A stretch of 64,000 nucleotides of DNA from an uncultured Eubacteriales bacterium. GTDB taxonomy: Bacteria; Bacillota; Clostridia; Oscillospirales; UBA644. Location of the stretch: the NCBI GenBank assembly GCA_959604355.1, contig CAUHAO010000002.1, positions 27,885 to 91,884 on the forward strand, in the 5' to 3' direction. The notes beneath the pieces were generated by a model. That model worked only from the letters and a program-made list of their open reading frames with translations, did not search any database and was not told where the DNA came from. A program made the position numbers and the translations under genes. Of the stretch, positions 1 through 64,000 are shown one piece after another. Position 1 is the first letter of the stretch; each line of letters opens with the position of its first letter.

Positions 1-14
1 GGAGCGTCGTAAAG

Positions 15-884
15 ATGCTTGTTGCCGATAAATGGACAGATTTCGGCGTCATAGACGCAACCCGCGGAGAAAAGCTCGAGCGGTGGGGGAAATATACTCT
101 CGTTCGTCCCGATCCGCAGGTTATATGGAAGGATGAGCCCCGTTGTGACCTGTGGCGGAAAGCCGACGCTGTTTATGAACGCTCGTCTTCCGGCGGCGGA
201 CGCTGGTCCGTCAACAAACTCCCCGCGGATTTCACCGTCACTTACGGCGATTATACATTTAAGCTTAAGCCGATGAACTTCAAGCACACGGGACTTTTTC
301 CCGAGCAGGCCGTCAACTGGGACAGATGTTCCGATATAATAAAGGCCGCGGACAGGCCGATAACTTTATTGAATATGTTCGCATATACCGGCGCCGCGTC
401 TGTCGCTGCTGCCAAAGCGGGCGCGAAAGTTTGCCATGTCGACGCCTCCAAAGGAATGGTCGCATGGGCGAAGGAAAATGCCGCGATAAACGGCATATCG
501 GACATACGTTTCATCGTTGACGACTGCGTGAAATTCGTTGAACGTGAACTGCGTCGCGGTAAAAGTTACGACGCCGTAATCCTTGACCCTCCGTCTTACG
601 GCAGAGGCCCCGGCGGAGAGATATGGAAGCTTGAGGAAGAGCTTTACGGGCTTCTTCGGAAAACCGTGCAGCTGCTTTCGGATAAACCGCTTTTCGTACT
701 GCTTAACTCGTATACGACGGGGCTTTCCGCGTCGTGTATGCAGTATATGCTCGGCACCGCGATGGACGTGCGTTTTAAAAATGTAAAACACACCCTCCGT
801 GCCGATGAGATAGGTCTTCCCGTCAAGAGCACGGGCTACATGCTCCCGTGCGGCTCGTCCGCGTTCTGGTGTGCAAAAGAATAA
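15..884 (+). CDS. class I SAM-dependent methyltransferase (RlmI/YwbD-like)
   Basis: 289-aa ORF. Carries 'GEKLERWG..RPDPQVIW', 'FKHTGLFPEQAVNW', SAM-binding-like 'LNMFAYTGAASVAAA' and 'ILDPPSYG' motifs. The frame is open to the window edge, but this ATG fits the family N-terminus. Confidence 0.7.
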   Translation: MLVADKWTDFGVIDATRGEKLERWGKYTLVRPDPQVIWKDEPRCDLWRKADAVYERSSSGGGRWSVNKLPADFTVTYGDYTFKLKPMNFKHTGLFPEQAVNWDRCSDIIKAADRPITLLNMFAYTGAASVAAAKAGAKVCHVDASKGMVAWAKENAAINGISDIRFIVDDCVKFVERELRRGKSYDAVILDPPSYGRGPGGEIWKLEEELYGLLRKTVQLLSDKPLFVLLNSYTTGLSASCMQYMLGTAMDVRFKNVKHTLRADEIGLPVKSTGYMLPCGSSAFWCAKE

Positions 885-901
885 AATGTGAGGCTCAAAA
901 A

Positions 902-1747
902 TTGAGTATTATAAAAGCAGAAAACTTAACATTTGCTTATAACGAACGGAAAAATGTTCTTAAAAACATTTCGCTCGAGATAGAACAGGGGGATTTTGTC
1001 GCGGTGCTCGGGCATAACGGCAGCGGCAAATCCACATTCGCAAAACTGCTCAACGGAATCCTTATGCCCACTTCAGGCAACCTTGAAGTGGCGGGATACG
1101 ATTGCCTTGATGAAAATAATATCCCGCTCATACGCCGCAAGGTGGGCATGGTCTTTCAGAATCCCGATAATCAGATAATCGCTACCGTCGTCGAGGAAGA
1201 AGTTGCGTTCGTGCTCGAAAATCTCGGTGTACCGTCGGACGAGATGCGCCGCCGAGTGGACGAAGCTCTTGAAACCGTCGGTATGAGCGAATATAAGACT
1301 CATGCCACGCATCAGCTTTCGGGTGGACAGAAACAGCGCATCGCCATTGCGGGCGTTATTACGATGCGTCCCGATATAATCGTACTCGACGAGCCTACTG
1401 CTATGCTTGACCCGAAGGGCAGAGACAAAATATTAAAAATATTGCACGAGCTCAATGAGTCGGGCATAACCGTTATACTTATAACGCATTACATGGACGA
1501 GGCCGCGCAGGCAAAGCGCGTTGTCGTTCTCAACGAGGGGGAAATCCTCATCGACGGCACACCGCATTATGTATTCCAGAACGCGGGTTTGCTTACGAGC
1601 GTCGGTCTTGATGTCCCGGCGGCAACATCGCTCATGTTCCGCCTGAGGGAGCATGGATTACGCGTGCCTTTGGCTGTGCTGACTGAAGAGGAGTGTGTTG
1701 ACGTTCTCGAGGGATTGCTCGACGGCGCCGACACGGAGAGTAAATAA
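902..1747 (+). CDS. ecfA1: energy-coupling factor transporter ATPase EcfA1
   Basis: Walker A 'GHNGSGKST', signature 'LSGGQKQR', Walker B 'IIVLDEPT'. Tracked ORF starts at 848. TTG 902 preceded by GAGG gives the usual 'IIKAENLTFAY' N-terminus. Classic ecfA1-ecfA2-ecfT-truA order. Confidence 0.85.
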   Translation: MSIIKAENLTFAYNERKNVLKNISLEIEQGDFVAVLGHNGSGKSTFAKLLNGILMPTSGNLEVAGYDCLDENNIPLIRRKVGMVFQNPDNQIIATVVEEEVAFVLENLGVPSDEMRRRVDEALETVGMSEYKTHATHQLSGGQKQRIAIAGVITMRPDIIVLDEPTAMLDPKGRDKILKILHELNESGITVILITHYMDEAAQAKRVVVLNEGEILIDGTPHYVFQNAGLLTSVGLDVPAATSLMFRLREHGLRVPLAVLTEEECVDVLEGLLDGADTESK

Positions 1748-1748
1748 A

Positions 1749-2615
1749 ATGGAACCGATTTTACGCACTGAAAATCTTACACATACATACAGTATTTCCA
1801 CACCTTTTGAGAAGGTCGCCGTAAACGATGTTTCCATAGACATATTTGCCGGCGAATATATCGGAGTCATCGGTCAGACAGGTTCCGGCAAAAGTACACT
1901 CATACAGCATCTCAACGGCTTGCTTAAACCCACTTCCGGAAAAATTTTTTTCAACGGCATGGATTGCTGGGAGAAAGGCTTTGACCTGCGTCAGCTCCGT
2001 TTTAACGTAGGTCTTGTGTTTCAGTATCCTGAATACCAGTTATTTGAGGAAACAGTTGAAAAAGACATCTCGTACGGGCCAAAAAACATGGGCCTTGACG
2101 AAAATGAGATACACAGGCGCGTTCTTGATGCGATAAGGTTCGTCGGACTTGACGAGAGCGTTCTCGAAAGATCTCCTTTTGAGTTTTCGGGCGGACAGAA
2201 ACGCCGTATCGCGATCGCAGGGATAATGGCGATGAAGCCGAAAGTGCTTATTCTCGACGAGCCTACCGCGGGACTCGACCCGCGCGGCAGAGACGAGATC
2301 CTTGCACGTATCAGGGAATACCGTGAGCAGGAAAAAGCCACGGTGATGCTTGTTTCGCACAGCATGGACGACATTGCCCGCAACGCGGAGAAGGTGCTTG
2401 TGATCAACAAAGCGAAAGTTGCCATGTTCGCGCCCGTAAATGAGGTCTTTGAACATTCTCGTGAACTGCGGGACATGGGGCTCAACGTACCCCAGATAAC
2501 GCGAGTTTTCCTCGATATGAAAGCGCACGGTTATGACGTTGATCCGTCGGTGTACACCCCCGAACAGGCGTGCTCGCAGATTCTCCGGCTTATAGGGGAA
2601 AGGGGGAACGTCTGA
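1749..2615 (+). CDS. ecfA2: energy-coupling factor transporter ATPase EcfA2
   Basis: 'GQTGSGKST', 'FSGGQKRR', 'VLILDEPT'. ATG 1749 lies 1 nt after the ecfA1 stop; the tracked 1695 start is an upstream extension. Confidence 0.85.
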   Translation: MEPILRTENLTHTYSISTPFEKVAVNDVSIDIFAGEYIGVIGQTGSGKSTLIQHLNGLLKPTSGKIFFNGMDCWEKGFDLRQLRFNVGLVFQYPEYQLFEETVEKDISYGPKNMGLDENEIHRRVLDAIRFVGLDESVLERSPFEFSGGQKRRIAIAGIMAMKPKVLILDEPTAGLDPRGRDEILARIREYREQEKATVMLVSHSMDDIARNAEKVLVINKAKVAMFAPVNEVFEHSRELRDMGLNVPQITRVFLDMKAHGYDVDPSVYTPEQACSQILRLIGERGNV

Positions 2616-3433
2616 TGATAAAAGACATCACTCTCGGTCAATATTTTCCCGGCACGTCGGTCATTCACCGCCTCGACCCGCGGATGAAGATAATTCTTCT
2701 CATTGCCCAGATAGTTGCTCTTTTTCTTTCGAAAACTGCCGTAAGCTACATTTTTGTATGCGCTGTCACGCTCTTTTTTGTTGCGCTGTCGCAGATCCCC
2801 GTAAAGCTTTATCTTCGCGGGCTTAAACCGCTGCTGTTTATTGTCATATTTACGGCATTGCTGAATCTCTTCTATTCCACGGGCGAAAAAGTGCTGCTGC
2901 AGTTCTGGATCTTCCGCATAACCGCGGAGGGCGTAGTCACGGCCGTGTTTATGGTGCTGAGAATAATCTTGCTTGTTATAACGACATCAATGCTTACCTA
3001 TACCACGTCTCCGATAGTGCTTACGGGCGGGCTTGAAAGACTTCTTTCACCGCTTGCAAAGATAAAGATTCCCGTACACGAATTTTCGATGATGATGACC
3101 ATTGCTCTGCGCTTCATCCCGACTCTTCTTGAAGAGACGGACAAGATCATGAGTGCACAGAAAGCGCGAGGCGCGGACTTTGAGTCGGGAGGACTCTTGC
3201 ATCGGGCGAAATCGCTCGTTCCGATACTCATTCCGCTCTTCATTTCGTCATTCAGACGTGCGGACGAGCTTGCGGTCGCAATGGAGTGCCGTTGTTACAC
3301 AGGTTCGGGAGAAGGAAGGACAAGGCTTACCCGGTACAGCCTCAGTCTTCGTGACTATATCGCTCTCGCGACCGTTGTCGCCGTTATCGTCGGCGCCGTG
3401 TTGCTGAATAATATAACGCTTTTCGGTATATAA
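2615..3433 (+). CDS. ecfT: energy-coupling factor transporter transmembrane subunit EcfT
   Basis: Polytopic membrane protein of the CbiQ/EcfT family ('RMKIILLI', 'ALRFIPTLLEETDKIMSAQKARG'). ATG overlaps the ecfA2 TGA by 1 nt (TGATG). Confidence 0.85.
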   Translation: MIKDITLGQYFPGTSVIHRLDPRMKIILLIAQIVALFLSKTAVSYIFVCAVTLFFVALSQIPVKLYLRGLKPLLFIVIFTALLNLFYSTGEKVLLQFWIFRITAEGVVTAVFMVLRIILLVITTSMLTYTTSPIVLTGGLERLLSPLAKIKIPVHEFSMMMTIALRFIPTLLEETDKIMSAQKARGADFESGGLLHRAKSLVPILIPLFISSFRRADELAVAMECRCYTGSGEGRTRLTRYSLSLRDYIALATVVAVIVGAVLLNNITLFGI

Positions 3434-3434
3434 A

Positions 3435-4184
3435 ATGTATTCTTATCTTCTCAACTTCTGCTATGACGGGAAAAATTTCTGCGGCTATCAGGTACAGCCA
3501 AACGGTCGTACCGTCGGCGCGGAAATACTGCGTGCTCTCACGTCGCTTTTCGGCTCTGTTGAGAGTCTTGCAGGGTGCAGCCGTACCGATGCGGGCGTTC
3601 ACGCGCTGAATTATTACGCGTCTTTCAAAGCCTCAAAAGAGCTTGACCCCGATACAGTAGTGCGTGCGCTCAATGCGCTTCTTCCTGAGGATATTGCGGT
3701 GAAAAACTGTCGCTTTGCGGACGAAGATTTTCATGCCCGTTACAGCGTTGTGCGCAAAGAATACACATACCGTATTCTCACAAGCGCTGTGCGTTCTCCT
3801 TTTCGTGCGGGTTATGTTTGGTACAGGCCTCAGCCTCTTGACATCGATCTTCTTAATTCCGCGGCAAAAAATTTTATCGGCACTCACGATTTCAGCGCTT
3901 TTATGGCGGCGGGCAGCGACATAAAACAAACCGTCCGCACCGTTTATGACGCACATTTCGAGCGTGACGGCAATGAGGTCGTTTTCCGCATTTGCGCGGA
4001 CGGCTTCCTTTACAATATGATAAGAATAATAGTGGGTACGCTCATGCAGGTTCAGCAGGGTAAAATCACCCCCGGGGATATCCCCGAGATCATCGGCTCT
4101 CTCGATCGCCGCAACGCGGGACCGACAGCTCCGGCGCAGGGGCTGTATCTTACAGAGGTATATTATGATTTCAACGGAGAATAA
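3435..4184 (+). CDS. truA: tRNA pseudouridine(38-40) synthase TruA
   Basis: 249 aa; 'YDGKNFCGYQVQPNGRTV', catalytic 'GCSRTDAGVHA', 'FLYNMIRIIVG'. Conserved position after ecfT. Confidence 0.9.
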   Translation: MYSYLLNFCYDGKNFCGYQVQPNGRTVGAEILRALTSLFGSVESLAGCSRTDAGVHALNYYASFKASKELDPDTVVRALNALLPEDIAVKNCRFADEDFHARYSVVRKEYTYRILTSAVRSPFRAGYVWYRPQPLDIDLLNSAAKNFIGTHDFSAFMAAGSDIKQTVRTVYDAHFERDGNEVVFRICADGFLYNMIRIIVGTLMQVQQGKITPGDIPEIIGSLDRRNAGPTAPAQGLYLTEVYYDFNGE

Positions 4185-5349
4185 AAAACTTAAAGGTCTG
4201 CGTATCGCCAGACGTATTCTTCTTGTTGTCATCGTCCTTTATGCCATTATTTTCATAGCCGTCAATTCCGATGCACTCAGCCCTGACAACGTGAAGAGAA
4301 TGGTTTTCAACATAAAAAAATCTTTCTCCGATAAGGTAATCGATGAGGTCACGGTTGATACATCCGATACGCTTCGCGTCGAAATGTACAAGGACGGGTT
4401 TGCGACTCTTACAAAAGGCAACCTTACGGTTTACAGCGCGTCCATGCAGAAATACTCCTCTCACAGAATCGCGCTTGCGAACCCTGTTCTGAGAGTGTCG
4501 GATAACTACATACTGTGCTTTGACCGCGGCGGCAAAAATCTTTACGTCGCCGACAGTTTCAACATAATCTTTGAGCACGAATACGAGAAGGGCATCATCA
4601 ATGCGAACATAAGTGACGACGGCGTGCTCGCGGTCGCGGTAAACGGTGAAGACGGTTCTGATGGTGATACATCAACAACAGACGCTTATAAGGGCGTGCT
4701 TATTGTCTACGATAAAGAGCACCGTAAGATCTTTCGCTGGTGGTCCGCGAACGGCTATTTGACGGACGTTTTTCTTCCTTCGCGCAACACGGTCTCGGTA
4801 ATAACTCTCGAATCGGAGCTCGCCGGCACGGACACAGTCATGCGTTCGTTTAACTATAAGGTAGGGCAGGAACGTGCGTCGATCCGTGTCGACGACCGTA
4901 TGGCGCTGATATCGACGCTGAAAAACGATGGTTCTGTCGAATTGTTTACTTCTTTTGACGTGGTATCACTCCGCGGAGAAGGGTATAATGTTATAAGAGA
5001 CCTCACGTCGGAAAAATTGCTCTCCGTTTCCTGTAACGGAGAATACTCAATGACTGTGTCAGTTGTAGACGAGGCTCGGAAAATATATCTCGTCACGGCG
5101 TTTGACAGCGTCGGAAATGTCTGCTTTTCCAAAGAATTCCACTCCGTTTCAGCCATTGCGTGCGGCACGGACGGTTTTTATGTGGAAGCGGACAGGACAG
5201 TAATGAAACTTGATAAAACAGGCTCCGCTGTTGCAAGCGCCGCTCTTGAATCGTCGGTGCTGAAGCTTATGCCGAGCGACCGCATGCTGCTTGCGGTAGG
5301 TTTCAATCGGATATATAAACTGCAGCTGTCTGCTATAAACCCAGATTAG
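4165..5349 (+). CDS. uncharacterised membrane-anchored protein (N-terminal TM, beta-rich ectodomain)
   Basis: 394-aa ORF with an AGAGG RBS. Single N-terminal TM 'ILLVVIVLYAIIFIAV'. No catalytic motif recognised. Confidence 0.45.
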   Translation: MISTENKKLKGLRIARRILLVVIVLYAIIFIAVNSDALSPDNVKRMVFNIKKSFSDKVIDEVTVDTSDTLRVEMYKDGFATLTKGNLTVYSASMQKYSSHRIALANPVLRVSDNYILCFDRGGKNLYVADSFNIIFEHEYEKGIINANISDDGVLAVAVNGEDGSDGDTSTTDAYKGVLIVYDKEHRKIFRWWSANGYLTDVFLPSRNTVSVITLESELAGTDTVMRSFNYKVGQERASIRVDDRMALISTLKNDGSVELFTSFDVVSLRGEGYNVIRDLTSEKLLSVSCNGEYSMTVSVVDEARKIYLVTAFDSVGNVCFSKEFHSVSAIACGTDGFYVEADRTVMKLDKTGSAVASAALESSVLKLMPSDRMLLAVGFNRIYKLQLSAINPD

Positions 5350-5371
5350 TACAGAAAAGAGGTAACTTACC

Positions 5372-6124
5372 GTGGAAGTAGCTATAAGCACCGGACTGGA
5401 TCTGCTTATCGCAGCGATATTTATAATATCTATCATCGTCGGCATGAGAAAGGGTTTGATGAAGTCCGTGGTGGGACTTTTCGGAAATTTCGTCGCGCTT
5501 GTATTAGCTTTCGTTTTTTCCGCGAATCTCGGAACATATATTGACACGAACTATATCCACGCGCCGATGCGCCAATGGCTCGTCAACAGACTTTCTCCCA
5601 CAGCGGAGAATATTCAGGCGTCGCTGGACAACCTTGATCTGGACGCTCTTTTCACCGAACAGCCCGAATTTTTCATAAAAACGACTGAATATCTCGGTAT
5701 TAAGGACGATATAGATAATCTTTATAATAAATATCTTGAGATAAAACAAATGGGTGTTGATTCCGCTAAATCATACATTACCGACGCCATGATAACGCCT
5801 ATTTCTTCGACTATAAGCCGTATCATAGCGTTCGTGCTTATATTCCTTGCGTGCAGTATCGCAATAGCGCTGTTGTGGTGGCTGTCGGATTTTGTGGCAA
5901 ACCTGCCTGTCATCCGTAAAATGGACAAGACCGGCGGCGCGCTTGTCGGTGTCCTTAACGGTTTTCTCATTTCGTTTATAACCGTCGCGCTCATCAATAT
6001 AACATCGGGATTCCTCATGAAAGACACGAGCCTCGAGACTCGCGACGAGATAATGTCGAACACGGTCGTTTACGAATTTTTCAATGATATAAATCCTCTT
6101 AATGCATTTTTCGGTAAGTGGTAA
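5372..6124 (+). CDS. CvpA-family membrane protein
   Basis: GTG start with an AGAGG RBS. N-terminus 'LDLLIAAIFIISIIVGMRKGLMKSVVGLFG' is typical of CvpA (colicin V production) family. Confidence 0.6.
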   Translation: MEVAISTGLDLLIAAIFIISIIVGMRKGLMKSVVGLFGNFVALVLAFVFSANLGTYIDTNYIHAPMRQWLVNRLSPTAENIQASLDNLDLDALFTEQPEFFIKTTEYLGIKDDIDNLYNKYLEIKQMGVDSAKSYITDAMITPISSTISRIIAFVLIFLACSIAIALLWWLSDFVANLPVIRKMDKTGGALVGVLNGFLISFITVALINITSGFLMKDTSLETRDEIMSNTVVYEFFNDINPLNAFFGKW

Positions 6125-6160
6125 GGAAATAAAGGATCGAAAAGGGAGATTTTTTCTGTA

Positions 6161-6736
6161 ATGCTGACAATTCCTAATCTGATAAGTGTGATAAGAATAA
6201 TCCTTGTGCCCACGTTCTGTGTGCTGTACTTTACTCCGGGCGCAACTTGGTGGGCGTGCGCGGTGCTTGTTCTGTCGGGCGTTTCAGACGTTGCGGACGG
6301 ATATATCGCGCGCAAATATAATCAGGTGTCAGACTTCGGTAAGGTCCTTGACCCGATAGCAGACAAGCTTTTTCATATTTCCACGATCGGATGCATAGTC
6401 ATTAAAGGCTTTGTATCGCCGTGGCTACTTGCTATCGTCGTTGCAAAAGAACTTTTTATGATGATCGGCGGACTTGTATTTTTCAATAAGACCCACTCCG
6501 TTATCGCGTCGAAGTGGTACGGAAAGCTTGCCTCGTCTCTCTTCTTCTCATCCTTTGTTATGGCGTTCATACTCGATTTTGCGGGCGTGGCAAGTAACAC
6601 GATATTCATCATCGTTACTGTAATAATGAGCATCGCGGTGGCGGTGTCGCTGTTCGCGGTCGTGAATTATTCCATGGCGGCGATACGTATAAATAAAGAA
6701 AAGAAGTCAGAGAAGAAGACAACACAAACTGTTTGA
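6161..6736 (+). CDS. pgsA: CDP-diacylglycerol--glycerol-3-phosphate 3-phosphatidyltransferase
   Basis: CDP-alcohol phosphatidyltransferase motif 'DVADGYIARKYNQVSDFGKVLDPIADK' (DGx2ARx8Gx3Dx3D); 191 aa, multi-TM. Confidence 0.8.
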   Translation: MLTIPNLISVIRIILVPTFCVLYFTPGATWWACAVLVLSGVSDVADGYIARKYNQVSDFGKVLDPIADKLFHISTIGCIVIKGFVSPWLLAIVVAKELFMMIGGLVFFNKTHSVIASKWYGKLASSLFFSSFVMAFILDFAGVASNTIFIIVTVIMSIAVAVSLFAVVNYSMAAIRINKEKKSEKKTTQTV

Positions 6737-6758
6737 AAGAAACGGAGAAAATAGCCAG

Positions 6759-9020
6759 ATGTTATGCAGCAGATGCAAAAAAAGAATAGCAGTCGTTTTC
6801 GTGTCGAGAGTTGAAGACGGCAAACCGATAAAAGAGGGCCTTTGTATCAAATGTGCAAAGGAACTCGGTTTCAATCCCGTCAATGATCTCATGCAGGGTC
6901 TCGGTCTTGACCAAAATGCGATGGAAGAAATGAACGAACAGCTCACGGAGATGCTCGGGAATTCTGAAGATGAGGATTTTTCCGAGGGCGGCGCACCCAG
7001 CATCGACCCCGGAGATCTTGCAAAAAGCGAGGACGCGCACGATAAAGAAAATGGAAAAGGCAGACGCGAAAGGGCAGGGAAGGCCGGCGACGAGAAAAAA
7101 CTCAAATATCTCAACCAGTTCTGCCAGAACTTGACGCAGAAAGCCCGTGAAAACAAGATAGATAATATCGTCGGCAGAGAAACCGAGATGCAGCGCGTGA
7201 TGCAGATACTCAACCGCCGCACGAAGAACAACCCGTGTCTTATCGGTGAACCGGGCGTGGGTAAAACCGCCATCGCCGAAGGCGTTGCTCTGCGTATCGC
7301 GCAGGGCAAGGCACCCGCTAAGATCGCGGAGAAAGAGATATATCTGCTCGACCTTACCGCGCTCATAGCAGGCACACAGTTCCGCGGACAGTTCGAGAGC
7401 CGTGTCAAAGGGCTTATCGAGGAGGTCAAGCGCGTCGGAAATATAATACTTGTCATCGACGAAGTTCATAACCTCGTCGGTACGGGAGACTCCGAAGGCA
7501 CGATGAACGCTGCAAATATGCTGAAACCCGCGCTTTCGCGAGGCGAAATACAGGTCATCGGCGCGACGACACTCAAAGAGTACCGCAAACATATAGAGAA
7601 GGATGCGGCGCTTGAAAGACGTTTTCAGCCTGTCATCGTCGAAGAGCCTTCGATAGCCGAAACTATCGAAATGATAAAGGGTATAAAGCAGTATTACGAG
7701 AAATTCCACAATATAAAGATCCCGATGATGGTTGCGGAAAAGGCGGTAGAGATGTCGGAGCGCTATGTTACGGACAGATTTTTGCCCGACAAAGCCATAG
7801 ATCTTATCGACGAGGCGGCATCGAATGCGGTGCTGAAAAATCCCGCGTATGAGCGTCTTTTCATTGCGACAAAAGAATTTGAAAAAGCAAAACGTGATCT
7901 TATTGCGCTTGAAGCGATAGCAGAGCCGACAAACGACGATTTTATGGAGATAGCGAAAGTCCGCGCTGCGGAATGCCGCATTTCCGAGGAGATCGCGAAA
8001 CTCAATGAAGAAATCTCCGACTGCGCCGTTTCTTACGAGGATCTTGCGGCGGTCATCGAGTTGTGGACGGGTATTCCCGCGTCGAAAATACGCGAGAGTG
8101 AGAACGCGAAACTCAATAATCTTGAATCAAATCTCAAAAAATATATCGTCGGTCAGGACAAAGCTGTTTCCGCCGTCGCCACCGCCGTCAAGCGCGGCAG
8201 GGTGGGGTTCGTGCCTCGTCATCGTCCGATATCGTTCATCTTCACCGGCCCGACAGGCGTCGGTAAGACGGAACTCGTCAAAGTGCTTTCGCGCGAACTT
8301 TTCGATTCGCCCGAGACGCTTATTCGCCTTGATATGAGCGAATTTATGGAGAAACACTCCGTATCGCGCATCATCGGCGCGCCTCCCGGATATGTCGGTT
8401 ACGACGAGGCGGGACAGCTTACCGAAAAAATACGCCGTAAACCGTATTCGGTCATTCTTTTCGACGAAATCGAGAAGGCACATCCCGACGTGCTCAACGT
8501 GCTGTTGCAGGTGCTCGATGACGGCAGAATAACCGATGCACAGGGCCGCACGGTCAATTTTGAACATACGCTTATTGTCATGACGTCGAACGCCGGCTCG
8601 AACATCAAAGGCGGAGCGGCTGGTTTTACGAAATCAGAAGCTGCGATATCCGAAGAAAAGACGAAAAAGGCGCTCTCGGAATTCCTGCGTCCCGAATTCA
8701 TCAACCGCGTGGACGAAATAATCGCATTTGACCCGCTGCCGAAGACAGTCTTCGAAGACATCGTAAAGATACGACTGAGAGAACTTGAAGACGGCTTGCG
8801 TGAGCGTGATATAGCTCTTGAATACGACGCGAAAGTGCCGCAGGTCATTGCCGAAAAGAGTTACAGCGCGGAATACGGCGCAAGAAATGTCCGCCGGGTT
8901 ATCCAGAAAGACATCGAGGACAAAGCAGTCGAGCAGATGTGTGCGGCGGATATCGTTCCGACAAAGGTCATCCTTTCGGGCGATACGGAGAATCTCACGG
9001 TAAAAGTCGAATTGGCGTAA
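6759..9020 (+). CDS. Clp/Hsp100 double-AAA+ ATPase (ClpC-like) with N-terminal zinc-ribbon instead of Clp_N repeats
   Basis: Two Walker A sites ('GEPGVGKTA', 'GPTGVGKTE'), 'RGEIQVIGATT', 'DPLPK'. Candidate ClpP loop 'GGAAGF'. N-terminus 'CSRCKK..19..CIKC' is followed by an acidic low-complexity linker. Confidence 0.8.
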   Translation: MLCSRCKKRIAVVFVSRVEDGKPIKEGLCIKCAKELGFNPVNDLMQGLGLDQNAMEEMNEQLTEMLGNSEDEDFSEGGAPSIDPGDLAKSEDAHDKENGKGRRERAGKAGDEKKLKYLNQFCQNLTQKARENKIDNIVGRETEMQRVMQILNRRTKNNPCLIGEPGVGKTAIAEGVALRIAQGKAPAKIAEKEIYLLDLTALIAGTQFRGQFESRVKGLIEEVKRVGNIILVIDEVHNLVGTGDSEGTMNAANMLKPALSRGEIQVIGATTLKEYRKHIEKDAALERRFQPVIVEEPSIAETIEMIKGIKQYYEKFHNIKIPMMVAEKAVEMSERYVTDRFLPDKAIDLIDEAASNAVLKNPAYERLFIATKEFEKAKRDLIALEAIAEPTNDDFMEIAKVRAAECRISEEIAKLNEEISDCAVSYEDLAAVIELWTGIPASKIRESENAKLNNLESNLKKYIVGQDKAVSAVATAVKRGRVGFVPRHRPISFIFTGPTGVGKTELVKVLSRELFDSPETLIRLDMSEFMEKHSVSRIIGAPPGYVGYDEAGQLTEKIRRKPYSVILFDEIEKAHPDVLNVLLQVLDDGRITDAQGRTVNFEHTLIVMTSNAGSNIKGGAAGFTKSEAAISEEKTKKALSEFLRPEFINRVDEIIAFDPLPKTVFEDIVKIRLRELEDGLRERDIALEYDAKVPQVIAEKSYSAEYGARNVRRVIQKDIEDKAVEQMCAADIVPTKVILSGDTENLTVKVELA

Positions 9021-9065
9021 AAGCGGAATTTCACTTTGTGTCTGCACGCCTGAAAAATATAAATA

Positions 9066-9114
9066 AACCCACTGTGACAAGTCGCAAAACAGAAGGTGCC
9101 ACGGTGGGTTTTCT
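9066..9114 (+). terminator. possible intrinsic terminator after the Clp ATPase gene
   Basis: AACCCACTGTG / CACGGTGGGTT stem (one G-U pair), 23-nt loop, then TTTTC. The loop is long. Confidence 0.35.
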
Positions 9115-9231
9115 GAATAATTATATTGAAAAGATATACCGAATAAGCAATTTTTACCTTTCTGGGGACTATATCCCCTTAAAAACAATGATTATAACCC
9201 CCATAATAATACTATCAGGGGGTTATGACTT

Positions 9232-9438
9232 ATGATCGTTTATGACAGACTGTGGAAAACAATGGAGAAAAAAGGCGTCACGACATATTTTTTGCGTGAA
9301 AAAGCCGGCATTGACAGCAAAACCGTTCGCCGTCTCAAAGCAAATGAAAATATAGAAACAAAAACACTTGATAAGCTCTGCGAGGTATTGAATTGTAATT
9401 TGGAAGATATTTCGGAATTTATCAGGAGTGAAGCTTGA
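9232..9438 (+). CDS. small XRE/Cro-family helix-turn-helix transcriptional regulator
   Basis: 68 aa; 'LWKTMEKKGVTTYFLREKAGIDSKTVRRLKANENIETKTLDKLCEVLNCNLEDI' matches the short HTH_26-type regulators. Confidence 0.7.
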   Translation: MIVYDRLWKTMEKKGVTTYFLREKAGIDSKTVRRLKANENIETKTLDKLCEVLNCNLEDISEFIRSEA

Positions 9439-9443
9439 CTGAA

Positions 9444-9473
9444 TAAAAAAGTCGCCGGATCTCTCCGGCGACT
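9444..9473 (-). terminator. intrinsic terminator of gap (hairpin shared with the convergent HTH gene)
   Basis: Perfect 10-bp stem AGTCGCCGGA/TCCGGCGACT. On the minus strand it is followed by TTTTTT. Confidence 0.7.
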
Positions 9474-9494
9474 ATAATAAAATTCGTGTGAAAC

Positions 9495-10565
9495 TTATTT
9501 GATTTCAGCGAAGTATTTGATGGTTCTGACCATCTGAGAGGTGTAGCTGTTTTCGTTGTCGTACCAGGAAACGACCTGTACCTGATAGGTGTCTTCGTCG
9601 AGCTTGGAGACCATGGTCTGGGTAGCATCGAACAGAGAACCGTATCTCATACCGATAACGTCGGAGGAAACGATGGGATCGGTGTTGTAACCGAAGGATT
9701 CGGAAGCAGCAGCTTTCATAGCCGCGTTGATACCTTCTTTGGTAACATCCTTACCCTTGACAACTGCGACGAGGATTGTGGTGGAACCGGTAGCAACGGG
9801 AACTCTCTGAGCGGAGCCGATGAGCTTGCCGTTGAGTTCGGGGATAACCAGACCGATAGCTTTAGCAGCACCGGTGGAGTTGGGAACGATATTTGCAGCG
9901 CCTGCGCGTGCACGTCTCAGGTCGCCCTTTCTGTGAGGACCGTCGAGGATCATCTGGTCGCCGGTGTAAGCGTGGATGGTGCTCATGATACCGGACTGGA
10001 TGGGAGCGTAGTCGTTAAGAGCCTTAGCCATGGGCGCGAGGCAGTTGGTGGTGCAGGAAGCAGCGGAGATGATCTGGTCGTCAGCGGTAAGAGTGTTTTC
10101 GTTAACGCTGTAAACGATGGTCTTCAGATCGTTGCCTGCGGGAGCGGAAATAACGACTTTCTTTGCACCTGCCTGGATGTGAGCCATGGATTTTTCTTTG
10201 GAGCAGTAGAAGCCTGTGCACTCGAGAACGACATCGACGTCGAGTTTGCCCCAAGGAAGATCCTGAGCCTTGGGCATAGCATATATGGTGATTTCTTTGC
10301 CGTCAACGGTGATGGAACCGGGAACAGTCACGGTCTTGCCGTCTTCAGCGAAAACAGGCTCTTTGGAAGAGACGGTGTGAAGGTTTTCACCGATTTTGCC
10401 GCAGTAGCCGCCCTGAGCGGTGTCATACTTGAGCAGATGAGCGAGCATTGCGGGGCTGGTGAGGTCGTTGATAGCGACAATTTCATAACCGGGAGCGTTG
10501 AACATCTGTCTGAAAGCCAGACGTCCGATACGGCCGAAACCGTTGATTGCAACTTTGATGGACAT
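9495..10565 (-). CDS. gap: type I glyceraldehyde-3-phosphate dehydrogenase
   Basis: '[12 protein letters not shown]', active site 'SCTTNCLAP'. ATG 10565 is preceded by AGGAGG. The tracked 397-aa ORF is an unsupported 5' extension. Confidence 0.95.
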
Positions 10566-10707
10566 TTGTGATATCCTCCTTAAAATTATATAAAAAACTT
10601 TATACTTGATTATTGTAATCCAGAATTGTGTCATAACATGGAAATTTAGACGAATATTACGGAATTTAACTGTTAATTTTTTTAACACAGGATAGGGAGA
10701 AATAATA

Positions 10708-11721
10708 ATGAATACATATCAGAACGTCAGGAATACACTTGAGCCAATCTACGGAAACGCACGTTTTCCCGTGATTTTTGTGTCAAAAGATATTAAAGTT
10801 GTTTACGCAAATCAATTTGCATATGAACAATATCCTGAATTCTGCTACGGGAAAGGTCCGCGTCGGTTTATCTCGGCGCAGTCGTCGGCGGTGGTGACAT
10901 CGGCGCTGGAGCGAGGCAAACCCATCAAGGTCTTGGGGGAGGGAGTTAAAGGCTTCATATCGTTTTCGTTCATCCCGTGCGGCGGCATTCTTGACGGAAA
11001 ATGCGCGATAATGCACCTTGAAGAGAACAAGGAAATGCTCAAGTCGATGAGCGCGGAGATAGCGTCGCTCGAAATGGGCGAGCGCTCGGCGGAAACGATG
11101 GCTTATCCGGTAAAAAAGATGCGTTTTCTGCTGGATAAGCTTGAAAACTCCGAAACGATAATGTCAGATAAGACCGCAGCGATGGCGGTGCCGCTGCTCG
11201 AAGACTGTTTGCAGGAATTCACGGCGTATGTGCGCGACTACCGTTACGCTCTGAAAATGGTCAACCGCACGTCAGACGCGGGAATGACGGTATTTGCGCT
11301 CGGCGCGTATATGAATATGTTCTGCAAGACGCATGAGGGAGTGAAGTATCTCGGCTCGTGTGATCCGAAAAAACTGATTATCTGCCGCCGTGCCGACCTT
11401 GCGGACATGCTTGACATGGTGCTGATGTATATCGCGAAAGCAGCACCGTCAAAGAGTCTTACGGCAGACGTAAAAGGGGATGGTGACAGGTTCACTTTCA
11501 TCGTACGCGGCAGAAAATGCGGCGGAAAAGCGGTTGAGTTCGACAGCGACGGGCTTGTTGCGGAAAAACTTGAACGCGCAAGGAAAATCGCGGAAAAATA
11601 CGAAGGGTCCGTGGCTGTGGAAAATAAAAAAACGGTGCTGACAGTCACCGTTAAAATGAAGTCAGCACTCGTTCAGGAGGCGGGTAATTATCTGCACGTC
11701 GATCCCGAGGAACTTATTTAA
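10708..11721 (+). CDS. hypothetical protein with PAS-like N-terminus and degenerate histidine-kinase-like C-terminus
   Basis: 337 aa. The C-terminal '[15 protein letters not shown]...DRFTFIVRG...[22 protein letters not shown]' resembles an HATPase_c fold. I could not find a phospho-acceptor H-box or G1/G2 boxes. Confidence 0.35.
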
Positions 11722-12232
11722 GTTTCGTTGAGAAGAGCGAGAGGAATTTCTTTATGGGCTGCAGCCGCTTGTATCCGATAATGTAGCCCACTCCCGCGCA
11801 AACGGCGCAAACGATATAAAGGCCGCAGACGGCGAGTGTCGCGGCGGTCATGGAAACGTCTATCATCGCGTTGTAGAGGTTGAGCGCGGGGAGCGCAAAA
11901 ATCAGGCGAACGAGAGACATCGTGCCTTGCAGCGACGATTCCGGATTAAGGAAAAAAAGTGTTGCGAGCATTATCACGCACATCGGCACAGTGACTATCC
12001 CTCCGCAGAGAAAGCCTTTGTGCGGCATCGGAGCCATACGTCCGTTGCCTACGGCGTTCGCGTCTTTATCGCCCGCGTACCACATGGTGTAGGCGAAGAA
12101 ATATATCAGCGCAAAGCCGTAAAGAATTGCGAGTATAACGGGAATATTGAGGATTATCGTCGTTATCGAAAGAATAGCGACGCAGAGCATTCGTATCAGC
12201 AGATATCCGACATTTTTGCCGACGGTGTTCAT
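11714..12232 (-). CDS. hypothetical polytopic membrane protein
   Basis: 172 aa with about 5 hydrophobic segments. Its 3' end overlaps the convergent gene by 8 nt. Confidence 0.4.
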   Translation of the reverse strand: MNTVGKNVGYLLIRMLCVAILSITTIILNIPVILAILYGFALIYFFAYTMWYAGDKDANAVGNGRMAPMPHKGFLCGGIVTVPMCVIMLATLFFLNPESSLQGTMSLVRLIFALPALNLYNAMIDVSMTAATLAVCGLYIVCAVCAGVGYIIGYKRLQPIKKFLSLFSTKLK

Positions 12233-12378
12233 TTTCAGACCTCCGTAAAAGCGTCTTTTTTCAGATTATACCGCATTTTTTCTGCGTTGTCAAGCCGAAA
12301 GTGCAGAGAATACGTCTTTCTCTTAAAAATTTTGCTTTTACGCACAGTGTTTTTTCCTAAAAAAGTCAATAATGAGTA

Positions 12379-12407
12379 TTGAAAAAGAAGTTTGAATATG
12401 CTATACT
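12379..12407 (+). promoter_or_regulatory. sigma-A-type promoter candidate
   Basis: TTGAAA-17 nt-TATACT, about 40 nt upstream of the oxidoreductase ATG. Confidence 0.4.
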
Positions 12408-12445
12408 ATATTAAATAAATATTTTCTTACAGGAGTATTTTTATC

Positions 12446-13519
12446 ATGAAAAAATTGAGAATAGGTTCCGTCGGCATCGGCGGTATGGGTCATTTTCATC
12501 AGGAAAACTGGTCCGAGATGGAAAATGTCGAAGTTGTCGCTGTTTGCGATATCATCGAAGAACGTGCTCAGAAGGTGAAGGAAGAGTTCTTTCCCAACGC
12601 GACCGTCTACACGGATTACAAGAAAATGATTGACAATGAGCAGCTCGATGCGGTGGATATTTCCACTCCGAACTATCTGCATTCTCCCATCGCCGTTTAC
12701 GCTCTCGAACACGGCATGCACGTATTCTGCGAAAAGCCCGATGCCGTAAGCGTTGAGGAAGCTGAAAAGATGCGTGATGCAGCTGAAAAAGCAGGCAAAG
12801 TTCTCATGATCATGCGCAACAACAGATATTTCGCAAACTCCAGATATCTTAAGAAATATATCGACGAGGGCAACTGCGGCGAGTTTTATGCAGGCAGATG
12901 CTGCTGGATACGCCGCAGAGGTATCCCCGGTAAGGGCGGCTGGTTCACTACGAAGGCTCAGTCAGGCGGCGGCCCGCTCATCGACCTCGGCGTTCATATG
13001 ATTGACCTTTCCATGTGGCTCATGGGTAATCCCACCCCCGTTTCCGTTACGGGCTGCACATACACCAAATTCGATAAAGACACCGCCAAAGCGGACAGCG
13101 AACACGCTAAATTCGGCGATTCCGTCCAGGGCGGAACCTTCGACGTTGAAGACCTTGCAATGGGCTTTATCAAATTCGATAACGGCGCGTGCCTGCAGAT
13201 AGAATTCAGCTGGGCATCCAACATCGAGAAAGAGACCCGTTATATCGAGCTTCGCGGTACAAAAGCAGGCTTCCATTGGAACGGCGACGGCACCTGCAAC
13301 ATCTACACCCAGCAGTCGGGCGTTGACGGCGATGAACTTGCCGACATCCTCTACAAGACCCCTATGGGCAACGGCCACGGCAGAAACCAGGAGCACTTCG
13401 TTGACGTCGTTCTCAACGGCGCAAAACCCGATTTCGTTCCCCAGCAGGGTATCAATATGATAAAGATACTTAAGGCTATTTACAAGTCCGCCGAGACAGG
13501 CAAGGAAGTTCTTCTGTAA
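12446..13519 (+). CDS. Gfo/Idh/MocA family NAD(P)-dependent oxidoreductase
   Basis: Rossmann N-terminus 'LRIGSVGIGGMGHFH', 'EKP' motif 'VFCEKPDA'; 357 aa. Confidence 0.8.
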   Translation: MKKLRIGSVGIGGMGHFHQENWSEMENVEVVAVCDIIEERAQKVKEEFFPNATVYTDYKKMIDNEQLDAVDISTPNYLHSPIAVYALEHGMHVFCEKPDAVSVEEAEKMRDAAEKAGKVLMIMRNNRYFANSRYLKKYIDEGNCGEFYAGRCCWIRRRGIPGKGGWFTTKAQSGGGPLIDLGVHMIDLSMWLMGNPTPVSVTGCTYTKFDKDTAKADSEHAKFGDSVQGGTFDVEDLAMGFIKFDNGACLQIEFSWASNIEKETRYIELRGTKAGFHWNGDGTCNIYTQQSGVDGDELADILYKTPMGNGHGRNQEHFVDVVLNGAKPDFVPQQGINMIKILKAIYKSAETGKEVLL

Positions 13520-13546
13520 GGATCTGCAAAGGATATTACGCTAACA

Positions 13547-15487
13547 ATGGACAATAAGAAATTTTACATTTCCACGCCTATATATTACGCGTCGGGCAAA
13601 CTCCACATAGGTCACACCTATACCACGGTCGCCGCGGACGCGATGAGCCGTTATAAACGTATGCGAGGCTATGACGTTTTCTTTCTGACAGGCTCCGACG
13701 AGCACGGGCAGAAGGTTGAACGCAAAGCGGCGGATGCGGGCAAGACTCCTCAGCAGTTCGTTGACGATATCGTCGCGGACATCAAGGATCTGTGGAAGAT
13801 CCTTGACGTGTCTTACAGCAAGTTTATAAGAACGACGGATGACTATCATGTTTCCGCGGTTCAGAAGATATTCAAGCGTCTGTATGACCAGGGAGACATC
13901 TATAAAGGTGAATATGAGGGGCTTTATTGCTCTCCGTGCGAGGCGTTCTGGACGGAGCATCAGCTCGTAAACGGCAAATGCCCCGACTGCGGCAGAACTG
14001 TCGAGAAAACGAAGGAAGAGTGCTACTATCTGAGACTTTCCGCGTATCAGGACAGACTCATAAAGCTGCTTGAAGAAAACCCGCACCTGCTCCAGCCAGA
14101 GACACGCGTCAACGAAATGATAAACAACTTTCTCAAACCCGGTCTTGAAGACCTCTGCGTCTCAAGAACGTCGGTAAAGTGGGGCATACCCGTTTCGTTC
14201 GACGAAAAACACACCGTTTACGTCTGGATCGACGCACTTTCCAACTACATCACCGCGCTCGGCTATCTTTCCGATGACGACTCTCTGTTCAAGAAGTATT
14301 GGCCGTGCGACGTGCATCTGGTGGGCAAGGAAATCGTTCGTTTCCATACTATAATATGGTTCTCGCTGCTCATGATGCTTGATCTGCCCCTCCCGAAACA
14401 GGTCTACGGTCACGGATGGCTTAAGATCGACGGCGATAAGCTCTCCAAGAGCAAAGGCAGCGGCGCGCTCAATATCGTTGATCCCGTGCTGCTTTCCGAG
14501 AGATATTCTTCCGACGCGGTTCGCTATTTCCTGTTGCGCGAGATGCCTTTCGGCGCGGACGGAAATTACAGCTTTGAAGGCTTCCTGACACGCGTCAACG
14601 CGGACCTTGCAAATGACCTCGGAAACCTCGTTTCCAGAACGACTGCGATGGTCGAGAAGTATTTCGGGGGCACTCTGCCCGCGGAACGTGAAACGGCTCC
14701 CGAGGATGAAGATCTCGTCACTATGGCGTCCACGATGGCGGATACGGTCGCGCCCATAATGGACAGCATGACATTCTCCGTCGCGCTTGCCGAAGTATTC
14801 AAGCTTGTCGGCAAAGCCAACAAATATATTGACGAAACAGCACCGTGGGTGCTTGCAAAAGACGAAACAAAGCGCGCACGCCTTGCGACAGTTTTGTATA
14901 ACCTCTGCGAATGCATTCGCATCTCGTCCGCTCTGCTTTATCCCGTAATGCCGCGTACGTCCGAGAAAATATACGCTATGCTCGGCGTTGACGCGCAGAC
15001 ATGGGACGACGCGTCCGTGTTCGGCAAACTGCCCGCAACACTCAGTGTCAGAAAGGGCGAAAACCTCTTCCCGAGGATCGACATCGCGAAAGAGATCGAG
15101 CTCCTCACTCCGAAACAGGAGCACAAGCCGGAAGAGCCTGAAGTTCCTGCGGAGCCCGAGCTTCCCGAAATAGCGATAGATGACTTTATGAAAGCCGACC
15201 TGCGTGTGGCAAAGATAATCGAATGCGAAAAGGTAGAGAAGAGCGACAAACTGCTCAAGCTTAAAGTAGATATCGGCACGGAAGTGCGGCAGATTGTATC
15301 GGGTATTGCAAAATGCTACACACCCGACGACCTTGTGGGAAGGAAAGTCGTTATAATCAAGAATCTCAAGCCCGCGAAAATACGCGGTGTCGAAAGCAAA
15401 GGAATGCTCCTTGCGTCGTCACACGGCGATGAAATAAGCGTTCTCTTTGCGTCCGATAACGCCAATGTCGGCGATAAGGTACGCTGA
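13547..15487 (+). CDS. metG: methionine--tRNA ligase with C-terminal tRNA-binding (EMAP/Trbp111-like) domain
   Basis: 'GKLHIGH' (HIGH), 'KLSKSKG' (KMSKS), zinc knuckle 'CSPCE..CPDCG'. C-terminal 'DLRVAKIIECEKVEKSDKLLKLKVDIG'. Confidence 0.95.
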   Translation: MDNKKFYISTPIYYASGKLHIGHTYTTVAADAMSRYKRMRGYDVFFLTGSDEHGQKVERKAADAGKTPQQFVDDIVADIKDLWKILDVSYSKFIRTTDDYHVSAVQKIFKRLYDQGDIYKGEYEGLYCSPCEAFWTEHQLVNGKCPDCGRTVEKTKEECYYLRLSAYQDRLIKLLEENPHLLQPETRVNEMINNFLKPGLEDLCVSRTSVKWGIPVSFDEKHTVYVWIDALSNYITALGYLSDDDSLFKKYWPCDVHLVGKEIVRFHTIIWFSLLMMLDLPLPKQVYGHGWLKIDGDKLSKSKGSGALNIVDPVLLSERYSSDAVRYFLLREMPFGADGNYSFEGFLTRVNADLANDLGNLVSRTTAMVEKYFGGTLPAERETAPEDEDLVTMASTMADTVAPIMDSMTFSVALAEVFKLVGKANKYIDETAPWVLAKDETKRARLATVLYNLCECIRISSALLYPVMPRTSEKIYAMLGVDAQTWDDASVFGKLPATLSVRKGENLFPRIDIAKEIELLTPKQEHKPEEPEVPAEPELPEIAIDDFMKADLRVAKIIECEKVEKSDKLLKLKVDIGTEVRQIVSGIAKCYTPDDLVGRKVVIIKNLKPAKIRGVESKGMLLASSHGDEISVLFASDNANVGDKVR

Positions 15488-15498
15488 AAAATGACATA

Positions 15499-15541
15499 AA
15501 GCACCGTCAGGAAGGATCTTCCGACGGTGCTTGTTTTTTTG
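15499..15541 (+). terminator. intrinsic terminator after metG
   Basis: AAGCACCGTC ... GACGGTGCTT stem followed by a T run. Confidence 0.75.
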
Positions 15542-15598
15542 TCGTATTTTTCCCTCTTTGCGCATATATTTCATACGGACGGAAGGGGGGCGGCAAAG

Positions 15599-16717
15599 AT
15601 GAAGCGGTATTTGTTCGGCATACTTGCCGTGCTTGGGTTTGTCGGCCTGCTTGCGGCACCGACTGTTGCGGCTCAGGCGGGAAAAAACGCGCTTATGATG
15701 TGTCTTGAGTCGCTCATCCCGACGCTTTTCCCGTTTTTTGTGTTCTCGTCGCTTTTCGTCTCTCTCGGCTTCGCGGAAATCACGGGCAGGGGTTTCGGCC
15801 GGATAATGAAGCCGCTTTTCAATATCGGCGGCGCGGCGGCCACGGCGTTTCTGCTCGGGCTCGTTTCTGGCTTTCCCGTAGGGGCAAGAACCGCGATATC
15901 GCTGTATAACGAACACCTTTGCAGCAAGGAAGAAGCGGAGCGAACGCTTGCTTTCTGCAATAACGCGGGCCCTGCGTTTGTTCTCGGCACTGTCGGCGTC
16001 GGAATATGGTCCTCCACGCGCGTCGGTTGGCTGCTTTGGGTGGCACAGGTCATCGCGTCTGTCATTACAGGCGTGGTTTTCGGCAGGCTCTGGAAAAGCG
16101 ACGGCGGTAAAAGCTGTGTTAATGCCGAAAAAAAACCTCATGCCGTACGTCTGCTTCCCGCGCTCGTTGACGCGGTACGTTCGTCCGCGGTGAGCGTGCT
16201 GTATATAACAGCGTTCATAGTATTTTTCGCAATCGTTATAGCAATGCTCTCATTTTTCGGTGTGATCCCGACAGTCGCGGGCGTTCTTGCGAAGATTCCC
16301 GTGTCGCTCTCGCAGTCGGATTGGGAACATTTACTTTCGGGTATAGTCGAGTTCACATCGGGAATAAAAATGATAGGTGCCGCGGAGCCGTTTCAGCGCA
16401 GCCTTACTCTCACCGCGGCCATACTCGGCTGGGCAGGGCTTTCGGTGCACTGCCAGGTGCTGTCGTTTGTATGTGACAGCGGGCTGAGCGCAAAGCCGTA
16501 TATTCTCGGCAAAGTCATGCAGACAGCGCTGTCATCATGTATTACCTATATCATGTCGTTTTTCTTTGATGCGGACACATCTGCTTTCGCGTCGTTTACT
16601 TTTTGCCGCAGCAGTATAGAATACTTCTTTTTGCTCTTTGCGATATCGTGCGCGGCGGCAGTTTTTTTCGGCGCGACCATATTATTATCGTCCGAATATA
16701 TTATAAAACGGAAATGA
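15599..16717 (+). CDS. ylbJ: sporulation integral membrane protein YlbJ (nucleoside-recognition/Gate domain)
   Basis: 'LIPTLFPFFVFSSL', 'MKPLFNIGGAAATAFLLGLVSGFPVGA', 'LAFCNNAGPAFVLG'. ATG 15599 has a G-rich RBS and lies downstream of the metG terminator. Confidence 0.75.
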   Translation: MKRYLFGILAVLGFVGLLAAPTVAAQAGKNALMMCLESLIPTLFPFFVFSSLFVSLGFAEITGRGFGRIMKPLFNIGGAAATAFLLGLVSGFPVGARTAISLYNEHLCSKEEAERTLAFCNNAGPAFVLGTVGVGIWSSTRVGWLLWVAQVIASVITGVVFGRLWKSDGGKSCVNAEKKPHAVRLLPALVDAVRSSAVSVLYITAFIVFFAIVIAMLSFFGVIPTVAGVLAKIPVSLSQSDWEHLLSGIVEFTSGIKMIGAAEPFQRSLTLTAAILGWAGLSVHCQVLSFVCDSGLSAKPYILGKVMQTALSSCITYIMSFFFDADTSAFASFTFCRSSIEYFFLLFAISCAAAVFFGATILLSSEYIIKRK

Positions 16718-16729
16718 ATGTAAACTCTA

Positions 16730-16758
16730 TTGACTTTTTGGCTTTGATAAGGTATAAT
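16730..16758 (+). promoter_or_regulatory. sigma-A-type promoter candidate upstream of pyrB
   Basis: TTGACT-17 nt-TATAAT, 27 nt upstream of the ATG. Confidence 0.5.
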
Positions 16759-16784
16759 ATATTGAATAAAAGTCGGAGGGGAAT

Positions 16785-17870
16785 ATGGCATTGAAAAATC
16801 TCGTGGACTTCAACGATCTTGAGGTCTCTGAATGGAACGCGATAGACGCGCGCGCAAACGATATTCTTGCGCACCCTGCGGACTACGCGGACGCGTGCCG
16901 CGGAAAAATTCTTGCTACACTTTTTTACGAACCCAGCACCCGCACGATGCTTTCATTCCAGGCGGCGATGACACGTCTCGGAGGCTCATATATAGGCTTT
17001 GACAATCCCGGAAACTCGTCTGTTTCAAAGGGAGAGAGTCTCAAAGACACAATAACTATCGTTTCCAATTACGCCGATATAATCGCCATGCGCAATCCAA
17101 AAGAGGGCGCGGCTCTTGCGGCGTCGCTCTATACTTCACGACCGCTGATCAACGCCGGCGACGGCGGACATTTCCATCCGACGCAGACAATGACGGATCT
17201 CTTCACGATAAGACGTGAAAAAAATACGCTTACGGGCTTGACAATAGGTATCTGCGGAGACCTCAAACACGGCAGAACGGTACATTCGCTTCTGCGTGCG
17301 CTGAATATGTTCGGCAAAAACACATACTACCTCATATCGACGCTTTCGCTCAGCCTTCCCAAATACACCCTCGACGAGCTCCGTAAAAACGGCAGCACCG
17401 TTTATGAGGTCACGTCCCTTGACGAATGCATGGACAAGCTTGATATTCTTTACATGACACGCATCCAGAAGGAGCGTTTTCAGTCCGAGGAGCTATACCT
17501 CAAGGAGAGCGGAAAATATATCCTCGATAATGAAAAGCTTTCTCTCGCGCGCAAGGATATGACGATACTTCATCCGCTGCCTCGTGTCGACGAGATATCC
17601 GAAGAGGTTGACTATGACCAACGCGCTATGTATTTTACTCAGGCGCGCAACGGAATGTATGTGCGCATGTCTCTGATAATGACGATGCTTGAAAATCATA
17701 CCGACACGTCGCTTGATATATTCAGATTCCGCGACGTTCAAAAAGAAACTATCTGCCCGAACCCCGTTTGTATAACCAAGACAGAGAAATATCTTCCCGC
17801 ACTCAAATATACAATAAATTCCACAAGACCCGGGCACGGCTGCTGCTATTGTGATTTCCGGGTCGACTGA
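16785..17870 (+). CDS. pyrB: aspartate carbamoyltransferase catalytic chain with a fused PyrI-type zinc domain
   Basis: 'EPSTRT', 'HPTQ', 'HPLPR' ATCase motifs. The extra C-terminal ~50 aa 'ICPNPVCITKTEK...GHGCCYCDF' matches the 4-Cys zinc domain of the regulatory chain. Confidence 0.8.
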   Translation: MALKNLVDFNDLEVSEWNAIDARANDILAHPADYADACRGKILATLFYEPSTRTMLSFQAAMTRLGGSYIGFDNPGNSSVSKGESLKDTITIVSNYADIIAMRNPKEGAALAASLYTSRPLINAGDGGHFHPTQTMTDLFTIRREKNTLTGLTIGICGDLKHGRTVHSLLRALNMFGKNTYYLISTLSLSLPKYTLDELRKNGSTVYEVTSLDECMDKLDILYMTRIQKERFQSEELYLKESGKYILDNEKLSLARKDMTILHPLPRVDEISEEVDYDQRAMYFTQARNGMYVRMSLIMTMLENHTDTSLDIFRFRDVQKETICPNPVCITKTEKYLPALKYTINSTRPGHGCCYCDFRVD

Positions 17871-17884
17871 AAAAAGGAAACTTT

Positions 17885-20020
17885 ATGACGAGAGACCTTT
17901 CGAGCGAAAAAAAATATCTTTCGGGCGTTATAAAAAAGATCGACGCTATGCGAGGCGAGCTTGAAACGAACGCCGCGGATCTGCGCGAGTCGATAATGCA
18001 GGAGCGCCGCCGTATATGGGACGACTTCAGCCACGGAAATCTCGACGCGGAACAGCTTGCAGACCTGACTCAGATAACCCAGACCGAACAAATAGATATG
18101 CTGCGTTTCGACGATTTTGTACACCGCATCGAGAAACTCGAAAAAATGCGCAATTCGCCGTATTTCGCAAAACTCACCTTTCTCGAAAAGGGAGAGAGAG
18201 AGGAGGAAAGCCTTTATATAGGCTATCTTTCGTTGCTCGACGGCTCGGACGTGCTCATCTGCGACTGGCGCGCCGATATCTGCTCTATGTACTATGATTC
18301 TCCGCTCGGACCGACAAAATATACGACTCAGTACGGAGATATTGACGTTGACCTGCGCCTGCGCCGACAATTCAAGATCGTAAACTCAAAACTCCAATAT
18401 ATGTTCGACAGTGATATCGCCATTGAGGACAGTATTTTACAGGAGGAACTCGGCAAGACCGCAGACCTCAAGCTCAAGACGATAATCACTACGATACAGA
18501 AAGAGCAGAATACCATCATCCGTGATATTTCGGGAGACCTGCTCGTCGTCCGCGGCGTCGCGGGAAGCGGCAAAACGTCTATCGCTCTTCACCGTCTTGC
18601 GTATCTGCTGTATAAATACAGAAAAAATCTTACCTCGGGCAATATCGTTATTTTCTCGCCCAACAAAGTCTTCAATTCGTATATTGCAGATGTCCTTCCG
18701 GAGCTCGGTGAAGATAAGGTCGTGCAGACTGATTTTTATTCGTTCTTCAAACAATACCTTTACGGAAAGAACTTTTCTGATATTTCCGAGCAATATGAAG
18801 CGATGCAGAACTCTCCCGTGCGGGCTCGGGAAGCAAAATTTAAAGGCAGCGAGCGCTTTGCGCTTGACCTCAAAGCGTTTTTTGAGGCTCACACGGGCCA
18901 TATATCTTTCAGAGATATAAAACTTGCGGAAATGACAGTTGTCACGGCTGAGGAACTCAGCCGCATGTATAACGAGGAGTACGCGACTTATTCCGCCGAA
19001 ATACGCAAAGGCAAGATAATTTCGCGCGTGACTGACCACATCGAGAATGACGACGGAATCAAAGCCCGTACCGTGGCCGCGTTTGAGCGCGACTTCAAAG
19101 CCCGCGCCCTCGCAACATCACTTGAATATACCGACAGCGAGCTCGATGACGAGAAAAAACAGTTCTGGATAGATACTGTCAGGCGTTTCACAAACGACCT
19201 CGATGCAGCGCTTTCCATTGACGTTTATTCGGTATATCTCGACGCTCTCGACGAGTACGCGCCTGCGGATATCGCTTGCAGAACGCGCGAAGCGGCGGCA
19301 GCGGGAAAGATGAATTTCGAAGATATGCTCTGCTGCTTCTGGATTCAGATTCTCGCGGGACAGGTTCCCGCACACCGTAAGATAATGCATGTCGTTGTCG
19401 ACGAGGCACAGGACTATCCTCCGATAATCTTCATGATACTTGCAAAACTTTGCTCTTACGCGAAATTTACTATTCTCGGCGATTCAAACCAGCGTCTTGC
19501 GCCGCAGGGCTGTGACCTCGGGAAAATAGCTTCATTCTTCAACGCTGAAAATCCGAAAGAGTTTGCGCTGCGTAAGAGCTACCGCTCAACCGAGCAGATA
19601 AATAAATTTCTTGAACGCTTCAAACTCACACACGACGAGGTAGAATATGTCTCTCGTCAGGGCGAGGAGCCGCAGATAATCGAGACGGACGATAAAGCAA
19701 AGGCTATCGAGGAGCAAATAAAGACATGGAATAAAGACGGTTTTATGACAAACGCCGTTATCTGCTCCACAGCAGCGCAGGCAAGGGAAGTGTTCGATTC
19801 GCTGCGCAACCGCGTGCCGAATCTCAAACTCACCGAGCCCGATTCGGATATGCACAGCGGCTGCAACGCCGTTATTCCGCTGTATCTGACAAAAGGTCTC
19901 GAATTTGACGGAGTAATAGTTTATTCCGCAGATATCGATACCACAGACGACAATGTTAAACAAGACCTGTATGTGGCATGCTCACGGGCGCTGCACAGGC
20001 TTACAATATTGAAGAAATAA
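17885..20020 (+). CDS. helD: HelD-type UvrD-like helicase (RNA polymerase recycling ATPase)
   Basis: 711 aa. N-terminal coiled-coil region, 'GVAGSGKTSIALHRLAYLLY' Walker A, 'VVDEAQDY', C-terminal 'GLEFDGVIV' and 'LYVACSRALHRL'. Confidence 0.7.
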   Translation: MTRDLSSEKKYLSGVIKKIDAMRGELETNAADLRESIMQERRRIWDDFSHGNLDAEQLADLTQITQTEQIDMLRFDDFVHRIEKLEKMRNSPYFAKLTFLEKGEREEESLYIGYLSLLDGSDVLICDWRADICSMYYDSPLGPTKYTTQYGDIDVDLRLRRQFKIVNSKLQYMFDSDIAIEDSILQEELGKTADLKLKTIITTIQKEQNTIIRDISGDLLVVRGVAGSGKTSIALHRLAYLLYKYRKNLTSGNIVIFSPNKVFNSYIADVLPELGEDKVVQTDFYSFFKQYLYGKNFSDISEQYEAMQNSPVRAREAKFKGSERFALDLKAFFEAHTGHISFRDIKLAEMTVVTAEELSRMYNEEYATYSAEIRKGKIISRVTDHIENDDGIKARTVAAFERDFKARALATSLEYTDSELDDEKKQFWIDTVRRFTNDLDAALSIDVYSVYLDALDEYAPADIACRTREAAAAGKMNFEDMLCCFWIQILAGQVPAHRKIMHVVVDEAQDYPPIIFMILAKLCSYAKFTILGDSNQRLAPQGCDLGKIASFFNAENPKEFALRKSYRSTEQINKFLERFKLTHDEVEYVSRQGEEPQIIETDDKAKAIEEQIKTWNKDGFMTNAVICSTAAQAREVFDSLRNRVPNLKLTEPDSDMHSGCNAVIPLYLTKGLEFDGVIVYSADIDTTDDNVKQDLYVACSRALHRLTILKK

Positions 20021-20035
20021 AAGGAGAAATCACGA

Positions 20036-21175
20036 ATGCTTTCAAAAAAACCTCCGATGGGCTGGAACTCCTGGAACACTTTCCAGTCCGATATTTCCGA
20101 AGAACTCATAATGCAGACTGCCGACGCAATGGTCGAGCGCGGACTGCGTGATGCGGGCTATGAGTACGTTGTTATCGACGACTGTTGGTCCCTCAAAGAG
20201 AGAGTCGATGGGAAAATCGTCGCAGACCCCGAAAAATTTCCTCACGGCATGAAATACCTTTCCGATTACGTCCACTCCAAGGGACTCAAATTCGGTATGT
20301 ATTCCTGCGCCGGAACAAAGACTTGTGCGGGATATCCAGGAAGCCTTGACCACGAGTTCGTTGACGCTCAGACGTTCGCGGACTGGGGCGTAGACTTCTT
20401 AAAGTACGACTACTGCAACATGCCGGACGATGAATTCGGCGACAGACTTTACCACCGTATGTCCATTGCGCTCAAAGCGACAGGCAGAGAGATACTTTTC
20501 TCCGCCTGCAACTGGGGCAGCAACGATGTTGAAAAATGGATACGTTCCACGGGCGCTCATATGTATCGCTCCACGGGCGATATCTACGACCATCCGTTCA
20601 GGGTAAGAGATATTTTCAGATCTCAGATAGATAAAATATCATACTCCATGCCCGGTTGCTTCAACGACCTTGACATGCTCGTTGTCGGTATGCGCGGCAT
20701 AGGTCGTCCCATAGAAGACGACGACTGCACCGACGAAGAGTACAGAACTCATTTCGCACTCTGGTGCCTGTTCATGTCACCCCTTATCATCGGCGCGGAC
20801 GTCCGCAATATGAAGAAGGAAAACGGCGACGACATTCTTCTCGATAAGGATTTCCTCGCGCTTGACCAGGATGAAGCAGGAATCCCCCCGTTCGTTATCA
20901 AAGGCACGGGCTCCGGCAAATACGCGTTTATGCGTCACCTCGCAAACGGAGAATACTGCCTCGCGTTTGTAAACCTCTGCCCGCCTCCGGAATATCTTCC
21001 CGCAGAGATCTATGCAAACTTTGAATATGCCGGCTTCCCTGCGAACTCCGGTTATGAGTTTGAAGTTTATGACATGTTTGAAAAGAAGGAGATAGGTCGT
21101 GTGAGCGGCGGAATGGGCGTTAACCTCAAGCCCATGCAGTCCGCGTTCTACCGACTCCGTCCCGTGAAAAAATGA
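20036..21175 (+). CDS. GH27 glycoside hydrolase (alpha-galactosidase-like), paralogue 1, cytoplasmic
   Basis: 'PPMGWNSWNTF', 'IDDCW', nucleophile motif 'LKYDYC', acid/base motif 'YRSTGDI'. No signal peptide. Confidence 0.85.
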   Translation: MLSKKPPMGWNSWNTFQSDISEELIMQTADAMVERGLRDAGYEYVVIDDCWSLKERVDGKIVADPEKFPHGMKYLSDYVHSKGLKFGMYSCAGTKTCAGYPGSLDHEFVDAQTFADWGVDFLKYDYCNMPDDEFGDRLYHRMSIALKATGREILFSACNWGSNDVEKWIRSTGAHMYRSTGDIYDHPFRVRDIFRSQIDKISYSMPGCFNDLDMLVVGMRGIGRPIEDDDCTDEEYRTHFALWCLFMSPLIIGADVRNMKKENGDDILLDKDFLALDQDEAGIPPFVIKGTGSGKYAFMRHLANGEYCLAFVNLCPPPEYLPAEIYANFEYAGFPANSGYEFEVYDMFEKKEIGRVSGGMGVNLKPMQSAFYRLRPVKK

Positions 21176-22320
21176 TGAATACAAATAAGCCCGCGATGGG
21201 ATGGAATTCGTGGAATACGTTTAAGGATAATATCTCCGAAGAGCTCCTGATGCAGACCACCGACGCCATGGTCAGACTCGGATTGCGCGACGCAGGATAC
21301 ATATATGTCTCAATTGACGACTGCTGGGCGCTGAGAGAACGAGTCGACGGCAAGATGGTCGAGGATCCCGAGAAATTCCCTCACGGATTCAAGTATCTTT
21401 CAGACTACATCCATTCTAAGGGAATGAAATTCGGAATTTATTCCTGCGCGGGTAAAAAAACATGCGCGGGATATCCCGGAAGCTACGGTCACGAGTTCAT
21501 AGATGCGCAGACGTTCGCCGATTGGGGCGTTGATCTGCTTAAGTACGATTTCTGCAACGTTCCCAAAGACGAACATCCGGACGTTCTGTTCGCCCGCATG
21601 GCTATTGCTCTTAAAGCGACAGGCAGGGATATTCTTTATTCTGCCTGCAATTGCGGAAACGACAATGTTGAAGAATGGATACGCAGGACGGGCGCTCATA
21701 TGTACCGCTCCACGGGCGACATATATGATAATCCCGAAAAAATAAGAAGTATAACCGCGTCGCAGATCGATAAGATGGCGTTTTCCATGCCCGGCTGTTT
21801 CAACGACTTCGATATGCTTGTTGTCGGTATGAGCGGCAACAACCTTCCCGTTGAATACAACGACTGCACGCCCGATGAGTACAGAACGCACTTTGCTTTG
21901 TGGTGCTTCTTTATGTCCCCGCTTATAATCGGATGCGACATCCGAAACATCAAGCAGGAATACTGCGATAATATACTTCTCGATAAGGATTTCCTTGCGC
22001 TTGACCAGGATGAAGAGGGAAGACCTCCGTTCGTCATAGAAGGCACGGGATACGGAAAATACGCGTTGATGCGCCACCTCGCAAACGGTGACTATTGTCT
22101 CGCGTTCGTTAACCTTTGCCCGCCCGAGGAAAATCAGAATATTCCCGCCGAGATCTATGCAAACTTTGAATATGCCGGCTTCCCTGCAAACTCCGGCTGT
22201 GAGTTCGAGGTTTACGATATGTATGAAAAGAAGGAGATGGGCCGTGTGAGCGGCGGAATGGGTGTCAGCCTCAGATCCCTGCAATCCGCGTTCTACAGGC
22301 TTCGTGTTGTAAAGAAATGA
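21172..22320 (+). CDS. GH27 glycoside hydrolase, paralogue 2
   Basis: Same motifs ('IDDCW', 'LKYDFC', 'YRSTGDI'). Its ATG overlaps the paralogue 1 stop (ATGA). Confidence 0.85.
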   Translation: MMNTNKPAMGWNSWNTFKDNISEELLMQTTDAMVRLGLRDAGYIYVSIDDCWALRERVDGKMVEDPEKFPHGFKYLSDYIHSKGMKFGIYSCAGKKTCAGYPGSYGHEFIDAQTFADWGVDLLKYDFCNVPKDEHPDVLFARMAIALKATGRDILYSACNCGNDNVEEWIRRTGAHMYRSTGDIYDNPEKIRSITASQIDKMAFSMPGCFNDFDMLVVGMSGNNLPVEYNDCTPDEYRTHFALWCFFMSPLIIGCDIRNIKQEYCDNILLDKDFLALDQDEEGRPPFVIEGTGYGKYALMRHLANGDYCLAFVNLCPPEENQNIPAEIYANFEYAGFPANSGCEFEVYDMYEKKEMGRVSGGMGVSLRSLQSAFYRLRVVKK

Positions 22321-23459
22321 TGACATTAAAAACTCCCCCGATGGGGTGGAACTCCTGGAACACTTTCGGTAAAAACATTTCCGAAGAGGTCATAATGCAG
22401 ACCGCCGATGCGCTCGTTTCCACGGGACTTGCCGATGCAGGATATACATATCTCAACCTTGACGACACATGGTCGAACCGTAAAGGTGAGGACAGAGGCA
22501 GAATAAACGGCAAACTCGAAGCGCATCCCGAAAAGTTCCCTCACGGTATGAAATATCTCGCGGATTATATCCACTCCAAAGGTCTTAAGTTCGGTATCTA
22601 TTCAAGCTCCGGCAGATGGACCTGCATGGATTTTGCCGCAAGCTTTGACCATGAATTCGATGACGCCAATTCGTTCGCGAATTGGGACGTCGATTACCTC
22701 AAATATGACTTCTGCGGTCTTAAAGACGGCGACGAAGAAAACATGAATTATCACCGCATGTCGCTTGCGCTGAGTACGGTCCCGCGTGACATCGCTTTCG
22801 CGGCGTGCAACTGGGGCTCACACAATGTGCAGGAATGGATCCGAGGCACACGTGCTACCGCTTTCCGTATCTGCGGCGACATCACCGATAACTTCCAGTC
22901 TATTCGTTCTCAGTCCGAATGGCATATGCAGTTCAGCCCATACGCGGGCGTCGGCTGCAATATCGACTTCGATATGCTCGTCGTTGGTATGGACGGCAAA
23001 GGAAATGTCGCAAACGGAGGTTGTACTGATACCGAGTATATGACGCATTTCGCTGTCTGGTGTATGTTTGCAAACCCGCTGCTTATCGGCGCGGACATCC
23101 GCAATATGCGTCCCGAAGCGCTCGAAATCCTCAAGAACAGGGACCTCATCGCAATCGATCAAGACATTGAATGCCGCAACCCGTTCCTTATAGGCGGAGA
23201 CAAGGACAAGGGCCAGTATGCGTATTTCCGTGTCCTTTCGGATAACAGATACGCGCTGATGTTCCTCAACTACTCTGACGAAAACGCCGAGATCTCCGGT
23301 GACCTGCGCCTTGCGGGTCTTGCAGAAAACTCCGGCTACGAAATGGACGTTTACGACACGTATTCACATGAGTCTGTCGGCAGACGCTCCGGAATATTCA
23401 CACATAAACTCGCGCCTCACGAGAGCCGCGTTTATACAATGAAACTTATAAGAAAATAA
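22317..23459 (+). CDS. GH27 glycoside hydrolase, paralogue 3 (most divergent)
   Basis: 'LDDTW', 'LKYDFC', 'FRICGDI'. Insertion 'NRKGEDRGRINGKLEA'. ATGA overlap with paralogue 2. Confidence 0.8.
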   Translation: MMTLKTPPMGWNSWNTFGKNISEEVIMQTADALVSTGLADAGYTYLNLDDTWSNRKGEDRGRINGKLEAHPEKFPHGMKYLADYIHSKGLKFGIYSSSGRWTCMDFAASFDHEFDDANSFANWDVDYLKYDFCGLKDGDEENMNYHRMSLALSTVPRDIAFAACNWGSHNVQEWIRGTRATAFRICGDITDNFQSIRSQSEWHMQFSPYAGVGCNIDFDMLVVGMDGKGNVANGGCTDTEYMTHFAVWCMFANPLLIGADIRNMRPEALEILKNRDLIAIDQDIECRNPFLIGGDKDKGQYAYFRVLSDNRYALMFLNYSDENAEISGDLRLAGLAENSGYEMDVYDTYSHESVGRRSGIFTHKLAPHESRVYTMKLIRK

Positions 23460-23484
23460 TATGATTTGAAAGGAATTAACTGCT

Positions 23485-24609
23485 ATGATGCTTGCAAAAA
23501 AACCCCCTATGGGTTGGAACTCCTGGAATACCTTCGGTGAGGACATCAACGAAGAACTTCTTATGAAAACCGCCGACATAATGGTCGAATCAGGTCTCAA
23601 AGACGCGGGTTACGAATATGTCGTTATCGACGACTGCTGGTCTCTCAAAGAGAGAGTTGACGGCAAAATCGTCGCAGACCCCAAAAAATTCCCCCACGGC
23701 ATGAAATATCTTGCAGACTACATCCATTCCAAGGGACTCAAATTCGGTATGTATTCCTGCGCAGGCAGATGGACCTGTGCCGGCTATCCCGCGAGCCTTG
23801 ATCATGAATTTATCGACGCTCAGACCTTTGCTGATTTCGACGTAGACTTCCTCAAATACGACTTCTGCCATAAGCCTGATGATATCAACGGCCCCATGCT
23901 TTACTACCGCATGTCCATGGCGCTCAAAGCAACGGGCAAAGATATTCTCTTCTCTGCTTGCAACTGGGGCAGCGACGAGGTAGAAAAGTGGATTCGTTCC
24001 ACAGGTGCGCATATGTATCGTTCCACCGGCGATATCAATGACAACTTCAACTCCATCAAAGGAATATTCAAGAGCCAGATAAACAAGATCGCATACTCCG
24101 GTATCGGTTGCTGGAACGACTTGGATATGCTTGTTGTCGGTATGCACGGTGCTGGCAACGTCGGTAACGGCGGCTGCACTCATGATGAATACCTGACCCA
24201 TTTTGCTCTGTGGAGCCTGTTCATGTCTCCTCTCATGATCGGCTGCGATATACGCAATATGGACGATGACACAAAGAACATCCTCATGAACAAAGACCTC
24301 ATCGCAATCAACCAGGACGAAGAGGCAAGAACTCCGTTCGTCGTCGGCAACTATGAAGGCGACAGACTCGTATTCTTCCGTCACCTGTCCAACAATGAAT
24401 ATTGCCTTGCTTATGTCAACTTCACCGACTACAAGGAAAAACTCTACGCGCTCTTCTGTGACTGCGGTCTTGCAGAAAACTCCGGCTATGCGTTCGAACT
24501 TTACGATATATTTGATCATAAGTCTGTCGGCAAGTTCACCGAGGGCTATGGATGCACTGTTCCCGCGCACGGATGCAGATTCTTTAAAGTCAAAGTTGTA
24601 AAGGACTGA
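23485..24609 (+). CDS. GH27 glycoside hydrolase, paralogue 4
   Basis: 'IDDCW', 'LKYDFC', 'YRSTGDI'; 25-nt spacer with an RBS. Confidence 0.85.
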   Translation: MMLAKKPPMGWNSWNTFGEDINEELLMKTADIMVESGLKDAGYEYVVIDDCWSLKERVDGKIVADPKKFPHGMKYLADYIHSKGLKFGMYSCAGRWTCAGYPASLDHEFIDAQTFADFDVDFLKYDFCHKPDDINGPMLYYRMSMALKATGKDILFSACNWGSDEVEKWIRSTGAHMYRSTGDINDNFNSIKGIFKSQINKIAYSGIGCWNDLDMLVVGMHGAGNVGNGGCTHDEYLTHFALWSLFMSPLMIGCDIRNMDDDTKNILMNKDLIAINQDEEARTPFVVGNYEGDRLVFFRHLSNNEYCLAYVNFTDYKEKLYALFCDCGLAENSGYAFELYDIFDHKSVGKFTEGYGCTVPAHGCRFFKVKVVKD

Positions 24610-24614
24610 TAACG

Positions 24615-25736
24615 ATGCTTGGACAGAAGCCTCCGATGGGGTGGAACACATGGAACACCTTCGCTGACAAAATATCCGAAGAGCTTATTATGCAGACCGC
24701 TGATGCAATGGTGTCTACCGGTTTGAAGGATGCCGGCTATGAATACGTTGTTGTTGACGATTCATGGTCAAAACGTGAGCGCGAAAACGGAAAAATTGTT
24801 GCCGATCCCGTGAAATTCCCCCACGGAATGAAATATATTGCGGACTACGTTCACTCCAAAGGTCTTAAATTCGGTATGTACGGCGACGTTGGCACGATGA
24901 CGTGTATGAAATATCCGGGAAGCCTCGGTTACGAGACCGTTGACGCTGAAATGTTTGCTGAAATCGGTGTGGATTATCTCAAAATGGACTACTGCAACAA
25001 GCCCGATGATGTGAACGGCGAAATGTGCTATCACCGCATGTCGATGGCACTCAAAGCAACGGGAAGGGATATCATCCTGTCCGGATGTAACTGCGGCGAC
25101 CATAACGCTAAAATGTGGATGCGTGCCGCGGGTGCGCATTTATACCGCTCGACGTACGATATCGGCGACAGCTTCTCATGGTTCACGGGTATTGCCTCAA
25201 GCCAGATATCAGAGCTCGGACTTTCCGGTCCGGGCTGTTGGAACGATATGGATATGCTTACCGTAGGTATGTATATGGATCGCCCCGACAAAGAGAAGAA
25301 CACTACCGATGCGTACAGACTGCATTTCGCGTGGTGGGCAATGTTTATGTCTCCTCTTATGATCGGTTGCGATATACGCAACATGAGCGACGATACAAAG
25401 GCAATATTGCTCAATAAAGATATTATCGCCATTGACCAGGACGAAGAGGGAACTCCGGCGTTCCTCGTCGGCGGTTACAGAGGTAAGAGAATGACATTCT
25501 TCCGTCATCTTTCGGGCGGCGAATATGCGCTAATGTTCGTTAACCTGGAGGATGAATTCAACGAGAAGATGCATGTTGAATTCTGTGACCTCGGCCTTAC
25601 TGGCGAACTCGGTTACGGCCTTGAATTGCACGATATATATGATAACAAGGACCTCGGCAGCTTCAAAGAAGGCTTTACAGATCTCGTTCCCGCTAAGGGC
25701 TGCAAGATATACCGTGCAAGGCTTGTCAAAGCGTAA
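24615..25736 (+). CDS. GH27 glycoside hydrolase, paralogue 5
   Basis: 'VDDSW', 'LKMDYC', 'YRSTYDI'; 5-nt spacer after paralogue 4. Confidence 0.8.
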   Translation: MLGQKPPMGWNTWNTFADKISEELIMQTADAMVSTGLKDAGYEYVVVDDSWSKRERENGKIVADPVKFPHGMKYIADYVHSKGLKFGMYGDVGTMTCMKYPGSLGYETVDAEMFAEIGVDYLKMDYCNKPDDVNGEMCYHRMSMALKATGRDIILSGCNCGDHNAKMWMRAAGAHLYRSTYDIGDSFSWFTGIASSQISELGLSGPGCWNDMDMLTVGMYMDRPDKEKNTTDAYRLHFAWWAMFMSPLMIGCDIRNMSDDTKAILLNKDIIAIDQDEEGTPAFLVGGYRGKRMTFFRHLSGGEYALMFVNLEDEFNEKMHVEFCDLGLTGELGYGLELHDIYDNKDLGSFKEGFTDLVPAKGCKIYRARLVKA

Positions 25737-25749
25737 AGAGGTGGTTCCA

Positions 25750-25965
25750 ATGGCGGATGAACGCTGTGTAAAATGCGGCAAACTTCTTGAAAGCGACGAG
25801 ATTGCTTTGCACAAGAAAATGATAAACCGCGGCGCAAAGAAAGATTTTATGTGCATAGAGTGTTTAGGCAAATATTTCGGTGTAACCCCCGAAAGCCTGC
25901 GCGAAAAGATCGTACAGCTCAAAGAAATGGGTTGCACGCTTTTCGACTGCAATAAAGTCGATTGA
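25750..25965 (+). CDS. small zinc-ribbon protein (hypothetical)
   Basis: 71 aa from ATG 25750 (RBS AGAGGTGG). Has 'CVKCG...CIEC' Cys pairs. The tracked 137-aa ORF is a 5' extension running inside GH27-5. Confidence 0.5.
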   Translation: MADERCVKCGKLLESDEIALHKKMINRGAKKDFMCIECLGKYFGVTPESLREKIVQLKEMGCTLFDCNKVD

Positions 25966-25981
25966 AATGCTCAAAGTAAAA

Positions 25982-26018
25982 AGCCCAGCAGACCAACCGG
26001 TCTGCTGGCTTTTATTTT
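25982..26018 (+). terminator. intrinsic terminator ending the pyrB-helD-GH27 gene string
   Basis: 13-bp stem (one bulge) AGCC(C)AGCAGACC/GGTCTGCTGGCT followed by TTTTATTTT. Confidence 0.75.
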
Positions 26019-26335
26019 GCGCATAGAATGCTTATATTCTCGTTTTTCGGATTTTGCAGAGAGCGTCTCACGCAGAAATTATACTCCGCCCGGCGAATAA
26101 ACTCATCGTTTCCGCAAAATCGGTATTCTTATGATACGAAAGAATATGCTGTGCTCCGGCTCACTTCGGAGGGCTCGGACAGCCACTGACAGATGAAACT
26201 CTGAAAAATGACAACCGGTGCTTTCTGTGCGAACAGTTTTTGTCTGCTGACATCCGAAAGCCCGAGTCTCAGGGGTAAGTGCGTAAAATATGCGGCCGAG
26301 AACACGTACATTGGATATTTAACGTATAAAACGAT

Positions 26336-26375
26336 CCCCGAAAGGTATGAAAGCATATCCTTCGGGGAATTTTTA
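26336..26375. terminator. hairpin 50 nt downstream of the fucI stop (probable fucI terminator, T-rich on both sides)
   Basis: CCCCGAAAGGTATG/CATATCCTTCGGGG imperfect stem. AATTTTT follows on the plus strand and TCGTTTTAT on the minus strand. Confidence 0.5.
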
Positions 26376-26417
26376 TCGTTTATTCAGTTACAGCATACGT
26401 AGGTCAAAGGGTTTGCG

Positions 26418-28220
26418 TTATTTATACATCGGGCCGTAAGCTGCACATGCTCTGTAATCCTGACCCTCTTTGTCCATACCGAATGCGTTCCATGCAGCGG
26501 GACGGAAGATTTTGTCTTCAGGTACGTTGTGCATGCAAACAGGGATACGGAGCATCGAGCAGAGAGTTATGAGGTCTGCGCCGATATGACCGTATGAGAT
26601 AGCGCCGTGGTTTGCGCCCCAGTTGTTCATCACATCGTAAGCGCTCTTGAACGGGCTGCCTTCCTTGCCGTCGCAGCGAGGTGTGAACCATGTGCAGGGC
26701 CAGGTGGGATTGGTGCGCTCCATGAGCGTGTCGGTAACTTCATCGGGCAGGTTGACAGTCCAGCCTTCAGCGATCTGAAGCACGGGGCCGAGACCTTTGA
26801 CGAGGTTGAGACGGATCATCGTCACGGGCATTTCCGCACGGGTAACAAAGTGGCTCGAGAAGCCGCCGCCGCGGAAGTTATCAAAGCCTGCCTCACACCA
26901 TACGGTAGCGTCGGTCATCTTCTTGATATCTTCTTCGGTAACGTCCCACCACTCCTTCATAACGTGGTTTCCGTTTTCGTCGGTGCATTCTCCGCAAGCG
27001 TCAAGGCAAGCCGCACCGGAGTTGAGCAGATGGATTATACCGCCGTTTTCTTTCGCGTGACCTTCAAATTCATAGCCTGTGACGCGCTTAGTCGCTTCGG
27101 GAGACCAGAATGTACGGACGTCGGCGAATATCTGCGCGCGGTTCGTGAGCAGGCGCATGAAGAGCATGCCCAGACCGTTGAGAATGTCGTTTTCAGTGGC
27201 GAGAACAATGGGCTCTTTCTTTCCGGTGAAGTCAAAGGAAGAGTTGAGGATAGCTTCGGGGTAGTCGCAGTTCGGCCAGTGGTCGGTCCACTGTCTCTGT
27301 CCCTGGAAGCCGCCCGCGATGGCATTATGTCCGACAGATTCTTCTTCAAAGCCTTCGGGAAGGGTCTTGTTGCCGTTCATGAGATCTTTGATTATGCAGT
27401 ACATTTTGATGGTAAATTCCCACTGCTTATCTTTCTGTTCGCGGCTGAAACGTACGAAATCGGGGTTGTCGTCGCGACCCTCTTTGCAGTGTTCCTTTGT
27501 CCATGCAAGCGCTTTTTCGTAGTCTTCTTTATTGTAAATGCCTTCTTCCATACGGCGGAGGATCTCAACCTCGTCGACGGATTCAACGCGCAGGCCGAGG
27601 TATTCTTCCATAAACGCCTGATCCATGATAGAGCCGCCGATACCCATGGTGACGGAGCCTATCTGGAGGTAGGATTTTCCTCTCATCGTTGCGACTGCAA
27701 CAGCAGCACGTCCGAATCTGAGGAGTTTTTCTTTAACGTCTTCGGGAATCTTTGTGACATCGTCTCTGTCCTGCACTTCGTGGCCGTAAATGCCGAAAGC
27801 GGGCAGACCCTTCTGAGCGTGGGTCGCAAGAACTGAAGCAAGATAGACCGCGCCGGGACGTTCAGTACCGTTAAAGCCCCATACGCCTTTTATCGTCATC
27901 GGGTCCATATCCATAGTTTCCGAACCGTAACACCAGCAGGGAGTAACGGTAAGAGTGATGTCAACGCCTGCTTTGCGGAATTTTTCAGCGCAAGCGGCGG
28001 ATTCGGGAACACGGCCGATAGTAGTGTCGGCAATAATTACCTTTACGGGGTCGCCGTTTGAATATCTGAGATTTTCTTCAAAGAGTTTTTTTGCCGCGAC
28101 AGCCATACCCATGGTCTGATCTTCGAGGCTTTCACGCAATTTCATAGGTCCGCGACGTCCGTCAATGACGGGGCGGATGCCAATAACCGGATAGTCGCCG
28201 ATGTATCTGTTTGTTGCCAT
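26418..28220 (-). CDS. fucI: L-fucose isomerase
   Basis: 600 aa, colinear by eye with E. coli FucI ('[11 protein letters not shown]', '[17 protein letters not shown]', '[10 protein letters not shown]', 'LQIAEGW', '[11 protein letters not shown]'). Confidence 0.9.
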
Positions 28221-28414
28221 TTGGGAGTACCTCCTGAAACATTCTGTTATTATCTTGAAATCGGTTTCGTATCATTTGCCTAAACTCAGGCATTTATTAC
28301 CTATATTATACCACTTAACCTCGGAAAAGTCAATCGGTAAATGAAAAAATCTTTGATGAAAGCGGACGTATGGGGATTTTCTTTGAGATTTAACAAAAAA
28401 ATCAAAAAAAGGAC

Positions 28415-28443
28415 TTGCAAAATAGGTAAATCTTTGATATAAT
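28415..28443 (+). promoter_or_regulatory. sigma-A-type promoter candidate for rpsT
   Basis: TTGCAA-17 nt-TATAAT, 38 nt upstream of the ATG. Confidence 0.5.
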
Positions 28444-28481
28444 ATACGGGTATATGATAATACTTGGTCGGAGGTGAAATC

Positions 28482-28727
28482 ATGCCTAATATCAAATCCG
28501 CAAAAAAGCGTTGCAAAGTTACTTCTGCTAAGACTCTGCAGAATAAGATTCAGAAGTCTGAATTGAAGACTGAAATAAAGAAGGCTTCCGCGAAGATCGC
28601 AGAGACAAAGGATCAGGAAGCTCTTAACGCGGCTTACAAAGCGATTGACCAGGCTGCAGCAAAGGGTATAATCCACAAGAATGCTGCTGCTAACAAAAAG
28701 TCTCAGCTTGCAAACGCGATAAAATGA
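28482..28727 (+). CDS. rpsT: 30S ribosomal protein S20
   Basis: 'MPNIKSAKKR...' N-terminus, 'AIDQAAAKGIIHKNAAANKKS'. GGAGGTG RBS. Confidence 0.95.
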   Translation: MPNIKSAKKRCKVTSAKTLQNKIQKSELKTEIKKASAKIAETKDQEALNAAYKAIDQAAAKGIIHKNAAANKKSQLANAIK

Positions 28728-28741
28728 TTCAAGCGCAGATA

Positions 28742-28767
28742 AAAGACAGGTAACGCCTGTCTTTTTT
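28742..28767 (+). terminator. intrinsic terminator after rpsT
   Basis: AAGACAGG/CCTGTCTT stem plus a T7 run. Confidence 0.75.
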
Positions 28768-28832
28768 TGTTTATAAAAAAGTCCCCGGTTTATAAAAAAA
28801 GTTCCCGAATAATATCCCGGGAACTTAATTTG

Positions 28833-29243
28833 TTATCTTTTAGAATCGATATAGCCTTGAAGCAAAACTGCGGCGGCGGCAGAATCGATGAGCTGGCGCT
28901 GCTGTTTCGTATTTTTCTCGTTCGCGTGCAGCATCCGGGATGCAATTACCGTCGTATACATCTCGTTGACGAATTCAACAGGCGTGTCGATGCGTTCCTG
29001 CAGTGCGGCAGCGAAGCTCTTTACTTTTTCCATCATCGGGCTGCCGAGCCCGTCGGTACGCTTCGGCATACCTATTATTATAAGTCCCGGTGAGTACTGC
29101 TTTATGACCGCTTCCACACCGTCAAGAAGCTTCTGAAAATTTTTCGATGGCACGTTCTGCAGAGGAGTCGCAATAAGTCCGGTCGGGTCACTCACGGCAA
29201 TCCCCGTGCGCGCCAGACCGTAGTCTATGGCAATTATCCGCAT
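28833..29243 (-). CDS. ruvX: Holliday junction resolvase-like nuclease RuvX (YqgF)
   Basis: 'MRIIAIDYGLARTGIAVSD'; 136 aa. Confidence 0.9.
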   Translation of the reverse strand: MRIIAIDYGLARTGIAVSDPTGLIATPLQNVPSKNFQKLLDGVEAVIKQYSPGLIIIGMPKRTDGLGSPMMEKVKSFAAALQERIDTPVEFVNEMYTTVIASRMLHANEKNTKQQRQLIDSAAAAVLLQGYIDSKR

Positions 29244-29246
29244 CGT

Positions 29247-29477
29247 TTATTCAACGTGGTCTTCAATGAAGTTCACGACATCTCCGATGGTCTTCATATC
29301 CTGAGCTTCGTCGTCGGGAATGGAGATGTTGTATTTGTCCTCAAGCATCATCAGCAGGTCGACAACGTCGAGAGAGTCAGCACCGAGATCTTCGAAAATA
29401 TTCGTGGTGAGCTTGAGTTCGGAAGGATCCACATCAAATTTTTTTGCGAAAACATCAACTATTTCTTCAAAAAACAT
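29247..29477 (-). CDS. acpP: acyl carrier protein
   Basis: 76 aa with phosphopantetheine site 'LGADSLDVVDL'. Confidence 0.9.
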   Translation of the reverse strand: MFFEEIVDVFAKKFDVDPSELKLTTNIFEDLGADSLDVVDLLMMLEDKYNISIPDDEAQDMKTIGDVVNFIEDHVE

Positions 29478-29560
29478 AATTAACTTCTCCTTGGTAAAGT
29501 AAAATGTCTTGTAAAAAACATAAAAATATGTTATAATTTACATGACAAGATTTCAAGTAT

Positions 29561-29589
29561 ATTATATATGTGCAAAAGGGATTTGTCAA
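29561..29589 (-). promoter_or_regulatory. sigma-A-type promoter candidate for acpP-ruvX
   Basis: The minus strand reads TTGACA-17 nt-TATAAT (perfect consensus). Confidence 0.5.
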
Positions 29590-29607
29590 GTCTTTTTGAA
29601 AGTTTTT

Positions 29608-30288
29608 TTATTCGGAGCGCGATTCGGGTAGATTTCCAGTAAACGTCCAGACGGTGCGTTCGATCGCATCGCGGCTGTTTTTCCAGTCCTCACCGGCAAA
29701 TCGGTAGTCAAATTTTTTGCAGAACCAGTCGATGTCTCCTTGCAGTGTGTCGAAGTATTTTTCTTCGATTTCCTGTGCCGTTTGAGAGAACTCCGCATAA
29801 TATTTGCGTCCCAGGTGCTTCGCACCGTATTCAAGCATGAGGCGGTAATGCGGCAGACAGAATTTCGTTTGCGCACGGAACTTGTCGCGGAATTTTCCGT
29901 CGTTGCTCCAGAGCCAAAAAATATTTGCCCACACGCTCGTCTCTTTTTCTTCAAGTCTACGGCAGATATAGCAGTCCCCGGAGAGGGCTTTGATGTATTT
30001 TTCCTGTGCGGGCGCTGATTTGCGGAAAATATCCTTGCGAACTTTTTCGAGATGGCTCTGCATTATCAGCGCGACGGGAAGACGTTTTCCCGCATGGATT
30101 ATGCCGTTGAAATGACGCTCGCAGAAGCCGTATTCGTTCGTTTTTATTCGCACGTCGGGCTCCATCATCGACGCGCCCGTAACGGCTTCGAGTTCGTTTT
30201 TTTCGAGCATCCAGAACAGCGAGCAGACGGGACATGTGTCGGTCTTTGAAAAATGCTCGTTTATCGGGATTGTATAGATATGTTCCAT
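29608..30288 (-). CDS. conserved Cys/His-rich hypothetical protein (putative zinc-binding)
   Basis: 226 aa with 'CPVC...CERH' and 'CYIC...CLPH' pairs. From memory it resembles a DUF6062-type family; this is unverified. Confidence 0.45.
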   Translation of the reverse strand: MEHIYTIPINEHFSKTDTCPVCSLFWMLEKNELEAVTGASMMEPDVRIKTNEYGFCERHFNGIIHAGKRLPVALIMQSHLEKVRKDIFRKSAPAQEKYIKALSGDCYICRRLEEKETSVWANIFWLWSNDGKFRDKFRAQTKFCLPHYRLMLEYGAKHLGRKYYAEFSQTAQEIEEKYFDTLQGDIDWFCKKFDYRFAGEDWKNSRDAIERTVWTFTGNLPESRSE

Positions 30289-30364
30289 AAGATTCTCCGA
30301 TGAAATTTTATATATTTAGTATACTACATTTTCCGCTAAAAAGAAAGAGGTTTTTGTAAAGTTT

Positions 30365-31213
30365 ATGAAAATTTGCGAGACGAACGGCAACGTATATGTT
30401 TACGGCGCGGATATAAGCCTTGACGACACATTTGACTGCGGTCAGTGCTTTCGCTGGACGAAAGGAGAGGACGGTGCTTGGACAGGCGTTGCGGGCGGCA
30501 GGGCAGTCACTATGATGCAGAAAGATGATGAGATAGTGTTTTTCGACACGTCGAAAAGTGATGTGGAGACGTTCTGGGTCGGGTATCTCGACCTCGAACA
30601 CGACTATACGCGCGTCGCGGAGCCTTTCGCGGACGACGAATACCTTTGCGCGGCGGCAAAGTTCGGCAAGGGAATACATATTCTGCGTCAGGAGCCGCTT
30701 GAGGCACTGATTTCATATATAATCTCGTCAAACAACAATATTTCGCGCATAAAGAAAATAGTAGAAGCTTTCTGCGTTATTTACGGCGACGAGATAGAAT
30801 ATCGCGGCATGAAATATCATGCTTTCCCGACACTTGAGAAGCTTTCGGCGGTCACAGTCGAGGGGATTGCACCGATACGCGCCGGATTTCGTGACAAGTA
30901 CATTTTTGACGCGGCACAGAAACTCGTTTCCGGTGAAATTGATCTTGATGCGGTATCAGCAATGACGACGGATGACGCGCGCGCGCAACTAATGAAAATA
31001 AAAGGTATAGGACAGAAAGTCGCGGACTGCGTGATGCTTTTCGGATTTGCCAGATACGAGGTTTTTCCTAAGGATGTTTGGATAAAACGCGTGATGAACG
31101 ATGTTTACGGAGATGCGTTTGACGAGCATCGTTTCGGGGCTGATGCGGGCATAATCCAGCAGTATTTTTATCATTATGCACGGAATTTCATGAAAAATGT
31201 CGGCAAGGCTTGA
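30365..31213 (+). CDS. ogg: 8-oxoguanine DNA glycosylase / AP lyase (Ogg, HhH-GPD superfamily)
   Basis: N-terminal 'LDDTFDCGQCFRW'. HhH-GPD 'MKIKGIGQKVADCVMLFG' with catalytic Lys and a downstream 'PKDVW' Asp. Confidence 0.75.
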   Translation: MKICETNGNVYVYGADISLDDTFDCGQCFRWTKGEDGAWTGVAGGRAVTMMQKDDEIVFFDTSKSDVETFWVGYLDLEHDYTRVAEPFADDEYLCAAAKFGKGIHILRQEPLEALISYIISSNNNISRIKKIVEAFCVIYGDEIEYRGMKYHAFPTLEKLSAVTVEGIAPIRAGFRDKYIFDAAQKLVSGEIDLDAVSAMTTDDARAQLMKIKGIGQKVADCVMLFGFARYEVFPKDVWIKRVMNDVYGDAFDEHRFGADAGIIQQYFYHYARNFMKNVGKA

Positions 31214-31278
31214 CAAAATAATATTCTTATGATATAATAATTAATCGGGATAAACAACTCGGAAAGGTCGTTGAAAAT

Positions 31279-32697
31279 ATGAAATACGATGTTGCGATAG
31301 TCGGTTCGGGCCCCGCGGGCATATTCACAGCGCTTGAGCTTATTAAGTGTGGGTCGAACAAAAAAATAGTAATAGTGGAAAAAGGTCAGCCTGTCGAAAA
31401 AAGACATTGTCCGAAAGCGAAAACAAAGCAATGTGTCGGCTGCAAGCCTTACTGCCATATAACAACGGGATTTTCCGGAGCAGGAGCGTTTTCCGACGGC
31501 AAACTTTCTCTGAGTTACGAGGTTGGCGGTGCATTTCCCGAACTTATAGGTGAGGAACTTGCGCAGGAACTTATAAATTACACGGATTCGATATATCTCG
31601 ATTTCGGCGCGGATGCCCATGTCGAAGGCGTTGCAGACCCCGATGCGGTAAAAGATATCCGTAAGAGGGCCATACAGGCGAACCTTAAGCTTGTTGACTG
31701 CCCGATCCGCCATCTCGGTACGGAAAAAGCGCAGGATCTCTATTTCAGAATAGAGCAGTACCTTGTCGAACACGGAGTTGACCTTATGTTCGGCTATAAC
31801 TGCACAAATATTCTTCTTGAGGATTCCGTATGCAAAGGCATTTGCGTTGAAAGCACGGACGCAAATCACACCTGCTATGATATTTATGCCGACGAAACCA
31901 TTATTGCTACCGGCAGACGCGGTGCTGAATGGCTCGAACATCTTTGCACTGAGCATGATATCGCACATCAGCCCGGCACGGTCGATATCGGTGTGCGCGT
32001 CGAAGTTCGCAACGAAATAATGGAATATGTCAATAAGGTTCTCTATGAGTCGAAGCTTATAGGCTATCCGCTGCCTTTCAAAAACAAAGTCCGTACATTC
32101 TGTCAGAATCCGGGCGGTTTCGTAAGCCAGGAAAATTATGACAATGACCTCGCAGTCGTCAACGGTCATTCATATAAGGAACTTAAATCCGACAACACGA
32201 ACCTCGCGATACTTTGCTCTCACAATTTCCGCGACCCGTTCAACCAGCCTATCGCATATGCGCAGAAAGTAGGCGAGCTGACGAATATGCTCGGTGCGGG
32301 ACATATCATGGTTCAGCGCTACGGCGACATACTTGACGGCAAACGCACATGGCCGAAAGAACTGTCTATGTCGAATGTGCGCCCGACTCTTCCCGATGCT
32401 GTTGCCGGTGATATAACAGCCGCGATGCCTTACCGCACCATGATGAACATAATCAATTTCATTCAGGCAGTCGATAACGTCGTACCCGGTTTTGCGAGCC
32501 GTGAAACGCTGCTGTATTCGCCCGAGCTCAAATTTTACAGCAACAGAATAAAAATGGACACGAATCTCGATACGAGCATCAAAGGATTGCATTGTCTGGG
32601 CGACTCAAGCGGCTGGACCCGCGGTCTGATGATGGCATCCGTAATGGGGGTCTGGATGGGAAGAAAGCTTTACGAAAAAGAAATCGCTCTCAATTGA
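31279..32697 (+). CDS. FAD-dependent oxidoreductase (COG2509-like)
   Basis: 'YDVAIVGSGPAGIFTALEL' dinucleotide-binding fold; 472 aa. Confidence 0.7.
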   Translation: MKYDVAIVGSGPAGIFTALELIKCGSNKKIVIVEKGQPVEKRHCPKAKTKQCVGCKPYCHITTGFSGAGAFSDGKLSLSYEVGGAFPELIGEELAQELINYTDSIYLDFGADAHVEGVADPDAVKDIRKRAIQANLKLVDCPIRHLGTEKAQDLYFRIEQYLVEHGVDLMFGYNCTNILLEDSVCKGICVESTDANHTCYDIYADETIIATGRRGAEWLEHLCTEHDIAHQPGTVDIGVRVEVRNEIMEYVNKVLYESKLIGYPLPFKNKVRTFCQNPGGFVSQENYDNDLAVVNGHSYKELKSDNTNLAILCSHNFRDPFNQPIAYAQKVGELTNMLGAGHIMVQRYGDILDGKRTWPKELSMSNVRPTLPDAVAGDITAAMPYRTMMNIINFIQAVDNVVPGFASRETLLYSPELKFYSNRIKMDTNLDTSIKGLHCLGDSSGWTRGLMMASVMGVWMGRKLYEKEIALN

Positions 32698-32705
32698 TAA
32701 AATAA

Positions 32706-32768
32706 AGGAGGCTGCAAAGTGGCCTCCTGTTTAAAATAAAGGAGGCTACAAAGTAGCCTCTTATTTTA
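32706..32768. terminator. tandem duplicated terminator hairpins between convergent genes
   Basis: Two ~34-bp direct repeats (AAAATAAAGGAGGCT(G/A)CAAAGT(G/A)GCCTC..). Each folds into a 7-9 bp hairpin, and the second is followed by ATTTTAT. Confidence 0.55.
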
Positions 32769-33291
32769 TATATTTTTTCAGTCTTTTCGCAAGACCCAGC
32801 GCAAGAATGATCTTGACAGCGTCCGGGATTACGAACGGTACAACACAATTCATCAGTGCTGCAAAAAAACCTATAGGGGCTTTTGTCGTTGTATATACGA
32901 TCGTATACCACGCTGTTCCGAAAGCATAGCAGCTCAACAGTCCCGAAACAACTGCAAAAGCCTGTTTCCTGATATTTTCCGGGTCTTTTGAGGTTATGAG
33001 CCAGTATATCAGCGCCGCGGGAATAAATCCGATAAGGTATCCGCCGGTAACACCGAGAAGTTTGGCTATCCCGCCCGAGAATCCGGAAAAAACGGGTACT
33101 CCCACAGCCCCGAGCAGTAAATATACCGTGACGGCGACAGTTCCGTATTTCCCGCCCAAAAACGCAAGGGCAAAGAAAATTCCGAAGGTCTGCATCGTGA
33201 ACGGAACAGGGCCGGGGATGGATATCCACGAGCATACGGCGATTATCACCGCGCAAAGCGCAATACGGGCCATGCTTTTAATGTGCTGCAT
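32761..33291 (-). CDS. bioY: biotin transporter S component BioY
   Basis: 176 aa; 'ISIPGPVPFTMQTFGIFFA', 'GGYLIGF'. Solitary ECF S component. Confidence 0.85.
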   Translation of the reverse strand: MQHIKSMARIALCAVIIAVCSWISIPGPVPFTMQTFGIFFALAFLGGKYGTVAVTVYLLLGAVGVPVFSGFSGGIAKLLGVTGGYLIGFIPAALIYWLITSKDPENIRKQAFAVVSGLLSCYAFGTAWYTIVYTTTKAPIGFFAALMNCVVPFVIPDAVKIILALGLAKRLKKYIK

Positions 33292-33326
33292 TATTTTTTT
33301 ACCTCGAACATAAAAACCTTAACAGT

Positions 33327-33358
33327 AAGGACCCGAATAGAGTTGCTCGGGTCCTTTT
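33327..33358. terminator. hairpin downstream of the ThuA array
   Basis: AAGGACCCGA/TCGGGTCCTT 10-bp stem. The T run is on the plus strand only, so terminator function for the minus-strand operon is uncertain. Confidence 0.3.
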
Positions 33359-33379
33359 CAGTCTCGATAATTATTTATT

Positions 33380-34132
33380 TCAGTCTTTAGCAAATCCGAG
33401 TTCCTGGTCAAGTCTGTTGCTCCAGAATCCTTCATAGGGCTTCTGGATGACGACATCGGCGGGAGCTGCCCAATGAACGGCGTTGTCGATTATCTTCTGA
33501 ACATACTCGTTGTGGAACGAGGGGCAGTATTCATGACCGGGCTGGAAGTAGAATATCTTGCCGAGGCCGCGGTAGAAGCAGCATCCGCTGCGGAACATAT
33601 ATCCGGGCTCATACCAGCTTGCGAAGACTATTTCATCGGGATCCGGAATGTGGAAAGGCTCCGCATAAAGCTCTTCCTGGCTCAGCACGAAGTTGAGCGG
33701 GATGCCTTTTGCGATGGGATGAGCGGGGAGAATATTCCAGACAACTTCATTGAAAAGTCTGCCCCATGTCAGGTCGCCGGAGCAGCCGATGAGAGACTGG
33801 AATATCTTTGAATGATGCGACGAATGAAGCGCTATAAGACCCATTCCGTAGAAAAGAACGCGGTTTTTTATCTTCTCGACGAGTTCGTCTTTTACCTCGT
33901 CGTGATGCGCGTAGCCCCACCAAATGAGAACGTCGGTATTGTTGAGCAGCTCGTCGGGCAGACCCTGTTCGGGATCGTCAAGGCAAACTTTTGTTATCTC
34001 AAGCTCCGCGTCCTTTGAAAGGGCGTTCGCGATAGTGCCGTGAATACCTTCGGGATATATCTCTCGAACGGAGTCTTCCTCACGTTCCATGCGGTATTCG
34101 TTCCAGATGGTAACTCTGATTTTTTCAGCCAT
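33380..34132 (-). CDS. ThuA-domain protein (GATase1-like), paralogue 1
   Basis: 250 aa; 'IRVTIWNEY', 'DVLIWWGYAHHDEV', 'GLIALHSSHHSK', 'FYFQPGHE', 'NAVHWAAP'. Confidence 0.75.
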   Translation of the reverse strand: MAEKIRVTIWNEYRMEREEDSVREIYPEGIHGTIANALSKDAELEITKVCLDDPEQGLPDELLNNTDVLIWWGYAHHDEVKDELVEKIKNRVLFYGMGLIALHSSHHSKIFQSLIGCSGDLTWGRLFNEVVWNILPAHPIAKGIPLNFVLSQEELYAEPFHIPDPDEIVFASWYEPGYMFRSGCCFYRGLGKIFYFQPGHEYCPSFHNEYVQKIIDNAVHWAAPADVVIQKPYEGFWSNRLDQELGFAKD

Positions 34133-34147
34133 TTTGATGTCCCTCCC

Positions 34148-34891
34148 TTATATGCCGTAAAGCTCGGTCAAAGGCTTGCCCGCGAATCCTTCAAGAGGAA
34201 GCGCGACGCCCGTTTTTGTCGGTGCCGCCCAGTGAACCGCATTGGTGAGTATCTGCTGGACGTATTCGTTGTAGAACGACTTGCAGAACTCGTGACCGGG
34301 TTGGAAATAGAAAATTCTGCCGAGGCCGCGGTAGAAGCAGCAGCCACTGCGGAAGATATAGCCGTTTTTGAACCATCCGCCGAAAACCCATTCATCGGGT
34401 GCGGGAATATGGAACGGCTCCGAGAAGAGCTCCTCGCTTTCGAGCAGAAAATGCTGGGGAAGACCCTGAGCGATGGGGTGGGAGGGCTTGAGATTCCATA
34501 CTATCTCGGGACGTGCGGGACCGAATGTTATTTCGCACGCTGTGCCCATGAGCTTTATGAAAGGCTTGGAATAATGCGCGGAATGCATCGGTATAAAGCC
34601 CATGCCGTAGCTTTCGACGCGCTTTTGTATTTTATTTACAAGCTCGTCGTTTACTTCGTCATGGTGCTTGTGGCCCCACCACATAAGCACGTCGGTGTTG
34701 TTTAGCACCTCGTCCGGAAGACCTTGTTCGGGGTCGTCGAGACAGACGGTTTTGACTTCGAGCGTCGGGTCTTTGGAAAGAAAGTCCGCGATAGCACCGT
34801 GGATGCCCTTGGGGTATATTTCACGTACTTCTTCTACTTCGCGTTCGTGGCGAAATTCGTTCCATACGGTAACTCTGATTTTATCAGCCAT
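34148..34891 (-). CDS. ThuA-domain protein, paralogue 2
   Basis: 247 aa, colinear with paralogue 1 ('IRVTVWNEF', 'DVLMWWGHKHHDEV', 'FYFQPGHE'). Confidence 0.75.
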   Translation of the reverse strand: MADKIRVTVWNEFRHEREVEEVREIYPKGIHGAIADFLSKDPTLEVKTVCLDDPEQGLPDEVLNNTDVLMWWGHKHHDEVNDELVNKIQKRVESYGMGFIPMHSAHYSKPFIKLMGTACEITFGPARPEIVWNLKPSHPIAQGLPQHFLLESEELFSEPFHIPAPDEWVFGGWFKNGYIFRSGCCFYRGLGRIFYFQPGHEFCKSFYNEYVQQILTNAVHWAAPTKTGVALPLEGFAGKPLTELYGI

Positions 34892-34919
34892 AATGTCTCC
34901 TTTTTTGATATTGGATTTA

Positions 34920-35975
34920 TCAGTCGATATCGTCTTCGTCTTTTTTAGGTTCGATGCCCAGCTGCTTGGTCAAAGAGTGAATATGCGGTCCGTCGAGGTA
35001 TTTAGAGCCGAAGTTTATCGGCGCGACCCAGTGAACGGCGTTTCTGATAACTCTCTGAACATGTTCATTGTAGAACGAACGGCAGTATTCGTGGCCGGGC
35101 TGGAAATAGAATATTTTGCCCATGCCTCTGTACCACGCGCAGCCGCTGCGGAAAACATATCCGTTTTTATACCAGCTTATGAATACCTGCTCGTCGGGCT
35201 GCGGGATGCAGAAGGGCTCACCGTAAGTCTCTTCGGCTTCAATGTGGATGTATTCCGGAACGCCTTCCGCTACGGGATGGTTTTTCATGACCGTCCAGAT
35301 GATCTCGGGAACGTTTGCGCCCCAGCTAAGAGAGCAGTCTGTTCCCATTAGAGCTCTGAAAGGCTTGGACATATGAGCGGAATGCAGGGGAACGAAGCCC
35401 ATTCCGTCGAAAACTACACGTTTGCGTATTCTTTCCACAAGTTCATCGGGAACTTCGTCGTGGCTCATGTGTCCCCACCAGATGAGAACATCGGTGTTGT
35501 TGAGCACGTCATCCGGCAGACCGTTGTCGGGCTCGTCGAGCGTTGCCGTTCTTACTTCAAGCTCCTCGTCCTTGTCAAGAAATTCTTTGATAAGTCCGTG
35601 GATCCCCTTGGGATATATCGCTCTTACGCTTTCTTCTTCGACCTCGTGGCGGTATTCGTTCCATACAGTAACTCTGATTTTTTTTGCCATTGATGTATTC
35701 CTCCGTAAAATGATTTCATTTTTATCATATCCGACGACTTCTCCGTTTTCTGAAAAGACCTGTATCGCGGAATCCGCGTACGGGCCGAGAAGAGCCGAAA
35801 ATGCCTCTCTGTCTGTGATGACGAAACGGTATTTGCCCGGGGCTTCCGACAGCACGTCGTTGAGTGCGTCGAGGTTTCGTCCGAAATGCGAGGGAAATGG
35901 GATTTGGCTTGCAAGGATGTCATAAAATGACGCTTTGTCTGTGATTTTTTCTGTGTCTATTATTATATCTGTCAC
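34920..35975 (-). CDS. barstar-like RNase inhibitor reading in frame into ThuA-domain paralogue 3
   Basis: GTG 35975 overlaps the barnase stop (GTGA). Residues 1-~90 resemble barstar ('FGRNLDALNDVL' versus barstar 'YGENLDALWDCL'). No stop codon follows. The 5-codon junction RRNTS contains GGAGG 9 nt before ATG 35690, which starts 'MAKKIRVTVWNEY', the same N-terminus as the other two ThuA paralogues. Confidence 0.7.
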   Translation of the reverse strand: MTDIIIDTEKITDKASFYDILASQIPFPSHFGRNLDALNDVLSEAPGKYRFVITDREAFSALLGPYADSAIQVFSENGEVVGYDKNEIILRRNTSMAKKIRVTVWNEYRHEVEEESVRAIYPKGIHGLIKEFLDKDEELEVRTATLDEPDNGLPDDVLNNTDVLIWWGHMSHDEVPDELVERIRKRVVFDGMGFVPLHSAHMSKPFRALMGTDCSLSWGANVPEIIWTVMKNHPVAEGVPEYIHIEAEETYGEPFCIPQPDEQVFISWYKNGYVFRSGCAWYRGMGKIFYFQPGHEYCRSFYNEHVQRVIRNAVHWVAPINFGSKYLDGPHIHSLTKQLGIEPKKDEDDID

Positions 35976-36565
35976 GGCTTAACTTCCTTGAAAGATTCAT
36001 AATGGTCTTCGGTGTAATAAAACAGCCCGTCATTTGAGAAAAGCAGTCTTTTCGCGCCCCTGTTTCCGCCGTGATAGTCGATGTCACATTCGGTCCACGT
36101 TCTGCCTTCTGTTTCAGGAAGCAGCCCTTCGTAGTTTCCGAACCTGTCGCCGCCTATGCTTTTGCCTTTAAAGTATTTCCACAGGTCTCCGCCTTTCCAT
36201 CCGAGATCGTTTGCCTGTTTCTTTGTTATGTAGTTCGAAGGAAGTTTTCCGTAAGTGCGTATATACTCAACGACGTCTTCAAGCGACGTGTAGGTGCCGT
36301 CTTTACGGATTGTTTCGGTAGGCTCGTTTGTCGGAGCCTCTGTGGGCCTCTGCGTCGGGGCTTGTGTGGGTTCTTCGGTAGGGGGTGCATGCGTGGGGGG
36401 CTGCGTCGGTTCCGGAGTCGGAATGTACGCTGTTTCTTCCGTCGGGAAAAGTATCTCGATTATATCATTTATGAGATCTTCATCCAATGAGCATGCCGAG
36501 AGTGTCAGCGTGAGTGCCATTACTGTGGCAAGGATCACGGCGAGTATTTTACGGAATTTTACCAT
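35972..36565 (-). CDS. barnase-family guanyl-specific ribonuclease, lipoprotein-tethered through a Pro/Thr-rich linker
   Basis: C-terminal ~110 aa are colinear with B. amyloliquefaciens barnase. The equivalents of K27, E73, R83, R87 and H102 are present ('YITKKQA', 'RTWTECDIDY', 'NRGAKRLLFS', 'TEDHYESF'). N-terminal signal with lipobox 'LSAC', then a 'PTPEPTQPPTHAPPTEEPTQAPTQRPTEAPTNEPTE' linker. ATG 36565 is preceded by GAGAGGTGG; the tracked GTG 36574 is an alternative. Confidence 0.85.
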   Translation of the reverse strand: MVKFRKILAVILATVMALTLTLSACSLDEDLINDIIEILFPTEETAYIPTPEPTQPPTHAPPTEEPTQAPTQRPTEAPTNEPTETIRKDGTYTSLEDVVEYIRTYGKLPSNYITKKQANDLGWKGGDLWKYFKGKSIGGDRFGNYEGLLPETEGRTWTECDIDYHGGNRGAKRLLFSNDGLFYYTEDHYESFKEVKP

Positions 36566-36584
36566 GCATACCACCTCTCATCAT

Positions 36585-36613
36585 ATTATAACTCATTTTA
36601 TTCCGTTTGTCAA
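36585..36613 (-). promoter_or_regulatory. sigma-A-type promoter candidate for the barnase operon
   Basis: The minus strand reads TTGACA-17 nt-TATAAT (perfect consensus), immediately downstream of the preceding gene's terminator. Confidence 0.55.
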
Positions 36614-36615
36614 GC

Positions 36616-36668
36616 AAAAAAAGGTAAAAAATCGGCGGAAACATGCGTTTTTTACGCCGCTCCCGCCG
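36616..36668 (-). terminator. intrinsic terminator after the FKBP/trigger-factor-like lipoprotein gene
   Basis: The minus strand has a CGGCGG...CCGCCG stem with an inner GCGT/ACGC hairpin, followed by ATTTTTTACCTTTTTTT. Confidence 0.6.
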
Positions 36669-36678
36669 TGCTGTTTTT

Positions 36679-37821
36679 TTATTTTTCTATTGAATTGGAT
36701 GTTATGAAATCGAGAACTTTCTGGTTTTGCAAAGTGTAATGGATCTGTCCCTCGGTGAATTCGTCGATAAAATCCTGACGGCTCTCGAAATTGTAGTCGT
36801 CAAAGTCGCCGGATGCAAGGTATTCGTCTATTCCCGCGTAGTATTCTTCGTCTGTGAGCATGAGATTTTCCTTGTCGGTGATTGCTTTGCAGACGAGGTC
36901 GAATTTACAGTTATCCTCAGCGTTTTCTTTCGCGACGTCATAGAATTTTTCCTGTGAGCCGAAATAATCCTCTATGAACTCGGTAAATGAGTTTATACCG
37001 TAATACATCGACAGCATTGACTGGTAATTCGTATAGTACATTCTGTAATAGTCAACGAAATAGTCGTAGTAATAATTGTAAAGCTGTTCGGGCAGGGAAG
37101 AGAATTCCGAATCTTTGATTATCTGTGCCATGATGTGGCTCTGCTTATTCTGAACTCTGTCCTGATGGTAGCTTTCTTCTATCTTCTTCGTCACGTCGGA
37201 GATGTATTCGTCTACAGTCTTTGAATCCGATACTTCGGCAACTATTTCGTCCGTCAGCTCATCAAGCTCGAACTGCTCATTGATGCAATGTACGGTAACT
37301 TCGAAAACCACCTGTTTGCCGTTGAGCTCATCCACTCCGTAGTCTTCGGGGAAGGTGAGTTCAAGCACCACGGGCGTGTCTTCGGAAGGTATCGCGCCGA
37401 CAAGGCCGTCTTCAAACCCGTCAATATAGTTCGCGTGACCCACGGTTATTTTTATAGGCTCATTCGTCGAACCGCCTTCGAATTGCTCTCCGTCAATGTA
37501 GCCGACAAATTCTATGGTTATCAGGTCATCTTCCTCAACGGCTCTGTCGGTCACTTTTTTATAGATGTCCGCTTCAGCGAGGTCGGAACGCACCATTGCG
37601 ATTATATCGGTAGCTTCCGCCTTTGGGTACATTTCAATTTCTGCACCATTGTAGACCGCAAGGGTCTTTATATAGTCTTTGTAGTTGTATTCGATGTCGT
37701 AAAGCTCAACGTCTTCCGTGGGCGCCTCTGTCGGCTCTTGCGTGGGATCGGTCGTCGTGCCGCAGGCACAAAATACCGTGCAAAGCGCGAGAATCAGCGT
37801 TAGTAGTGATATTTTTTTCAT
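36679..37821 (-). CDS. lipoprotein with trigger-factor-like FKBP-type peptidyl-prolyl isomerase domain
   Basis: Lipobox 'VFCAC'. 'ITIEFVGYIDGEQFEGGS...ITVGHANYIDGFEDGLVG' is the trigger-factor PPIase signature; 380 aa. Confidence 0.65.
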   Translation of the reverse strand: MKKISLLTLILALCTVFCACGTTTDPTQEPTEAPTEDVELYDIEYNYKDYIKTLAVYNGAEIEMYPKAEATDIIAMVRSDLAEADIYKKVTDRAVEEDDLITIEFVGYIDGEQFEGGSTNEPIKITVGHANYIDGFEDGLVGAIPSEDTPVVLELTFPEDYGVDELNGKQVVFEVTVHCINEQFELDELTDEIVAEVSDSKTVDEYISDVTKKIEESYHQDRVQNKQSHIMAQIIKDSEFSSLPEQLYNYYYDYFVDYYRMYYTNYQSMLSMYYGINSFTEFIEDYFGSQEKFYDVAKENAEDNCKFDLVCKAITDKENLMLTDEEYYAGIDEYLASGDFDDYNFESRQDFIDEFTEGQIHYTLQNQKVLDFITSNSIEK

Positions 37822-37907
37822 TTTTGATATCCTTTCGTTTTTTACTGTATTATAATGTTATTCTTTTTAAAGAAAGATTTCAACATAAATATTATGAACT
37901 TTTTCGG

Positions 37908-38366
37908 TTATATTTCGAGCAGTTCGGCTTTTACGTCTCCGTTTTGCGCGGTTATGCGCAGATATGATCCTCCGAAAGTCACAGAACCCGGATTGAGCAG
38001 TCGTACGCCGTTTACCGTCTCGTCGTACGGCGAATGTGTGTGCCCGAAAAGCGCGATATTGCAGCCGTTTTTCGCCGCGGACGCCGCAAGCATGGAAACA
38101 TCGTTCTTTACTCCATAACGGTGCCCATGGCAGACGAACATTTTAATCCCTGCCGCGGAATAAAAAGTCTGCATAGGCGCTGTACAGAAATAGTCGTTGT
38201 TGCCGGCGACATAACACAGGGCCAAAGTCGGGAACATACGCGAAAGCGCTTCTGCGTCAGCGACCGTGTCCCCCAGATGTATAACAGCGTCGGGTTTTTC
38301 TTCAAGGACCGTATAGTACATCCGCTCCGTGTCGCCGTGGGAATCGGAAAAAACAAGTATTTTCAT
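37908..38366 (-). CDS. YfcE/MJ0936-family metallophosphoesterase
   Basis: 'MKILVFSDSHGD', 'GDTV', 'GNND', 'GHTH'. ATG 38366 has a GGAGG RBS. Confidence 0.8.
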   Translation of the reverse strand: MKILVFSDSHGDTERMYYTVLEEKPDAVIHLGDTVADAEALSRMFPTLALCYVAGNNDYFCTAPMQTFYSAAGIKMFVCHGHRYGVKNDVSMLAASAAKNGCNIALFGHTHSPYDETVNGVRLLNPGSVTFGGSYLRITAQNGDVKAELLEI

Positions 38367-38466
38367 GCGAACCTCCGTCAAGAGATAAGTCCATTATACA
38401 TCAAAATGGCAAAAAAGTCAATAAGCGCATAGATTGTTAGTATACTGACGAAAAGGAGAAAAAAAT

Positions 38467-38727
38467 ATGGATAACAGTTTGGAAGAAGCAAAACTCAAAC
38501 GTGCCATACAGATCATCAAAGAGGCTATTGGCGAGAAGGAGGCTGCAAAGCTCGAAGCGCGTCTTTCTCGGAACGGCGGACAGGGGCTAGGCCTGCCTTC
38601 GACTCTCAGTGCGCGTGACCGTGCGCTTGTCGCACCGTTCATCAATAATCCCGAAATGCTCCGCAATATGCTCAATTCGCCCAAGGGCAAGGAAGCTCTG
38701 CGCACAATCCTTAATATGAATTTCTGA
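38467..38727 (+). CDS. hypothetical small protein
   Basis: 86 aa with a good RBS (AAGGAGA). No recognisable domain. Confidence 0.45.
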   Translation: MDNSLEEAKLKRAIQIIKEAIGEKEAAKLEARLSRNGGQGLGLPSTLSARDRALVAPFINNPEMLRNMLNSPKGKEALRTILNMNF

Positions 38728-38742
38728 GGGGAGTGATAATGA

Positions 38743-39159
38743 ATGGACGACATGATGTCCCGAATATCGGAGATTCTTGACGACCCCGTTCAGGCAGAAA
38801 GGATCAAAAACCTTGCCTCGTCTTTTATGACACCGTCCGCCTCGCAATCCGCTCCGGAACCTGCTGCCGAGACTTCGGCAGACATCACTCCCGTGCCGGT
38901 ATCGGAGCCTGCGATGCCGGCGCGGATGCCTGAGCCTTCAATGGGGGCTATTGCCGGGCTTACAGAGCTTGCGTCATCAGTTGCAGGCCTTATCAGCAAA
39001 AGCGGAATAATGAGATCTATGCCGTCGAGTGAATCAATAAACCGTAACATAAATCTTCTCAACGCGATACGTCCTTATATGCGGGCAGAGCGCGCGGATA
39101 GGCTCTCCAATGCCGTAAAAGTGATGCAGATACTTTCAAGCATTGCAAAACTGAAATAA
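38743..39159 (+). CDS. hypothetical protein (Pro/Ala/Ser-rich centre, helical C-terminus)
   Basis: 138 aa, RBS GAGGGGAG. C-terminal 'NINLLNAIRPYMRAERADRLSNAVKVMQIL'. Confidence 0.45.
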   Translation: MDDMMSRISEILDDPVQAERIKNLASSFMTPSASQSAPEPAAETSADITPVPVSEPAMPARMPEPSMGAIAGLTELASSVAGLISKSGIMRSMPSSESINRNINLLNAIRPYMRAERADRLSNAVKVMQILSSIAKLK

Positions 39160-39171
39160 GGAGGGGTGGCT

Positions 39172-39624
39172 GTGTATTCAAGAAATAACGGCCGTTCTGT
39201 TTCGGGGGACAGGGATTTTTATGCAAAGAGGGATGCTGCGATGGCGGATGCAAAAAACGCGTATGCCGCGAGCTCCCGCAGAGCCTTCGCCACATCAGGC
39301 ATAAGTTCTTCTTCCGACCGGGTTCAGAGCAATACAGAGGAACCTCGAACATCTAAGATTTCTGCGGCTTCATCGCTGAAATCCGCACCTGATAAACAGA
39401 CTGCGGAAAACGCGGCGGCTGCGTTTGCCGCAGGTACGGCAGGACTTGACGCAGCTGCGGGAGCTATAAACGATATTCAGACTTTCGGTTCGTTGCGCTC
39501 GTTCGTGCAGAGTATAGAAATAGACGATATACTTATCATCGCGCTTTTTTTTCTACTTTTCAACGAAAATAAGGATGACGATATTCTGATACTCTTGGTG
39601 CTTGCAGTTCTTTTCTTTACATAA
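39172..39624 (+). CDS. hypothetical protein with C-terminal acidic/hydrophobic tail
   Basis: GTG 39172 lies 7 nt after AAGGAGG; the tracked start 39166 abuts the SD. C-terminus 'DDILIIALFFLLFNENKDDDILILLVLAVLFF'. Confidence 0.45.
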   Translation: MYSRNNGRSVSGDRDFYAKRDAAMADAKNAYAASSRRAFATSGISSSSDRVQSNTEEPRTSKISAASSLKSAPDKQTAENAAAAFAAGTAGLDAAAGAINDIQTFGSLRSFVQSIEIDDILIIALFFLLFNENKDDDILILLVLAVLFFT

Positions 39625-39665
39625 AAAAATCCTCCGTCTTTCGACGGAGGATGAAATTTTTTTTC
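39623..39665. terminator. bidirectional intrinsic terminator
   Basis: Perfect 10-bp stem ATCCTCCGTC/GACGGAGGAT flanked by an A run and a T run, between convergent genes. Confidence 0.75.
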
Positions 39666-39668
39666 GCG

Positions 39669-41018
39669 CTATTTAGTTGTTATTTTTATGAAAGCGACAG
39701 TGTGATTTTTGAGGTTGAGTATTTGCTTCACATCTTCGCCGCAGTAATATTCCACCTTTGACAGTTCTCCGAGGCTGTTTTTGTCCGTGACGTATACTTC
39801 GGCTTGCTTGACACCTGAACCCAGACCGTTGAATGAGAAAGTGCATGGCCCTTCGCCGCCTCTGTAATCGGCGAGCATGACATATTTTGTTGTGTCATTT
39901 TCTGTTGCGACGCACCATAATCCGTCGTTGTCGTTTTCGACCTCGACTCTCTGCGGTGCAAGGGCAAGCATTTCACCGTAAAATTTAAATACTGTATAAG
40001 GGTGCAGAATGTTGCAGTATCTGTCGAAAAGGCCGCACCACTCAACGTCATACTGCCCGTCATAGTACGACGCGACATCTATATCGAAGTCGTTCATACC
40101 GATTAGGGCCGCCGCGACGTATGACGCGCCTGTTTCATTTCCCTGAGACTCGAAAAGCTCCCTTGCGATCTTTGTGTCCGCCTTGTACGCCTTCCACAGT
40201 TCTCCGCTGCCCATACCTTCGCGTCCGAAGTAGTTCCACTCATCAAAAAGAATAAGGGTGTTCTTGAACCCGTTTTCATCAAGTATCTGCCGCACTTTTG
40301 CGGAGCGGTCTCTAAGTTCCGTCACATCGTCACCGTAGCCGTGATATGAGCAGAAATCGAGAGGCAGTCTTTCTTTGCCGCAGTATTCAACGAATTTCTG
40401 AAGCGATTCGTTTACCGAGGTCATAGCCATGCCGCCCACAAGAAGGCTCGGATCGTGTTCTTTGAGCGCCGTTGCCGTCATTTTGTAAAGTCTGCATGCA
40501 TCTTCGAGAGTTCCGCCGTTCCACATCGGGGACGTGCCGTCTGCGCGTTGCAGATCAGGTTCGTTCCAGACTTCCCACCATTTTATGCCGTAATGAAAGC
40601 CGTTGTCCCAGCCTTCGTTGTAATGTTTGACTATGTTTAAGCATATTCGCACCCATTTTGCGAAATCTTTCGGCGGGTGAGTGTGACGCTTGAATATCGA
40701 GTGGTCGATGCTTTCGCCTAGTCTGTATATCGGCTGCGCGCCGCTTTTATATATCTCGGCAATAAGATAGTCCGTGTGCTGAAAAAGATAGTTTGAGGGG
40801 TCGTTTTCGTCAGCATCGAAGTTTGGAAATATATGCGATATGTCTACATAATACGGATATGACGCATAGCAGGTGTCATGCAGACGCACAAACGGAAAAC
40901 GTGCCGCTTTGTACAGTTCAGTACATGTCTTTTCTTCTACGACAGGACCGTTGCACACGCCGTTGACCGCTTTGAGGTCTTTACCTGTTTTTTTATCAAA
41001 GTTTATTTTGATTTCCAT
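39669..41018 (-). CDS. clan GH-A glycoside hydrolase (GH39-like), cytoplasmic
   Basis: 'WWEVWNEPD' acid/base motif typical of GH39/GH5-type (beta/alpha)8 enzymes. No signal peptide. ATG 41018 has a GGAGAG RBS; the tracked 41039 start has none. Confidence 0.55.
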   Translation of the reverse strand: MEIKINFDKKTGKDLKAVNGVCNGPVVEEKTCTELYKAARFPFVRLHDTCYASYPYYVDISHIFPNFDADENDPSNYLFQHTDYLIAEIYKSGAQPIYRLGESIDHSIFKRHTHPPKDFAKWVRICLNIVKHYNEGWDNGFHYGIKWWEVWNEPDLQRADGTSPMWNGGTLEDACRLYKMTATALKEHDPSLLVGGMAMTSVNESLQKFVEYCGKERLPLDFCSYHGYGDDVTELRDRSAKVRQILDENGFKNTLILFDEWNYFGREGMGSGELWKAYKADTKIARELFESQGNETGASYVAAALIGMNDFDIDVASYYDGQYDVEWCGLFDRYCNILHPYTVFKFYGEMLALAPQRVEVENDNDGLWCVATENDTTKYVMLADYRGGEGPCTFSFNGLGSGVKQAEVYVTDKNSLGELSKVEYYCGEDVKQILNLKNHTVAFIKITTK

Positions 41019-41110
41019 ATTTATCTCTCCGATTTTCATTATTGGGAATATTTTAGCACATCACACAGGCATTGTCAAGTCTCGTTGTTTAAGTTTTTGC
41101 GCTCAGGGAC

Positions 41111-41139
41111 TTGACATTTACGGGATATTGTGCTAAAAT
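41111..41139 (+). promoter_or_regulatory. sigma-A-type promoter candidate driving the riboswitch leader
   Basis: TTGACA-17 nt-TAAAAT. Confidence 0.5.
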
Positions 41140-41145
41140 AAGTCG

Positions 41146-41405
41146 AATTGAATACAGCCGTGCGGTTCCCGAAAAGGGATAAGAGGGAAGGTCGGTGTAA
41201 ATCCGTCGCAACAGCCATTACCGTGATCGGGGCAACCCGTAAGTCGGAATACTTGCCGCACAGCGCAGAAGTCCGGAACATTTTTGGGTAAAGAAGAGTG
41301 CAGCCGTTGAAACACCGCGGGAGAGGTGCGCCTTGCCCGTTTGATAAAGTGTTTTTAATGAGTTGCGCTTTTATCGTTTTTTACGGTAAGAGCGCTTGTT
41401 TTTTT
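41146..41405 (+). promoter_or_regulatory. cobalamin (B12) riboswitch with terminator expression platform
   Basis: Aptamer core motifs 'AGAGGGAAGGTCGGTGTAAATCC', 'ACCGTGATCGGGG' and B12-box-like 'AAGTCGGAATACTTGCC'. Closing helix GCCGTGCGG (41157-41165) pairs with CCGCACAGC (41256-41264). The terminator stem pairs 41365-41372 with 41388-41395 and is followed by TTGTTTTTTT, 18 nt before the first ATG. Confidence 0.7.
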
Positions 41406-41422
41406 AGGGGGAGATAAGAATA

Positions 41423-41716
41423 ATGAAATATACAAAAGAAGATTGCGTCTTGCTTTTGCGCGGCGCGTATACGTCTCTCGGAAGATTTCCGCAGCGCTCG
41501 GATTTCGCCCCCGACGAGGTTGTGGCGATAAAATCTTTTTTCGGACCATGGCCCAGAGCTCTTGAAGCGGCGGGAATCAAAGAACCCAGGGCGGACAACC
41601 GGCTCGAACATAACCGCGAAAAACGCCGGCGCGCCGCACGCCGCAGGAGAGAAAACAGAATGTCGGGTTCGCAAGAACAAACTATAAAGAATATCATCAA
41701 GGAGGAAGAATTATGA
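41423..41716 (+). CDS. small highly basic protein (single helical repeat resembling homing-endonuclease-associated repeats)
   Basis: 97 aa, RBS GGGGGAG. 'GRFPQRSDFAPDEVVAIKSFFGPWPRALEAAGI' is followed by 'REKRRRAARRRRENR'. Its stop overlaps the next start (ATGA). Confidence 0.5.
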   Translation: MKYTKEDCVLLLRGAYTSLGRFPQRSDFAPDEVVAIKSFFGPWPRALEAAGIKEPRADNRLEHNREKRRRAARRRRENRMSGSQEQTIKNIIKEEEL

Positions 41717-42552
41717 AAACAAAATCGATCGTTGCAGTTATAATTTCTGTATTGATAGCGGCGTCACTTTGTGTCTCTGCCTCTGCGGAATCCATCGACG
41801 TTAATGTTACGGTTTCTTACGGCAAAGAAGTCCTCGCTCACGGCGTTACAGAGGTTTCCGACTATGATAACGACGGCGTACTTACACTCTCCGACGTACT
41901 CTTTGCGGCTCATGTGTCTCTCGCTTGCCACGAAGGTCAAGACGGCTACGCGTACGCAGAAACGGAGTACGGCAGAAGCCTCACGAAGCTCTGGGGTATC
42001 GAAAACGGAGGCTCTTACGGTTATTATATCAACAACTCTTCCGCTATGAGCTTGCTCGATCCCGTAAAAGATGGTGACAAGGTATGTGCCTTTATATATT
42101 CGGATACGACCGCGTGGAGCGATACATACTGCTGGTTCAGCGTTGATAAATGTTCTATTAGTAAAGAAAACAGCGTAACTATCACACTTTTTGCATCAAG
42201 TTACGATGAAAACTGGAACCCCGTTACCGCACCCGTAAAAGGTGCAAAAGTCTGTGTTGAAGGTAACTGCCTTTACACTACTGATGACGCAGGACAGTTT
42301 ACTGTCGCGCTTGACAAAGACGGAAAAATCGTTCTTCAGGACGGTCGGAAGCTTGCCCCTGTGACAAATGAAAGAGGTGTGATGACAATTACGGCGACAA
42401 GTGACAGCCTCAACCTTGTTGCTCCGGTTTGCGAAATAGAGATAGCGTCATCAAATCCCCAGACGTCCGATTATTCAGCTGCCGGGCTCGGCGTGCTTGC
42501 CGTTGCTCTTGCTTTCGGTGTCATATTTGTGATGAAGAAAAATGAAAAATAA
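41713..42552 (+). CDS. secreted DUF4430-type (transcobalamin beta-domain-like) protein with Ig-like domain and C-terminal anchor
   Basis: Signal peptide 'AASLCVSASA|ES'. 'GGSYGYYINNSSAMSLLDPVKDGDKVCAFIY' fits the DUF4430 pattern (W/Y-x-Y-x-V/I-N...GD-x-I/V-x-F-x-Y). 'VKGAKVCVEG..TTDDAGQFTV' looks like a beta-sandwich. The C-terminus 'NPQTSD' plus a hydrophobic helix plus 'KKNEK' looks like a sorting signal. Confidence 0.6.
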   Translation: MKTKSIVAVIISVLIAASLCVSASAESIDVNVTVSYGKEVLAHGVTEVSDYDNDGVLTLSDVLFAAHVSLACHEGQDGYAYAETEYGRSLTKLWGIENGGSYGYYINNSSAMSLLDPVKDGDKVCAFIYSDTTAWSDTYCWFSVDKCSISKENSVTITLFASSYDENWNPVTAPVKGAKVCVEGNCLYTTDDAGQFTVALDKDGKIVLQDGRKLAPVTNERGVMTITATSDSLNLVAPVCEIEIASSNPQTSDYSAAGLGVLAVALAFGVIFVMKKNEK

Positions 42553-44002
42553 ACTGATATTATTTTTACTGGTATCGATACTACTCCTTTCCGCCGCTGT
42601 TCCGACATCGGCAGCGGAAAGGGGTTTTTTGCTCAAATCTTCGGACGAGCTTCGGATAGGCGATGAGTTATATCTGCTCGCGCTCCTGAGCACTTCGCCT
42701 GATGAGGATTTTTCCGTTTATGCTCTGGAGCTTGAAAATTATCTTGCGTCAGATCCTGTCCTGTCAGCATCGACGGAGCAGAAATATGCACTTATGCGCA
42801 TTGCTCTCGGTACGGCGGATGAAGAGTATGTTTCGCATGTGCTTGACCGTACTGTCGGAAAACAGGGGATTATGAGTCTTGTTTTCGGACTTCATATAGT
42901 TAACAACACGGCACGCGATCCCGAAAAAATCATCACGGATATCCTTTCCGCTCGGCTTGAAGACGGCGGATGGGCTCTTTTCGGGGACTCGTCCGATGTC
43001 GATGTTACTGCGATGACATTACAGGCCCTTGCTCCTTATTATTCCGATAATGATGACGTCCGCGACTCGGTTGACTCGGCTCTTGCGTTCATTTCGCAAA
43101 AACAGCTCACAAACGGGGGGTTCTCTTCTTTCGGTGTGGATAATTGTGAAAGCTGTGCGCAGGTCCTCATAGCTCTTTCGTCACTCGGTATCGACTGCCG
43201 TACAGACGAAAGGTTCATAAAAAACGGCAGAACGGTGATCGACCGTCTCGAAGACTTTCGTCTTGATGACGGTTCTTTCAGTCATACCGAAAACGGCGCA
43301 TCCAACGCGGTTGCAACGTCACAGAGCGCACTCGCTTTTGCGGCGCTGGAAAATACCGGCAAACACAATGTTTTCCTCTTTAAACCCGCAGTACGGCAAG
43401 ATGGTGTGGCTTTTGTACCCGATACATCCAACACTGTTTCTTATAAACCCATTGCCGCCGCGTGTATTCTCGGAGCCGCAGTCTGTGTCTGCGCCGTGCT
43501 GCTGATACTTAAAAAGAAAAATATCAAAAATTTTATTTTTATCGCCTTTATTGCCGCCGCAGGCATCGCGTTTATCCTCTTTACCGATTTTTCGTTGCCG
43601 AAAAACTTTTACGGCGGCAACATCGAAGAGAATTATGTAGGCTACGTTACTGTCAGCGTCGGTTGTGAAACGCTTGTCGGAAAAAGTGATAGTGATAAAG
43701 ATTATATTCCGTCCGACGGCATCGTCCTCGCGCCGACTTCCGTCGGGATTTGTGAAAACGATACGGTTTATGACGTTCTTGTACGGGCGGCACGCGAAAA
43801 CGCTATGCAGACAGATATCTCGGCGGCAGGATATGTGCGCGGGTTGAATTATATTTATGAGTTCGATTTCGGCCCGCTTTCGGGGTGGATATACCGTGTC
43901 AACGGCGTCACGGCGTCCGTGGGCTGCGCGGAGTATAAACTCAGCAACGGCGACGCGGTGCAATGGCTTTATTCATGTGACATGGGCGAAGATCTTGACT
44001 GA
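42542..44002 (+). CDS. secreted alpha/alpha-toroid (prenyltransferase/terpene-cyclase-like repeat) protein, TM hairpin, C-terminal DUF4430 domain
   Basis: Signal peptide 'LLLSAAVPTSAAE'. Repeats 'LEDGGWALFGDSSDVDVTAMTLQAL', 'QLTNGGFSSFG..NCESCAQVLIAL', 'RLDDGSFSH'. Two TM helices at roughly aa 305-355. C-terminal 'LSGWIYRVNGVTASVGCAEYKLSNGDAVQWLYS'. Confidence 0.6.
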   Translation: MKNKLILFLLVSILLLSAAVPTSAAERGFLLKSSDELRIGDELYLLALLSTSPDEDFSVYALELENYLASDPVLSASTEQKYALMRIALGTADEEYVSHVLDRTVGKQGIMSLVFGLHIVNNTARDPEKIITDILSARLEDGGWALFGDSSDVDVTAMTLQALAPYYSDNDDVRDSVDSALAFISQKQLTNGGFSSFGVDNCESCAQVLIALSSLGIDCRTDERFIKNGRTVIDRLEDFRLDDGSFSHTENGASNAVATSQSALAFAALENTGKHNVFLFKPAVRQDGVAFVPDTSNTVSYKPIAAACILGAAVCVCAVLLILKKKNIKNFIFIAFIAAAGIAFILFTDFSLPKNFYGGNIEENYVGYVTVSVGCETLVGKSDSDKDYIPSDGIVLAPTSVGICENDTVYDVLVRAARENAMQTDISAAGYVRGLNYIYEFDFGPLSGWIYRVNGVTASVGCAEYKLSNGDAVQWLYSCDMGEDLD

Positions 44003-44013
44003 AAGGGGACGCG

Positions 44014-44892
44014 ATGAAGAGTATTTTCGACATGAATCCGATACCGGCGTTGATTTTCTTTTTTGAAGCGGCGCTTGCGGCGGTATTGACATTTGATCCG
44101 ATAATGTGCGCTTTGTCGCTTGTCGGTGCCGTCATTCTCGCGGCGTCTTTGCGTGTGCGTGTAGGGTGGCGCAAAGGGGTGGGAATATTTGCGCTTTTTG
44201 CGGTAATGGCGCTCATCAACCCCCTCGTATATCATAACGGCGTGACGGTCTTGTTTGTCTTCAACAATAATCCCGTGACGCTTGAGGCGGTGCTTTTCGG
44301 CGTTTTCTCTTCCTCGATGATAGTTTCCGTCATACTTTGGTTTATATCATTTTCCGCAGTAATGACGTCTGAGAAACTGCTTTACGTTTTTGGCTGCATA
44401 AGCCCGAAGATAGCGCTGATTTTCTCTATGGTACTGCGTTATATTCCGCTTTTTTCCGCGCAGATGAAGAAGATATCTCAGTCGCAAAAAGCTTTGGGTC
44501 TTTACAAAGAGGACAATATCATCGATACGCTGCGCGGTAAAATGCGCATATTTTCCGTTATGGTCACATGGACTCTCGAAAACGGTATAATTACCGCCGA
44601 CAGCATGTCCGCCCGCGGCTACGGATGCGGCAGACGCACGTATTTTCGGCGTTTTTCTTTCTGCAGTTCGGATGCCGTATTTCTTGCGGTAACGGCACTT
44701 CTCACATCCGCGTCCTTATACGGCACGCTTTCGGGAGCGCTTGCGTTCGGGTTTTATCCGTCGATGTCTCCGTTGCCGTCGTCCGTCGCCGCAAATGTTG
44801 CCCATGCGGCGTACGCGTTGCTTGTTCTCATGCCGTCCGTAATTCAATTCAAGGAGTCTCTGAAATGGAAATACTTGCTTGCAAAGGCTTGA
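44014..44892 (+). CDS. ECF transporter transmembrane (T) component, CbiQ family
   Basis: 292 aa, polytopic. 'LRYIPLFSAQMKKISQSQKALG' corresponds to the EcfT coupling-helix region. Confidence 0.7.
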   Translation: MKSIFDMNPIPALIFFFEAALAAVLTFDPIMCALSLVGAVILAASLRVRVGWRKGVGIFALFAVMALINPLVYHNGVTVLFVFNNNPVTLEAVLFGVFSSSMIVSVILWFISFSAVMTSEKLLYVFGCISPKIALIFSMVLRYIPLFSAQMKKISQSQKALGLYKEDNIIDTLRGKMRIFSVMVTWTLENGIITADSMSARGYGCGRRTYFRRFSFCSSDAVFLAVTALLTSASLYGTLSGALAFGFYPSMSPLPSSVAANVAHAAYALLVLMPSVIQFKESLKWKYLLAKA

Positions 44893-46496
44893 CATTCTCG
44901 TATCCGGGAGCGTCCCGAAACGCGCTTCAGAATGTTTCTTTTTCAATCTCGCGCGGCGATTTTGTTGCGGTCTGCGGCGCAACGGGCAGCGGTAAATCTA
45001 CGCTTCTGCGCCTGCTCAAACGAGAGATAGCGCCTCTTGGTGAGATTGAAGGCGAAATATCGGTAGAAGGTGTTCCTCAAAGCGCGATTGATGCCCGTAA
45101 GGCGTCATCCTTCATAGGCTTTGTCGCTCAGCGTCCGGAGGAGCAGATAGTTACGGACAAGGTTTACAGCGAGCTTGCGTTCGGACTTGAAAATCTCGGC
45201 ACCGCACCTGAGATCATCCGTCGCAGAGTCGCCGAAACTGCGGCATATTTCGGTATGGACTCGATATTTTCAAGGCCTGTATCGGAGCTTTCGGGCGGAC
45301 AGAAACAAATGCTCAATCTTGCCGCCGTAATGGCCATGCAGCCGAGCGTGCTTATACTCGACGAGCCTACGTCTCAGCTTGACCCGATAGCCGCATCGGA
45401 ATTCATATCCGTGCTTGCCAAACTCAACCGCGACTTCGCGGTGACCGTAATCATTTCCGAACACCGTCCCGAAGAATTGCTTTCTGCGGCGAATAAACTT
45501 CTCGTTATCGGCGACGGAAAAGTCACGGCTTACGGTGATACGCGTGACGTTATAATGCGGCTTCGGGCAGACGGACGTTTTATCCGCAATATGCCGTCTT
45601 CGGTGCGGGTGTCTGCAGCGTTGGACGGGCAGGCGATCCCCGTTACGGCGCGCGAAGGCCGGGTTTTTATCGAGAACAATTTCAATAACAGCATAAGAAA
45701 ATTCCCGTGTCCCGAATACATTCATTCGGACACGGCGGCGCTTGAGTTCAGCAAAGTATATTTCCGCTATGAACGCACGGCGGATGACGTTCTGAGGAAT
45801 ATGGATCTTACGGTTTACGATGGGGAGATATTTTGCCTTCTCGGCGGAAACGGCTCAGGAAAGACCACGGCGCTCAATGTCTCGGCGGGGCTTTTGCGTC
45901 CTTACTGCGGCAAAGTCCGTGTTTTCGGGCGCGACGTGAAAAAATACGAGAATCAGAGCCTTTACAGAGAATGTCTTTCCATGCTGCCTCAGGACGTGCA
46001 GACCGTTTTTCTGAAAAATACCGTCCGTGAAGAACTTGAGGATGCCGACGTGGATATATCGTCTTTGCCGTATGATCTGACAAATTTGCTTGACAGACAT
46101 CCGTACGACGTTTCGGGCGGAGAACAGCAGCTTGTCGCGCTTGCGAAAGTTCTTGCGACAAAACCGAAATTGCTTCTGCTCGACGAGCCGACAAAAGGCC
46201 TTGACGCGGACGCGACGGATACGCTTATACGCATTCTCAAAGACTTACAGGGACGTGGCGTTACGGTCGTCGCGGTCACTCATGATATTTCTTTCGCGGC
46301 ACTTTGCGCCGACAGGTGCGCGCTTTTCTTCGACGGTGGTGTCGTTTCAAACGCCGTGCCGAGAGAATTTTTCGGCGGCAATTATTGCTACACGACTCCG
46401 GTAAGCCGCATGACACGCGGATTTTTCGATAACGCGGTGACTGTGTCCGACGCCGTCAGGCTTTGCCGTCTCAATGGCAGAAAAGGGGAGATGTGA
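44865..46496 (+). CDS. ECF transporter fused double ATPase (A-A' in one polypeptide)
   Basis: ATG 44865 follows AAGGAG. Two ABC cassettes ('GATGSGKST'/'LSGGQKQM'/'LILDEPTS' and 'GGNGSGKTT'/'VSGGEQQL'/'LLLDEPTK'). The tracked 642-aa ORF is a 5' extension overlapping the T gene. Confidence 0.8.
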   Translation: MEILACKGLTFSYPGASRNALQNVSFSISRGDFVAVCGATGSGKSTLLRLLKREIAPLGEIEGEISVEGVPQSAIDARKASSFIGFVAQRPEEQIVTDKVYSELAFGLENLGTAPEIIRRRVAETAAYFGMDSIFSRPVSELSGGQKQMLNLAAVMAMQPSVLILDEPTSQLDPIAASEFISVLAKLNRDFAVTVIISEHRPEELLSAANKLLVIGDGKVTAYGDTRDVIMRLRADGRFIRNMPSSVRVSAALDGQAIPVTAREGRVFIENNFNNSIRKFPCPEYIHSDTAALEFSKVYFRYERTADDVLRNMDLTVYDGEIFCLLGGNGSGKTTALNVSAGLLRPYCGKVRVFGRDVKKYENQSLYRECLSMLPQDVQTVFLKNTVREELEDADVDISSLPYDLTNLLDRHPYDVSGGEQQLVALAKVLATKPKLLLLDEPTKGLDADATDTLIRILKDLQGRGVTVVAVTHDISFAALCADRCALFFDGGVVSNAVPREFFGGNYCYTTPVSRMTRGFFDNAVTVSDAVRLCRLNGRKGEM

Positions 46497-47182
46497 TGTT
46501 TGCTTTCAAATCCCTGAAAATACGCCGTGTATTGAGGTTTTTGCTGCCGTTTGCCGTCATTCCCGCCGCCGTCATTATCGGAGCGGTGATGCAGACCGGC
46601 AGACGATATGTTTTTGTGTCTCTCTTCGTCGCCGCCTCGGCACTTGTGCTTTTCGCGGCGGGATTTGAGCGCAAAAAAACGGGAACGAGGCGTCTCGTTC
46701 TTGTTGCGGTAATGGTAGCACTTTCCGTCATCGGGCGGTTCATTCCTCTTTTCAAACCCGTCACGGCGCTGTGTATGCTGACGGCGATGTATGTCGGCTC
46801 CGAAGCAGGGTTTCTCGTCGGCGCGATGAGCGCGCTTGTATCGGACTTCTTTTTCGGGCTCGGGCCGTGGACGCCGTTTCAGATGCTTGCGTGGGGGCTT
46901 ATAGGCTTTTTCGCGGGAGTTCTTGCAGATCCGCTTAAGCGGAATAAAATCGTGCTTTTTGTATACGGATTTTTTGCAGGCGTGACGTTCTCTCTCATCA
47001 TGGACGTGTGGACTGTGGTGTGGTACAACGGCACATTAGACATGTCTCTTTACGGCGCGGCGCTCGTCACGTCTTTGCCGTATACGGCGTTATACGCGGT
47101 GTCGAATATGATTTTTCTTTTCTTTCTCGCGAAGCCGTTTGGCGACAAGCTTGCGCGCGTGAAACTCAAATACGGAATATAA
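46496..47182 (+). CDS. ECF transporter substrate-specific (S) component, putative corrinoid-specific
   Basis: 228 aa with 6 predicted TM helices. The ATG overlaps the ATPase TGA by 1 nt. Last gene of the riboswitch-controlled operon, so the specificity is inferred only from context. Confidence 0.6.
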   Translation: MFAFKSLKIRRVLRFLLPFAVIPAAVIIGAVMQTGRRYVFVSLFVAASALVLFAAGFERKKTGTRRLVLVAVMVALSVIGRFIPLFKPVTALCMLTAMYVGSEAGFLVGAMSALVSDFFFGLGPWTPFQMLAWGLIGFFAGVLADPLKRNKIVLFVYGFFAGVTFSLIMDVWTVVWYNGTLDMSLYGAALVTSLPYTALYAVSNMIFLFFLAKPFGDKLARVKLKYGI

Positions 47183-47187
47183 AAATT

Positions 47188-47223
47188 CCCCGTTGACGCG
47201 TTGCCAACGGGGTCGTTTTTTTT
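47188..47223. terminator. bidirectional intrinsic terminator
   Basis: CCCCGTTG/CAACGGGG stem followed by a T8 run, between convergent genes. Confidence 0.7.
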
Positions 47224-47229
47224 GATTTG

Positions 47230-47664
47230 TTAAAGGAATTGGCGTATATTTACGGCAAGCTGCTCTTCGAGATTTATAAGACGTTTCGTGATGTCTTTTG
47301 ACACCTCGTCTGCGGCCTTATACTGGTTCAGATAGCGATTCAGACTTTTTACGCCCATGTTGCAGCCGTCTGTCATTAGGTCTGCTATGGTGGAGTCGGA
47401 CGCGTCCATCGCCATTTTCATGTTCGTTTTCATCCACGACATGCTTTTGGCGACGGGATTCGGATTCTTGCCGTCGTCATTGTATTTGTCGAGAAGAGTC
47501 TGTATCTCACCTCCGAGTTTGTTGTGCTCGTTTTTGCAGTCTGTGAGAAGTTTTTCAAACTCGTCGTTCGTTACGCTGTCAAGTACGTCATCTATCGACG
47601 CCGTGCCCATTTTTACGCCGGAGTCGCATTCGCGGAGCAACTTTATGGTGTCCTGTTCTATCAT
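47230..47664 (-). CDS. hypothetical helical-bundle protein
   Basis: 144 aa from ATG 47664 (AAGGAGG RBS). All-helical heptad-like sequence. Possibly ferritin-like or DUF2383-like, unverified. Confidence 0.4.
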   Translation of the reverse strand: MIEQDTIKLLRECDSGVKMGTASIDDVLDSVTNDEFEKLLTDCKNEHNKLGGEIQTLLDKYNDDGKNPNPVAKSMSWMKTNMKMAMDASDSTIADLMTDGCNMGVKSLNRYLNQYKAADEVSKDITKRLINLEEQLAVNIRQFL

Positions 47665-47708
47665 CGGAAAATACCTCCTTTTTAAGAACAAGTATATCCA
47701 TAAAAGCG

Positions 47709-48902
47709 CTATTTATTATTTTTCAGTTTTTTTGCCGCCTCTTCGCGTTCTTTGCACACGTCTGCCCAGCTCGGCATTTTTTTGAGTGTCTGCGTAAGGT
47801 TACGCAGAGCCGAGGGAATATCTATGGACTGCGGGCATATCTGAGCACAAGCGCCGCATCCGATGCACGCTTCGGGACGTTTGTCTTCAGGCATGGAATC
47901 TATCTGCATGCCTACGGTGAATCCCGCGGGTGCAAAACGCAGGTCGTTATACGCGCTTATGAGAAGCGGGATGTCAAGCCCCATCGGACACCCGTCGCAG
48001 CAATAGCGGCAACCCGTGCAGGGCAGGGAATTCTTCAGGCCTTCCGCAATGCCGCAGATGAGTTGGTTTTCTTCGTCCGAAAGAGGCTTTTGTTCGGAGA
48101 ATGTTCTGACGTTGTCTTCGACCTGTTCAAGCGTTGACATACCGCTTAAGATCGTTTTTACATTTGGTATACCCTGCAGCCAGCGGAATGCCCATGCCGC
48201 GACGGATTCGTCGGGACGCGCGGCTTTCAGCTTGCTTTCGGCGGTTTCGGGCAGCTGCGCGAGTTTGCCGCCGCGGACAGGTTCCATTACCCAAACGGGA
48301 ATACCGTATTCTGCGAGAATTCTGCATTTTTCCTCCGCGTTCTGCAAGGAGAAATCCATGTAGTTGAGCTGTATCTGGCAGAACTCCATGTGTTCACCGT
48401 ACATATCGAGAAATTTGCGCAGAAAGTCGGGCCTGCCGTGTGACGAAAAACCGAGATGGCGTATTTTTCCTTCGCGTTTTTGTTCGACAAAGTAGTTTAT
48501 TATGTTCCATTTTGGGTCATTATATGTATCAAAAGAGTTTTCGCAGACGTTATGCAGCAGATAGAAGTCAAAATATTCCATGCCGCATTTTTCGAGCTGG
48601 TCGGCAAACGTCGCCGCCGGGTCGTATTCTGATGCTTGCTGATGTCCCGGATATTTTGTTGCGAAATAATAGCTGTCACGCGGATATTTATTAAGTATTC
48701 TGCCCATCACGACCTCCGATACTCCCGCATGATACGGACGGGCCGTGTCAAAATAGTTTACCCCGTGCTTTATTGCGTAATCGACCATTTCTGAGACTTT
48801 TTCTTCGTCTACATTCGTCGTGACTCCGTCGCGCGTCGGAAGCCTCATAGCTCCGAACCCGAGCATAGAGAGCCGCTCATTCTGAAATTCGGTATAAATC
48901 AT
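47709..48902 (-). CDS. aldo/keto reductase with C-terminal 4Fe-4S ferredoxin-type domain
   Basis: 'LGFGAMRLP', 'NYFDTARPYH'. C-terminal 'CTGCRYCCDGCP' and 'CIGCGACAQICP'. ATG 48902 was chosen because the longer ORF would run through the divergent gtrA promoter. Confidence 0.75.
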   Translation of the reverse strand: MIYTEFQNERLSMLGFGAMRLPTRDGVTTNVDEEKVSEMVDYAIKHGVNYFDTARPYHAGVSEVVMGRILNKYPRDSYYFATKYPGHQQASEYDPAATFADQLEKCGMEYFDFYLLHNVCENSFDTYNDPKWNIINYFVEQKREGKIRHLGFSSHGRPDFLRKFLDMYGEHMEFCQIQLNYMDFSLQNAEEKCRILAEYGIPVWVMEPVRGGKLAQLPETAESKLKAARPDESVAAWAFRWLQGIPNVKTILSGMSTLEQVEDNVRTFSEQKPLSDEENQLICGIAEGLKNSLPCTGCRYCCDGCPMGLDIPLLISAYNDLRFAPAGFTVGMQIDSMPEDKRPEACIGCGACAQICPQSIDIPSALRNLTQTLKKMPSWADVCKEREEAAKKLKNNK

Positions 48903-48976
48903 TCCAAATACCTTCCCGTTGGTTATGTTGATATTATAATAGCATATTTTAAGAAAAATTTCAAGTCTTTCCCGTC

Positions 48977-49005
48977 TTGACAAAACAAAACTTCGGCGGT
49001 ATACT
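48977..49005 (+). promoter_or_regulatory. sigma-A-type promoter candidate
   Basis: TTGACA-17 nt-TATACT upstream of the GtrA-family gene. Confidence 0.4.
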
Positions 49006-49033
49006 TTATCTATACTGATAGAAAGGAATTGTT

Positions 49034-49537
49034 ATGGGGTTCATAAAATCTTTTTCGGAGCGTTTCAGACAGAAGCATCCGACATTCTGGCAGTTTGCGG
49101 TATTCCTTTTCATGGGTGCGTTCACGGGCATAGTAGACCTTGTTACGTTCGCTCTTTGCAACTATTGGATATTCCGCGCGTACGCGGCGCAGCCGTTCAG
49201 CTGGTGGGTGTTCGATTACGGTGTTGAAAACGGAGGGCTTTGTGCGTTTCTCGCGTTCGCGGTGTCGTTTGCGGTGTCGCAAACGTTCAATTTCTTCATT
49301 CAGCGCAAGGCGACATTCAAAGCTACGAATAACGCCGTCGTCAGCGGCATAATGTATGCGGTTATGGTCGTGGGAGTTTATCTTGTCGTACTCTGGATGC
49401 CGGCAATTGTCGGTGCACCTGTATATGCGTTATTCGGCAATGCTGTCGGTGCGATAGTCCTCAAGCTGTTTTCACAGACCGTTTCGGCGCTCATACAGTT
49501 TCCGATAAACAAATGGGTAATAATGCGCGGGAAGTAA
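49034..49537 (+). CDS. GtrA-family membrane protein
   Basis: 167 aa with 4 TM helices; 'FAVFLFMGAFTGIVDLVTFAL', 'FFIQRKATFK'. Confidence 0.7.
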   Translation: MGFIKSFSERFRQKHPTFWQFAVFLFMGAFTGIVDLVTFALCNYWIFRAYAAQPFSWWVFDYGVENGGLCAFLAFAVSFAVSQTFNFFIQRKATFKATNNAVVSGIMYAVMVVGVYLVVLWMPAIVGAPVYALFGNAVGAIVLKLFSQTVSALIQFPINKWVIMRGK

Positions 49538-49626
49538 AATATTGTTTTTGGTGTCGAAAAAATCAAACTTAAACGACACTTTATCGACACTTTATCAAAA
49601 CTTTATTAAAATTTCGCGCGTGGTTA

Positions 49627-49655
49627 TTGACAGGCGTATTATTATATGATATAAT
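49627..49655 (+). promoter_or_regulatory. sigma-A-type promoter candidate for hydCBA
   Basis: TTGACA-17 nt-TATAAT (perfect consensus), 58 nt upstream of the ATG. Confidence 0.55.
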
Positions 49656-49712
49656 TTACGGCTGGAAACCTTTCTGATTCTTAATAAAAATTAAATATAC
49701 GGAGGACCTTTT

Positions 49713-50201
49713 ATGGCACATTTAAGCGATGCGGCTGTCGTGAAGATCAATGAAATATGCGACAGATACATCAACGAAACAACGCCGCTCATGATGATCC
49801 TGAGTGACATTCAAAAGGAATACGGCTATATTCCGCTTGAAGTACAGGAACTCGTTTCAGCAAGAACGGGCATTTCCGTTGCCGAGATTTACGGCGTCGT
49901 TACTTTCTATTCCTTCTTCTCTCTCAAACCGAAGGGAAAGTACATAATCGGTTGCTGCCTCGGTACGGCTTGCTATGTCAAGGGTGCGCAGCAGGTAATC
50001 GATAAATTTTCCGATATCCTCGGAATCAAACCCGGCGAGACCACGGCTGACGGACTTTTCACCATCGACGCCCTGCGTTGCATCGGTGCCTGCGGCATAG
50101 CTCCCGCTGTTACGATAAACGGAAAAGTTTATCCCAAGATGACCGTTGACAAGGTCCAGAGTGTTGTCAACGAGTACAAAGCATTGGAGGGAAACAAGTA
50201 A
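49713..50201 (+). CDS. hydC: [FeFe]-hydrogenase NuoE-like 2Fe-2S subunit
   Basis: Thioredoxin-like 2Fe-2S motif 'CLGTACYVKG...CIGACGIAP'. Confidence 0.85.
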   Translation: MAHLSDAAVVKINEICDRYINETTPLMMILSDIQKEYGYIPLEVQELVSARTGISVAEIYGVVTFYSFFSLKPKGKYIIGCCLGTACYVKGAQQVIDKFSDILGIKPGETTADGLFTIDALRCIGACGIAPAVTINGKVYPKMTVDKVQSVVNEYKALEGNK

Positions 50202-52084
50202 TGATAAAGACTTTTGAAGAACTCGAACACAAATGTTCCGAATGTGCCTCCTGCCTCGATGCGAAATTTACCGGGGCTGACGGTAAGAGACATATCGTTC
50301 TTTGCGGCGGTACAGGTTGTCTTTCTTCTCATTCTGATGAAATAAGATCTGAATTCGAGAAACTTATTGCCAAAAAAGGTCTTCAGGATAAAGTGACCGT
50401 CAATCAGGTCGGCTGCTTCGGTTTCTGCTCTCAAGGTCCTTTTGTCAAGATATTCCCTGAAGACACTCTTTACAGAATGGTCAAAATCGAAGACGTTGAG
50501 GAGATAATCGAAAAAGATATCAAAAACGGTGAAGTCGTAGACAGACTGCTTTATGTTGACCCCAGAACTCAGGAAAAGGTCACAAAACAGGAAGATATCG
50601 AATTTTACAAGAAACAGGTCCGTATAGCACTTCACGGCTGCGGCAGCCTTGACCCCGAAGATATCAATGAAAGCATCGGCTCCGGATCTTTCAAAGGCCT
50701 CGCAAGAGCGCTGAGAATGAACCGTGAAGATGTTATCAAGGAAGTTCTCGACTCCGGTCTGCGCGGCAGAGGCGGCGGCGGCTTCCCGACAGGCAGAAAG
50801 TGGCAGTTTGCTTATGCTCAGCCTGCAGGTGAGAAATTCGTAGTCTGCAACGGCGATGAAGGCGACCCGGGTGCATTCATGGACAGATCCATTCTTGAAG
50901 GCAACCCGCTTGCAGTTATCGAAGGTATGATGATTGCCGGTTACGCTATCGGCGCTCAGAACGGTTATTTCTATGTCCGTGCAGAATATCCCATAGCAGT
51001 CAACAGACTTAAGATAGCTATCGCTCAGGCTGAGGAGCTCGGTCTTCTCGGCGATAACATCCTCGGCACAGACTTCTCCTTCAGAGTGCATATCAGACTC
51101 GGTGCGGGCGCCTTCGTCTGCGGCGAAGAGACAGCTCTGCTCAACTCCATTGAGGGTCAGCGCGGTATGCCCCGTCCCCGTCCTCCGTTCCCGGCAGTCA
51201 AGGGCTTGTGGCAGCATCCCACAATAGTCAACAACGTCGAAACTCTCGCTTGCGTTCCCTATATTCTAAGAGAAGGCTACGAAAAATTCGCTAAATTCGG
51301 TACCGAGAAATCCAAGGGTACGAAAGTTTTCGCACTCGGCGGTAAGATCAGCAACGTCGGTCTTGTTGAGGTTCCGATGGGCACGACCCTTCGTGAACTC
51401 ATTTACGATATCGGCGGCGGTATTCCGGGCGGCAAGAAATTCAAAGCTATCCAGACCGGCGGTCCTTCCGGCGGATGCCTGACAGAGGCAGACCTCGACA
51501 CGCCTATCGACTTTGACAGCCTCGTTGCCAAAGGCTCGATGATGGGCTCCGGCGGCGCTATCGTCATGGACGAGGACAACTGTATGGTTGACGTTGCTAA
51601 ATTCTATATGGAATTTATCTGTGACGAATCCTGCGGTAAGTGCACCCCCTGCCGCATCGGTACAAAGAGAATGCTCGAACTTCTCACAAAAATCACCGAT
51701 GGAAAGGCTACCATGGACGACCTCGCGGCTCTCGAGGAACTTGCTGCAAACATCAGAAGCAACTCCCTGTGCGCTCTCGGTCAGACTGCTCCTAACCCGA
51801 TCCTTTCAACCCTTGCTCATTTCAGAGACGAGTACATAGCTCATATCGTAGACAAGAAGTGTCCCGCTCATGTCTGCAAGAACCTGATGCAGTACGATAT
51901 AGACAAAGATAAGTGCATCGGCTGCGGTCTGTGCGAGAGACAGTGCCCCGTAAACGCAATCTCGAAGACCGATTATGTTGCGGAAGGTCACAAGCTCCCG
52001 TCCAGAGAGATTGATTCCGCGAAGTGCATCAAGTGCGGTATGTGCATGGCGTCTTGTAAGTTCAAGGCAATTTCCAAGAAATAA
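50201..52084 (+). CDS. hydB: [FeFe]-hydrogenase NuoF-like flavoprotein subunit
   Basis: 'GLRGRGGGGFPTGRKW' FMN/NADH site, 'ESCGKCTPCR' N3 cluster, and C-terminal 2x 'CxxCxxCxxxCP'. TAATG overlap with hydC. Confidence 0.9.
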   Translation: MIKTFEELEHKCSECASCLDAKFTGADGKRHIVLCGGTGCLSSHSDEIRSEFEKLIAKKGLQDKVTVNQVGCFGFCSQGPFVKIFPEDTLYRMVKIEDVEEIIEKDIKNGEVVDRLLYVDPRTQEKVTKQEDIEFYKKQVRIALHGCGSLDPEDINESIGSGSFKGLARALRMNREDVIKEVLDSGLRGRGGGGFPTGRKWQFAYAQPAGEKFVVCNGDEGDPGAFMDRSILEGNPLAVIEGMMIAGYAIGAQNGYFYVRAEYPIAVNRLKIAIAQAEELGLLGDNILGTDFSFRVHIRLGAGAFVCGEETALLNSIEGQRGMPRPRPPFPAVKGLWQHPTIVNNVETLACVPYILREGYEKFAKFGTEKSKGTKVFALGGKISNVGLVEVPMGTTLRELIYDIGGGIPGGKKFKAIQTGGPSGGCLTEADLDTPIDFDSLVAKGSMMGSGGAIVMDEDNCMVDVAKFYMEFICDESCGKCTPCRIGTKRMLELLTKITDGKATMDDLAALEELAANIRSNSLCALGQTAPNPILSTLAHFRDEYIAHIVDKKCPAHVCKNLMQYDIDKDKCIGCGLCERQCPVNAISKTDYVAEGHKLPSREIDSAKCIKCGMCMASCKFKAISKK

Positions 52085-52099
52085 GCGGAGGAACAACAA

Positions 52100-53866
52100 A
52101 TGGATAAAGTAAATATTAAAATAGAAGGCATCCCGTTCCAGGTAGATGCCGGAATGACGATCCTTGAAGCCGCAAAGAGCTGCGGATTTGAAATTCCCTC
52201 CCTCTGCGCTTACAACCACGGTGAATGCTCGAGAGGTTCCTGCCGTGTATGCCTCGTTGAAGCTACCGGCGCAAGAGGTCTCGTCGCATCCTGCGTATAT
52301 CCCGTAGCTGAAGGCATGGAAATCACCATTTCCTCTCCCAAGGCTACTGCTGCAAGAAGAACTTCCGTTGAACTGCTGCTTTCCAATCACAACATGAACT
52401 GCCAGCAGTGCGAAAAGAACGGCAACTGCGAACTTCTTCATGTTGCTCAGATTACCGGCGCAAGAGAGAATATGTATATAGGAGAAAAGACTCCCACCAC
52501 GATAGATCAGCTCACGCCTTCCATAAAAAGAGATACATCCAAATGTATTCTCTGCGGCAGATGTGTTGAGAGATGCAAAAATTCTCACGGACTCGGCGTT
52601 CTCGGTTTCGAGAAGAGAGGCTTCAAAACCATTGTCGCTCCTGCCGAGAACAGAAGTTTTTCGAATTCTCCCTGTCTTCTCTGCGGTCAGTGCGTAAGCG
52701 TTTGCCCGACAGGCGCGCTTATGGAAGTTTCCGAAATAGACAAGGTTGACGCTGCAATGAAGGCCGGCAAGTATGTCGTTGTACAGACTGCTCCCGCTGT
52801 CAGAGCCGCTCTCGGCGAAGAATTCGGTATGCCTATCGGCACTCTCGTTACCGGTAAGATGGTTGCCGCTCTCCGTCGCCTCGGATTCAAGAAGGTATTC
52901 GACACCAACTTCGGTGCAGACCTGACCATCATGGAAGAAGCTTCCGAACTCCTCAACAGAATGAAGAACGGCGGCACTCTGCCGATGATCACTTCCTGCT
53001 CTCCCGGCTGGATCAACTATTGCGAATATTACTACGGAGACCTTATCGACAATCTTTCATCCTGCAAATCTCCCCACGAAATGTTCGGCGCTATCCTCAA
53101 GAGCTACTATTGCGAAAAGAACGGCATTGATCCGAAAGACATGTTCGTCGTTTCCATCATGCCCTGCACCGCAAAGAAAGCTGAAAAAGAGCGTGAACAG
53201 CTCGCTAAAGACGGCATAAAAGACGTTGACGCTGTACTCACCACGAGAGAACTCGGTAAACTCATAAAGAGAACCGGTATCCGTTTCGACAAACTGCCCG
53301 AAGAAGAATTCGACAACGATATCGTCGGCGATTACAGCGGCGCAGGAGTTATATTCGGTGTAACCGGCGGCGTTATGGAAGCAGCTCTCCGTACCGCTAT
53401 CTTCACCGTTACCGGCAAGGAGGCTCAGCCCGTTGAACTCAAGGAAGTACGCGGCTTTGAAGGCATCAAAGAGGCTGCATATGACCTCAACGGAACGAAA
53501 GTCAAGATCGCTGTTGCGTCCGGCATGAAGAACGCGAAAGTCCTCCTTGACCAGATACGCGAGGGCAAGAGCGAGTATCAGTTCATTGAAATCATGTGCT
53601 GCCCCGGCGGATGTATTGCAGGCGGAGGCCAGCCCTACGTTAAGCCCGTATTCCTTCCCAACGAAGGCGACGATATCCTCGACACCTTCAAGGCGAAGAG
53701 AGCTGCTGCCCTTTACACGGAAGATGAAATGCGTCCCGAAAGACAGTCTCACAACAATCCTCAGATCGTAAAACTGTATAAGGAATACCTCGGCGAGCCC
53801 AACTCCCATAAGGCTCACGAACTCCTCCATACGACTTACGCTGCAAAAGAGAGATTCAAAGACTAA
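52100..53866 (+). CDS. hydA: [FeFe]-hydrogenase catalytic subunit (multimeric, bifurcating-type architecture)
   Basis: N-terminal 2Fe-2S and 4Fe-4S ferredoxin domains. H-cluster motifs 'TSCSPGW', 'MPCTAKK', 'EIMCCPGGCIAGGGQP'. Confidence 0.9.
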   Translation: MDKVNIKIEGIPFQVDAGMTILEAAKSCGFEIPSLCAYNHGECSRGSCRVCLVEATGARGLVASCVYPVAEGMEITISSPKATAARRTSVELLLSNHNMNCQQCEKNGNCELLHVAQITGARENMYIGEKTPTTIDQLTPSIKRDTSKCILCGRCVERCKNSHGLGVLGFEKRGFKTIVAPAENRSFSNSPCLLCGQCVSVCPTGALMEVSEIDKVDAAMKAGKYVVVQTAPAVRAALGEEFGMPIGTLVTGKMVAALRRLGFKKVFDTNFGADLTIMEEASELLNRMKNGGTLPMITSCSPGWINYCEYYYGDLIDNLSSCKSPHEMFGAILKSYYCEKNGIDPKDMFVVSIMPCTAKKAEKEREQLAKDGIKDVDAVLTTRELGKLIKRTGIRFDKLPEEEFDNDIVGDYSGAGVIFGVTGGVMEAALRTAIFTVTGKEAQPVELKEVRGFEGIKEAAYDLNGTKVKIAVASGMKNAKVLLDQIREGKSEYQFIEIMCCPGGCIAGGGQPYVKPVFLPNEGDDILDTFKAKRAAALYTEDEMRPERQSHNNPQIVKLYKEYLGEPNSHKAHELLHTTYAAKERFKD

Positions 53867-53888
53867 GCTCTTCCTAATTGAAACATTT

Positions 53889-53920
53889 AAGCCCTGCGGA
53901 AATATCCGCAGGGCTTTTTG
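53889..53920 (+). terminator. intrinsic terminator after hydA
   Basis: 12-bp stem AAGCCCTGCGGA/TCCGCAGGGCTT plus a T run. Confidence 0.8.
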
Positions 53921-53955
53921 TCGTGTTTTTATCTGAGTATAACGCCTCAGGAAAG

Positions 53956-54270
53956 TCAATCCGCGTCCTCATCCAGAGCTTCAATAAGGAAGCTTACGGG
54001 GCGGAATCCGTCGTTACAGGATATCATTGCCGATGTCGGGTTTTTCATCCATCCGTCGTAAAAGTTGCTTCCGCCGTGTGCGAGAGTCATAACAAACGGG
54101 GACATGCTTTCCCATGCGCTGTCACACATTTTTTCGGGTTTACGCCATCCGTTTGCGATGAAAACCTGCCCCTCGTGCATATCGCACGCGTGCTGTATCG
54201 GGTTCTCATATTTCTCTATAAGGTCATCATATCGGGCAGTTTTTATTACGGTTATTCTGCATTTTTTCAT
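53956..54270 (-). CDS. small conserved hypothetical protein (TIGR04076-like)
   Basis: 104 aa; 'CRITVIK', 'CDMHEGQVF', 'KMCDSAW'. The family assignment is from memory. Confidence 0.45.
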   Translation of the reverse strand: MKKCRITVIKTARYDDLIEKYENPIQHACDMHEGQVFIANGWRKPEKMCDSAWESMSPFVMTLAHGGSNFYDGWMKNPTSAMISCNDGFRPVSFLIEALDEDAD

Positions 54271-54674
54271 TCTCCGGCACCTTTCCTGATTTTGATTTGC
54301 TTCAGTATTTCCTCATCAGCGGGGCAGAATTTGTAGTTGTCCATTTCCGCAACGGTTATCCACCGGATATCATAGTGTTCGAGCTTTTGAGGCTCACCGT
54401 TCGCGATTCTTGCGTTGAAAAGTGTCAGGTGAACCTTCAGATCGGGGTAGTCGTGAACGACGTCCGTAAAAATATCGTCCACGGCAACTTCCACCGCGAG
54501 CTCTTCCCGGCATTCCCGTATCAGCGCATCCGGTTTTGTTTCTCCCGGCTCGACTTTTCCGCCGACAAATTCCCATAATAAACCGCGCGTTTTATGCGCA
54601 GGCCTGCGGCATATCATAAATCTGTCGCCGCTCCAAATCAACGCCGCTACAACCTCCGTGATTTCTCTCTCCAT
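54267..54674 (-). CDS. NUDIX hydrolase (MutT-like)
   Basis: Nudix box 'GGKVEPGETKPDALIRECREELAV'. ATGA overlap with the downstream gene. Confidence 0.85.
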   Translation of the reverse strand: MEREITEVVAALIWSGDRFMICRRPAHKTRGLLWEFVGGKVEPGETKPDALIRECREELAVEVAVDDIFTDVVHDYPDLKVHLTLFNARIANGEPQKLEHYDIRWITVAEMDNYKFCPADEEILKQIKIRKGAGE

Positions 54675-54805
54675 GTCGGGATCTCCCGCTTTCAGACTTT
54701 TGTTTGATTATAGCACACCATATCGTCTTTGTCAATACAGCCTGCATGCTCTTTGACCTAAAAAAATCCCATCGCATAGTATGATATAAAGAATAAAACA
54801 AAGGG

Positions 54806-55369
54806 TTGGGCAAAGTGGATTTATTTTCGGTCGTATTGCTCGGAATAGCAACAAATATAGATAATCTTATTATAGGAGCTTCATTCGGGGTGCGCAAAAA
54901 GAATATTCCGCCTCTGAAAAATCTGTTTATCGCGGTCGTTTCGGGTGTTGCGGCGTTTGCGGCGTGCCTGTTTGCCGGATTATGCGGTTTTCTCGGCCCT
55001 GCGGCAGATATGATAGGCGGAATCTTGCTCATATTTATCGGTGTATGGTCGCTTGTGTCGGAAATCATCAAATCACGGGACGGAAAAGGGGAGAGCTGTG
55101 CGCTTTGCGACGTGCTCTCTTTTCGCGAAACAGCAGCTCTTTCCGCAGCTTTGGCCGCCAACAGTATCCCTCCGTCTTTCGGCGCGGGAATGACGGGAAT
55201 ATCTCCTTTTTTCGCAGCGGGATCCGTCGCTTTTTTCAGTTTCTTTTTTGTCGCTGTCGGTGTTTTTGTTGGAAAACGCGCTCATAAAGTTATTAATTCC
55301 GGCTCGCTTGGGATTATTTCTTCACTTTTTCTGATCGCTCTGGGAATATTCGAATCGGCGGCAAAATAG
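54806..55369 (+). CDS. YtaF/MntP-family membrane protein (sporulation protein YtaF-like)
   Basis: 'LLGIATNIDNLIIGASFG'; 187 aa with 6 TM helices. TTG or GTG start is uncertain. Confidence 0.6.
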   Translation: MGKVDLFSVVLLGIATNIDNLIIGASFGVRKKNIPPLKNLFIAVVSGVAAFAACLFAGLCGFLGPAADMIGGILLIFIGVWSLVSEIIKSRDGKGESCALCDVLSFRETAALSAALAANSIPPSFGAGMTGISPFFAAGSVAFFSFFFVAVGVFVGKRAHKVINSGSLGIISSLFLIALGIFESAAK

Positions 55370-55729
55370 AGAATAAAACGAGGCGGGAAGCAGAAAAACA
55401 GCGGAATATTCAACATCGCAGATACAGTGTTGAATTATGCACGATTTATAGAAAACTGCAAGCCTAAAGATGTCTTATTTTATTTAAATAAGAATGATTG
55501 TAGAAAATTGTGTGAAATGTATTGACAATTTAATATTTGTGTATTGAGAAAGAAAGTCCCGGATTGTCCCGAAGTTTATGAGATCTTTAAAGAACTTGAT
55601 GAGGGAAAACATGCATTTCACCTGAAAAATCAGAATAATCAGCCCTCGACCGAGCAGATACAGGTCGAGCTTGCCCGTGAAAGATAAAGGTTTCGATGCC
55701 GGAAGATCCTTAGCGGCACCATTTACGCG

Positions 55730-56200
55730 TTGATCGTAACGCCTGCTGTCGCTGCGCTCATAACAACCCTCATACTTTCCGTGCTGCAGATATACGGCAG
55801 TTCCATGACGCCTTCGTTGGTCGAAGGCGATATAGTTATTTCCGTAAAAACAAATAAACTGGACTACGGAAATGTCTGCAGTTTTTATTATTCCAATCGT
55901 ATTCTTGTGAAGAGAATAGTCGGCAAACCTCTCGATATGATATCGATTGATGAGGACGGAAACGTCTTTGTCAACGGCGAGCTTTCGGACGAGCCGTACC
56001 TGACTGAAAAGGCTCTCGGTGAATGTGATATAGAGTTTCCTTACCGTGTGCCAGAAGGTTCGGATTTCGTTATGTGTGATCACAGCGATACCTCGATCGA
56101 TTCCCGCACCTCTGCGGTCGGTTTCGTCATGCAGGATGAGATTGTCGGCAGAATAATTTTTACAGTCTGGCCGTTGAAACGTTTCGGATGGGTCAAATAG
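55730..56200 (+). CDS. signal peptidase I (S26), N-terminally truncated or interrupted
   Basis: Catalytic 'GSSMTPSL' (Ser) and 'VKRIVG' (Lys), plus 'GDHSDTSIDSR'. The only start is TTG 55730, with no SD. An in-frame TAA at 55685-55687 separates it from an upstream ORF whose end (..STEQIQVELARER) looks like the usual cytoplasmic N-terminus of this SPase type. Confidence 0.6.
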   Translation: MIVTPAVAALITTLILSVLQIYGSSMTPSLVEGDIVISVKTNKLDYGNVCSFYYSNRILVKRIVGKPLDMISIDEDGNVFVNGELSDEPYLTEKALGECDIEFPYRVPEGSDFVMCDHSDTSIDSRTSAVGFVMQDEIVGRIIFTVWPLKRFGWVK

Positions 56201-56342
56201 GGTTGATAAAGCCAATGTGCTTGAAAAACCTCTTCATATCTTAGCACATACGGTTTACATATCAAGTACTCAAAACCGGCATTCAGGGCTTGGTAGAAGA
56301 ATACGTCAAAGTGCTTTGTATTAAGCGCATTTTAGAATCGAC

Positions 56343-56762
56343 ATGACAAATAACATTCAGAATACTGTTGAAAAACTTAATATAATTCATCGTCGCCGAC
56401 AAATTTGGTACAGGATTCTCAGTTTTCTCATGTGTGTTACTGTCTTTGTCACTACTTACGCGCTTATACTTCCCGCGATTACGATGGATAAGGATGAAGC
56501 CTCGAAATGCGGAATTTTCCTCTCATCCGCAAACAACCGGAAATATACATGGACGTCTGAAAAGGGGCACAGCCGGATCGTTGTGCAACGCAATGTTCCG
56601 AAAGATTATACAGTAGCCATAGAAAAACAGGATACCACATTTACTGTTACAAACAGCGCCGATAAAGGATCTGATTCCCCCGGAACGGCAGATATGACGG
56701 ATATCTATCTGTATTTGATGCTTATGGCTTTGTCCGGCACGGCGCTTATATATGGGGCTTAA
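56343..56762 (+). CDS. miniature or remnant cell-surface protein (adhesin N-terminus joined to a sorting-signal-like C-terminus)
   Basis: 139 aa. N-terminal 'ILSFLMCVTVFVTTYALILPAITM' signal/anchor. C-terminal 'SPGTADMTDIYLYLMLMALSGTALI' resembles an (S/L)PxTG(D)-type sorting signal but lacks the Gly and the basic tail. No SD. Confidence 0.3.
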   Translation: MTNNIQNTVEKLNIIHRRRQIWYRILSFLMCVTVFVTTYALILPAITMDKDEASKCGIFLSSANNRKYTWTSEKGHSRIVVQRNVPKDYTVAIEKQDTTFTVTNSADKGSDSPGTADMTDIYLYLMLMALSGTALIYGA

Positions 56763-56819
56763 TATACGGCCAAAGGCGGGGCAAATGACAACACCTGAGC
56801 GAAAAAAGGAAAAGAATTA

Positions 56820-56847
56820 TCCCGCCTGATCTTCAGGCGGGATTTTC
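56820..56847. terminator. intrinsic terminator between convergent genes
   Basis: TCCCGCCTG/CAGGCGGGA stem followed by TTTTC. Confidence 0.6.
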
Positions 56848-56865
56848 ACGGATTTCAAAATGTTT

Positions 56866-57303
56866 TTATTCGATTTCAAGATGCCTGGAGGAGGGGAGAG
56901 AATTCTCTTTTTTCGGCATTATAAGTTTCAGTACACCGTCTTTGTACGACACTTTTATGTCTTCGGTTTTGACATTTGAAACGTTAAAACTTCTGCTGAA
57001 CGAGCCGTAGGAGCGCTCCCTGCGGATATAATTGCCCTTCTCGTCTTTCTCGTCCTTTTCGCTCTTTCTTTCAGCGTTTACGGTAAGATAATTGCCTTCG
57101 ATATCGACGTGTATGTCGTCTTTGTTGAAGCCGGGAAGATCTGCTTCAAGTTCGTATTCTTTGCCGTTGTCTTTGATATCCGTGCGGAATGCCGCAAAAG
57201 CATTTCGGCCGAAGAATTCTTTTTCGAAATCTTCAAAATCACGGAACGGATTGTACGAACTCATATGACGGCTACCGTGTTCGAAAGGAATAAGGTCAAA
57301 CAT
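56866..57303 (-). CDS. Hsp20/alpha-crystallin family small heat-shock protein
   Basis: 145 aa; 'YELEADLPGFNKDDIHVDIEGNYLTV', 'GVLKLIMPK'. AGGAGG RBS. Confidence 0.9.
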   Translation of the reverse strand: MFDLIPFEHGSRHMSSYNPFRDFEDFEKEFFGRNAFAAFRTDIKDNGKEYELEADLPGFNKDDIHVDIEGNYLTVNAERKSEKDEKDEKGNYIRRERSYGSFSRSFNVSNVKTEDIKVSYKDGVLKLIMPKKENSLPSSRHLEIE

Positions 57304-57659
57304 AGTATTTCCTCCTGCGCATCTGCGCGAAATTTATTGTTCATCCGCTTATATTTTATGCCTTGCGAATTTTTTGGGTGAATTTTCAGATGTCTCTATT
57401 TTTCCCGCAGTCCGCCGTAATATGCAGAAAATTTCACATGATCCTGCTTTTATTTCTGTACGCAATATTTTTATAAATAAGAATATTTTATCAGGCGCGG
57501 ACGGCTGCAAACACGGTTTGCAGCCCGCAAGGCAAAGCCTTGCGTATTTTCTGCGAAAATTTGTCCGCGCGCACCGCTTCATTCTTTGCGCTGTACTGCA
57601 ATCCACTCCGGATGTCGTCCCATGTCACAATTTGTTCTATTATTTTTTCTTTAAAAGGC

Positions 57660-57688
57660 TTGACAAAGGCGAAAAACCGTGCTATAAT
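57660..57688 (+). promoter_or_regulatory. sigma-A-type promoter candidate for the tRNA pair
   Basis: TTGACA-17 nt-TATAAT (perfect consensus), 40 nt upstream of tRNA-Leu. Confidence 0.55.
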
Positions 57689-57727
57689 ATATAAGCACAA
57701 AAGAAAAGCGCTGCCGTCATTACATTC

Positions 57728-57816
57728 GCCGGAGTGGCGGAATTGGCAGACGCCCGGGACTTAAAATCCCGTGAAACGAGAGTTTCGTGCCGGTTCGATC
57801 CCGGTCTCCGGCACCA
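57728..57816 (+). tRNA. tRNA-Leu (anticodon UAA), CCA encoded
   Basis: Hand-folded cloverleaf. Acceptor GCCGGAG/CTCCGGC, anticodon loop CTTAAAA, long variable arm, T arm GCCGG-TTCGATC-CCGGT. Confidence 0.85.
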
Positions 57817-57848
57817 TCGACGTTATTTTTCGAGTGTAAACTTTATAT

Positions 57849-57925
<77 letters not shown>

Positions 57926-57928
57926 GTC

Positions 57929-57965
57929 AGAGTGTTCGTAACGGATTTACGGACACTCTTTTTCT
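57929..57965 (+). terminator. intrinsic terminator after the tRNA pair
   Basis: 10-bp stem AGAGTGTTCG/CGGACACTCT (one G-U pair) plus TTTTT. Confidence 0.7.
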
Positions 57966-58105
57966 ATTCAAATCCGTTATAAACACTCGCACCATAACGC
58001 GAAACTGAAAAAATCTCACAGCTTCGTCCCCGCGAAATCGTGGGATTTAGGGGGCTTTTTCGTTTTTTCGTGACTTCGGGTCTTGCGAAAAAAGAGTGCA
58101 GAAAA

Positions 58106-58324
58106 ATGGAGCCGTGCCGGATTGCGGAGCAGCTTTACGCATTCGAGTATATAACGAAAAACCGTGACTATGAAAATGTCGGACGGTGGCGGGTCAGGGA
58201 CAAGCTTGGCATCAGTATTCCTCTGAGATTTATGATTTCTTCTATTATACAGGCTGCGGAGAGTATATACGGAACGAATATGAAGGAGAATTTTCTGATT
58301 GCGCGGTTTCGTCTGTATGGATGA
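58106..58324 (+). CDS. hypothetical small protein (weak call)
   Basis: 72-aa ORF inside the tracked 58040..58324 frame. Poor RBS and no recognisable domain. Confidence 0.2.
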   Translation: MEPCRIAEQLYAFEYITKNRDYENVGRWRVRDKLGISIPLRFMISSIIQAAESIYGTNMKENFLIARFRLYG

Positions 58325-58390
58325 AGGTTGCACATTCGACGATGTTCTGCAGAATGAAGCTCAAGGGATGGGGAAATGTAAGCAAAGGGA

Positions 58391-58419
58391 TTGAAAAACG
58401 GGCGGAAAAATGGTATAAT
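58391..58419 (+). promoter_or_regulatory. sigma-A-type promoter candidate
   Basis: TTGAAA-17 nt-TATAAT, 35 nt upstream of the TfoX-N gene. Confidence 0.45.
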
Positions 58420-58453
58420 AAAGCAACAACACATCGGTATTTGAGGTCGAATT

Positions 58454-58798
58454 ATGGCGTCGAGTAAAGAATACTTGCAATTCATTTTAGAGCAGTTATC
58501 CGAGTTGGAAGAGATTTCATATCGAGCAATGATGGGGGAATTTATTATCTATTATCGCGGTAAGATTGTAGGCGGCATTTACGATAATAGGCTACTGGTA
58601 AAACCGATAAAATCAGCGATTGCCTATATGCCGACAGCTTCGTATGAATTGCCTTATGAAGGTGCAAAAGAAATGTTGTTGGTAGATGAAGTTGATAATA
58701 AGAAGTTCTTGACCGGCTTGTTTAATGCTATGTATGATGAATTGCCAACACCAAAACCCCAAAAGAAGAAAAAGGCAAATACCGGTTTATCGAATTGA
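58454..58798 (+). CDS. TfoX/Sxy N-terminal-domain protein
   Basis: 114 aa; 'EYLQFILEQLSELEEISYRAMMGEFIIYYRGKIVGGIYDNRLLVK' matches the TfoX_N pattern. Lys-rich tail. Confidence 0.65.
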   Translation: MASSKEYLQFILEQLSELEEISYRAMMGEFIIYYRGKIVGGIYDNRLLVKPIKSAIAYMPTASYELPYEGAKEMLLVDEVDNKKFLTGLFNAMYDELPTPKPQKKKKANTGLSN

Positions 58799-59180
58799 GT
58801 AATGCACAGCCGCTTGGTTTCTGAAAAGGAAACAGGGGGCTTTTTTCATACCTGAAAGGAGATGGTTGCGGTGTGCAGATAAGCGAAAAATTAAATGAAC
58901 ACAAAAATACAGAGAGAAAGTAAAATAACATGATTTTTTTGAAAAAGAGAAGGGAAAACTGTTCGGGGATGTAGATGGGTGCGCTGCATCGGACGAAGCC
59001 GGTTTTACGGGACAAAAGCCTTTACCTGTTTTTTGCTTTGACAAGCAAAATTGCCTTTTAAAGCCGAGCCTTCGTTTTTTTTCGGTCTGTTCTTTATTGT
59101 TGCCTTTGTGATGGGCCGAATATGTCCTTAGCATTTTAAACGATGAATTTGAACAATTTGTAAATCTGTTGCTACTCCTA

Positions 59181-59230
59181 TTGACATATACCCTTATGGG
59201 GTATATAATAAGAATACCCTACCGGGGTAT
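59181..59230 (+). promoter_or_regulatory. csoR-copA promoter with two CsoR-type operators
   Basis: TTGACA(59181)-17 nt-TATAAT(59204). Inverted repeats ATACCC-TTAT-GGGGTAT (59188-59204) and ATACCC-TACC-GGGGTAT (59214-59230) have the known GC-tract CsoR operator form. Confidence 0.7.
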
Positions 59231-59247
59231 GAAAGGAAGATGTGACG

Positions 59248-59556
59248 ATGTCGGATAAAGAAATATGCGGCTGCTGCGGAAAAACAACAGAGCGTTCAGA
59301 TGAAGAGCGTAAAAAGCTGATTCACCGTCTGAATCGAATTGAAGGGCAAATTCGCGGGATTCGAGGCATGGTGGAGAAAGACGTTTACTGTACGGATATT
59401 TTAATCCAGTCTGCCGCTGTGAGCGCTGCGGTCAATGCATTTAATAAAGAGTTGCTAGCGAGTCATATTCGGGGCTGTGTTGCAAAAGATATTCGTGACG
59501 GCAAGGATGAAGTAATTGACGAGTTGGTGGCAACACTGCAGAAATTGATGAAATAA
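59248..59556 (+). CDS. csoR: copper-sensing transcriptional repressor, CsoR family
   Basis: 'RLNRIEGQIRGIRGMV', with Cys/His/Cys ligands in 'YCTDIL...SHIRGC'. ATG 59248 lies 8 nt after AAGGAAG; the tracked GTG 59242 is an alternative. Confidence 0.85.
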   Translation: MSDKEICGCCGKTTERSDEERKKLIHRLNRIEGQIRGIRGMVEKDVYCTDILIQSAAVSAAVNAFNKELLASHIRGCVAKDIRDGKDEVIDELVATLQKLMK

Positions 59557-59578
59557 AAGGAGGCGTTACAAATAAACT

Positions 59579-62107
59579 ATGGAGCAATATACAGTAACCG
59601 GCATGAGCTGTGCCGCCTGCACCGCCCGAGTGGAAAAAGCGGTATCAGGCGTGAAAGGCGTAACCTCCTGCTCGGTCAGCCTGCTGACTAATTCTATGGG
59701 CGTGGAGGGAACTGCCGATGCCGAGGAGATTATAGCGGCGGTTCGCAACGCAGGATACGGAGCAGTACTGAAAAAAGAAAATAAAAAGCCAAATACACAA
59801 TCATCTTCCGACACAGACGCACTGAAAGACAGAGAAACTCCCGTGCTAAAAAAGCGGCTGATTGCCTCTCTCGGCTTTTTGATCGTTCTTATGTATGTTT
59901 CTATGGGACACATGATGTGGGGCTGGCCTCTGCCGTCTTTCTTCGATAATAACCATGTGGCAATGGGACTTTTGCAGCTGCTGTTAACGGTCGTCATCAT
60001 GGTTATCAATCAGAAGTTTTTTATCAGCGGATTTAAGAGCTTGTGGCACCGTGCGCCGAACATGGACGCTTTGGTTGCATTAGGCGCTACGGCTGCCTTC
60101 GGTTACAGCACATTTGCGCTATTTGCCATGACGGATGCGCAGGTAAAGGGCAACACGGCTGCCGTAATGTCCTATATGCACGAGTTTTACTTTGAGTCCG
60201 CCGCTATGATACTTGCGCTGATAACCCTCGGAAAAATGCTGGAGGCGCGCTCAAAGGGAAAAACCACAGACGCCCTGAAGGGGCTGATGAAGCTGGCTCC
60301 CAAGACTGCCACGCTCGACAGGGACGGTGCCGAAATAACCGTTCCGATTGAACAGGTGGCAAAGGGTGATATTTTTGTCGTGCGTCCCGGTGAAAATATC
60401 CCCGTGGACGGAACCGTTATAGAGGGAAACAGCGCAGTAGATGAATCCACCCTGACGGGTGAGAGTATACCTGTTGATAAAACGGTTGGAAGCGCAGTTT
60501 CCGCCGGAACGCTGAATCAGTCGGGGTTTATCCGCTGTGAAGCGACAAGAGTCGGAGAGGACACCACGCTTTCGCAGATAATACAGATGGTCAGTGATGC
60601 GGCTGCAACAAAAGCACCGATTGCAAAGGTTGCGGACAAAGTATCGGGTGTGTTTGTCCCTACCGTTATCGTCATTGCAATAATAACCGTTATCGCATGG
60701 CTTATCGCCGGTCAGACAGTAGGCTTTGCTTTGGCGAGGGGTATATCCGTATTGGTGATCAGCTGTCCCTGTGCGCTCGGTCTTGCCACACCTGTAGCCA
60801 TTATGGTCGGAAACGGAATGGGCGCAAAGAACGGTATTCTCTTTAAGACGGCGGTCTCTTTGGAAAAAACCGGGAAAACACAGATTGTGGCACTTGATAA
60901 AACCGGAACAATAACGCAAGGAGAACCAAGGGTTACGGATATGATTCCGACATGCGGCAGAAGCGAAAAGGAGCTTTTGTCTATCGCTTATGCGCTGGAG
61001 AAAAAAAGCGAGCATCCGCTGGCACGGGCAATCACTCAAAGAGCGGAGCAGGAAGGTTTGGCAGCCGGTGAGGTAGAGCAGTTCAAAGCGTTACCGGGCA
61101 ACGGACTTACCGCAACCCTTGGCGGTGATGTCCTGCTTGGAGGCAGTTATAAATTTATCAGTGAACAAATCCCTGTGCCTGATGAAATAAAGGCACAATC
61201 CGAGCGGCTCTCGGAAGAAGGAAAAACGCCGTTGTTCTTTACCTGCGACGGTGAGCTTTGCGGTATTATCGCCGTTGCGGATATTATCAAAGAGGACAGT
61301 CCGCAGGCGATAAAAGAAATGCAGAATATGGGCATTCACGTAGTTATGCTGACAGGCGATAACGAGCGCACGGCTAAAGCGATTGGAGCGAAGGCCGGTG
61401 TTGATGAAGTGATTGCCGGTGTGCTCCCCGACGGCAAGGAAAGCGTAATCCGCGAGCTTAAGAAAAAAGGCAATGTCATCATGGTCGGTGACGGTGTCAA
61501 CGACGCTCCGGCGCTTACAAGTGCCGATATAGGCATTGCCATTGGTGCAGGAGCAGACGTTGCAATCGACGCCGCGGATGTGGTACTGATGAAAAGCCGC
61601 CTGTCTGATGTTCCTGCGGCAATTCGTCTCAGCCGCGCAACGCTGCGAAACATTCACGAAAATCTGTTCTGGGCGTTTATCTATAACATTATCGGTATTC
61701 CTTTGGCGGCAGGCGTATTTATCAGTGTGCTCGGCTGGCAGTTAAATCCCATGTTCGCTGCGGCGGCAATGAGTTTGTCCAGCTTCAGCGTAGTCACTAA
61801 CGCATTGCGCTTAAATTTCTTTAAGATGCACGATTCCAAACGGGATCACAAAATTAAGAATAAACTGAAAACCAAAACCGAAAAGGAGAAAAATGCAATG
61901 AAAAAGACTCTGAAAATTGAAGGTATGATGTGCGGACATTGCGAGATGCACGTAAAGAAAGCGCTTGAAGCAATTGACGGCGTAAATGGGGCAGAGGTCA
62001 GCCACGAGACCGGAACTGCTGTTGTAACGCTGGAAAAAGAGGTTCCTGATGATGTTCTGAAGCAGGCCGTTGCCGAACAGGGCTATCAGGTAACTGATAT
62101 TCGATAA
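59579..62107 (+). CDS. copA: copper-translocating P1B-type ATPase with N-terminal and additional C-terminal HMA domains
   Basis: '[12 protein letters not shown]' (N-terminal HMA), '[11 protein letters not shown]', 'DKTGTIT', '[10 protein letters not shown]'. After the last TM there is a Lys-rich linker, then '[24 protein letters not shown]...' (C-terminal HMA). Confidence 0.9.
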
Positions 62108-62483
62108 TCAACCCATACCGCATAAAAAACAGACACCGACAGGCTGTTCGTTCAGCGTATCGGTGCCTGGTTTTGTTGAAAAAGCTAACTGTTTTTAATA
62201 ATCTTCTTTCCCGTTACAAATTACGAATATTAATTCCAAAATGACATTATTGGGGAAGCATATCAACAAAGATAATGGGGCGGCTCGCGAATGGACAGAT
62301 GTAAGTTCGGCAAGGCGTATCATCTTCAGAAACGGTCAACTCTTTGCCGTTGAGCTGCATGACGGAAACACGGATATTCACATCGCTTTAAAGTGCATTT
62401 TAATTTAATGTCAACAATTGTTGAAGTAGAGTTGAAGAGCAGTTGAAGAAATCAGCGTATGCTTATCACACACTAAATTATCC

Positions 62484-62651
62484 ATGGATGTGAGTCATAC
62501 GAAAAATTACATCTATATGGCGGCGACCATTGATCGAAACTGTTTGCCATCTTTCGGTTTGCTTTTGTCATACGGCAAAACGATCAGTGCGGATGCCATT
62601 GATTTTTATATTGCGCAGTTCTATTTGACGGAAAGGAGTTTCAGATCTTGA
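62484..62651 (+). pseudogene. probable DDE-transposase gene remnant
   Basis: 55-aa ORF. 'NYIYMAATIDRNCLPSFGLLLSYGKTISADAIDFYIAQF' has the spacing of the 'w-Y-l-x-a-a-I-D...g..ls..r..-A..F' core segment of IS3/IS6/IS240-type transposases. It is flanked by AT-rich non-coding DNA and another orphan 55-aa ORF (62241-62408). Confidence 0.3.
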
Positions 62652-62729
62652 TAATGTTGCGGATGATAATAAGAAAACATAATATGTATATTAAAAAACG
62701 GATGTGTATATTTAAGGACGGTGATATGG

Positions 62730-63734
62730 ATGAAAAAAACATTGTCAGATAAAACCGAACCGATGTCCGATACCCAAAGCGAAACACAACTTGTTTCTGA
62801 TATTGAAAACGAAAGCCTTCGCCTTTTGGAAATTGCCGATACAACAGAAAAAGAAATGACAAAGCTGTATCCCAAAATGCTGGAAGAACCGGGCGCGGTT
62901 GAAATGTTCGGTAATGCCGATTCGCTCAAACGGGCAACGTCTAACATTGCCAAGGCATTGGCTCAGATCTACCGTGTAAGCGACGAGTTTAATACACGCT
63001 TGAAAGATATTAAAAGGCAGGAAAAGCGGAAGCTGAATATTCCGGCTCCTGCCAATGCCTCTATTGATTTGAGCGAAAATAAAACGGATCATTTTGCAAA
63101 AGGGCTGAATCTGTATAAGGTTTTGCTGATCTGTTTTGTCGGAAGCTTTGCGGGCGTTGTAGTGGAGCTTCTTTGGTGCCTTTTAAAAAACGGTTACATA
63201 GAAAGTCGGTCGGGATTGGTATACGGACCGTTCAATCTGCTTTACGGAGCAGGGGCCGTTTTAATGACGGTGTGTTTGTATAAATTCCGTAACAGAAGTC
63301 CGATAATTTCGTTTTTAGGTGGCATGTTGGTCGGAAGTGTGTTAGAATACATATGTTCTTTCGGACAGGAATTGCTATTTGGTTCCCGGTCTTGGGACTA
63401 CAGTCATCTGCCGTTCAATATAAACGGGCGCATCTGTTTGCTCTATTCGATCTTTTGGGGATTCCTCGGTATCTTATGGATTAAATGGATTTATCCCGTT
63501 ATGGCAAAAGCAATTTTGAAAATCCCTAATTTAGCAGGCAAAATCATCACATGGGTATTGGTTGTATTCTTCGTCTTTAACTCTTTTATGACAGTAGTTT
63601 CTGTGACACGGTGGGTACAGCGAAGGAACGGAGTTGAGCCGACTACTTGTTTTGGCCAATATATTGATGAACGTTTTCCGGACGAGCGCATGGAGAAAAT
63701 ATTTGCCAATATGGAATTCCGTGACAAAAATTAG
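62730..63734 (+). CDS. membrane protein of the putative ABC-transporter type IV (CmpB/DUF1113-like) family with long cytoplasmic N-terminus
   Basis: The C-terminal half 'FVGSFAGVVVELLWC...GLVYGPFNLLYGAGAV...GSVLEYICSFGQELLFGSRSWDYS' fits that family. ATG 62730 (the tracked GTG 62721 is an alternative). Confidence 0.55.
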   Translation: MKKTLSDKTEPMSDTQSETQLVSDIENESLRLLEIADTTEKEMTKLYPKMLEEPGAVEMFGNADSLKRATSNIAKALAQIYRVSDEFNTRLKDIKRQEKRKLNIPAPANASIDLSENKTDHFAKGLNLYKVLLICFVGSFAGVVVELLWCLLKNGYIESRSGLVYGPFNLLYGAGAVLMTVCLYKFRNRSPIISFLGGMLVGSVLEYICSFGQELLFGSRSWDYSHLPFNINGRICLLYSIFWGFLGILWIKWIYPVMAKAILKIPNLAGKIITWVLVVFFVFNSFMTVVSVTRWVQRRNGVEPTTCFGQYIDERFPDERMEKIFANMEFRDKN

Positions 63735-63896
63735 GAAGCAAAGATATGGGAGAGCTTCTTGAAGTTGTTCGCCTGTATATGTACTTTCCGTTTGTATGCT
63801 TATGACTGATGCATTACAGCTGTTCTGAGTCTACAAAAACAAATGCTATAAGACGAAACTCGGTAAAAGTCTTATAAAAACATAGGAGAAAGAAAA

Positions 63897-64000
63897 ATGT
63901 TGAAAATTTTAATCGCGGAAGATGACCGTGAGCTTCGACAGCTCTTTTCGCATGTTCTGACAAAGAACGGCTATACTGTAAAAGGTGTTTCCAACGGTAA
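63897..64000 (+). CDS. response regulator receiver domain (5' part only; truncated by the window end)
   Basis: 'MLKILIAEDDRELRQLFSHVLTKNGYTVKGVSNG' after a GGAGAA RBS. Not in the ORF track because it has no stop within the window. Confidence 0.7.
   Translation, partial: MLKILIAEDDRELRQLFSHVLTKNGYTVKGVSNG

Follow-up and report, generated by a model that had tools for sequence, protein, structure and literature searches.

An 876-bp two-gene cassette in the window (the whole 64-kb stretch of DNA that was analysed) encodes a barnase-family, putatively guanyl-preferring RNase and its inhibitor barstar. The RNase is a predicted lipoprotein. It is proposed with moderate confidence that this lipid-anchored RNase, coupled to its barstar, is retained at the cell and cuts extracellular RNA for scavenging, and that its cassette heads a thuA operon. 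The coordinates of all features are collected in Table 1.

Table 1. Positions of the barnase-barstar cassette, its parts and the adjacent genes in the window.
Feature	Position	Strand	Evidence or remark
Barnase-family RNase precursor	35972..36565	minus	197 aa + stop codon; PF00545 67.3 bits; PDB barnase E = 4e-29
Ribosome-binding site GAGAGGTGG of RNase gene	36571..36579	minus	5 nt before ATG 36565; read from sequence
Signal peptide (residues 1-24) + Cys25, lipobox L-S-A-C	36491..36565	minus	PS51257 rule; conservation; AlphaFold
Acidic Pro/Thr-rich linker, residues 26-87	36305..36490	minus	composition; pLDDT; sub-threshold Pfam PT match
Catalytic barnase domain, residues 88-197	35975..36304	minus	pLDDT >=95; Foldseek; invariant catalytic residues
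Barstar domain, residues 1-90 of 351-aa ORF	35706..35975	minus	PF01337 62.2 bits (cut-off 23.4); PDB barstar E = 6e-4
Five-codon junction RRNTS	35691..35705	minus	corresponds to thuA1 ribosome-binding site + spacer in L005; TACGGAGGAAT common to both
ThuA1 part of barstar::ThuA fusion	34920..35690	minus	PF06283 117 bits, fusion residues 101-317
ThuA2	34148..34891	minus	PF06283 100 bits; same operon, 28-nt gap; syntenic in L003-L006
ThuA3, last gene of the operon	33380..34132	minus	PF06283 91 bits
Hairpin GGACCCGA...TCGGGTCC 3' of ThuA3	33329-33354		read from sequence; without clear T-run
Sigma-70-type promoter TTGACA-17-TATAAT	36585..36613	minus	12/12 match; core aligns with L005 promoter upstream of thuA1
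Intrinsic terminator hairpin of upstream PPIase gene	36633..36668	minus	U-run at 36616-36632
Upstream neighbour, lipoprotein FKBP/trigger-factor-type PPIase	36679..37821	minus	PF00254 + PF05698; outside cassette

In the program listing of open reading frames, the RNase ORF opens at GTG 36574. ATG 36565 is the likely start because GAGAGGTGG is found 5 nt upstream of it and because a public 197-aa record begins there. Exactly this 197-aa sequence is present in a public collection of proteins drawn from NCBI among other sources, and a partial member of its cluster bears the NCBI name 'ribonuclease domain-containing protein'. The 5' UTR of the RNase gene would be very short (about 13 nt).

The sequence-only reading, made from the DNA letters and a list of open reading frames, had described a domain colinear with barnase in which all catalytic and phosphate-binding residues are kept. 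Both statements were confirmed. Besides the match to PDB barnase, the score of 67.3 bits for PF00545 exceeded the Pfam cut-off of 24, with residues 103-198 of the GTG-start ORF covering positions 6-97 of the 98 in the profile. Barnase residues K27, D54, E73, R83, R87 and H102 are all retained, including the five named in that reading, and K27, E73, R83, R87 and H102 were invariant across a family alignment of 19 sequences, barnase included. In the guanine-recognition loop (barnase S57-N58-R59-E60), N58 and E60 were invariant in the same alignment; at the position of R59 the window RNase has Tyr, and the family Y, R or K. In the AlphaFold model the barnase domain reached a pLDDT of at least 95. 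The top Foldseek match was barnase 1bgs_A (TM 0.94, rmsd 1.0 Å, 48% identity), and the best matches were all barnase or binase (TM 0.92-0.96, rmsd 0.8-1.5 Å). Assignment of the RNase to the barnase family, with a predicted intact active site, is thus supported by alignment as well as by the modelled fold. Neither the RNase nor the barstar::ThuA fusion described below matched a specific NCBIfam family; the sole match, between the linker and an S-layer glycoprotein, was discarded as meaningless, the segment being of low complexity.

The lipoprotein prediction is based on a pattern rule and on conservation. At its N-terminus the RNase has MVKFRK, a 16-residue hydrophobic stretch and then the lipobox L-S-A-C25 that had been noticed before. 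This signal satisfies PROSITE rule PS51257 throughout, i.e. a positively charged n-region (K/R within the first seven residues), a hydrophobic h-region, a lipobox of the form [LVI][ASTVI][GAS]C and a Cys at position 15-35 (here Cys25). Barnase's own signal fails the rule. In the AlphaFold model residues 2-24 form a single helix. A lipobox scan of the window showed that the adjacent PPIase likewise has a lipobox followed by a short Pro/Thr linker (FCAC-GTTTDPTQEPTEAPTED), which was counted in favour of a lipoprotein signal.

Between Cys25 and the catalytic domain lies a linker of 62 aa with 40% Pro+Thr, 21% Asp+Glu and a net charge of -11; its Pro/Thr-rich part comprises about 45 aa, the length given in the sequence-only reading. 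The linker is predicted to be disordered (pLDDT 53-65 for residues 41-80 in the AlphaFold model), and its Pfam PT match was weak and below threshold. A short amphipathic acidic helix is predicted inside it (residues 29-39). The idea that this helix might be a conserved pro-region or an inhibitor within the protein was abandoned for the family, since a comparable segment occurred in only about 12 of 121 lipobox homologues. Even when fully extended, the 62 residues would reach no further than about 20 nm, a distance that does not exceed the thickness of a Gram-positive wall; as a coil they span much less. Given the extended length, a position inside or beneath the wall is more likely for the enzyme than exposure outside, and the earlier description of an RNase 'displayed' on the surface could not be maintained.

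A tethered barnase had also been implied to be unusual, which proved not to be the case. Of the 80 closest genomic relatives (Lachnospiraceae, Oscillospiraceae, Ruminococcus), 54 combined a lipobox with a long acidic linker and a barnase domain at the C-terminus, as did 66 of the 150 sequences that represent 50%-identity clusters; in a control, 8 of 149 neighbouring ORFs (5%) passed PS51257. In gut and rumen Clostridia this architecture, as predicted from the protein sequences, is therefore not rare; it is the commonest form of the enzyme. Linkers of the lipobox homologues had a median length of 67.5 aa, 25% Asp+Glu and a net charge of -12.5. Barstar followed directly downstream of barnase in 74 of the 80 related loci, and the barnase domain family as a whole had relatives in at least 583 species genomes. 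No homologue of the RNase was found in the phage collection searched; in the plasmid collection 55 records matched, none of which had the window architecture covering the query. A search of the literature on barnase or guanyl-specific ribonuclease as a lipoprotein or lipobox protein found no description or experiment. The lipid-anchored barnase is apparently a common and unstudied variant of a known system.

Homologues without a rule-conforming lipobox (26 of the 80 close relatives) bear on the question whether the window enzyme might effectively be an ordinary soluble barnase, set free by signal peptidase I cleavage near Ala24 or by proteolysis of the linker, the latter serving as a pro-region or spacer. 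In homologues on Clostridium estertheticum plasmids the signal ends in TTAKA-D, which resembles a cleavage site for signal peptidase I. The family can thus dispense with anchoring. Secretion of the classical enzymes barnase, binase and balifase involves a signal peptide and a propeptide (PMC8294519; PMC5021464), and disordered Pro/Thr/acidic linkers such as this one, to judge from its low pLDDT, would be accessible to proteases. However, the lipobox of the window RNase conforms perfectly to the rule, and the Leu at -3 is poor for signal peptidase I. Moreover, in about two thirds of the close relatives, but in only 5% of the control ORFs, the lipobox Cys is retained at the end of the signal while the remaining signal and linker sequences diverge freely. 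Without selection for lipidation this pattern would be difficult to account for, and a soluble enzyme of the classical kind is considered improbable. Lipoproteins of Gram-positive bacteria are often shed, and for this reason an RNase that is anchored at first may still end up soluble.

With respect to transcription, a perfect TTGACA-17-TATAAT promoter behind the terminator of the upstream gene had been claimed as the RNase gene's own. Both elements are in place. The promoter matches the consensus at 12 of 12 positions (36613-36585, minus strand), and folding of RNA 36610-36690, which includes the hairpin at 36633-36668 and the U-run, yielded -26 kcal/mol (z = -3.4; none of 200 shuffled sequences was as stable). 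The exact promoter pattern occurs eight times in the window as against 0.02 expected, which is far above chance; the pattern is the usual promoter form of this organism and not particular to the RNase gene. The claim of ownership was not upheld. In the syntenic locus L005 (GCA_902473425.1), which is devoid of barnase and barstar, an alignable TTGACA-17-TATAAT promoter is present at the same place before the thuA genes, and DNA collinearity with L005 resumes at window position 35707, 3 nt before the thuA1 ribosome-binding site. The cassette (~35708-36583) thus separates the thuA1 ribosome-binding site from a resident promoter. From this comparison the promoter is probably that of the resident thuA operon, now also driving the RNase cassette, which would form the first part of a barnase-barstar::thuA1-thuA2-thuA3 transcript.

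An Rfam search of the whole window and of the leader of about 125 nt that is replaced by the cassette (as present in L005) identified no riboswitch or other family at the locus. A second ThuA relative (P0125) was not syntenic and hence uninformative on insertion versus deletion. The RNase gene differed from that of a 97% relative by six synonymous and six non-synonymous changes, which are too few for inference.

The barstar GTG start codon overlaps the barnase TGA stop codon (GTGA). The segment NLDALND aligns with NLDALWD of barstar (D35, D39), and E76 is also retained. The domain has no stop codon of its own and is not a free-standing protein of about 90 aa; it adjoins the RNase gene and runs in frame into ThuA, giving a fusion of 351 aa in total that was near-identical in independent assemblies. 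The junction contains GGAGG at 35700-35704, which is the thuA1 ribosome-binding site in L005, and ThuA1 is probably also made separately from ATG 35690. In-frame fusion of barstar to a downstream resident gene was found in 10 of the 74 other barstar-containing loci, the partners being QueA (5), NUDIX (2), DUF1349 (1), a methyltransferase (1) and a glyoxalase-like protein (1). The literature on barstar with queuosine yielded no account of barstar fusions.

Such fusions, here and in the ten other loci, would also be expected of a selfish, addiction-type cassette, in which loss of barstar is lethal and which spreads between promoters and first operon genes with little benefit to the host. Insertion exactly between the resident promoter and the thuA1 ribosome-binding site fits this explanation, as does the lack of a conserved cassette neighbourhood among the 80 loci. 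However, an exported, lipid-anchored toxin makes a poor addiction module because it leaves the cytoplasm. In addition, the cassette is not flanked by repeats, an integrase or a transposase, its G+C content is indistinguishable from that of the flanks, no close DNA relative was found elsewhere (the next homologue is at most 70% identical), and the phage collection contained no copies. A purely selfish element is thus the least probable of the explanations weighed here. A broader proposal is put forward tentatively and regarded as rather doubtful, although less so than the selfish element: lipid-anchored barnases on acidic disordered tethers would be a dominant, as yet unstudied class of cell-bound RNases across hundreds of species of gut and rumen Clostridia, and their cassettes would spread between promoter and first ribosome-binding site, capturing the promoter and repeatedly welding barstar to ThuA, QueA, NUDIX, methyltransferase or DUF1349 proteins, so that the inhibitor could not be lost without the resident gene.

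In the preferred model of a cell-retained scavenging enzyme, a type II (lipoprotein) signal peptide would direct export of the RNase. Cys25 would then be lipid-modified and the signal removed by signal peptidase II, so that the 110-residue active domain would remain attached to the external side of the cytoplasmic membrane through the 62-residue acidic Pro/Thr tether. There it would cut extracellular RNA or RNA in the wall zone, and the products would remain beside the producer, allowing private scavenging of nucleotides and phosphate. Barstar, translationally coupled through the GTGA overlap, would stay in the cytoplasm and neutralise RNase that folds before export.

Scavenging of extracellular RNA is the most likely role. 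Counted in its favour were the induction of the Bacillus homologues binase and balifase by phosphate starvation (PMC5021464), an RNase devoid of toxin-delivery domains, and the lack of conserved secretion or delivery genes around the 80 loci. Counted against it were a promoter that looks constitutive, without evident starvation control, and a linker that may be too short to cross the wall, so that large RNAs would be less accessible. The 149 genes flanking the 80 related cassettes belonged to 143 different Pfam families, none of which was enriched; likewise, no enrichment of nucleotidase, phosphatase, nucleoside-uptake, phosphate-uptake or mobile-element genes was seen among them. Scavenging therefore gains no positive support from genomic context, and the neighbourhood survey as a whole favours neither scavenging nor a toxin.

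The latter alternative, already raised in the sequence-only reading as contact-dependent antagonism, holds that the RNase, whether tethered or released, kills nearby bacteria lacking barstar, which would then act as an immunity protein in the manner of bacteriocins or polymorphic toxins. In polymorphic toxin systems, barnase domains paired with barstar as the immunity protein are established toxin modules (Tox-Barnase/Imm-Barstar; Zhang et al. 2012, PMC3482391). An example is a 956-aa protein of Bacillus thuringiensis MC28 pMC319 (AFU17719.1), in which wall-binding (choline-binding) repeats, SH3 and a PT-TG pre-toxin domain precede a C-terminal barnase, and whose gene is followed by that of barstar. 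The gene order toxin-then-immunity is the same in the window, where an N-terminal module is likewise predicted to retain the protein at the cell envelope, and the cassette occurs in many unrelated genomic contexts and is absent from the syntenic relative, as is often the case for mobile conflict genes. In contrast to AFU17719.1, the window RNase consists only of a lipobox signal peptide, a low-complexity linker and the RNase domain; Pfam found no receptor-binding, translocation, PT-TG, RHS, LXG or WXG domain, and no trafficking or repeat domain was present. Genes for T7SS or other secretion systems were not enriched among the 149 neighbours of the 80 loci, and the window locus contains no secretion-system or delivery genes and no array of alternative toxin tips or orphan immunity genes. 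An enzyme anchored to the membrane under the producer's wall would have no evident route into a target cytoplasm. A role as an antagonistic toxin is thus judged unlikely.

The closest known systems are barnase-barstar of Bacillus amyloliquefaciens, binase of B. pumilus and balifase of B. licheniformis (N1/T1 microbial RNases, PF00545 + PF01337). As judged by the Foldseek match, the catalytic fold is that of barnase, with identical catalytic residues, and the inhibitor is of the same family as Bacillus barstar; as with balifase, RNase and inhibitor lie in one operon (PMC5021464). The differences concern the host, which is represented here by the MAG of an anaerobic gut Eubacteriales bacterium and not by a Bacillus, the signal (type II with lipobox versus type I with a short propeptide), the long acidic linker before the domain, and the fusion of barstar to ThuA. 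Within the domain, Tyr replaces R59 and Cys replaces Ala74 of barnase; the resulting ECD motif is nearly invariant in the clostridial clade.

The proposed logic is the same as that of the envelope-anchored nucleases YhcR (wall-anchored, B. subtilis), Nuc2 (membrane-anchored, S. aureus) and MnuA (a mycoplasma lipoprotein), in which a secreted nuclease is kept at the surface of the producer and is thought to serve nucleotide scavenging. Their folds are unrelated, as they are metal-dependent, sugar-non-specific nucleases, whereas barnase-type enzymes are metal-independent, guanyl-preferring RNases. To our knowledge, nucleases of the YhcR/Nuc2/MnuA type need no dedicated cytoplasmic inhibitor.

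Barnase and barstar are among the best-studied protein pairs, and nearly all that is known of them comes from a few soluble Bacillus enzymes. The present findings extend this known system and do not overturn its current understanding. Among anaerobic Clostridia of the gut and rumen, the present survey indicates, barnase usually takes the form of a predicted lipoprotein tethered to the membrane by a long acidic linker. The recurrent in-frame fusions of barstar to unrelated enzymes offer a small, testable puzzle of how toxin-inhibitor cassettes settle in operons. If tethering holds true, these proteins would provide natural, export-competent anchor-linker-barnase designs for surface display, and gut Firmicutes would be expected commonly to degrade RNA at the cell, with consequences for the fate of extracellular, dietary and host RNA in the gut.

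The RNase ORF was listed from GTG 36574 on the minus strand; a start at ATG 36565 gives a 197-aa form, which is recorded in a public protein collection (sources include NCBI) and has the better ribosome-binding-site spacing. It comprises an n-region (MVKFRK), a 16-residue hydrophobic stretch, the lipobox L-S-A-C25, a 62-residue linker and a 110-residue C-terminal domain. The sequence-only reading had described this domain as colinear with barnase and as keeping its catalytic and phosphate-binding residues, and both points held. In the profile search and barnase/binase alignment that it had proposed, the domain scored 67.3 bits against Pfam PF00545 (cut-off 24) and matched barnase and binase in the PDB over its whole length (E ~1e-29). 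Residues K27, D54, E73, R83, R87 and H102 of barnase are all retained, and K27, E73, R83, R87 and H102 do not vary across an alignment of barnase with 18 clostridial homologues; the position of R59 is occupied by Tyr in the window and by Y, R or K across the family. AlphaFold modelled the domain with pLDDT of at least 95, and Foldseek placed it on barnase with a TM score of 0.94 (rmsd 1.0 Å, 48% identity). Given profile score, PDB matches, retained residues and fold, membership in the barnase family is secure; the protein is presumably catalytically active. A partial member of its protein cluster is named 'ribonuclease domain-containing protein' by NCBI.

Features of the RNase locus, other elements of the window and related loci (window positions unless a locus is named)
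Feature	Position	Strand	Remark
Three tandem ThuA-family paralogues	33380-35690	-	
barstar::ThuA1 fusion	34920-35975	-	PF01337 + PF06283, no stop between
Predicted helix DLINDIIEILF	36448-36480	-	residues 29-39
GAGAGGTGG	after promoter, 5 nt before ATG 36565	-	sequence
TTGACA-17-TATAAT promoter, perfect	36613-36585	-	sequence match
Terminator hairpin + U-run, after PPIase gene	36633-36668	-	-26 kcal/mol, z = -3.4, 0/200 shuffles as stable
PPIase gene	36679-37821	-	upstream of RNase
Eight perfect promoters	12265, 29561, 31210, 36585, 49627, 54707, 57660, 59181		
Cobalamin riboswitch	41146-41274	+	41.8 bits; upstream of ORFs at 41713-44892
Two tRNA genes	57728-57813, 57849-57922	+	
Region compared with relative GCA_902473425.1	~35708-36583 vs 5700-5990 of its locus L005		
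Barstar fused to QueA	L007, L024, L039, L041, L045		frame directly into QueA's own start Met
Barstar fused to NUDIX	L043, L047		
Barstar fused to DUF1349	L048		
Barstar fused to methyltransferase	L076		
Barstar fused to glyoxalase-like	L038		
AFU17719.1 (Tox-Barnase)	L091 394-3264		B. thuringiensis MC28 pMC319

The predicted lipoprotein signal was borne out: the N-terminus agrees with every term of the PROSITE rule PS51257, which the signal of barnase itself fails. A survey of lipobox-barnase frequency had been suggested. Barnase relatives were found in at least 583 species in a scan of species-representative genomes, and among the homologues from the best 80 of these, 54 passed PS51257, as did 66 of the 150 best representatives of 50%-identity clusters, versus 8 of 149 genes flanking the genomic loci, which served as a control. 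A looser lipobox pattern, tried first, gave similar counts (58/80 genomic loci, 70/150 cluster representatives). Conservation of the Cys was used as evidence independent of the rule. Signal and linker sequences of the homologues are otherwise unalignable, and a Cys retained where the hydrophobic stretch ends points to selection for lipidation.

The linker is Pro/Thr-rich as described (40% Pro+Thr), and also acidic (21% Asp+Glu, net charge -11), with a pLDDT of 53-65. In lipobox homologues it measures 15-114 aa (median 67.5) with 25% acidic residues, and its net charge has a median of -12.5. What characterises the family is a long tether that is acidic and of low complexity, Pro/Thr richness being a local flavour. 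Fully extended, 62 residues would span about 20 nm, at most about the thickness of a Gram-positive wall, so that 'tethered in the wall zone' is a safer wording than the 'displayed' used earlier. Directly after the putatively lipidated Cys, AlphaFold predicted a short acidic amphipathic helix; only some 12 of 121 lipobox homologues have a comparable segment.

The best 80 species (59-70% identity) are nearly all Lachnospiraceae, Oscillospiraceae, Ruminococcus and other gut or rumen Clostridia, and include the cultured isolates Schaedlerella arabinosiphila DSM 106076, Butyrivibrio sp. NC3005 and Holdemania sp. Marseille-P2844. Of the 80 loci, 74 have barstar immediately 3' of barnase; among the six that do not, three end at a contig edge. 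Close homologues of both genes (64-67% identity) were also seen in MAGs with Gram-negative labels, 'Campylobacter sp.' (L014, L015, L018, L020, L029, L034, L051, L080) and 'Prevotella sp.' (L038), which could reflect horizontal transfer or mis-binning; the 'Campylobacter' proteins have a non-lipobox hydrophobic N-terminus and Ysc84-domain genes among their neighbours. The majority of high-scoring protein homologues (P0002-P0120) are secreted, 270-300 aa long and carry two barnase domains in tandem. Of 87 that were parsed, 83 have the catalytic His in one domain only and R, N, G, A, S or K in the other, a pattern that suggests the pairing of an active with a pseudo-RNase domain.

In the window, the barnase stop codon overlaps the GTG start of barstar (GTGA). 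Barstar forms the first 90 residues of the following ORF (PF01337, 62 bits) and retains the NLDALxD helix (D35, D39) and E76. It lacks a stop codon; five residues, RRNTS, lead into the Met of ThuA1 (PF06283, 117 bits), and the 351-aa product is named 'ThuA domain-containing protein' by NCBI. Sequencing error was rejected as its source because independent assemblies carry near-identical 351-aa proteins. No barstar occurs in the remaining 119 best ThuA homologues. The paralogues thuA2 and thuA3 follow after gaps of 28 and 15 nt; the three products are about 250 aa each, the genes share 66-69% DNA identity, and the triplet is conserved in a related genome. Of 74 other barnase-barstar loci, 10 likewise have a barstar frame that continues without a stop into an unrelated downstream enzyme. 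Partners besides ThuA represent at least five families, and no published account of such fusions was found in the literature.

The perfect promoter directly after the upstream terminator was found as reported, but its description as the RNase gene's own was not sustained. GCA_902473425.1 and similar metagenome contigs share the gene order of the window (metallophosphatase, PPIase lipoprotein, three thuA genes in the former; ThuA1 75% identical) and lack barnase and barstar, of which TBLASTN detected no remnant in the relative. Its PPIase-thuA1 spacer holds a terminator, a TTGACA-17-TATAAT promoter, a leader of ~125 nt with no Rfam match and the ribosome-binding site TACGGAGGAAT; the promoter core aligns with that of the window (CTTGACAAA-GGAA-AAAAT...TATAATA). 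BLASTN collinearity between window and relative (77% identity over 2.3 kb) starts at 35707, at precisely the final codon of barstar and three nt ahead of the thuA1 ribosome-binding site, and runs to the end of thuA3. On the simplest reading of this alignment, a cassette of ~876 bp (ribosome-binding site, barnase, stop-less barstar) would occupy the place of the thuA leader and use the resident thuA promoter, with the RRNTS codons derived from what had been the thuA1 ribosome-binding site. Loss of the cassette from the relative is a possible alternative, the comparison covering two lineages only. Flanking repeats, an integrase or a G+C anomaly were not seen at the cassette. Moreover, the window holds eight perfect TTGACA-N17-TATAAT sites (0.02 expected from shuffles), so the perfect consensus is not special to the RNase gene; several have TTGACAAA and an extended A-rich spacer in common. 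Two locus-specific points had escaped the sequence-only reading: the barstar::ThuA fusion and the apparent capture of the thuA promoter.

The upstream PPIase lipoprotein has FKBP and trigger-factor C-terminal domains (TIGR00115 146 bits, below the 180-bit cut-off) and, like the RNase, a Pro/Thr stretch after the lipobox Cys, here a short one. This makes it a candidate trigger-factor-like foldase, lipid-anchored outside the cytoplasm, which could aid folding of exported proteins such as the RNase.

The observation itself was confirmed, and its earlier interpretation was supported in part. Contact-dependent antagonism, in which the RNase would act as a toxin, can be judged against Tox-Barnase, barnase-tipped polymorphic toxins with barstar immunity (Zhang et al.). 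AFU17719.1 (956 aa) has the polymorphic-toxin layout of choline-binding repeats, SH3, PT-TG and barnase; its record is named 'S-layer homology domain ribonuclease', and Pfam found no SLH domain. In contrast, the window RNase has none of the trafficking or pre-toxin elements of such toxins, and no secretion genes are linked among the 149 flanking genes of related loci, both of which speak against antagonism. These 149 genes fall into 143 Pfam families, none enriched near the cassettes, and so do not favour scavenging either.

The window locus belongs to the barnase-barstar system, as a lipoprotein-tethered version. This version is common among database sequences and, as no published description of a lipobox barnase was found in the literature, apparently uncharacterised. 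Scavenging is the best reading, by analogy with binase and balifase, which are induced by phosphate starvation (PMC5021464), and with the retention of products by anchoring. The model of a tethered scavenger is moderately probable, with most of the remaining weight split between shedding of the RNase in soluble form, its use in antagonism and a role as part of a selfish cassette. The lipid-tethered RNase would then scavenge, and anchoring of this degradative enzyme would hold its products near the producer.
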